Below are positions 1 through 31,377 of a DNA stretch of 31,377 nt, piece by piece. The DNA is taken from positions 1-31,377 of the forward strand of contig JAHWJK010000002.1 in NCBI GenBank assembly GCA_019348445.1, in the 5' to 3' direction. The notes under the pieces were generated by a model, which saw nothing but the letters and a program-made list of their open reading frames with translations, did not search any database and was not told the DNA's origin. Each line of letters begins with the position of its first letter. Within the stretch, counting starts at the first letter, position 1. The DNA comes from Actinomycetota bacterium. GTDB taxonomy: Bacteria > Actinomycetota > CADDZG01 > WHSQ01. A program made the translations under genes and the position numbers.

Positions 1-158
1 GACTATCTATCTGGGACCACCTCCTTTCTCACGTGCCGCTATATAAGCACAGCGCATGTGCAATCGGCGCGACTTTCCAACCCGAAGTTCAAGCGACCCA
101 AGCTCGGGCGGGCGCGATGGGTACGCTCGATGCCACCGACGACCGAATGGAGGGATCG

Positions 159-284
159 ATGGAGCTGCTCTTCTTGCTCGTCCCCGCCCTATACATCGCC
201 ACGATCATCTTCGTGATCGTGCTCCTGTACCGGATGACGAACGCGGTCGAGCGGATCGCCGCCCACCTGGAGCGCAAGGGCTAA
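159..284 (+). CDS. 41-aa single-pass membrane microprotein (MELLFLLVPALYIATIIFVIVLLYRMTNAVERIAAHLERKG)
   Basis: SD-like GGAGGGA at 149-155 before ATG 159. One hydrophobic helix then an amphipathic tail. Almost all codons end in G/C. The 33..158 extension in the ORF track is probably non-coding. Confidence 0.7.
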   Translation: MELLFLLVPALYIATIIFVIVLLYRMTNAVERIAAHLERKG

Positions 285-302
285 TCGAAGCGGGCGCAGA
301 GC

Positions 303-308
303 TATACT
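303..308 (+). promoter_or_regulatory. putative -10 element (TATACT) for the acyl-CoA dehydrogenase operon
   Basis: TANNNT hexamer about 60 bp upstream of GTG 369, directly before the inverted repeat. Confidence 0.55.
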
Positions 309-313
309 CGGCA

Positions 314-341
314 ACGAACTTGACCGTTTAGTCAAGTTCGT
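314..341. promoter_or_regulatory. perfect 11-bp inverted repeat, probable repressor operator (TetR-like geometry)
   Basis: ACGAACTTGAC (314-324), 6-bp spacer, GTCAAGTTCGT (331-341). It lies over the expected transcription start and has no U-tract. Confidence 0.7.
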
Positions 342-368
342 CCCTCGGCCCCCGGGAGGCTTCTTCGC

Positions 369-1460
369 GTGCCATTCGATCTACAACTGACCGAAGAGCA
401 AGAGGCGCTCAAGGCCACGCTGCACGAGTTCTCCGAAGACGTCTTGCGGCCGGCGGCGCGGCCTTGCGAAGAGGCGAAAGAGACGTCTCCTGACATCCAC
501 CGGCAGGTACACGAGCTTGGCGTCACCGCGCCGGTGCCTGAAGAGTTCGGTGGAGGCGGCACCTTCGACTGCGTCACCTATTGCGTCGCCGCGGAAGAAC
601 TCGCGTTCGGCGACCCCGGCATCGCGTACCAGGTATTGGGTTCGGGCATCGCTGCGATCGTGCTCGGCCTCGCCGGCGACGACGACCACAAGGCGCGCCT
701 TCTGCCTCGCTTCGCCGAGCCAGAACCCGTCCCATCCTTCGTCGCCTACGGCGAGAAGGTCGCGCTCGGCGATCTCGAATCGCTGGAGACGGCGATCGAT
801 GCCGACAAGGTACGGGGGGAGAAATACGGAGTCCTAAACGCGTCGGATGCATCGCTCGGGATCGTCGTCGGCCGGACGCCAGATGGCCTGGGCGCGATCG
901 TTTTCGAAGGCAACGACGGCTACGACGTTGCCAAGCCGGAGAACAAGATGGGGCTCGAAGCCGCACCCACCTACGCAGTTCGGTTCGACGATGCCGGCGA
1001 AGCGCTGCCGGCGGGGCCCCAGCTCGAGCAAGCGATCCTGTGGACGAAGCTGATGACCGGGGCCATCGCGGTCGGGTGCGCCCGCGCGTCCTTCGAACAC
1101 GCGGCGAAGTACGCGACGGAGCGCGAGGCTTTCGGGAAGCCCATCGGAGCGTTCCAAGCGATCTCGCACCGGATCGCGGACATGGCGATCGAGATCGACG
1201 CGGCGCGGCTCTCCGTGTGGCGTGCCGCATGGAAGATCGATAGAGGAGAAGCAACGCACGCCGATGTCGCGCAGGCGAATGGGCAAGCACTCCAAGCTGC
1301 GTCGTACTGCGGTGACGAAGGGGTGCAGGTCCTCGGGGGCCACGGCTACATCCGCGACCATCCCGTAGAGAAGTGGTTCCGTGACGCGGTCACGTTGTCC
1401 GTGTTCGATCCTCCCGAACTCGGCGGCGACACTTTCGTCGCGAGGAGCGTCTTCGCGTGA
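369..1460 (+). CDS. fadE: acyl-CoA dehydrogenase, FadE24-like, probably the non-catalytic subunit
   Basis: ACAD motifs EELAFGD, ERxAFGKPIGAFQAI and QVLGGHGY..HPVEKWFRD. The catalytic (Y/F)EGT is replaced by FDPP and the TEPxAGSD motif is degenerate. SD GGGAGG. Confidence 0.93.
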   Translation: MPFDLQLTEEQEALKATLHEFSEDVLRPAARPCEEAKETSPDIHRQVHELGVTAPVPEEFGGGGTFDCVTYCVAAEELAFGDPGIAYQVLGSGIAAIVLGLAGDDDHKARLLPRFAEPEPVPSFVAYGEKVALGDLESLETAIDADKVRGEKYGVLNASDASLGIVVGRTPDGLGAIVFEGNDGYDVAKPENKMGLEAAPTYAVRFDDAGEALPAGPQLEQAILWTKLMTGAIAVGCARASFEHAAKYATEREAFGKPIGAFQAISHRIADMAIEIDAARLSVWRAAWKIDRGEATHADVAQANGQALQAASYCGDEGVQVLGGHGYIRDHPVEKWFRDAVTLSVFDPPELGGDTFVARSVFA

Positions 1461-2656
1461 CCGTTGACTTCGAGATAGACGAGAACCTCGCGTTCGTTCG
1501 CGATTACGTCCGCGCGTTCGCCAGAGACACGTTGCGTCCGCTCGCGCGCGAAGCCGACGAGAAGGGGAAGTTACCGACCGAGACGATCAAGCAGCTCGGC
1601 ACTTTCGCCGGGAATCGCGCCTCGATCATGCCGGAAGAAAACAAAGGCAACGGTGAGAAGAGGAGCTCGATCGCGGCGATGATGGCCGTCATCGGATCGG
1701 AAGAACTCGCATGGGGCGACCCGGCAGTCGTCTTGAACATCCCCGGCCCCGGACTCGCGGCACCGTCGATCCGTGCCGCCGGAACCCCGGAGCAACAGAA
1801 GAGATTCCTCGACGACATCTTCAACGTCGACTCCGGCGAGCCGCGCTTTGGCGCTCTCGCGGTGACCGAGCCGCAGGCAGGCTCGGATGTGTCGAACGTC
1901 CAGACAACGGCCGTTCAGGACGGCGACGAGTGGGTGCTCAACGGCACCAAGATGTACTGCACGAACGGGGCGAGAGCCGAGATCGTGGTGGTCAATGCCA
2001 CCGTCGACAAGAGCCTCGGCCGCCAGGGGCAGAAGTTCTTCGTCATCGAGAAGGGCGCGCCCGGCTTCAAGGTCGGCAAGATCGAGAAGAAGATGGGCCT
2101 CACGGCGTCTGAGACCGCCGAGCTGATCCTCGACGATTGTCGGATCCCGTTCGACAACATCTTGGGCGGCGCCGAAGCACTCGAGCCGAAGGGGTCGGGG
2201 TTCAAGGGAACGATGAAAGCGTTCGATTCGTCCCGTCCATCGGTCGCTGCGATGGCGCTCGGTATCGGACGAGCTGCATTCGAATACGCACGCGACTGGG
2301 TGTCGTCGGAGCTTCCTATGAACACAAGTTTCCCGCGTAAGGCTGCGATCGAGCAGAAGCTCGGGCGCATGAAACGCGAGCTGGACGCGGCCCGCGGCCT
2401 CGTGTGGCAGGCGGCGTGGATGGCCGACAACAAGATCCCGAACTCGAAGGAAGCATCGATGGCGAAGGCGTACGCGCCGCCCGCAGGGCTGCGCGCGTGT
2501 ATCGGCGCGATACAGATCATGGGCCCGGAGGGTTATTCCAAGGAACATCTCGTCGAGAAGTGGTTCCGCGACATCAAGGTCTACGACATCTTCGAAGGAA
2601 CCGGACAGATCCAGCGCGTCGTCATCAGTAGGAAGATCCTCGGCAGACTCGATTAG
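1457..2656 (+). CDS. fadE: acyl-CoA dehydrogenase, FadE23-like, catalytic subunit
   Basis: TEPQAGSDV, NGTKMYCTNG, EKKMGL, AWMADNKIPNSKEASMAK, EKWFRDIKVYDIFEGTGQIQ. GTGA overlap with the upstream gene. Confidence 0.96.
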   Translation: MTVDFEIDENLAFVRDYVRAFARDTLRPLAREADEKGKLPTETIKQLGTFAGNRASIMPEENKGNGEKRSSIAAMMAVIGSEELAWGDPAVVLNIPGPGLAAPSIRAAGTPEQQKRFLDDIFNVDSGEPRFGALAVTEPQAGSDVSNVQTTAVQDGDEWVLNGTKMYCTNGARAEIVVVNATVDKSLGRQGQKFFVIEKGAPGFKVGKIEKKMGLTASETAELILDDCRIPFDNILGGAEALEPKGSGFKGTMKAFDSSRPSVAAMALGIGRAAFEYARDWVSSELPMNTSFPRKAAIEQKLGRMKRELDAARGLVWQAAWMADNKIPNSKEASMAKAYAPPAGLRACIGAIQIMGPEGYSKEHLVEKWFRDIKVYDIFEGTGQIQRVVISRKILGRLD

Positions 2657-2671
2657 CAAGGGGGAACATCC

Positions 2672-3601
2672 ATGGCTTCTTTGGACGGAAAGGTAGCGAT
2701 CGTCACCGGCGCCGGCCGGGGGATCGGTCGCGAGCACGCGTTGTTGCTCGCGGCAGCCGGTGCGAAGGTCGTGGTCAACGACCTCGGAGGATCGACCGCG
2801 GGCGAGGGGAGTGACACGACTCCGGCGCAGTCGGTCGCGGACGAGATCAAAGCCGCCGGTGGCGAGGCGACCGCGAACTACGACAACGTCGCCGACTTCC
2901 AGGGCGCCGAGAACATGGTCAAGCAAGCGATCAGTGACTTCGGCGATCTGCACATCCTGGTGAACAACGCCGGGATCTTGCGCGACCGCATGCTCGTGAG
3001 CATGTCGGAGGCAGAGTGGGACGCGGTGATCAACGTTCACCTGAAGGGTCACTTCGCGCCGACACACCACGCCGCCGCGCACTGGCGCGCGAAGTCCAAG
3101 GAATCGGGTGGGCCCGTCTTCGGCCGAGTGATCAACACGTCGAGCCCGTCCGGTGTCTTCGGCAACGTCGGGCAGACGAACTACGGCGCCGCGAAAGCCG
3201 GGATCGCAGCGTTCACGATGATCGCTGCGCAGGAACTGGGTCGCTACGGCGTCACCGTCAACTGTCTGGCGCCGAACGCGCGCACTCGTATGACGGAAGA
3301 CATCTTCGCCGGCATGCCTCAGCCACAAGAGGGTGAGTACGACCCTCTCGATCCCAAGAACATCTCGCCGGTTGTGGTGGCTCTTGCCACTGAGGAAGCC
3401 GCCAACATCACCGGCCAGTGCTTCTTCATCTATGGCGGGGTGATCAACGTCCTGAAGCCGTGGGACGTCGGAACGTTTATCAAGAAAGACGACTATTGGG
3501 ACCCCGACGAGCTCGCCGCCAAGCTCAAGGAGACGTTCCCGAGCGGGATAGCACCGGAAGGCATGATGGCGATGTTGGGCAAAGCTGCAGGGCAGGCGTG
3601 A
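2672..3601 (+). CDS. SDR family oxidoreductase (3-hydroxyacyl-CoA dehydrogenase / MFE-2-dehydrogenase-like)
   Basis: TGAGRGIG, VVVNDLGG, NNAGILRD, YGAAK catalytic motif. SD GGGGGA. Confidence 0.94.
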   Translation: MASLDGKVAIVTGAGRGIGREHALLLAAAGAKVVVNDLGGSTAGEGSDTTPAQSVADEIKAAGGEATANYDNVADFQGAENMVKQAISDFGDLHILVNNAGILRDRMLVSMSEAEWDAVINVHLKGHFAPTHHAAAHWRAKSKESGGPVFGRVINTSSPSGVFGNVGQTNYGAAKAGIAAFTMIAAQELGRYGVTVNCLAPNARTRMTEDIFAGMPQPQEGEYDPLDPKNISPVVVALATEEAANITGQCFFIYGGVINVLKPWDVGTFIKKDDYWDPDELAAKLKETFPSGIAPEGMMAMLGKAAGQA

Positions 3602-4050
3602 TGGCGGAAGAAAAGATCGAATTCGAGCTCCCCGTGACCGAAGAGCATGTCAAGCGATTCGCCGCGGCCGTGGGAGAGGACGACAATCCCTTGTTCTTCG
3701 ACGCGCAGGCTGCGCAGGAACTCGGCCTGCCCGGCATCGTTGCGCCTCCAACGTTCACGGTGACGCAGATCTTCCAGGTCCCGCGCGACGAGCGGGAGCA
3801 AAGGCTCGGAGCGAACCTCGACTACGCCCGCGTTCTGCATGGCGAGCAGGAGTTCGTCTACAAGCGGCTTCCACTGGCGGGAGAGACGTTGAAGGGAACG
3901 ATGCGCATCTCGAAAGATTTCGAGAAAGAAGGGAAACGTGGAGGGTCGATGCGCTTCGTCACGTACGAGACCAAGTTCACCGATGCGGGTGACGACGAGG
4001 TGCTAACTGCGTATTACACGTTGATCCAGACCGCGAAGGATGTGGGCTAG
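3601..4050 (+). CDS. MaoC/FAS1-like hotdog dehydratase subunit (HadA-like, lacks the catalytic His motif)
   Basis: RFAAAVGEDDNPLFFD, APPTF, VLHGEQEF. ATG 3601 overlaps the SDR stop (TGATG). The ORF-track start at 3418 is too early. Confidence 0.88.
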   Translation: MAEEKIEFELPVTEEHVKRFAAAVGEDDNPLFFDAQAAQELGLPGIVAPPTFTVTQIFQVPRDEREQRLGANLDYARVLHGEQEFVYKRLPLAGETLKGTMRISKDFEKEGKRGGSMRFVTYETKFTDAGDDEVLTAYYTLIQTAKDVG

Positions 4051-4533
4051 ATGTCGGAGCAGAGAGTAGATACGGGGCGCATCTTTCCGAAGCGGATGAC
4101 GCTCGACGGCGTCACGCCGGGTATGGAACTGGAAGAGAAGGTGTTCGGCCCCGTTTCGCGTGAGGATTTCGTGCGTTACGCGGAAGCGTCGGGCGACGAC
4201 AACCCGATCCATCAGAACGAGGAGTACGCGAAGAAGTCGGGAGCGCCGACGGTGTTCGCGATGGGGATGTTGAACGCCGGTTACCTCGCGAAGGCGGTGT
4301 CGGAGTGGTTCGGGGGCCCGCAGTACCTCCGGCGGTACAAGGTTCGTTTCACGAACCGAGTGTGGCCCGGTGACGAGGTCGTCTGTACCGGCAAGGTCGT
4401 CTCGATCGAGGACGGACTCGTAAAGGTCTCGGTCTCGGCCTCCCGCCGCGGCCCCGGCCCCGAATCCCTCAACCTCGACGAGGAACAGACCGCGATAGTC
4501 GGGGAAGCCGACATAGAACTCCCGACCGACTAA
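4051..4533 (+). CDS. MaoC family (R)-specific hydratase/dehydratase (HadB-like catalytic subunit)
   Basis: Hydratase-2 motif YAEASGDDNPIH. Starts immediately after the upstream stop. Confidence 0.9.
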   Translation: MSEQRVDTGRIFPKRMTLDGVTPGMELEEKVFGPVSREDFVRYAEASGDDNPIHQNEEYAKKSGAPTVFAMGMLNAGYLAKAVSEWFGGPQYLRRYKVRFTNRVWPGDEVVCTGKVVSIEDGLVKVSVSASRRGPGPESLNLDEEQTAIVGEADIELPTD

Positions 4534-4595
4534 CCGTTCTCTGCTAACAACCGGCCCCCTAGAGGGTCGCCCACGACGCGCGAAAGGAGACGACG

Positions 4596-5432
4596 ATGCC
4601 GCTCAACACCGCTCTCGTCGGGAAGGAATACGACGCCGATAGCTACGAAGTCACTGCAGATGCGATCGAGAGATACGCCCGCGCAACGAACGATCTGAAC
4701 GAGCGCTACATCGGCGGCGACGACATCGTCGCATCACCGATCTTCCCGATCGTCCCCGCGTTCCAGTTCCTGATGAAGGCGGGCATGGATCCCGAGCTCG
4801 AGGCCGACCTCATGCGTCTGGTCCACGGAGAGGAAGAGCACGTCCTCCACAAGCCGATCCACCCCGGCGACACGCTGACCCTGACGCCGGTCATCGAGTC
4901 CATCGAGGCCAAGGAGACGGGCGAGACGTTCACGGTCAAGGTGACGGAGACGAACCAGGACGGCGATGTCGTGGCCGAGGTCCGGGCCACTTCCTTCATC
5001 CGGGGAAGCGGGAGCAAGAAGAGCGGCGGGGGCGCTGAAGAACCCCAGAGAGACGTCGTCCACGAGCACACTTTCAAGGTCGACGAGGATCAACCGGTCC
5101 GGTACGCCGAGGCCTCCGGTGACCCGAACCCCATCCACACCGACGAGAACATCGCCAAGATGGCGGGCTTTCCCGGCGTCATCAACCACGGGATGTGCAC
5201 GATGGCGATGGCGGTCAAGGGAGCCGTCGACGAGTTCGCGGGAGGAGACCCGACACGCGTCAAGCGAGTAGCCGTTCGGTTCTCGAAGCCGGTCTTCCCC
5301 GGACAGGAGCTCACGACGAAATTCTGGAAGGAGGGCTCCGGAGAAGGGACAACGATCTATGGGTTCGAGACCTACAACCCCGACGGTGCGGCCGCGATCA
5401 AGAACGCAACGATCGAGATCGCTAACGCTTAA
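4596..5432 (+). CDS. double-hotdog MaoC family enoyl-CoA hydratase 2
   Basis: N-terminal hotdog with LVHGEEEH; C-terminal YAEASGDPNPIH, HGMCTM and VRFSKPVFPG. SD AAAGGAG. Confidence 0.92.
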   Translation: MPLNTALVGKEYDADSYEVTADAIERYARATNDLNERYIGGDDIVASPIFPIVPAFQFLMKAGMDPELEADLMRLVHGEEEHVLHKPIHPGDTLTLTPVIESIEAKETGETFTVKVTETNQDGDVVAEVRATSFIRGSGSKKSGGGAEEPQRDVVHEHTFKVDEDQPVRYAEASGDPNPIHTDENIAKMAGFPGVINHGMCTMAMAVKGAVDEFAGGDPTRVKRVAVRFSKPVFPGQELTTKFWKEGSGEGTTIYGFETYNPDGAAAIKNATIEIANA

Positions 5433-5437
5433 CGACG

Positions 5438-6271
5438 CTAGAGACGCGTCAGGACCAGGAACACGCCGCCGCCGACGACCGCGAGCATCGAGAGCGCCAT
5501 CGTCACAGCCTTCATCTGGTCGTCCCGGTCGAACCCGAGACCCAGGACGATGCCTCCAAGGAGACCGCCCAGGTGCGCGAAGTTGTCCACGATCCCCGCA
5601 AGGAGCGTGAAACCGAGGACGACGTTCGCCACTATGAAGAACGAGATGCTGCGTAGGTACCGCATGATGAAGGTGGATCGCCGGCGCCGGTACAGATAGA
5701 CAAACAAGATCCCCGCGAGTCCAAAGATGGCTCCCGACGCGCCGAGACTGTTGTTGTCCGGCGGTATCACGAACGACAGAACGTTTCCCATGAATCCTGC
5801 AGCGAGATACATCAGCGCGAAGCGGACGCTTCCGAACGCTTGCTCGACGTTCGGCCCGAAGATGTAGAGCACGTATGAGTTCATGAGGATGTGGAAGATG
5901 CCGCCGTGCAGGAACATCGGCGTCACGAGCCGCCAGTATTGGCCGTTCTCGATCGCGAGAGGCGACATCAGCAGGCGCTCGGTGAGCCCGGGGACGAGCT
6001 GCTGACCCAGGAAGATCGCGATGTTTATACCGAGGATGGTCGTGACAACGGGAGCCGCGGCAGTCATCGCCGACCGGACCTTCGGAGCGCTCTTTCGCGC
6101 TTCCGCCACACATTCGGGACAGTGCTGACCCACCGATGCCGGGATCGCACAACGACCGCAGATCGGTCGGTCGCAGCGCGAACAATGCAGTCTCGTGGGG
6201 GTCTTCGGGTGGCCGTAGCAGTATTCGGTCTCTTCCGTGATTACTGCGGGAGTACCGGCGATCGGGTCCAT
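5438..6271 (-). CDS. rhomboid intramembrane serine protease with N-terminal Cys/His zinc finger
   Basis: WRLVTPMFLH, HILMN, GASG (Ser) and AHLGG (His). N-terminal CYGH..CSRCDRPICGRC..CPEC. Start re-placed at ATG 6271 (SD GGGAG). Confidence 0.93.
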   Translation of the reverse strand: MDPIAGTPAVITEETEYCYGHPKTPTRLHCSRCDRPICGRCAIPASVGQHCPECVAEARKSAPKVRSAMTAAAPVVTTILGINIAIFLGQQLVPGLTERLLMSPLAIENGQYWRLVTPMFLHGGIFHILMNSYVLYIFGPNVEQAFGSVRFALMYLAAGFMGNVLSFVIPPDNNSLGASGAIFGLAGILFVYLYRRRRSTFIMRYLRSISFFIVANVVLGFTLLAGIVDNFAHLGGLLGGIVLGLGFDRDDQMKAVTMALSMLAVVGGGVFLVLTRL

Positions 6272-6319
6272 GGATGCATGCTCCCACGGTGGTCGCGCTA
6301 AAAAACGACGACGCGCACC

Positions 6320-6325
6320 TATCCT
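6320..6325 (+). promoter_or_regulatory. -10 TATCCT, leaderless start of the EEP gene
   Basis: TANNNT 6 nt before GTG 6332, no SD. Confidence 0.5.
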
Positions 6326-6331
6326 CTCTTC

Positions 6332-6994
6332 GTGCCGACGATCCGCGTAGCGACATTCAACGTTCACCACTGTGAAGGTCTCGACGGACGGGTTGACGTC
6401 GAACGCACCGCCCGAGTGATCGAACGAACGCGAGCCGATCTCGTTGCCCTCCAAGAGCTGGACCGCGGCATGGAACGCAGCGGAGAGATCGATCAACCGG
6501 CCGAACTAGAGAGGCTCACCGGTCTCAGCGTCACGTTCCACGCAACCTTGCAACGAGGTGGCGGTGAGTACGGGATCGCGATCGCGGCGCGCGGGGGAGG
6601 ACCGTTCGGCTTCAAGCGGCTGCCGCAGGTCGCCGACGAGGAGCCCCGCGGTTACCACGTCGGGCCGTTCCGAGATGTGACCTTTCTCGGTGCGCACCTT
6701 TCCCTCCGGCCCCCCGCACGGGCACGACAGACGAGTGCAGTGATCGCGGGCCTGCGGGCTTTCGGAGGGCCGTTCGTTCTGCTCGGTGATCTCAACCAGA
6801 GCTCGTGGGCGCTGCGGAGAGCTTCCGGCGGGGCGTTCCGGGTCCCGTCATTCCCGAGACGGACCATGGCGAGACGCTGGGCGCAGCGGGACCACATCGT
6901 CGCCGGGAGGGGTGCCCGGGTCGTCACCAGAGATGTCATCGCAACCACCGCGTCGGACCACTACGCCCTGGTGGCCGACGTCGCATCTCCCTGA
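6332..6994 (+). CDS. endonuclease/exonuclease/phosphatase (EEP) family hydrolase
   Basis: RVATFNVH, DLVALQELD, YGIAI, GAHL, LLGDLN, RDHI, SDHYAL. Confidence 0.92.
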   Translation: MPTIRVATFNVHHCEGLDGRVDVERTARVIERTRADLVALQELDRGMERSGEIDQPAELERLTGLSVTFHATLQRGGGEYGIAIAARGGGPFGFKRLPQVADEEPRGYHVGPFRDVTFLGAHLSLRPPARARQTSAVIAGLRAFGGPFVLLGDLNQSSWALRRASGGAFRVPSFPRRTMARRWAQRDHIVAGRGARVVTRDVIATTASDHYALVADVASP

Positions 6995-7024
6995 TGTTGC
7001 TATTGTTGTTATTGTTAATTATTG
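6995..7024. repeat. AT-rich tract with three phased TATTG direct repeats
   Basis: TGTTGCTATTGTTGTTATTGTTAATTATTG has 7 G/C in 30 nt. TATTG occurs at 7001, 7010 and 7020. Confidence 0.75.
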
Positions 7025-7069
7025 AGCAAGCAGCTTCAGGGGATATCCGCTGTGACTGGGGAGCTACGT

Positions 7070-7501
7070 GTGACGATTCGGGCCATGCAGCGGGCACTGG
7101 TTGTAGTTGTCGCCGCGGCTGTGGCCGCGGCCTCCTTCGTCGCGTGCGGTTCGTCCGACGACGAGAACGTTCCCTCGTCCGCGGCAGCCGACGAAGCACG
7201 TGAGCTCGCGGACGAGGCTACCGAGGCGGTAACGGAGCTCGAGGCGAAAGCCGACGATCTCGCGGCGAAGCTCGATCGCATCGATGCCGACCGGCGCGAC
7301 CTTTCGAAGAAGTTCGACCGCATCCACAAAGACCTTCGCGACTCGATCGCGAACCTGAGGGCGTCGCTGTCGGATGCAACGTCCGATGCGGCGTCGGCAC
7401 GCGACTCCGCGCAGGCCGCACTCAACCAGCTCGACGGCGCGGTGAAGCGCCTCTCGGTCCTGGAGAACCGCTTCGACTACCACCTTCGCAACGACCACTA
7501 A
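7070..7501 (+). CDS. predicted lipoprotein with a long coiled coil
   Basis: Signal peptide with lipobox FVA|C, Ser/Asp linker, about 90 aa of heptad pattern. SD GGGGAG before GTG 7070 (ATG 7085 is an alternative start). Confidence 0.8.
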   Translation: MTIRAMQRALVVVVAAAVAAASFVACGSSDDENVPSSAAADEARELADEATEAVTELEAKADDLAAKLDRIDADRRDLSKKFDRIHKDLRDSIANLRASLSDATSDAASARDSAQAALNQLDGAVKRLSVLENRFDYHLRNDH

Positions 7502-7513
7502 GGGGGAGAGAGC

Positions 7514-9352
7514 TTGCGCGTGATGGGCGACCTCGTCGGCGAGGTCCTATCTCATCGCTACCGTCTCGTCGCGCGGATCGCGGGCGGAGGCATGGGCGAG
7601 GTCTATCGTGGCCACGATCTGCTTCTCGACCGCACGGTCGCGGTAAAGGTCCTGCAGCCTTCTCTCGCTGCGGATCCCGACCTCGTTCAGCGTTTCAAGG
7701 CAGAGGCGCGCGCCGCCGCTCGTTTATCGCACCCCAACATCGTGGCGGTGCATGACTGGGGGGCCGAGAACGACAAGACCTACTACATGGTCATGGAGTA
7801 CGTCGCGGGAAGTGACCTGAGAGACCTGTTGGTCAGCAGAGGTTCGGTCGAACCCGCGCAAGCGGCGGCGATCATGGCCTCTGTATGCGAGGCGTTGTAC
7901 GTCGCGCATTCGCGAGGACTGGTGCACCGCGACGTGAAACCGGAGAACATCTTGCTCGCGCGCGACGGCACGGTGAAGGTCGCCGACTTCGGCATCGCAG
8001 CGATGGTGGATGCGGAGCGGACCGCGCCCGGGGGAACGATCCCCGGGACGTTGCGCTATCTGTCGCCGGAGCAGGCTCGAGGCGAGGATGCGACCTCCTC
8101 ATCGGATATCTGGGCTGCCGGAGCGATGCTGTGTGAGCTGTTGACTGGAGCTCCTCCGGGATCCGGCAGCGGAGTCGACCTGATCCGTCGCCGCGCGACC
8201 GAGGGGATCGAACGGCCATCGGCGATGCGTGATGACATCCCTAAGGAACTCGACGACATCGTCATGAAGGCGTGCGCGTTGGAGACGGCAGATCGTTACG
8301 TGAACGCCGATCTCATGGCGCGTGACCTCCGTGAGGTTGCCGGGGACATACGAGATGTTCCCCCGGTCGACGTCTTGCTGGACCACGTCACCGGCGAGAT
8401 CCGGTTGCCCGACATGGAGCCGACTACTTTCGTGTCGGGACGCTCGCGCCGGAAGCAGTTGCGGAAACGCAAGCTACGCGCGCGGCTTCTCATCGTGATC
8501 CCGCTCGTCCTCCTTCTGGTCCTGAGCGGTGTCGCGGCGGCGAAGTGGCTGTTCGCCCCGCAGATGGTCCCGGTCCCGGATCTCGAAGGAAAGAAGAAAG
8601 CGACGGCTGCGGAGCTGGCTGGGGAGCAGGGACTGAAACTCGAAGTCGTCGATAAGCAGCGCACGGGCGCGGTCCGACCGGGCGAGATCATCGAGCAGAG
8701 CCCTGCTCGCGGCGAAGTAGAGGAAGGCTCGACGATCGAGATCGTCATCTCGGCGGGCTATCCGAAGCTTCCCGTTCCCGATGTCGTGGGATTGACGCTC
8801 AAAGCGACGGAAGCGCGTCTGCGCGTGCACAAACTCGAACCCGGCAAAGTCTCGTACTCGTACTCACCGAAGCCGCGGGGGACGGTGATCGCCCAGAAGC
8901 CTGCCGACGGCGCCCTCGCGTGGTATCGCACGGTGGACCTCGAGATCAGCAAGGGGCCGGAGCCGGTGACGGTTCCGGACGTCACGAACAAATCGGCAGC
9001 CGCGGCGTCACGCGCGCTCAAAGCCGCGGGATTCGCTCCGAACGTCGTCGAGGCGTTTTCCGACGACGTTGCGAAGGGGAAAGTGATCTCCACGGACCCT
9101 GCCGGTGGTCAGGTCATCGGCAAGGGAAGCGAGGTCCGGATCTACGTCTCGATCGGGCCCGAGTTCAAGGAGCTGAAGATGCCCGACCTGCGCGGCTCGT
9201 CGCTATCGGATGCCCAAGCCAAACTGAAAAACCTGGGGTTGCGCTACCGGGTCATCCAATCTTGCGCCGGTGGATCGACCGTCGTAGAGACCGATCCCAT
9301 CGCGGGTACGACAGTGCGGGAGAACGACAAGGTCGCACTCTTCGTGTGCTAG
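7514..9352 (+). CDS. pknB: Hanks-type Ser/Thr kinase with TM helix and four PASTA repeats (PknB/PknL-like)
   Basis: GGMGEVY, VAVK, HRDVKPEN, DFG, SPEQ, SDIW, a TM helix, and four VPD/MPD-initiated PASTA repeats. The start may be 7514, 7520 or 7523; orthology to PknB versus PknL is unresolved. Confidence 0.95.
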   Translation: MRVMGDLVGEVLSHRYRLVARIAGGGMGEVYRGHDLLLDRTVAVKVLQPSLAADPDLVQRFKAEARAAARLSHPNIVAVHDWGAENDKTYYMVMEYVAGSDLRDLLVSRGSVEPAQAAAIMASVCEALYVAHSRGLVHRDVKPENILLARDGTVKVADFGIAAMVDAERTAPGGTIPGTLRYLSPEQARGEDATSSSDIWAAGAMLCELLTGAPPGSGSGVDLIRRRATEGIERPSAMRDDIPKELDDIVMKACALETADRYVNADLMARDLREVAGDIRDVPPVDVLLDHVTGEIRLPDMEPTTFVSGRSRRKQLRKRKLRARLLIVIPLVLLLVLSGVAAAKWLFAPQMVPVPDLEGKKKATAAELAGEQGLKLEVVDKQRTGAVRPGEIIEQSPARGEVEEGSTIEIVISAGYPKLPVPDVVGLTLKATEARLRVHKLEPGKVSYSYSPKPRGTVIAQKPADGALAWYRTVDLEISKGPEPVTVPDVTNKSAAAASRALKAAGFAPNVVEAFSDDVAKGKVISTDPAGGQVIGKGSEVRIYVSIGPEFKELKMPDLRGSSLSDAQAKLKNLGLRYRVIQSCAGGSTVVETDPIAGTTVRENDKVALFVC

Positions 9353-9396
9353 AGGATTCTCAAACTGATCGGAACCACCTCCTCCACGTCGCCGTC

Positions 9397-9402
9397 TAAC
9401 CT
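9397..9402 (+). promoter_or_regulatory. -10 TAACCT, leaderless start of a lipoprotein gene
   Basis: 6 nt before GTG 9409, no SD. Confidence 0.5.
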
Positions 9403-9408
9403 CACGAC

Positions 9409-9711
9409 GTGAGGAAATGGCTGATAGTTGTCTCGATTGCTACTGCGCTGGTCGCCACCGGTTGCTCCAGTAACCCTGGTGAAGACGATCATGTCGCCTG
9501 TGCGGAGTCCTTGGACCGGGAGCAGCAGGAGGTAGGGACGCGCGCCGTTGGAGAGGTCGCCACGGCCGCGGGGATCATCGACGGCGCGCTCGACGGAGCG
9601 AGCAACCGCCGCCTTCAACCGCGGGACGAGAAATCGTTGCGCGCTGCACAACGACGACTAGAGAGGTTGGAACAAGACCTCGATCAGGCGTTCAACACAG
9701 GGTGCCTATAG
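9409..9711 (+). CDS. small predicted lipoprotein, unknown function
   Basis: MRKWLIVVSIATALVATG|C signal and lipobox. Helical mature part with two further Cys. Confidence 0.8.
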   Translation: MRKWLIVVSIATALVATGCSSNPGEDDHVACAESLDREQQEVGTRAVGEVATAAGIIDGALDGASNRRLQPRDEKSLRAAQRRLERLEQDLDQAFNTGCL

Positions 9712-9878
9712 GGGCACGAATCGGAGGACTTCGGTGATGGGAGGAAGTGGACCCGCTAGTTGGACGCGTAACGGCGCTGGCTCAACGAATCCTGCGCGTT
9801 CATGGATGCTCGGATCGCCACTTTTCAGCGCGTAGCCGGCGGGCATAGAACGCGTGGCGCTGTACGACCGTGCAGCCT

Positions 9879-10553
9879 TTAGTGCTGAACGTCGTTGGCG
9901 ATCTCCAGGAGTTGATCCACCGTCAGCTCGTCACCAGGTGCTCTGATCTGTGTCTCAAGGAAGACGTTTTCGTACGCGGCGACCGCCGACTCATCGGTGA
10001 TGGTCGCATCGTCGATCCAGATCACGCTCATCACGATGCTCTGCGCTACGAGCAAGGCCTCCTGACCGCCTTCCAATTCCGTCATTGAGAAGCCCGGGTT
10101 GGTGTGCCTGCGACCGGAGACGTCGCACTCGCTCGCCTCCTGCTCGAGCTTTCTTTGGCCATAGGTCACCAGTCCCTGCTGGACGAAGAACCGTCCATCA
10201 GCGGTTTCGTAGGCCCACACGATGCGAGGTCCGGCTGTTGCGCCGGGAGCTGCGCTCAGCCGTGAGAAACGCCCCGTGTTTTGACTGACGCCGCTGTTGG
10301 TCCAGGCGATCTGTTCAGGTTCATACGCGAGATCGGGCTCGACCGGTTCGAAAGGTAGCTCCGCGTCGGCTGTGTTACTGACTACCTCCCCTTTGAACGG
10401 GTTCTTCCAGTAGGAATCATTTGGAACCGGGCCCTCGACTTCGACGACAGAACCGTCGCAGCCCGGATCAGGGGAACAACCGACGAACGCGATCATCGCG
10501 GCAACGACGAGCGAGCAAGAGACCGTTTGGCGCGAGGTCACGTTCTCAAGCAT
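9879..10553 (-). CDS. predicted lipoprotein, unknown function
   Basis: MLENVTSRQTVSCSLVVAAMIAFVG|C lipobox. Start re-placed at ATG 10553; the ORF-track extension overlaps the NUDIX gene. Confidence 0.72.
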   Translation of the reverse strand: MLENVTSRQTVSCSLVVAAMIAFVGCSPDPGCDGSVVEVEGPVPNDSYWKNPFKGEVVSNTADAELPFEPVEPDLAYEPEQIAWTNSGVSQNTGRFSRLSAAPGATAGPRIVWAYETADGRFFVQQGLVTYGQRKLEQEASECDVSGRRHTNPGFSMTELEGGQEALLVAQSIVMSVIWIDDATITDESAVAAYENVFLETQIRAPGDELTVDQLLEIANDVQH

Positions 10554-10585
10554 CGCGCCCGGCGGCTGATCGACCTCTCCGTTTG

Positions 10586-10984
10586 CTAATCGAAGGCGCC
10601 CCACGCCTTCAACGTCTCGAGCAACCGCGGGGTGCACCCTCGCTTCTCGATGTCTTCGAACGCGACCCACTCCACCGCATCGACATCGTCGGCAGGTTCG
10701 GCCTCTCCACCGACGACCGTGGCTACATGATCGAGGATGACGTAGTGCGGATCTCCGGGCACCTCCAGGATGCCGAGGAGCTCGCGCACTTCGACATCGA
10801 GACCGGTTTCTTCCTTGACCTCTCGCACTAGAGCTTGCGACAGATACTCCCCGTTCTCGACGCGTCCTCCGGGGATAGACCACAAGCCACGCCCCGGTTC
10901 CTTGCCGCGACGGATCATCAACAATCTGCCGTCGTCGATGACGACGGCTCCCACCGCGATGATCGGTCGGTCTGAACGAGACAC
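10586..10984 (-). CDS. NUDIX hydrolase
   Basis: Nudix box GGRVENGEYLSQALVREVKEETGL. Confidence 0.95.
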   Translation of the reverse strand: MSRSDRPIIAVGAVVIDDGRLLMIRRGKEPGRGLWSIPGGRVENGEYLSQALVREVKEETGLDVEVRELLGILEVPGDPHYVILDHVATVVGGEAEPADDVDAVEWVAFEDIEKRGCTPRLLETLKAWGAFD

Positions 10985-10989
10985 GCTCT

Positions 10990-10996
10990 TAGGCTA
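10990..10996. promoter_or_regulatory. overlapping back-to-back -10 elements (TAGGCT + strand, TAGCCT - strand) for two divergent leaderless genes
   Basis: Each hexamer is exactly 6 nt from a start codon (ATG 11002 on +, GTG 10984 on -). The intergenic gap is 17 bp. Confidence 0.6.
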
Positions 10997-11001
10997 GACC
11001 G

Positions 11002-11898
11002 ATGGAGCAAGCGGTTGTCGCGCCTGCGCGCGCGTCCTGGATCCCGTGGGCGTTGCTGGTTGTCGGTGTTCTGGGCGCCAGCATCTCGGCGATCTTGATC
11101 GTCTACGCGCGCGATGCACAGCCCATGGCGATCTCGTTCTGGCGCTGCGCCGGTGGAGCGGCCGCGCTAGCGCCGTTCGCGGCGCGTGGGCTGCGCGCGA
11201 TGACCAAGCGGCAACTAGGTCTTCCCGCGGTCGCGGGTCTCTTCCTCGCCGCCCACTTCGCCACATGGATCACATCCCTCGAGCTGACGACCGTTGCGGC
11301 CTCGGTTCTGCTCGTGACGAGCTCACCTGCTTTCGTGGCGTTGTTGGCGTGGTGGCTACTGGGCGAGCGACTGCGATCGGTTGCATGGGTCGGCATCGTC
11401 CTGACGGTGATCGGGGCCGGTCTCGTTGCGGGCGGCGACCTTTCCGGTGCCCAGTTCGAGGGCAACATGCTCGCGCTCGCGGGAGCGCTGACGGTGGGCG
11501 TGTACATGTTGGTGGGCCAGGTCTCTCGGAGGGAGCTGGGGATCCTCGAGTACTCCGTGGTCACCTACAGCGTCGCAGGCTTAGTCCTGTTGCCGATATC
11601 TCTCGTGATGGGGGCCGACCTGTGGGGTTACGACGCGCAGACCTCGTGGGCGCTCGTAGGGCTCCTCATCGGCCCCCAGCTCCTCGGCCATACCGTGCTC
11701 AACTACGTGCTGAAGGATCTCGGTGCAACGATCGTTGCCGTCGCGGTGATGGCGGAGCCATTGATCGCAGCGATCCTCGCGTACATCTTGTTCGGACAGG
11801 TGCCGCCATTGTTGATCTACCCGGGCGGCGCCGCGATCCTCGTCGGCATCTACATCGTGTCGACGCGCGGGAAGTCGCCGCAGGTGGTTATCGAATGA
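11002..11898 (+). CDS. DMT/EamA family transporter
   Basis: About 10 hydrophobic segments in two EamA repeats (LLGERL; EPLIAAILAYILFGQ). Confidence 0.92.
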   Translation: MEQAVVAPARASWIPWALLVVGVLGASISAILIVYARDAQPMAISFWRCAGGAAALAPFAARGLRAMTKRQLGLPAVAGLFLAAHFATWITSLELTTVAASVLLVTSSPAFVALLAWWLLGERLRSVAWVGIVLTVIGAGLVAGGDLSGAQFEGNMLALAGALTVGVYMLVGQVSRRELGILEYSVVTYSVAGLVLLPISLVMGADLWGYDAQTSWALVGLLIGPQLLGHTVLNYVLKDLGATIVAVAVMAEPLIAAILAYILFGQVPPLLIYPGGAAILVGIYIVSTRGKSPQVVIE

Positions 11899-12752
11899 TG
11901 CTGCGTCACGCGACGGGAGCCCTCGATCTGGACTCCTGCGTCGTGATGGGGATAGTGAACCGCACGCCGGACTCCTTCTACGACGGCGGACGGATGGATA
12001 CCGATGACGTCATCGAGCGAGCTCTGCGTCTCGTCGACGACGGCGCTGCGATCCTCGACCTCGGCGCCGTGAAGGCGGGTCCGGGGGAGGATGTCGGTGA
12101 ACAGGAAGAGATCGATCGCCTCCTCCCACTCGTAGAGGCACTAGCGAAGGACGCGCCGGTGCCGCTGTCGGTGGAGACGGCCCGCCCTTCGGTTGCCAAA
12201 CTCGCGTTCGGTGCCGGAGCCGCGATGGTGAACGACGTTTCTGCTCTCGCCGATCCCGACCTCGCGCGGGTGTGTGCTGAAGCAGGAGGTGCGCTGGTGC
12301 TCATGCACAACGGGGAACAGGTGCGCGGACGTCCGCGGAACCCGCGCTACGACGACGTCGTGGTTGCTGTCATCGACGAATGGAAGCGGCTCGAGTCGAT
12401 CGCTACCAAAGCCGGCGTCGGGCCCGATCAGATCGTCGTCGATGCCGGTCTCGACTTCGGTAAGACGACGTTCCATTCGTTGGAGATCATGCGCAGGCTG
12501 GAGGAGCAGGTCGCGTACGGGCGTCCGTTGCTCCTGGCGCCGTCCCGCAAGGACGTCGTCGGAGAGAGCTTGGGCCTGGGCGTCGCAGAGCGTCTCGAAG
12601 GCACGCTCGCTCTCGTCGCCCTCGGCGTACTCGGCGGGGTGTCGATCGTTCGGGTACACGACGTCGCTCCGGCACTTCGTGTCGTTCGCATGGTCGAGAC
12701 GGTCATGGGCGTGCGACGACCGGAGGCTCCGATTCGCGGCTTATGGGAGTGA
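11895..12752 (+). CDS. folP: dihydropteroate synthase family protein, FolP2-like
   Basis: VMGIVNRTPDSFYDGG, DLGAVKAGPG, DFGK, SRKDVVGE, ERLEGTLA, VRVHDV. ATGA overlap with the DMT stop. The ORF-track start at 11046 is spurious. Confidence 0.92.
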   Translation: MMLRHATGALDLDSCVVMGIVNRTPDSFYDGGRMDTDDVIERALRLVDDGAAILDLGAVKAGPGEDVGEQEEIDRLLPLVEALAKDAPVPLSVETARPSVAKLAFGAGAAMVNDVSALADPDLARVCAEAGGALVLMHNGEQVRGRPRNPRYDDVVVAVIDEWKRLESIATKAGVGPDQIVVDAGLDFGKTTFHSLEIMRRLEEQVAYGRPLLLAPSRKDVVGESLGLGVAERLEGTLALVALGVLGGVSIVRVHDVAPALRVVRMVETVMGVRRPEAPIRGLWE

Positions 12753-12789
12753 TCCGCGGCGACGTCCTTGCTCCGAAGCCTGCACTTGG

Positions 12790-12795
12790 TACCTT
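12790..12795 (+). promoter_or_regulatory. extended -10 (TG-G-TACCTT), leaderless start of a receiver gene
   Basis: 6 nt before GTG 12802, no SD. Confidence 0.5.
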
Positions 12796-12801
12796 TTCGC
12801 C

Positions 12802-13173
12802 GTGGCGAAGACCGTTCTGATCGTCGAGGACGAAGAGGCAGTGCGCGAGCTCGAGAAGTTCATCCTCGAGCAGGTCGGCTACGAGGTGATGGAAGCTCGT
12901 GACGGGCTGGAGGGCTTGACGAAGGCCGAGTTCCGTAGGCCGGACCTCATCCTTCTCGACCTGATGATGCCGGACGTGTCCGGCGGCCGGATGTTCGACG
13001 AGATGAAACGTCATCCGGCCACGGCGGGTATCCCGATCGTCGTCGTCACCGGCAAGCCGGACGCTCATCAGATCTTCGACGACCAGATCGGCCCCGACAA
13101 CGTGATCATGAAGCCGTTCGAGGCAGAGACGTTGTTGTCGCGTATCGAAGCGCACATCGGCGCGCCGCTCTAA
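12802..13173 (+). CDS. single-domain response regulator (CheY-like receiver)
   Basis: VLIVED, LILLDLMMP (phospho-Asp), VVVT, MKPF. Start re-placed at GTG 12802. Confidence 0.92.
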   Translation: MAKTVLIVEDEEAVRELEKFILEQVGYEVMEARDGLEGLTKAEFRRPDLILLDLMMPDVSGGRMFDEMKRHPATAGIPIVVVTGKPDAHQIFDDQIGPDNVIMKPFEAETLLSRIEAHIGAPL

Positions 13174-13190
13174 GTCACGCGACGCAGAGT

Positions 13191-13958
13191 TTGGTCGTAA
13201 TCGCCGGCTTCCTAGGGCTGATCTTCGGAAGCTTCGCTACGGCAGCCTCGTACCGGATCCCGAGACGCGAGTCGATCGTCACCGGCCGGAGCCGCTGCCC
13301 CCACTGCGGGAACGTCGTCACTGCGGTCGAGAACGTCCCGGTGTTCAGCTATGTGTTCCTTCGGGGGAGATGCCGTCACTGCGGCAATGCGATCTCGCCC
13401 CGTTATCCACTCACCGAACTGGCGACCGGGGTCCTGTTCGCGCTCGCGTTCTGGAAGTTCGGGCTGAGTTTGCGCGCCGTGGCGTACGCGGCGTTCTTCT
13501 GGGTCCTCGTAGTTCTCACGGTCATCGATCTCGAGCACAGGTTGTTGCCGACACGCGTCATCTACCCGTCCGTGGTCGCGGGTTGGCTACTGCTCACTGC
13601 TGATGCGTTGATCGCGAACGAACCATCGCGCTTGCTCGATGCTCTGGTCGGTATGGCGATCTTCGGCGGGTTCTTCTTCACGGTCGCCTTCCTGGTGCCG
13701 CGCGGCATGGGCATGGGCGACGTTCGTCTCGCCCTATTGCTCGGAACATTCCTCGGCTATCTAGGGGGAGCCGGTTTCGTCCTCCTGGGGATGTTCATGT
13801 CGTTCCTGACGGGCGCTGTCGTCGGCGGGATCGCCGCAGTGGTGACGAAGGGAGGACGCAAGATGAAGATCCCGTTCGGCCCATTTCTCGCGGCGGGAAC
13901 GCTCATCGCGATCTTCGTCGGCCGTCCGGTCCTCGACGCCTACCTTGGAACGCTCTGA
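13191..13958 (+). CDS. pilD: type IV prepilin peptidase (A24) with N-terminal Zn-binding domain
   Basis: SRCPHC and GRCRHC, IDLEH and GMGDVRL catalytic Asp motifs, IPFGPFL. Confidence 0.95.
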   Translation: MVVIAGFLGLIFGSFATAASYRIPRRESIVTGRSRCPHCGNVVTAVENVPVFSYVFLRGRCRHCGNAISPRYPLTELATGVLFALAFWKFGLSLRAVAYAAFFWVLVVLTVIDLEHRLLPTRVIYPSVVAGWLLLTADALIANEPSRLLDALVGMAIFGGFFFTVAFLVPRGMGMGDVRLALLLGTFLGYLGGAGFVLLGMFMSFLTGAVVGGIAAVVTKGGRKMKIPFGPFLAAGTLIAIFVGRPVLDAYLGTL

Positions 13959-13970
13959 CCAGAGCGTTTT
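13949..13970 (+). terminator. hairpin AACGCTCT-gacc-AGAGCGTT followed by a short T run
   Basis: 8-bp stem over the prepilin peptidase stop, between convergent genes. Confidence 0.4.
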
Positions 13971-13979
13971 CCGAACTCG

Positions 13980-15011
13980 CTACGCCAGCTGCGCGGGACG
14001 CTCCAGGAAGACCTCGCCAACCAACCGGCACAAGGTGGGGTCGAACTGCACGCCGGCATGGTCCAGCACCTCCTGGATCGCGGCGTCGAAGTTCATCGGA
14101 CGCCGGTACGGCCGCAGAGAAGTCATCGCGTCGATCGCGTCGGCGATCGCGAAGAGGCGCGCGGCCGGCGGGATGTCGTCGCCTTCGAGGCCGTCGGGAT
14201 AGCCCCGCCCGTCCCAACGCTCGTGGTGATAGCGGATCACATCCCTAACGACCGAGGGGAAACCAAGCGGAGCGACGATGCGTTCGCCGAGGATCGGGTG
14301 CGTCCGGAGCACGAGTGTCTCCGTATCCGTGAGGCCCCCCGGCTTCGTCAGGATCGTCTCGGGTATCCCGATCTTGCCGACGTCGTGCAAGAGGAAGGCG
14401 GCCTCGAGTGATTCGCTCGGCACCGCCCCGTCCAGCATCGCTGCCCGCGCCAGACGCATCGCCATCGACGTCACGCGCTCGGCGTGGCCGCCGGTGTACG
14501 TGTCTTTCAACTCCAGTGCCGACGCCAGCGCCCGCGCCGCGTTCATCGCATGCATGTCTCCGCTAGGGGAGAACGCGTGTGTCGCCTCGAGCGTGTCGTG
14601 GAGTACGTCGGCAGCCGGGGCCGAGTACAGCATGCCGCGGTCTGCGACCTCCGTGATCGCGTTCGCGAGCCGCGACGCGTCGCTACCGCGAACGACGTAT
14701 CCGCCGATCCCGAGGGCCAGCGCTTCGGCGGCAGTCTTCTTGTCGGAGGCGTCGGCAATGACGACCGCACCGCGCTGCAGTCCGATCTTGCGCACCATCC
14801 GCAAAGGGGCCGCCGGATCTTCTGAGTCGGAATCCGTGACGACGACGATGACGTCTATGTCGCGGGCAGCCGTTTCGAGGCTGACGGGATCGATCCCTTC
14901 GGCAACGACTATCTGTGACGAACGCGATCCGAGCGTCGAAGACAGCGCGACCCACATCGAGGCATCGCCTCCGATCAACAGGATCCGCAGTGGCGGTTGC
15001 GCCTTGATCAA
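13980..15011 (-). CDS. HD-GYP phosphodiesterase with degenerate NarL-type receiver
   Basis: HAERV, HDVGKIG, HP..G, HHERWDGRGYP, ADAIDAMTSLRPYR are intact. The N-terminal REC-like fold lacks the acidic pocket and Lys. TTG start overlaps the upstream TGA. Confidence 0.93.
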   Translation of the reverse strand: MIKAQPPLRILLIGGDASMWVALSSTLGSRSSQIVVAEGIDPVSLETAARDIDVIVVVTDSDSEDPAAPLRMVRKIGLQRGAVVIADASDKKTAAEALALGIGGYVVRGSDASRLANAITEVADRGMLYSAPAADVLHDTLEATHAFSPSGDMHAMNAARALASALELKDTYTGGHAERVTSMAMRLARAAMLDGAVPSESLEAAFLLHDVGKIGIPETILTKPGGLTDTETLVLRTHPILGERIVAPLGFPSVVRDVIRYHHERWDGRGYPDGLEGDDIPPAARLFAIADAIDAMTSLRPYRRPMNFDAAIQEVLDHAGVQFDPTLCRLVGEVFLERPAQLA

Positions 15012-15463
15012 ACCGTCGTCACGCCCAGCCGGTCGAGGTCCGTCGCTCTGTTGATCAACTCGAGTCGCCGCTCGGCGCGCTCTTCTGGTGCGAGGTCGAG
15101 TAATTCACGGATCGTTTGGGCAACCGCCGCCGGCGAGAACGGCTTCCTCAGATGTGCATGTGCACCGAGCTGCATCGCCTGGATAGCGGTTGCGGGGGCG
15201 CCGTTCGCCGAGAGGACGACCACGCTCGTGCGGTCGAGGATGTCCTCGTCGCGCAGGTGCTCGAGGACCTCGAACCCGTCCATCTCGGGCATCGCGAGGT
15301 CGAGGATGCATCCATCCCACTCGCCCGACCGGAGCATCTCGAGTGCCTCTCCGCCGTCACCGGCTTCACCGAACCCGATGCCGACCAAGCTGAGATTCAT
15401 CCCAACGATCGTTCTGATGTCCGGCTCGTCGTCGACGACGAGTACGCGGAGCGGGTCGTTCAC
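15008..15463 (-). CDS. response regulator receiver with a short C-terminal helix
   Basis: VLVVDDE, ILDLAMP, VVLSA, RKPF. About 25-aa tail with no recognisable output domain. Confidence 0.92.
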   Translation of the reverse strand: MNDPLRVLVVDDEPDIRTIVGMNLSLVGIGFGEAGDGGEALEMLRSGEWDGCILDLAMPEMDGFEVLEHLRDEDILDRTSVVVLSANGAPATAIQAMQLGAHAHLRKPFSPAAVAQTIRELLDLAPEERAERRLELINRATDLDRLGVTTV

Positions 15464-15464
15464 G

Positions 15465-16646
15465 CTAGCTCCCGGTGTTGCTTGGAAGGCGGTGGATCAG
15501 ATCTTTGAAATTCGTTCTGACGAAATCGGACAGCCGGATGTCTTGCGACACGTGAAGCTTCCTCCGGATGCGCGCTTTGTGACTGCGAACCGTGCCGCGC
15601 GTGATCCCGAGTCGGCGTGCGATCTCGTGCTCTGTGCGCCGGTGCGAGAGGTGGATCAGCACGTCCCACTCTCGATCGGTTAGCTCCTCCGACAGCGCGA
15701 TCGGGTTCAGACCGTGGCGCCGCGGGTCGTCGGCTCGCCACGAGCGGCCTCCGCCCGATTCCCGCGCTCGGAACAACGCGATCTCGGCACGAGCGATGAC
15801 GTCGTCGGTGCTCCGCCCGGTGTTGGCTTGTGCAACACCGACAGAAACAGAAGTTGCTTCACCGACGACTTCGACGTTCCGGATCTCTTCGCGGCATCGC
15901 TCTGCAGCGAGGTAAGCAGTGCCGACCTCGGTGTCTGGGAGGACGGCTGCGAACTCATCGGTGCTGTAGCGGAAGATCTCGTCCGACACGCGCAGCGTCG
16001 TGTGGAGCACATCGGCAACCTGCCGCATGAGCTCGTCGTGGACCGCGGGGCCGTGCTTGTCGACGACTTCCTGAGCGTTGTCGAGTGCGATCAGGAGTAC
16101 CGAGAACGGAGCCGAGCTCCGCGACGAACGTGAGACTTCCTGATCGAGGCGTTTCGTGAAGGCTTCGCGCCCGTGCAACCGGGTGACCGGGTCGGCGCCC
16201 GCCTGCAGCTTGATCTCCTCTTGACGCGCTTTCGTGCGTGCAGCTGCTCCGACGCGGGCAACCAGCTCGCGGGGATCGGCAGGTTTGCTGATCCAGTCGA
16301 CGGCGCCACGCTCGAGTCCTTTGACGCGGTCTTCCGTGCCCGTGAGGGCAGACAGGAAGATGACGGGGATGTCGGCCGTGCGGGGGTTCGCCGCGAGCTC
16401 GGTCAGGACCTCGGCCCCATCCATGCCCGGCATCATCATGTCGAGAAGGATCACGTCGGGGTGTCGCTCGACGGCCAGTCTGATGCATTCTTCACCGTCG
16501 GCCGCCTGGATCACGTCGTAGCCCTGCGGGGAGAGCTGCATGTCGGCGAGCATGCGAAGATCCGGGTCGTCGTCGGTAACGAGGACCAGCGGCCTGTCGG
16601 AATCGGCACCTCGCCGGGGATTCGTCTGATGCGTCACGTTTCTCAT
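15465..16646 (-). CDS. REC - degenerate GGDEF - LuxR-type HTH protein
   Basis: Intact receiver (TDDD, LLDMMMP, FLSA, SKP). GGDEF fold with RVSD..RYSTDEF and ARAEIALFRARESG. C-terminal LTDREWDVL..EIARRLGITRGTVRSHKARIRRKL. Confidence 0.9.
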   Translation of the reverse strand: MRNVTHQTNPRRGADSDRPLVLVTDDDPDLRMLADMQLSPQGYDVIQAADGEECIRLAVERHPDVILLDMMMPGMDGAEVLTELAANPRTADIPVIFLSALTGTEDRVKGLERGAVDWISKPADPRELVARVGAAARTKARQEEIKLQAGADPVTRLHGREAFTKRLDQEVSRSSRSSAPFSVLLIALDNAQEVVDKHGPAVHDELMRQVADVLHTTLRVSDEIFRYSTDEFAAVLPDTEVGTAYLAAERCREEIRNVEVVGEATSVSVGVAQANTGRSTDDVIARAEIALFRARESGGGRSWRADDPRRHGLNPIALSEELTDREWDVLIHLSHRRTEHEIARRLGITRGTVRSHKARIRRKLHVSQDIRLSDFVRTNFKDLIHRLPSNTGS

Positions 16647-16739
16647 TGATCCAGGTTGTCACCCGGCCCCCGCGTATGGAATGAACCGTTCGCGTCATTT
16701 CCTTGTAGTCACTAGTGTCTAGGTGCACGCGACCACCCT

Positions 16740-16745
16740 TACGAT
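16740..16745 (+). promoter_or_regulatory. -10 TACGAT, leaderless start of the DUF5319-like gene
   Basis: 7 nt before ATG 16753. Confidence 0.5.
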
Positions 16746-16752
16746 GGGCTCG

Positions 16753-17214
16753 ATGGACGAAGAAGACGTTCCAACGCCTGAGGGCGACCAGCCACTAGAC
16801 GCCGACGAGCGCGAGGCCCTTCAACAGGATCTTGTCGACGTCCAGGTTCTCAAGGAGATCCTGGGAAACAAGGGCATCCGAGGCGTCGTCTTCTATTGCC
16901 CCGATTGCGACGAGGATCATTTCCTCGCGTGGGATCTGCTCGCGGGGAACCTTCAAGAACTACTCGCCGCGGGTGAGTCTCCCGTCCACGAGCCTGCCTT
17001 CAACCCCGATCCGAACGATTACGTGTCGTGGGATTACGCCCGTGGTTTCCTCGATGGCTACGAGTCGTTCGAGCAAGAGGAGCTGGGCGACTCCGTCTTG
17101 AAGCTCGTACTCGAGTTGAAGACGCGCGGCTGGCGCCCCGACGAGGTGAAAGCGCTACTCGCGAAGGTCAATCTGCAGATCCCTCCGCTCGACGAACCTG
17201 CTCCACCCAGCTGA
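16753..17214 (+). CDS. DUF5319-like actinobacterial protein (CxxC..H metal site)
   Basis: DLVDVQVLKEIL..GIRGVVFYCPDCDEDH..WDLLAGNL..HEPAFNPDPNDYVSWDYARG matches the family as I recall it. ATG 16744 is an alternative start. Confidence 0.8.
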   Translation: MDEEDVPTPEGDQPLDADEREALQQDLVDVQVLKEILGNKGIRGVVFYCPDCDEDHFLAWDLLAGNLQELLAAGESPVHEPAFNPDPNDYVSWDYARGFLDGYESFEQEELGDSVLKLVLELKTRGWRPDEVKALLAKVNLQIPPLDEPAPPS

Positions 17215-17217
17215 CCG

Positions 17218-18003
17218 ATGCCGCGAACCATCGCCTTCGCTAATCAAAAAGGCGGCGTGGCGAAGACGACGACTACGCTCGCCATCTCCGCCGCGTTGGC
17301 CGAACGAGGTCGTCGGGTGCTGACGGTCGACATGGATCCGCAAGGAGCGCTCACGTATTCGACCGGGATCGATCCGGACGCATTGGACGAGACGGTCAAC
17401 GACGTCCTGGTGAGACGGCTGCCGGTCGAGAAGGTCGTCGTGACGCGTGAGGTGGACGTCGTGCCGGCGAACATCGATCTAGCGGGGGCCGAGGCGATCC
17501 TGCTCGCGAAGACGGGGCGTGAGTATGCGTTGCAGCGGGCGTTGCGAGACGTCGGAGACACCTACGACTTCGTGTTGATCGATTGTCCGCCGTCTCTCGG
17601 GATCCTGACGATCAATGCCCTCACCGCGGCGCAAGAGGTCGTCATCCCTCTCCAGTGCGAGGCGCTTTCGCACCGAGGGGTCGGTCAGTTGATCGAGACG
17701 CTCGCGGACATCAGGCATTTCACGAATCCCGACCTCGAGATCTTCGGTCTCATCCCGACGATGTACGACGGCCGGTCGCTGCATGCACGCGAGGTTCTGA
17801 ACGATGTCGGCCGGCGCTATGGAGTCACGGTTCTGGAGCCACCGGTGAAGAAGTCCATACGCCTGGCCGAGGCGGCGCAAGCTGGCTTGTCGATCCTCGC
17901 TTATGCGCCGGGACACGCCGCCGCCGACGCCTACCGGGAGCACGCACGTCAGCTCGACGATCGGCGCGTCGATGTGAAGCTCCAGCCGGAAGGGGTCTCG
18001 TGA
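17218..18003 (+). CDS. orphan ParA/Soj family ATPase (Rv3213c-like)
   Basis: Deviant Walker A NQKGGVAKTT, DMDPQG, PANIDLAGAE, IDCPPSLG, PLQCE. No parB adjacent. Confidence 0.95.
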   Translation: MPRTIAFANQKGGVAKTTTTLAISAALAERGRRVLTVDMDPQGALTYSTGIDPDALDETVNDVLVRRLPVEKVVVTREVDVVPANIDLAGAEAILLAKTGREYALQRALRDVGDTYDFVLIDCPPSLGILTINALTAAQEVVIPLQCEALSHRGVGQLIETLADIRHFTNPDLEIFGLIPTMYDGRSLHAREVLNDVGRRYGVTVLEPPVKKSIRLAEAAQAGLSILAYAPGHAAADAYREHARQLDDRRVDVKLQPEGVS

Positions 18004-18239
18004 CCGAGCAAGACGTTCCGAGCAAACACGCTCTCTACACCGCATCCGAGCGGCGGCCGCGGACGTGCACGATCGAGTGCTCGTCGTGTCGCGAAGAAAC
18101 GAGGGTGTCCTACCTGGAACTCGCCGCGCTTCTGTTCCCGGTTCACTTCCACGTTCCGCTGCTCCGATATCACCACTCGTGGATGCGCTGTCCGGCGTGC
18201 GGTCGGCGGACGTGGGTACGGATCCATTTCGATCGATGA
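18000..18239 (+). CDS. 79-aa Zn-ribbon protein (CSSC...CPAC)
   Basis: GTG overlaps the ParA TGA (GTGA). Two CxxC pairs and a His-rich segment. It is the C-terminal part of ORF-track 17583..18239. Confidence 0.75.
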   Translation: MTEQDVPSKHALYTASERRPRTCTIECSSCREETRVSYLELAALLFPVHFHVPLLRYHHSWMRCPACGRRTWVRIHFDR

Positions 18240-18250
18240 TCGTTACCGAC

Positions 18251-18256
18251 TAGTCT
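18251..18256 (+). promoter_or_regulatory. -10 TAGTCT upstream of the Lys/Ala-rich gene
   Basis: TANNNT about 30 nt before ATG 18288, with SD-like AGGGGG in between. Confidence 0.4.
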
Positions 18257-18287
18257 TGCTCGCTCCGGTGAGATAGGGGGTTCTGAC

Positions 18288-18782
18288 ATGGCCACTCGTA
18301 AACAGAAGAAGCAGGTCAAAGTAGCGAAGAAGCAGATCGGCAAAGCCGCGGACAGCCTCACGAAGGTCGGCAAGAAGGCGGTCCGGACCGCGGGCAAGAC
18401 GGCGCGGGAAGTTGCGAAGACGCGCGACGCGAAGAGCGCCAAGAAGCAGGCGAAGGTAGCGCAGAAGGCAGTAGGAGCGGCCGCCGGAGCGGGGGTCGAG
18501 CTGGTAAAGACCGCCGTAGACGCGGCGACGAAATCCGCCAAGGGACTGTCGAAGTCGAAAGAGGTCAAGAAGGCGCGTAAGAACGTGTCGAAAGCCGCGG
18601 GGGCGAGTCGAAGTGCAGCCAAGACGACCGCCAAGACCGCGCGCAAGTCTTCGTCACAGGCCGTGAAGGAAGCGCGCGCTCGCAGCGCGGCAGCTGCTAA
18701 GAAGTCGAAGAAGGCTGCGAAGTCGACCGCAAAGAAGACGTCCGCCTCAGCGGCGAAGGCTCGCAAGAAAGTAGCGGGCTAG
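18288..18782 (+). CDS. Lys/Ala-rich, highly basic histone-H1-like protein
   Basis: Hand count of about 40 Lys, 10 Arg and 7 acidic residues in 164 aa. No aromatic residues or Pro. AAG-dominated codon usage. Confidence 0.85.
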   Translation: MATRKQKKQVKVAKKQIGKAADSLTKVGKKAVRTAGKTAREVAKTRDAKSAKKQAKVAQKAVGAAAGAGVELVKTAVDAATKSAKGLSKSKEVKKARKNVSKAAGASRSAAKTTAKTARKSSSQAVKEARARSAAAAKKSKKAAKSTAKKTSASAAKARKKVAG

Positions 18783-18856
18783 TCCGAAGTAACCGGTTCG
18801 TCCGCCGAGTCCGGGATTGCCTCATATAAGGGCTCAAAAAGGCCGATGATTAAGTC

Positions 18857-19792
18857 ATGACGACGAGGGGGCCGCGGCCCCAGCCTTCCCGCGCACAGTG
18901 GTTGCGTCGGCTCGCATACCGACGCAAGGACAGCGTCGCGTTCGTGTTCTCCGGTGGGGGCCCGCTAGGCGCGCTTCAGGTGGGGACGCTCAAGGCTCTC
19001 TACGAGCACGACATCCGGCCGGACCTCGCGGTCGGGACGTCTGTCGGTGCGCTCAACGCAACGTGGACGGCTTTCGATCCGACGCCGGACGGCGTGGCGA
19101 GGCTCGAAAGCACCTGGTTGCGGATGAAGGATTCGGACCTCTTCCCGGGCGGCGGCCGTTTCAAGGCATCGTGGGCTCGCATGCTCGTACGCGGCAACCG
19201 CATCCACGAGAACATCGGGATCAGACGCGTGATCGAGACGTCGCTCGGGCTGCCGCGTTTCGAAGATGCGCAGATCCCTCTAGCGGTCACGGCGACGGAC
19301 CTCGAGACCGGAGCCGAACGGATCTTCAGCTCGGGAGACATCATCGATCCGTTGCTCGCGTCGACCGCGATGCCCGGGATCTTTCCCCCGGTCCCGATAG
19401 GGGGTCGTAACTACATCGACGGAGGGGTCGCGAACAACGTCCCGATAGCACCGGCGGTCGAGATGGGAGCGACGACCGTCTACGTGATGGATGCGACGTC
19501 GCACTCGCGTCAGAGGAGACCGCTCAACCGCCCGGTCGACTACCTCCTTCACGCGTTCACGCTTGCGAGGGGGCAACGGTTCACCCTCGAAGCGCGGCAC
19601 TACGAGGAAAAGGTCAAGCTGGTCGTTCTCCCGTCGCCATGGCTCGACTTCTTCGTACCGTTCGCATCGCTCGAGTACACATCGAGGCTGATCGAGATGG
19701 CATACAAGGAAACGAAGCGGTTCCTCGAGTCCGGCAGCCTCGATCAACCGTTGCCGCCCGAGGTATCTGCGTCGGTCACTCCACTCAGCTAA
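18857..19792 (+). CDS. patatin-like phospholipase
   Basis: FSGGGPLG oxyanion loop, GTSVG nucleophile, DGG catalytic Asp. Confidence 0.95.
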   Translation: MTTRGPRPQPSRAQWLRRLAYRRKDSVAFVFSGGGPLGALQVGTLKALYEHDIRPDLAVGTSVGALNATWTAFDPTPDGVARLESTWLRMKDSDLFPGGGRFKASWARMLVRGNRIHENIGIRRVIETSLGLPRFEDAQIPLAVTATDLETGAERIFSSGDIIDPLLASTAMPGIFPPVPIGGRNYIDGGVANNVPIAPAVEMGATTVYVMDATSHSRQRRPLNRPVDYLLHAFTLARGQRFTLEARHYEEKVKLVVLPSPWLDFFVPFASLEYTSRLIEMAYKETKRFLESGSLDQPLPPEVSASVTPLS

Positions 19793-19805
19793 GCGGCGCC
19801 GCGTT

Positions 19806-21125
19806 ATGGTCTGTCCCGTGGCGGACCAACCCGGGACACGATCGCGAGAAGACATCGGCGCACCTCCGCCGAGACCGGAACCGACCGATGACATGACGCC
19901 GTTCGAGGCGGCAACGTTCTTCTTCCACAAGGCCGCCGACCGCCTGCGGTTGAACGATCATCGTCGAGAGATCCTCGCATCCAGCTACCGCGAGCTCGCG
20001 GTCCAGGTCCCGGTCCGGATGGACGATGGATCGATCCAGGTGTTCCGCGGCTATCGCATCCAGCACAACGGGGCGCGGGGCCCGTACAAGGGCGGCATCA
20101 GGTACCACCCGTCGGCTGACCTCGATGAGGTCCGCGCCCTCGCGGCGCTGATGACGTGGAAGAACGCATTGATCGACGTGCCGTTCGGAGGCGCCAAAGG
20201 TGGTGTCCAGTGTGACCCCCGGCGCATGTCGTCTGGAGAAAACCAGCGTTTGTCGCGTCGGTTCACGGCGATGATCAGCTACGTCATCGGCGTCAACCGC
20301 GACATCCCCGCCCCCGACATGGGAACGAACGCGCAGACGATGGCGTGGATGATGGACGCCTACGGCCAGAAGTATGGCTATACGCCCGGCATCGTGACCG
20401 GGAAACCGGTCGAGCTCGGAGGTTCGCCGGGGCGCGAGGAAGCCACCGGTCGCGGTGTCGTCATCTGCACGCAAGAGGCGACGAAGCGACTCGGGACGGA
20501 TTTCGCCGGTGCGCGCATCGCGATCCAGGGGTTCGGAAACGTTGGGTACTGGGCGACCCAGCTGGCAGCACAAGCAGGTGCCTCCGTGGTTGCCGTCTCC
20601 GATGTGGGCGGCGGCACTTACAACTCCGGCGGTCTGGATCTGGAAGCCCTGTCCCGCCATCGTCTCGAGTCCGAGACTGTGGCCGAGTTCGCCGGCGGTG
20701 AGAAGCTCACGAACGAGGATCTCCTCGAACTCGACTGCGACATCCTTATCCCGGCTGCGATCCAGGACGTGATCACCTCTAGGAACGCCGATCGCATCAA
20801 GGCAAAGATCGTCGTCGAAGCGGCAAACGGGCCGGTTAATCCAGTCGCCGATCAGATACTCAACGATCGGAACATCGTCGTCGTGCCGGACATCCTGGCG
20901 AACGCGGGCGGCGTCACCGTCTCGTATTTCGAATGGGTGCAGAACATCCAGCAGTTCCAATGGGAGCTCCAACAGGTCAACGACGAACTGCACAAACGGA
21001 TGGTCGCGGCAACCGACGCGGTGTTCGATCGCTCCGAGAGCGAGAAGACGACGCTTCGTGAGGCGGCGTTCGATATCGCAGTCGACCGCGTGGCCCACGC
21101 CGCCGAGATCCGCGGCTACGTCTGA
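19806..21125 (+). CDS. gdhA: glutamate dehydrogenase (Glu/Leu/Phe/Val dehydrogenase family)
   Basis: PYKGGIRYHP, TWKNA, FGGAKGG, PAPDMGT, TGKP..GGS.GR.EATG, QGFGNVG, EAANGP, NAGGVTVSYFEWVQN. Confidence 0.96.
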   Translation: MVCPVADQPGTRSREDIGAPPPRPEPTDDMTPFEAATFFFHKAADRLRLNDHRREILASSYRELAVQVPVRMDDGSIQVFRGYRIQHNGARGPYKGGIRYHPSADLDEVRALAALMTWKNALIDVPFGGAKGGVQCDPRRMSSGENQRLSRRFTAMISYVIGVNRDIPAPDMGTNAQTMAWMMDAYGQKYGYTPGIVTGKPVELGGSPGREEATGRGVVICTQEATKRLGTDFAGARIAIQGFGNVGYWATQLAAQAGASVVAVSDVGGGTYNSGGLDLEALSRHRLESETVAEFAGGEKLTNEDLLELDCDILIPAAIQDVITSRNADRIKAKIVVEAANGPVNPVADQILNDRNIVVVPDILANAGGVTVSYFEWVQNIQQFQWELQQVNDELHKRMVAATDAVFDRSESEKTTLREAAFDIAVDRVAHAAEIRGYV

Positions 21126-21298
21126 CACACGACTCCGCGCGCTCATTTTTTTTTCTTCTCAAATTCGGACATAGCACCCCACTCCCGACGTTCCGCGGCT
21201 GAATTTGCACCGTCTCGGCGCAGGGGAGAGACACCGCTCGCCGAATCCTGACCTCAGCAGGCGTTACGAAACTTCGAGACAGGGAACGAGTGAACGAG

Positions 21299-21484
21299 AT
21301 GGAAAAGTCGAGGAACTGCCCGTTCATGTCAGGGCCGAAGGACCCGCAGGTCCGGGTGGCCCCGGTGCAGTGGTGGCTTGCGATCTCTCGTGACGTCTTC
21401 GTAAACGACTTCCGGCGCCAGGTGCGCAGCCGTCCCCCAGTCGCCTGCCGGCGCACCCCGAGTTTCAGCCTGCGCATCCGCTAA
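21299..21484 (+). CDS. 61-aa small ORF of unknown function
   Basis: 52 of 61 codons end in G/C (hand count) and it fills an otherwise empty gap. GTG 21290 is an alternative start. No family recognised. Confidence 0.55.
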   Translation: MEKSRNCPFMSGPKDPQVRVAPVQWWLAISRDVFVNDFRRQVRSRPPVACRRTPSFSLRIR

Positions 21485-21513
21485 CTCGCACTCGCCCCTG
21501 GTACGGCAACCCC

Positions 21514-21519
21514 TAGACT
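21514..21519 (+). promoter_or_regulatory. -10 TAGACT upstream of dodecin
   Basis: TANNNT, then SD AAAGGGG (21542-21548) and ATG 21556. Confidence 0.45.
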
Positions 21520-21555
21520 CGCCGCGACCCGGCGTTTACCGAAAGGGGTGCACGA

Positions 21556-21765
21556 ATGGGCGTCGAGAAGTCGATCGACCTCACGGCGACCGGCCCGTCG
21601 ATCGAGGAAGCAGTAGCTGAGGCCGTCCACCGAGCGAGCCTTACTTTGAAAGGGCTGACGACTTTCGAGGTCGAGCGTATCGACGGCTTGATAGACGGTG
21701 GCGAGGTCACGTACCGGGTCTTGGTCCGCGTGTCGTTCCAGATCAAAGAGCAAGTCCACGAATAA
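21556..21765 (+). CDS. dodecin family flavin-binding protein
   Basis: 69 aa; SIEEAVAEAV.RASLTLKGL..FEV..I.G.I..GEV.YRVLVRVSF fits the dodecin pattern. Confidence 0.85.
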   Translation: MGVEKSIDLTATGPSIEEAVAEAVHRASLTLKGLTTFEVERIDGLIDGGEVTYRVLVRVSFQIKEQVHE

Positions 21766-21781
21766 ACGGGCCCGCGACTAG

Positions 21782-22810
21782 ATGCGTCTCGAACACCGAC
21801 GCCGGGAGCCGGCGCCGGGCGTGTTCCGCCTCGTCCTTCCGTTGCCGTTTCCCGGGCTCGATCGCGTCAACGCGTACTTGTTGGCCGGAGGTATCGACAC
21901 CACGCTCGTCGACTGCGGCATCTATTACCCGGACGAAGAAGACGATCACGGTTGGGCCGACGTAGAAGCCGCGATCGGCGCGTGCGGAATGGCGGTGACC
22001 GACATCAAGCGGCTGATCGTCACGCACTCGCACATCGATCATTACGGGATGGCCGCCACCTTCGTCGAGCGCGCGGGATGCGACCTCTGGATGCACGACG
22101 CCGTCGACGATGACCTTGCCGCCTACCGGGATCCGGAAGGGACCCGCAGCCGTCTGCGAGAGTTGTTCCGCGAACACGGCGTGGAGCCGGAAGAGGTGGA
22201 CGAACTCGTCAGATTCGAGGACTGGCGCGGGTTCGTCTCCGGGCTGGTGGAGCCGGACGTGAAGGTAAGCGGCTCGGAGGAGGTCGAGATCGGCCCCCGC
22301 ACGTGGCAGTTCGTCTACACGCCCGGACACTCGCGCTCGCACATCTGCCTGGCGTCGTTGGGTGATGGTCTGCTCATCTCAGGCGACCACCTGCTCCCGA
22401 CGATCACGCCGCACATCGACTATCGCAGGGGAGCCGAAGACGACCCACTCGGAGATTTCCTGAAGTCTCTGGACGTCGTCGAGAAGCTCGATCCTCGGCT
22501 GGTTCTTCCCGGACATGGACGTCCGTTCGAAGAGGGGGCCGAGCGCGCTCGCATCGTCGCTCGTCACCACGACCGTCGCCTGGGAGCGATCCTGCAGATC
22601 GTTCGACACGAACCGCACACGGCGGACGAGATCACCGACCAGATCTTTGGCACGACGCTTCTGAACTTCGAACGTCGCCTCGCGCTGGGTGAAGCTCTCG
22701 CACATATCCGTTATCTCGCCCGACGCGGCGAGATCGTTCGCACACAGAGAGACGATGGGACGTTCGTCTATCAGAAGGCATCGCGACGGCGGCGCGACGA
22801 AGACGACTAG
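21782..22810 (+). CDS. MBL-fold metallo-hydrolase with C-terminal winged-helix
   Basis: LVDCG, THSHIDHYG, TPGHSRSH, SGDH, LPGHG; C-terminal GEALAHIRYL. Confidence 0.93.
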   Translation: MRLEHRRREPAPGVFRLVLPLPFPGLDRVNAYLLAGGIDTTLVDCGIYYPDEEDDHGWADVEAAIGACGMAVTDIKRLIVTHSHIDHYGMAATFVERAGCDLWMHDAVDDDLAAYRDPEGTRSRLRELFREHGVEPEEVDELVRFEDWRGFVSGLVEPDVKVSGSEEVEIGPRTWQFVYTPGHSRSHICLASLGDGLLISGDHLLPTITPHIDYRRGAEDDPLGDFLKSLDVVEKLDPRLVLPGHGRPFEEGAERARIVARHHDRRLGAILQIVRHEPHTADEITDQIFGTTLLNFERRLALGEALAHIRYLARRGEIVRTQRDDGTFVYQKASRRRRDEDD

Positions 22811-23265
22811 TCCGAGCCCTTCTCCTCGAGCATCATGTTCGTCACGCGGCCCCCGGCCAACAGCTTGCCGTCACCGTCGAACAACTCACCGACGGCGAAT
22901 GCGACCCTGCGGGTCTTGTGAACGACCCGACCCTTCGCTCTGAGAAGCCCAGGTCGAGCCGGACGATAGAACTCGGTGTGCAGGTTCGCAGTCAGGAAGA
23001 CCTCGCCGCGATCGAGCAGTGTCCACGTCGACTGACCCATCGCGGTGTCCAGAAGCGCCGTCACCATGCCGCCGTGCACGATCCATCCATCGTCGCCTGT
23101 TGGGAACGCATGATCTGTCGTCGTATCCCATTCGAGACTGGCGTAGCCGGGGCCTAGGTCGACGAGGCGCCACCCGAGGAACGCCCAGATCCCCCCACGA
23201 GGAGCCCTCGTGTCGCCCTTTTCCTGCATCTCCAGGAAGCGCTCGCCGGCGCGGAAGTCGGTCAT
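22807..23265 (-). CDS. PaaI family hotdog thioesterase
   Basis: IVHGGMVTALLDTAMG, T.NL.TEFYRP, GRVVHKTRRVAF. Start re-placed at ATG 23265. Confidence 0.9.
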   Translation of the reverse strand: MTDFRAGERFLEMQEKGDTRAPRGGIWAFLGWRLVDLGPGYASLEWDTTTDHAFPTGDDGWIVHGGMVTALLDTAMGQSTWTLLDRGEVFLTANLHTEFYRPARPGLLRAKGRVVHKTRRVAFAVGELFDGDGKLLAGGRVTNMMLEEKGSD

Positions 23266-23366
23266 GACCGGCGCAAGATAGCAGTGGCGCGGGCTCGCCT
23301 CGTGCAGGAGGCAAGAACGAGCAGAGCGAACTCTTGGATGAAGATCCTGCCGGGAGGAGGACCCCC

Positions 23367-24011
23367 ATGAAGCGCGCCGTCGTCGCCTTGTTCGCTGTAG
23401 TTCTCGGAGCCACCGCGCTTCCTGCGGGAGCAGACCCTGGTGTCTACACGGAGGCGGGACAGATGGCGATGGCCGATTGGGTCGTGATGCACAGCCCAAC
23501 TCACGGCACGCTCTACTTCGCCGGCGGGATGCGCTCGGCGTCTTCCGACCGTCCCCCCGGGACGCTCGGAATGGTCGGTTCGGGCGACTGCAGGGTGAAG
23601 CGAGGCAACGGTTGGACGATCGTCATGTGTGAGGGGTCCGGTCGTGCGAAGTATCTCGGCATCGACGAATTCGAGTTCGACCCGGCGATGCGGTCGGCTT
23701 CGTTGTCGATGAAGGCGCGCGGCGTGAAGAACGTCGTCAAATGGCGCGGTCGAGGACGCGTTCCCGGCACCGGAGCTTCTGTTTACGCAGACGACTCGAT
23801 GGTCGGCGTCGACGTCGGTTCGGGGCGCATGGCGTCGGTCAAGGCGCGTGTTCTCGGCGAAGAGATGCCGCGACGCGGCTGGATGAACTTTGCTTTCCTG
23901 GTTGAGGGAGCCGGGGCCTTCGCATGGGAGAACTCCCGCTCGAAAAGGTCCTTCGAGCTCGGGCCCGACGGGACCTACACCTACTCGGTCACGCTCAGGT
24001 TTCGTCGCTAG
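23367..24011 (+). CDS. secreted hypothetical protein (beta-rich)
   Basis: SD GGAGGAGG and Sec signal MKRAVVALFAVVLGATALPAGA|D. No family recognised. Confidence 0.78.
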   Translation: MKRAVVALFAVVLGATALPAGADPGVYTEAGQMAMADWVVMHSPTHGTLYFAGGMRSASSDRPPGTLGMVGSGDCRVKRGNGWTIVMCEGSGRAKYLGIDEFEFDPAMRSASLSMKARGVKNVVKWRGRGRVPGTGASVYADDSMVGVDVGSGRMASVKARVLGEEMPRRGWMNFAFLVEGAGAFAWENSRSKRSFELGPDGTYTYSVTLRFRR

Positions 24012-24976
24012 TCGCGCCGACTCACCGCGTAGATCGCAGAACGAGCGCCTTCACTGGCGCTGATGATCGTCGTACCCGAGACGTCGTATGTGACTGCTTC
24101 GCCTTGTTCGTGGGGGCCGAGGTCGATCGGGATCGGCTCCTGGCCCCAGATGCGGTCGAAGTGAGCGCCGTGTGGAAGCCGCAGTTCGTAGCCGCCTGCG
24201 TAGGTAGAGAAGACGATCCGCTTGCCGTTCGGCGAGAGACTGGCACCGGTCCGGTCCGTCAATAGTCCCTCGATCTTTATCGACGTCACACGTTCCAGTT
24301 CCGCGCGATCTACGAGGGGCGCGCGGGCGACGAAGACGACGGACCTGCTGGAGTAGTCCTTCGTGATGACGTACAGATCTCCGGTGGTGCGGTTGACGAG
24401 GATCGCTTCGGCGTCGTGCGCGCGATCCGGGTAGGTGAAGGTGAAAGCTTCCGAGTTCAGTGTCGGCGTTCGAGAATCCTGCGATGTAGCCACGTGAGGC
24501 TCTGGGACGCGGTAGACGGTGACCGTCGCCCGCGACCGGGCGTTGTCTCCGATGTCCGCGATGTACAGCGCAGGGATCCCTCGTTCGTCGGGAGCGGCTG
24601 CGATGTCTTCCCAGTCCACCGCTTCGGCTCCGTCGACGCGCCAGATACCGCATCCTGCGCCCGATGTCTCGATGCAGTAGACGAACGGGCCATCGCCCGA
24701 GTCGTTATGCGCCCACAACAGCCCGGGGTTCCGCAGTGATGCCGCGAGACCGCTGAGCTCCGTCAAGGCCGGGACCTGGAGTCTCCCGACGATCTTCGGG
24801 TCGTCGTAGGTGCTGTCCGCGGCGGGCGCGCGGCGTGCCTCGTTCCCGACGTCGCCGATCGGCGGGCCGCTATCGAGGACCGCGATGAGCGCGTATCGAC
24901 CCACGACGATCAGCGCGAGCACCGCGAGAATGACGACCCAGCCGGGAGCGGCCGCTTTCGGATGTCCGGTTTTCAT
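24008..24976 (-). CDS. membrane-anchored/secreted beta-propeller protein (ELSG..HNDSG..DWEDI type)
   Basis: N-terminal TM, then ELSGLAAS, WAHNDSGD, DWEDIA, DIGDN, DAEA and QGEAV repeats. Leaderless -10 TAGGGT (24984-24989) lies 7 nt before ATG 24976. Confidence 0.82.
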   Translation of the reverse strand: MKTGHPKAAAPGWVVILAVLALIVVGRYALIAVLDSGPPIGDVGNEARRAPAADSTYDDPKIVGRLQVPALTELSGLAASLRNPGLLWAHNDSGDGPFVYCIETSGAGCGIWRVDGAEAVDWEDIAAAPDERGIPALYIADIGDNARSRATVTVYRVPEPHVATSQDSRTPTLNSEAFTFTYPDRAHDAEAILVNRTTGDLYVITKDYSSRSVVFVARAPLVDRAELERVTSIKIEGLLTDRTGASLSPNGKRIVFSTYAGGYELRLPHGAHFDRIWGQEPIPIDLGPHEQGEAVTYDVSGTTIISASEGARSAIYAVSRRD

Positions 24977-25049
24977 CCACAAAACCCTAGGCCGCGCTCG
25001 ATAGCGCGCAAGGTGATTTTCGTACTCAGTTAGCGCAACAGTGCGAGCG

Positions 25050-25439
25050 CTAGCGACGTCGCGTTACGAATGCGGCGAAGCCGCCGGCAAAAGCTGCGTA
25101 CGAAGCGACGTAGAGACCAGCAGCGACTTGTTCGAGCGAGATGATCGAAGACATCAGGCCGACCGCGTCGGCGACGGCGTACGCGGCGACGCCTGCTGCG
25201 AGGAGGTTCCACGCGCTGCGGCAGGTGGAGCGGCGCAGCCCGGCGACCGCCGCGATGCCGACGCTGGCTCCCATCGGGTTGAGGATCGCTGCTGCGACGT
25301 GCGTTGGAAGAGCAAGGTGGGCGAACAGCGCGACGATGAGGACCCCGCCAAGGGTCGTCCATGGCGTCCCCAGGAGCGGGATCGAGCGGGTGCGGATCGG
25401 CGCCCAGCCGTAGGTCACCGCTGCTAGCGTCCGGCGCAT
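25050..25439 (-). CDS. small four-TM membrane protein, unknown function
   Basis: Strong SD GGAGGGAGGGAG and four hydrophobic segments. Resembles membrane N-termini of actinobacterial sensors/cyclases. Confidence 0.65.
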   Translation of the reverse strand: MRRTLAAVTYGWAPIRTRSIPLLGTPWTTLGGVLIVALFAHLALPTHVAAAILNPMGASVGIAAVAGLRRSTCRSAWNLLAAGVAAYAVADAVGLMSSIISLEQVAAGLYVASYAAFAGGFAAFVTRRR

Positions 25440-25609
25440 CGTCTCCCTCCCTCCTGCTAGTCGGTCTGGTCCAGGGATTCGTCAGCGTTCTTGGTGTCCC
25501 TGCTCTTTAGGAATCGACATCGATGCGACATCGCGATATGGCGAGTCGGTCGTGTTTTTCGATGGCACCGGTGCACGTTTTGTCCGGTTCCCCGGAGGGG
25601 GGTGACTAG

Positions 25610-25987
25610 TCAGTTGTCGCGGGCGACCAGGTCGGCGATCGTCGCCGCGAGCTCCTGGGGAGGAGCGGTCTTTTCGAAGAACCCGTGGGCGCCGGCCTTC
25701 AGCACGTCTGGCGCCATCTCGACGAAGCCGGAGAGCACGATGATCTTCGTTGCCGGAGATGTCTCGAGGATCTGTGGGATCGCCTCCATCCCATCCATCC
25801 CGGGCATCGCGAGATCGAGGACCAGCGCGTCGGGTCGCAGCGACCACGCCATCTGGACGGCTTCCTTGCCGGTCGTCGCCTCACCGACGATCTCGAAGCG
25901 TCCGTCCTTCTCGAGCGAGCGCTTCAACACTGCCCGGATCTGTGGCAGGTCGTCTGCTACGACGACCTTGATCAACGGCGGGACCAC
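25610..25987 (-). CDS. single-domain response regulator (NarL-type receiver without HTH)
   Basis: VVVADD, LVLDLAMP, IVLSG, FEKT. SD GAGAGGGG before GTG 25987. Confidence 0.9.
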   Translation of the reverse strand: MVPPLIKVVVADDLPQIRAVLKRSLEKDGRFEIVGEATTGKEAVQMAWSLRPDALVLDLAMPGMDGMEAIPQILETSPATKIIVLSGFVEMAPDVLKAGAHGFFEKTAPPQELAATIADLVARDN

Positions 25988-26101
25988 CGTGTAACCCCTC
26001 TCGTAACTGTGCCGGACCTTCTTATACAGCGGGCTGGGTCGCGAAAACACCAATGTCGATAAACAACCAACGCTCGTACCTAGCGGCTAGATTCACTCGC
26101 G

Positions 26102-26887
26102 ATGAAAGAAACCACGCCAGAGGTCGAGCTGATCGCTCGCCCGTCCATCGACTATGCCGCTCTCGAGCGCTTCCTGAAAACCCAAGGGGGCGAGAGTTGG
26201 CTGCAGATGCGGACGGAGCAAGATGAGTCGCCGAACCCCGGACAGTTGCTGATAGAGGCGGGCGGCCGCGCTTGCTACCGGTCCTGGGATGTCGGCTTGA
26301 ACCCGAACGTGACCCGCGTGCGCAAGGACCAGGCCGATTACTTCCTGAACCTGCTGCGTTCGGGCCATGGGTCGGTGCTCGAGCACGCGAACTACAGTTT
26401 CGTCCTCTACAACGTCAGCAGGATCGCGACCCACGAGATCGTGAGGCATCGCGCGGGGAGTGCGTTCAGCCAGGAGAGCTTGCGCTTCGTTCGCCTCGAC
26501 GAGATCCCGTTCCGCATCCCTGAGTCGATGGAGCCGTTGCGCGAGGACATCGTGTCGATCGTCGAGACGCTGGAGGCGTTCCAAGTGAAGGCCGCCGAAC
26601 ATTTCAAGCTCGACGACGAGGGTGTCCCGTTCCACTTCAAGAAAGAGATCACGTCCGCGATGCGTCGACTCGCGCCGGAAGGCGTCACCACCGTTTTGTT
26701 CTGGACAGCAAACGTCCGCGCGCTCCGTCACGTCATCCAGATGCGCACCGATCCGGGCGCCGAAGAAGAGATGCGCATCATCTTCGACAAAGTCGGTCGC
26801 ATCATGATCGAAGAGGCGCCGTTGCTGTTCGGCGACTTCGTCGTCGGGGAAGACGGCGCGTGGCGCACCGAGTACAAGAAAGTCTGA
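26102..26887 (+). CDS. thyX: FAD-dependent thymidylate synthase
   Basis: GRACYRS, GHGSVLEH, THEIVRHR..SFSQES-type motif (RHRAGSAFSQESLRF), NVRALRHVIQMR. Confidence 0.96.
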   Translation: MKETTPEVELIARPSIDYAALERFLKTQGGESWLQMRTEQDESPNPGQLLIEAGGRACYRSWDVGLNPNVTRVRKDQADYFLNLLRSGHGSVLEHANYSFVLYNVSRIATHEIVRHRAGSAFSQESLRFVRLDEIPFRIPESMEPLREDIVSIVETLEAFQVKAAEHFKLDDEGVPFHFKKEITSAMRRLAPEGVTTVLFWTANVRALRHVIQMRTDPGAEEEMRIIFDKVGRIMIEEAPLLFGDFVVGEDGAWRTEYKKV

Positions 26888-26905
26888 AGAGGCGACGTCT
26901 CGTCC

Positions 26906-27916
26906 ATGACTTTTACTAGCGCGGCGTCGTTCTTCGACCCACTGTCGTGGACGGTTTATCCGGAGATCCCCATCGGGCCGGGGATCTCCCCGCACGGCAT
27001 AGGCATCGCCGTCGGCTTCCTGCTAGGAGCTCAGTTGATGACACGCCGGGCGCGGCGATTCGGTGGACCACCGGAGACGGATATCTGGAACGCGCTCTTC
27101 TACGCGCTGATAGGCGCGATCGTCGGCGCACGTGCCGGCTACGTCTTCGGCCATTTCTCCGAGGTCACCGACGGAGGCGACGACATCCTCGGGATCTTCA
27201 AGATCTGGGAAGGCGGGATCTCCCTCATCGGCGGGATCACCGGCGCGATCCTCTTCGCTCTGCCGTACGTGCTGCGAAGGCGGATGGGTTTCTGGCAGAC
27301 GATGGACCTGGCCGCGCCCGGTCTCGCGCTCGGCATCGTCATCGGACGCATCGGCGATCTCGTGATCGGAGACCATCTGGGCGAGCCCACGAACTTCGCC
27401 CTCGGTTGGTTGTGCTCCGGGTCGGGCTCCGATCCACCGCTGGACGCAGAGATCTACCTGCAGGCGTTGTCGGAGGGACAGCCCCCGTCGCTGGGGTGCT
27501 ACGACCTCGTGCTGCACCAGACGGCCCTCTACGACCTCCTCTCGACGCTGGTGCTCCTGGGCGTGTTGCTGTTCATCGGGCGCAAAGCCCGCCCGACGGG
27601 ATTACTGATCCTCACCTTCACGATCTGGTACGCCGCGATGAGGGTCATCACGGACTTCCTCCGGGTCGACAAGCGCTACTTCGGACTCACGGGCAGCCAG
27701 CTCATGTCGATAGCAGTCGGGGTCATCTGCCTGTACCTGCTGGCGCGCTACCGCGGCGCCCCCTACCGCTACCGGCGTCCCCCCGAGGGGGGCGGTGACG
27801 GCGCCGGTGACCGGTCACCTCTTCCGCCCGATCCGGGCGACGACGGCGAGAAAGTCGGCGCCGGCGCAAAAACAACTTCCGAATCCGTCACGGAGAGTGA
27901 CGAAAGGCCGATTTGA
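26906..27916 (+). CDS. lgt: prolipoprotein diacylglyceryl transferase, divergent motifs
   Basis: IWEGG.S..GG, DLAAPGLALG..IGRIGD, HQTALYD, Y..MR..TDFLR; multi-TM; Pro/Gly/acidic tail. Confidence 0.88.
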   Translation: MTFTSAASFFDPLSWTVYPEIPIGPGISPHGIGIAVGFLLGAQLMTRRARRFGGPPETDIWNALFYALIGAIVGARAGYVFGHFSEVTDGGDDILGIFKIWEGGISLIGGITGAILFALPYVLRRRMGFWQTMDLAAPGLALGIVIGRIGDLVIGDHLGEPTNFALGWLCSGSGSDPPLDAEIYLQALSEGQPPSLGCYDLVLHQTALYDLLSTLVLLGVLLFIGRKARPTGLLILTFTIWYAAMRVITDFLRVDKRYFGLTGSQLMSIAVGVICLYLLARYRGAPYRYRRPPEGGGDGAGDRSPLPPDPGDDGEKVGAGAKTTSESVTESDERPI

Positions 27917-28054
27917 CGGCCTTGTCGGCTACGGAGAGCAGTCATAAATCCGACGCCGTCGCCCCTCAGGTGGCACGATTTAGCGCAAGAGCTTCACGCC
28001 TAGGCGGGTCACCGGGCCCGTATTCCCAGGCTTCGCAAGGAAGGAGTGGGAGCG

Positions 28055-28210
28055 ATGGCCGACACCTACAACGGCTACTGCGTGAAGTGCCGCGAGAAGC
28101 GGGACTTCGAGGGCGAGGTGAAAGAGCTGGCGAACGGCTCCAAGGCCGCTCAGGGCCAGTGCCCCGTGTGCGGGACGAAGATGACCCGCATGCTGCCGAA
28201 GAACGCCTAG
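28055..28210 (+). CDS. 51-aa DUF5679-like zinc-ribbon microprotein (missed by the ORF track)
   Basis: MADTYNGYCVKCREKRDFEGEVKELANGSKAAQGQCPVCGTKMTRMLPKNA. SD AAGGAG/GGGAG, strong GC3, downstream hairpin. Confidence 0.88.
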   Translation: MADTYNGYCVKCREKRDFEGEVKELANGSKAAQGQCPVCGTKMTRMLPKNA

Positions 28211-28232
28211 CGCAACTCTTCGGGATTTTCTA

Positions 28233-28256
28233 GGGGGCCGCCTCCGGGCGGCCCTC
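28233..28256 (+). terminator. GC-rich hairpin with UCCG tetraloop after the microprotein gene
   Basis: GGGCCGCC-tccg-GGCGGCCC, extendable by G-U and G-C pairs. Weak U-tract. Confidence 0.6.
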
Positions 28257-28277
28257 TGCGCGTGCGACCCGCCTCAC

Positions 28278-28283
28278 TAGACT
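28278..28283 (+). promoter_or_regulatory. -10 TAGACT, leaderless start of the methyltransferase gene
   Basis: 6 nt before ATG 28290, no SD. Confidence 0.5.
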
Positions 28284-28289
28284 CCTGCG

Positions 28290-28988
28290 ATGTTCACGAA
28301 GTCGGCGGCGTTCTACGACGCGATCTATTCGTTCAAGGATTACGCGGCCGAGGCGATCGAGGTTCGGGATCTGATCAGGAAGCGCAACCCTGCGGCGCGG
28401 ACACTCCTCGACGTCGCATGTGGCACCGGCCGACATCTGCAGCATCTCGCCGACGCCTTTGAAGTGGAGGGCGTCGACCTCGACGAGGACCTTCTCGAGA
28501 TCGCTCGCCGCCGGCTCCCCGACGTTCCTCTGCATCACGGCGACATGCGCTCATTCGACCTGGGAAGAACGTTCGATGCCGTCACCTGTCTCTTCAGCAG
28601 CGTCGGCTACGTCCGTAGCGAAGAGGAGCTAGGCACGGCGGTTGCGCGCATGGTGGATCACCTGAATCCTGGTGGGGTCGTGGTTGTCGAGGGGTGGATC
28701 GGCCCCGAAGAGTGGAACCTCGACCACATCGGATCGCTATACGTCGACGAGCCCGGCCTGAAGATCGCGCGCATGAACGTTCCGCAGGTCCGCGGCCGCA
28801 TGTCGATCGTCGACTTCCACTACCTCGTCGGCACCCAAGAAGGGATCTCGCACTTCACCGAATTGCACGAGCTCTACCTGTTCACTCCGGAGGAGTACAC
28901 CGCCGCGATCGAAGCTACCGGTGTGACCGTCGAACGGGACGCCGAGGCCTTGATGGGCCGCGGCGTCTACATCGGCGTCAAAGATTAG
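28290..28988 (+). CDS. class I SAM-dependent methyltransferase, TylM1/DesVI-like
   Basis: A.FYD.IY..KDY..EA, LLDVACGTGRHL, GDMRSFDLGRTFDAVTCLFSSVGY, HL.PGGVVVVE.W. Confidence 0.93.
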   Translation: MFTKSAAFYDAIYSFKDYAAEAIEVRDLIRKRNPAARTLLDVACGTGRHLQHLADAFEVEGVDLDEDLLEIARRRLPDVPLHHGDMRSFDLGRTFDAVTCLFSSVGYVRSEEELGTAVARMVDHLNPGGVVVVEGWIGPEEWNLDHIGSLYVDEPGLKIARMNVPQVRGRMSIVDFHYLVGTQEGISHFTELHELYLFTPEEYTAAIEATGVTVERDAEALMGRGVYIGVKD

Positions 28989-29782
28989 GCGTCGGTTTCT
29001 GTTTGCTCCGTCGCTTGCACTTCGGCCCACGCCGGGCATCTGTTCTGGAACGAACAGCTCATGCAGAACGGCGATGGCCTCGTCCGCCAGTCACCCGTAG
29101 TGATCGAGCGCTTCACCGCGGCTCCGAGCGCGGACATCTGACGCTCAAAGGCGACCAGCATCCGCTCGTGAGGGTTCAGTGTCAGAACCACCGGGTCGGC
29201 GAGATAGACGAGCCGGATCTCCTTGGGGATCACGCCGAACGCCCTCCAGCAAACGAGCGCGTAGAACCTCAAGCCGAAGAACGCCGCGAGCTCACGCGAC
29301 TCACCCGGCACGCGACCGGTCTTGTAGTCGGTCAGAACCCAGGACCCGTCGCGTCGCTCCTCGAGACGGTCGATGATCCCGCGCAGCTGAAGGTCACTCA
29401 GCTCGTATTCGATCCACCATTCGAGACGGCTTGCGTTCAGCGTTCGTGGATCCTCGAGTTTGAAATAGTTCGCCAGCAGGTTCTTGGTCTCGGCGAGCCA
29501 TGCGTCCTCTTCGACGCTGCCCATCCCGTCGGGGCGGAACTCCGGTTCGGACCGAACCTGATCCCACAGGGCGTCGAGGAGCTCGACCGCGCGCTCCGGC
29601 GTCCGCGTCGGAGCGGCCTCGGCGAAGAGGCGCTCGAGGACGGCGTGGATCAGTGAACCGCGCGCCGCAGGGCCGGACACGGGCTCCGGCAAGCGCTCGA
29701 TCGCTCGATATTTGAACAGTTGGGGGCAGCTCTTGAAGTCCGTGACCGACGACGGCGACAGCCGTAGAAGCTCCTGGTCCAT
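28985..29782 (-). CDS. RecB-like PD-(D/E)XK nuclease with a four-Cys (Cas4/AddB-type) Fe-S staple
   Basis: LSPSS...FKSCP, GSLIHAVLE, LRGIIDRLE, LTDYKTG, CMSCSFQNRCP. -10 TAGCTT (29790-29795) lies 7 nt before ATG 29782. Confidence 0.92.
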   Translation of the reverse strand: MDQELLRLSPSSVTDFKSCPQLFKYRAIERLPEPVSGPAARGSLIHAVLERLFAEAAPTRTPERAVELLDALWDQVRSEPEFRPDGMGSVEEDAWLAETKNLLANYFKLEDPRTLNASRLEWWIEYELSDLQLRGIIDRLEERRDGSWVLTDYKTGRVPGESRELAAFFGLRFYALVCWRAFGVIPKEIRLVYLADPVVLTLNPHERMLVAFERQMSALGAAVKRSITTGDWRTRPSPFCMSCSFQNRCPAWAEVQATEQTETDA

Positions 29783-29822
29783 GCCCAGAAAGCTATGTCC
29801 GGGCATGGCCAGAAAGCCGGAT

Positions 29823-30620
29823 TTAGCGCTTGTTCAGGAACTCCGCGAGTGCTCCGTTGAAGGCTTCGGGGGACTCCATATTGGAGATGTGGCCGGCGTC
29901 GGGGATCACGACGAGCTCCGACCCGCCGATGTGCTCGTGCAACTTACGAGCGGCCTCGGGCGGCGTGATGGCGTCGTTCTCGCCGACGATGACGAGAGTC
30001 GGGACGTCGATCTTCGCCAGGCTGTCGGTCGAGTCGATGCGGTTCTTCATCGCTTCGAGAGCGCCTATGAATCCTGCCGCAGGGTTCTCCATGGCAGCCT
30101 GAACCTTCTTCACGACGTCGCCCTTGTTGGCTCGCGTCGATTCCGCGAGAAGCGCGCCGGTCAACGTCTCGATCAGTCCCGCCGTACCGTCCTGCAACAC
30201 CTGCTTCTGCTGGTTCGAACGCTTCTCTTTCCCCTCCGGCGGATCTGCTTCGGCGCGCGTGTCGGCGAGCACCAGAGCCGCAACGCCGTCCGCGTACCTC
30301 CTCATGTAGGCGAGGGCGATGTAGCCGCCCATCGACAGGCCGGCAAGTACGAAGCGATCGAAGCCGACCTCGTCGACCAGCGCCTTCACCTCGTCGGCAT
30401 AAGACTCCATCGAGTAAGCCTGCTCGCCCTCGGGCGCGTCGGAGTCCCCGAATCCTTTGAGGTCGGGCACGATGAACCGGAATTTGTCTCCAAGCGATTC
30501 GATCTGCGGTTCCCACATCGCCGAGTTGAACGGGAACGCGTGGAGCAGAAGCACCGGCATTCCGGAGCCGCCGGTATCGGTGTAGTTCAACTTGACCCCG
30601 CTCGCGTTGGCAGTAGGCAT
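29823..30620 (-). CDS. alpha/beta hydrolase (PcaD/AB_hydrolase_1-like)
   Basis: LLHAFP, PDLKGFGDS, GLSMGG, VGENDAI, AGHISN. SD AGGAGGG. Confidence 0.94.
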   Translation of the reverse strand: MPTANASGVKLNYTDTGGSGMPVLLLHAFPFNSAMWEPQIESLGDKFRFIVPDLKGFGDSDAPEGEQAYSMESYADEVKALVDEVGFDRFVLAGLSMGGYIALAYMRRYADGVAALVLADTRAEADPPEGKEKRSNQQKQVLQDGTAGLIETLTGALLAESTRANKGDVVKKVQAAMENPAAGFIGALEAMKNRIDSTDSLAKIDVPTLVIVGENDAITPPEAARKLHEHIGGSELVVIPDAGHISNMESPEAFNGALAEFLNKR

Positions 30621-30642
30621 TCGCCCTCCTTGTCGTAGATGA

Positions 30643-31377
30643 CTATCCGTGAGTTACTTCGTCGTCGACCAGGCCGATGTGTGCCTTGCCGAGTGGTGCC
30701 GTTGCACAGGGAAGGAAGATCGAGAACGTCGTTCCGCGGCTGGATGATTGGAGGTCGATCCGCCCGTTCATCGCGGCGACGAGCTGGCTGACGACGTAAA
30801 GACCGAGTCCGACGCCCTCTTGACCGGCCGCGGTCTCCTCGATGCGGCTGAACGCCTCGAAGAGCTTGTCGCGCTTGTCGCGTGGGATGCCCTCGCCGTC
30901 GTCGCGGACCTCGATCTGGACGCCACCGGAGACGCCCTTGGCGGACACCACGACGCGCGTTCGGTCATGCGTGTACTTGTACGCGTTCTCCACGAGGTTA
31001 CGGACGATCTGGGTCACTCGGTACGGATCCAACTCGACGCGCACCGGGTCGACGAAGAGCTCGAGGAGATGCGCGCGACGTTTGCCGCCCGCGGCTTCGA
31101 CCGCTCGTTTGATCGTCGAGTCGAGCTCGACCCATTCGGGCTGCAGGTTCAACCCGCCGCCCTGCATCTCGGCGGAGATGAATAGGTCCTGCACGAGCCG
31201 GTCCAGCTCGCGGCCTTGGAGATACACCATCTCGAGCAAGTGGTCGCGACGTTGCGGGTCGAGTTTGTCCCACCGAGACCGGACCGTTTCGACGGCGGTG
31301 ATCATCGTGCTTACCGGACCGCGGATCTCATGAGACGTGATCGCGATGTAACGGTCCTTCAGGTGGTCGAGCTCTAC
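30643..31377 (-). CDS. sensor histidine kinase, C-terminal part (5' end beyond the window)
   Basis: The frame stays open to the window edge (VELDHLKDRYIAITSHEIRGPVSTMIT..). H-box SHEIRGP, N-box NLVENAYKY, DDGEGIP, GVGLGL. Confidence 0.94.
   Translation of the reverse strand, partial: VELDHLKDRYIAITSHEIRGPVSTMITAVETVRSRWDKLDPQRRDHLLEMVYLQGRELDRLVQDLFISAEMQGGGLNLQPEWVELDSTIKRAVEAAGGKRRAHLLELFVDPVRVELDPYRVTQIVRNLVENAYKYTHDRTRVVVSAKGVSGGVQIEVRDDGEGIPRDKRDKLFEAFSRIEETAAGQEGVGLGLYVVSQLVAAMNGRIDLQSSSRGTTFSIFLPCATAPLGKAHIGLVDDEVTHG

Follow-up and report, generated by a model that had tools for sequence, protein, structure and literature searches.

The gene at positions 15465-16646 of the window, by which we mean the whole stretch of 31,377 nucleotides analyzed here, encodes P0001. 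This protein probably represents a novel type of transcription factor that senses c-di-GMP and occurs only in one uncultured group of Actinomycetota. In the most far-reaching reading, to which we give a probability of about one half, it would represent an undescribed class in which a single polypeptide senses c-di-GMP through a GGDEF I-site and a WRADDPRR linker and gates a LuxR-type HTH, phosphorylation of the receiver being a second input. Within the family, proteins would range from a 'trigger' cyclase-transcription factor with an intact GGDEF to a pure receptor. The initial annotation had also proposed a c-di-GMP-sensing transcription factor. An invariant RxxD motif and a genome with other c-di-GMP enzymes strengthen that proposal, although it overstated the loss of metal-binding residues and part of the family is GGDEF-intact. 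As it had anticipated, no characterized family with a REC-GGDEF-LuxR HTH architecture was found in the literature, the PDB or AFDB.

A word-indexed search revealed more than 1000 homologues of P0001. The best 120 of these (61-93% identity) share the three-domain organization without exception, and their only sources are metagenomes or MAGs labeled Actinomycetota. In an exhaustive search of 50%-identity representatives, the GGDEF-HTH part appeared in only about 10 clusters, fragments included, all others being ordinary REC-GGDEF proteins. The initial annotation had called for a survey of the taxonomic spread: among 185,579 species, with one genome per species, two family-specific peptides match 44 genomes, all of them MAGs of uncultured Actinomycetota, to which the architecture is confined in this set. 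In the GTDB class of the window, which counts 113 species genomes, a single copy of the gene occurs in 43 of the 85 genomes of its own family, or in 38 of 80 without five unpublished genomes (G038, G039, G040, G068 and G073), all of which match and none of which contributed sequence to any other part of the analysis. Its presence is consistent inside nearly every genus of the family, and it was not found in the 27 genomes of the three other families of the class. An exact-sequence look-up for contigs encoding P0001 or P0079 gave no match. The ESM Atlas contains a cyanobacterial cluster with REC, GGDEF and HTH_VMAP-M9 domains, for which we found no literature report; its existence suggests that REC-GGDEF-HTH fusions arose more than once.

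The layout of the protein is as follows.

15465-16646, minus strand: whole gene P0001, 393 aa, REC, coiled-coil, GGDEF with degenerate A-site, linker, and LuxR/GerE HTH
16251-16586, minus strand: receiver domain, residues 21-132 (Pfam Response_reg, 4.8e-27)
16440-16442, minus strand: phospho-acceptor D69 in the receiver
16200-16274, minus strand: long helix 125-149, a REC-to-GGDEF stalk of the DgcR/WspR type (DSSP on the AF2 model)
15750-16196, minus strand: GGDEF domain, residues 151-299 (Pfam, 1.6e-27; C134:15750-16196 in a profile search of the contigs of the genome)
15717-15740, minus strand: linker motif W303-R-A-D-D-P-R-R310 between GGDEF and HTH (family-wide conservation)
15534-15686, minus strand: LuxR/GerE-type HTH, residues 321-371 (Pfam GerE, 4.1e-10)
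15555-15596, minus strand: recognition helix G351-L364 within the GerE HTH

Pfam thus recovers all three domains that had been read from this ORF; it gives no EAL match, the middle domain being GGDEF. The receiver is complete and appears phosphorylatable, as described earlier, with the full set of residues (D25/D26, D69, S99, K121), each conserved in at least 95% of the 120 homologues. In NarL/FixJ regulators, two domains are joined directly in about 220 aa, whereas in P0001 the stalk and GGDEF domain, of about 150 aa, separate the receiver from the HTH, and the protein scores 79.7 bits against the NarL NCBIfam model with its 250-bit cut-off. It also falls below the NCBIfam cut-offs for PleD (210 versus 474 bits) and DgcR (136 versus 500 bits). 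P0001 very probably binds DNA. Taking all steps of the proposed mechanism together, the odds are somewhat better than even that it is a DNA-binding response regulator in which a DgcR/WspR-type cyclase module has been turned into a ligand sensor.

We predicted the structure of P0001 with AF2 from an alignment of 91 sequences. The model has a mean pLDDT of 86 and a pTM of 0.49, the domains being confident and the inter-domain arrangement uncertain. It places the receiver, the long helix 125-149, a GGDEF fold, a poorly ordered stretch at residues 311-314 and a four-helix GerE domain (helices 324-334, 339-346, 350-364 and 372-384) in this order. For residues 1-300, the top fold match in the PDB is Leptospira DgcR (6zxb), with a TM-score by target of 0.81 and an rmsd of 3.4 Å, and isolated GGDEF domains match the model at 0.85-0.89 by target with Foldseek. 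None of the PDB or AFDB-cluster matches listed covers all three domains.

The top sequence matches of P0001 in the PDB are PleD, DgcR and WspR. Residue equivalences were taken from the alignment of P0001 with PleD, for which the roles of the individual residues, including that of R313 as a cross-linker of GGDEF domains, are established (PMC12943098).

R173, at 16128-16130, minus strand: PleD R313, secondary I-site Arg cross-linking GGDEF domains, kept
D189: PleD D327, metal binding, kept
Q192: PleD K332, transition state, replaced
V195: PleD N335, guanine binding, replaced
D204: PleD D344, guanine binding, kept
R219-V-S-D222, at 15981-15992, minus strand: PleD R359 and D362, RxxD of the primary I-site, kept and invariant in homologues
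S228-T-D-E-F232, at 15951-15965, minus strand: PleD G368-G-E-E-F372, degenerate A-site signature, both Gly lost
R250, at 15897-15899, minus strand: PleD R390, third residue of the primary I-site, kept and invariant
R295: PleD K442, phosphate binding, Arg in P0001

The positions given earlier for STDEF and RVSD are exact, and RxxD does lie five residues ahead of the signature, with the D222-S228 spacing seen in PleD (R359-D362...G368). The GG[D/E]EF signature of active cyclases is absent, and the A-site has further lost F331 (A191), K332 (Q192), N335 (V195) and the first Asp (A187). The statement that the first helix had lost its metal and GTP residues therefore holds for N335, K332, F331 and the first Asp, but not for D189 and D204, which are retained. 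Across the family, the K332 equivalent is missing throughout, and the N335 equivalent is kept only outside the subclade of P0001. D189 is invariant in the 120 homologues, and E231 and F232 stay invariant as well; since these three residues persist, some A-site-related role is conceivable, and they may serve a structural purpose or bind a nucleotide or metal.

From these replacements, P0001 very likely lacks cyclase activity. The opposite case, in which it would still be an active, non-canonical diguanylate cyclase, like some AGDEF and SGDEF enzymes, fused to an HTH and its I-site would serve ordinary product inhibition, can draw on the retained D189, D204, D230, E231 and R295, on the presence of GGDEF in most distant family members, and on an AGDEF enzyme described as active in the accessible part of its source (PMC3974145). 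We consider it highly improbable, because both glycines and the N335 and K332 equivalents are replaced and because the catalytic positions take 5 to 10 different residues in the subclade, as expected of neutral drift rather than of a newly evolved active motif.

This variation was quantified in the subclade of P0001, defined as 34 sequences at 73% identity or more, over 370 aligned positions. Position 192 (K332) is the most variable of all, with 10 different residues, followed at rank 6 by position 229 (G369), at rank 22 by 228 (G368) and at rank 29 by 195 (N335). The residue pair at 228-229 reads ST, SS, SG, GI, RS, AT, AP or GN, and D230 is replaced by H, N or G. Conversely, no variation at all (zero entropy) is seen at the I-site, linker and HTH positions. 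Among the 120 homologues, R219, D222, R250, D69, D189 and the recognition helix G351-L364 are 100% invariant, as are the linker residues W303, R304, D306, D307 and R309. R173 is invariant in alignments A1 and A2, and the linker follows the motif WR[A/S]DDPR[R/K] in nearly all family members, variants being confined to L033, L040, L042 and L046. RxxD is present in 120 of 120 metagenomic homologues and in 42 of 42 full-length species-level proteins, so that it is conserved even in every homologue with a degenerate active site. R250, R173, the linker motif and the recognition helix are likewise invariant over these two sets. The sole exception encountered in the species scan, RAPN, belongs to a partial gene on a 3.8-kb contig. 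The alignments directly support a degenerate A-site in P0001 that is under relaxed selection, and an I-site (R219, D222, R250, R173), WRADDPRR linker and recognition helix that are under strict purifying selection.

The A-site differs greatly from one family member to another. The signature is GGDEF in 71 of the 120 homologues and takes some 24 different forms in the other 49. Members that combine GGDEF with the N335, D327 and D344 equivalents number 71 among the 120 metagenomic homologues and 15 among the 42 full-length species-level proteins, of which the remaining 27 have a non-canonical A-site. By parsimony, the state of the A-site changes at least nine times on the tree of the 42 species-level proteins. 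The earlier view of a catalytically dead GGDEF consequently applies to P0001 with its degenerate A-site, but not uniformly to the family, in which 15 of 42 species keep GGDEF. The family is mixed: members that keep GGDEF may still be cyclases, while P0001 and the others most likely act as receptors only. A cyclase-transcription factor may have been ancestral, with the receptor-only state as a repeated derived condition.

An outgroup of ordinary REC-GGDEF proteins puts the I-site in perspective. RxxD occurs in 69 of the 71 outgroup members with GG[DE]EF, which indicates that the I-site of the family was inherited from a genuine product-inhibition site. Active cyclases, too, commonly have RxxD, R250 and R173, so that the conservation of these residues is partly inherited; in the GGDEF-keeping members, it could serve ordinary product inhibition. 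What is informative is that the I-site outlasts every loss of catalysis. On this pattern, P0001 probably binds c-di-GMP at its I-site, and we infer that binding affects its interaction with DNA.

The distant members, at 42-49% identity, extend this picture to the receiver. Their signatures include GKGEF, SSETL, GRAEI, QGDSF and DEHAF, and their receivers are without acidic pocket or phospho-acceptor, yet R219, D222, R250, R173, the linker and the recognition helix are all retained. This bears on the possibility that P0001 is a response regulator controlled by phosphorylation only, with the GGDEF domain as a dimerization or spacer scaffold and the I-site arginines in structural or inter-domain salt bridges, for example to the DD of the linker. 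A complete receiver, conserved in most members, would fit such a role, and the two Asp of the invariant linker could indeed pair with the I-site Arg. However, the deepest branches drop the phospho-acceptor and acidic pocket and still keep the I-site, linker and HTH, which argues against phosphorylation as the sole or core input. Moreover, the four kept residues are exactly those contacting c-di-GMP in PleD, whereas many catalytic and nucleotide-binding positions of the GGDEF domain vary freely. We regard control by phosphorylation only as unlikely.

Downstream of P0001, two genes on the same strand form a tight operon with it.

15008-15463, minus strand: stand-alone receiver P0271, 151 aa (Pfam, 2.4e-25), 1 nt downstream of the P0001 gene
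13980-15011, minus strand: HD-GYP phosphodiesterase P0270, 343 aa, with N-terminal pseudo-receiver (Pfam HD_5, 6.5e-35), overlapping the stop of the receiver gene by 4 nt

P0271 looks like a phosphorylatable receiver, and the HD and HHERWDGRGYP motifs of P0270 are intact. HD-GYP enzymes yield pGpG or GMP, and a pocket in P0001 with a nucleotide ligand other than c-di-GMP, be it pGpG, a mixed cyclic dinucleotide, (p)ppGpp or GTP, would agree with the presence of such an enzyme in the operon, as well as with the PDB structures of PleD bound to ppGpp or pppGpp (9g85, 9g86). Two observations make this quite improbable: the constellation of RxxD, R390 and R313 is an established c-di-GMP I-site, and several of the A-site residues for GTP-like ligands (192, 195, 228, 229) are the variable ones. 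The partial genome (1.56 Mb, 68% complete) encodes seven further GGDEF domains, all of higher score, as well as two EAL and nine HD-GYP domains, which makes production of c-di-GMP in the host very probable. No histidine kinase was found near the gene; the sole HATPase_c fragment is located at the contig end, 14 kb away.

Gene order around the regulator is near-fixed: patatin, a Lys/Ala-rich ORF, a ParA-like ATPase and DUF5319 lie on one side of a divergent region, and the regulator, optionally followed by receiver and HD-GYP, lies on the other, facing prepilin peptidase and X-REC in the opposite orientation. In relatives of the same family without the regulator, DUF5319 directly adjoins prepilin peptidase, indicating an insertion or deletion of the regulator with its upstream region at this spot. 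The receiver and HD-GYP cassette is found in the window and in 11 of the 44 related loci carrying the gene; HD-GYP occurs without the receiver in three more loci and the receiver without HD-GYP in two, one of these at a contig end. We also considered whether loss of the A-site is tied to gain of the cassette and rejected this, as the cassette also accompanies GGDEF-intact members and shows at least six state changes on the tree.

The operon raises the further possibility that the GGDEF domain works mainly through protein contact with the co-transcribed receiver or HD-GYP protein, so that the state of the enzyme controls the transcription factor, as in DgcM-PdeR-MlrA. Besides the tight operon, trigger enzymes provide a precedent in the parts available of PMC5052742 and PMC3715855. 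Such contact would hardly explain the family as a whole, however: about two thirds of its loci lack the cassette and still keep all invariant features, and the cassette was gained or lost at least six times on the tree. We hold this mode of action to be quite improbable.

Alignment of 38 orthologous intergenic regions revealed a conserved arrangement upstream of the gene.

16647-16752, unstranded: divergent control region common to the P0001 and DUF5319 genes
16706-16721, control region: conserved block TAGACA-N4-TGACTA
16678-16687, control region: conserved block GGTTCATTCC
16653-16661, control region: extended -10-like element TGnCAnnnT

The blocks follow each other in the order of a TAGTCA/TGACTA half-site array, GGTTCATTCC and, 21 nt further on, the -10-like element. 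In some genomes, the half-site arrays contain perfect palindromes such as TAGTCAGG/CCTGACTA. GACTA/TAGTC pentamers were observed 49 times, versus 11.6 ± 3.4 in shuffles, in regions that are related by descent and hence do not form an independent test. The conserved block was not found in relatives without the gene. The -10-like element ends 6 nt ahead of the ATG, which suggests a leaderless mRNA. A role of GGTTCATTCC as a -35 box was rejected, since its distance of 21 nt from the downstream -10-like hexamer exceeds what a sigma-70 -35 allows. Rfam at gathering thresholds found nothing in the window and hence no c-di-GMP riboswitch in the leader. Weight matrices built from the conserved block gave few and weak matches in the genome itself, with the operator of the window below threshold, so that no regulon emerged. 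The conserved, operator-like block is what a dimeric HTH protein with an invariant recognition helix might use to regulate its own gene, and we infer from this that P0001 could be the protein that binds it.

These observations lead us to propose the following mechanism. A response regulator with a cyclase module of the DgcR/WspR type would have gained a C-terminal GerE domain, after which selection would have acted on ligand-gated DNA binding via the I-site, and not on catalysis. Two GGDEF domains are linked in PleD and DgcR by an intercalated c-di-GMP dimer, which contacts RxxD and R390 on one domain and R313 on its partner and thereby locks the protein dimer (PMC12943098). In P0001, c-di-GMP would likewise bind the I-site, probably as an intercalated dimer, and cross-link the two GGDEF domains of the protein dimer. 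This cross-link would fix or reposition the paired C-terminal HTHs, hung from the GGDEF domains by the WRADDPRR linker, and change DNA binding, which could be either promoted or prevented. Phosphorylation of D69 by an unlinked kinase would act via the stalk on the same dimer geometry, as in DgcR, the two signals being integrated in this way. Because the deep branches have dispensed with D69 phosphorylation, the nucleotide input would be the core one. More speculatively, P0001 may act on the operator-like block of its own divergent promoter region and control both its own operon, with receiver and HD-GYP, and the DUF5319/ParA-like operon; co-transcription with an HD-GYP enzyme suggests a c-di-GMP feedback, as with PdeL. 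Equally speculative is that the GGDEF-intact members are both cyclases and transcription factors, and thus 'trigger' cyclases.

If this is true, the family would offer a natural series for the conversion of an enzyme feedback site into a signaling receptor, with an A-site that decayed at least nine times. It provides a clean evolutionary record of repeated catalytic loss and of receiver decay in deep branches, next to an invariant allosteric site, linker and recognition helix; this invariance despite the losses suggests that the core function is DNA binding gated by a ligand. It would also open a first way into the c-di-GMP regulation of an actinobacterial class without any cultured member and with a dense c-di-GMP network, whose representative here encodes 8 GGDEF, 2 EAL and 9 HD-GYP domains in its 1.56-Mb partial genome. 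Transcription factors responsive to c-di-GMP use ad hoc sites, as in BldD, VpsT, FleQ and Clp, in MrkH via PilZ and in PdeL via EAL, and the degenerate-GGDEF receptors known to us have non-transcriptional outputs. Direct coupling of a GGDEF I-site to an HTH would supply the missing combination, a compact and portable module from c-di-GMP to transcription. In the literature, we found no account of a LuxR-type HTH joined to a GGDEF domain; VieA, PdeL, PopA and CbrR come nearest.

Compared to known systems, P0001 shows the features of degenerate-GGDEF receptors, namely the RxxD spacing, the R390 equivalent, and an A-site that is degenerate and unselected. PopA, CbrR, PelD and SgmT are I-site receptors of this kind, with a lost A-site and RxxD five residues upstream, and PopA (Caulobacter) and CbrR (Campylobacter) also share the N-terminal receivers (PMC12564702; available parts of PMC8779298 and PMC3509222). 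In PopA, the same RxxD became the receptor site after loss of catalysis (PMC12564702). These four proteins are without a DNA-binding domain, their outputs being localization, polysaccharide synthesis, motility and kinase control, whereas the output of P0001 is predicted to be its fused LuxR-type HTH. DgcR (Leptospira), WspR and PleD have the receiver-stalk-GGDEF layout and the I-site residues and are the best sequence and fold matches, but are active cyclases without a DNA-binding domain. VieA of Vibrio cholerae (REC-EAL-HTH) similarly carries a c-di-GMP-metabolism domain between receiver and C-terminal HTH (PMC4352251); in contrast to P0001, this domain is of the EAL type and active as a phosphodiesterase, degradation of c-di-GMP being the main mode of action of VieA. 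PdeL of E. coli fuses a LuxR-type HTH to a c-di-GMP-binding enzyme domain and autoregulates in response to c-di-GMP (PMC12564702), but with an N-terminal HTH, an EAL sensor (a trigger phosphodiesterase) and no receiver. VpsT of Vibrio, of the LuxR/CsgD type, combines a receiver with a LuxR HTH whose DNA binding is controlled by c-di-GMP, according to the accessible part of PMC3359988. It has no GGDEF domain and binds c-di-GMP via a W[F/L/M][T/S]R motif of the receiver (PMC10333796). This motif is not found in P0001, whose three Trp are located in DWIS, SWRA and EWDV. Among actinobacteria, BldD and RsiG-WhiG of Streptomyces also control transcription by c-di-GMP (part of PMC4151990), as proposed for P0001, but their folds and binding motifs are unrelated, in line with the initial annotation. 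The RADD within WRADDPRR resembles the RQDD of BldD only superficially. Judged from sequence, the architecture of P0001 is a new assembly of known parts with good comparative support and with no new principle.

The regulator gene is followed on the same strand by two tightly packed genes:

15008-15463, minus strand: stand-alone receiver, between the regulator and HD-GYP genes
13980-15011, minus strand: HD-GYP phosphodiesterase, with intact HD and HHERWDGRGYP motifs

Only 1 nt separates the regulator stop from the stand-alone receiver gene, which overlaps the HD-GYP start by 4 nt. The N-terminus of the phosphodiesterase is a receiver-like domain with IGGD in place of the usual acidic pocket, and the enzyme is kept in 14 related loci with 54-67% identity. 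The stand-alone receiver is apparently phosphorylatable and could serve as a phosphate sink or as the partner of this pseudo-receiver HD-GYP enzyme. Across the genome to which the window belongs (a 1.56-Mb MAG, 68% complete), domain matches comprise 8 GGDEF, 2 EAL, and 9 HD-GYP, a c-di-GMP network that is dense for a small genome. The excess of HD-GYP over EAL matches indicates that HD-GYP is the main predicted type of c-di-GMP-degrading enzyme.

The divergent intergenic region between the regulator and DUF5319 genes holds a conserved operator/promoter-like block with three elements:

16706-16721: TAGTCA/TGACTA half-site array, operator-like, conserved
16678-16687: GGTTCATTCC, conserved
16653-16661: extended -10-like TGnCAnnnT

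The half-site core GACT/AGTC is reminiscent of the DosR box. The -10-like element ends 6 nt ahead of the regulator ATG, suggesting a leaderless regulator mRNA. On the DUF5319 side lies:

16740-16755, plus strand: DUF5319 upstream region, with a conserved -10-like TACGAT, then ATG

As the ATG at 16753 comes 7 nt after TACGAT, the DUF5319 gene probably starts there and would give a leaderless transcript; the GTG at 16723 chosen by the ORF finder is probably wrong. The CATCGTA element is also conserved in relatives without the regulator.

Other genes of the window are:

16723-19792, plus strand: DUF5319, ParA-like ATPase, small ORF, Lys/Ala-rich ORF (no Pfam match), patatin-like lipase
12274-13173, plus strand: protein with a C-terminal receiver plus an unassigned N-terminal half
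13191-13958, plus strand: PilD-type prepilin peptidase
30643-31377, minus strand: histidine-kinase ATPase domain (HATPase_c), truncated by the contig end

The order of the DUF5319-to-lipase string is the same in nearly all related genomes, regulator present or absent, and the C-terminal-receiver and prepilin peptidase genes, which adjoin each other, are conserved next to the regulator locus in most of them. The HATPase_c gene, 14 kb from the regulator, is the sole kinase-like gene in the window.

Elsewhere, Response_reg, GGDEF, and HTH_VMAP-M9 occur together in an ESM Atlas cluster from cyanobacteria, whose 62 proteins are about 425 aa long. The cluster is an independent instance of the REC-GGDEF-HTH architecture and may merit the same analysis.
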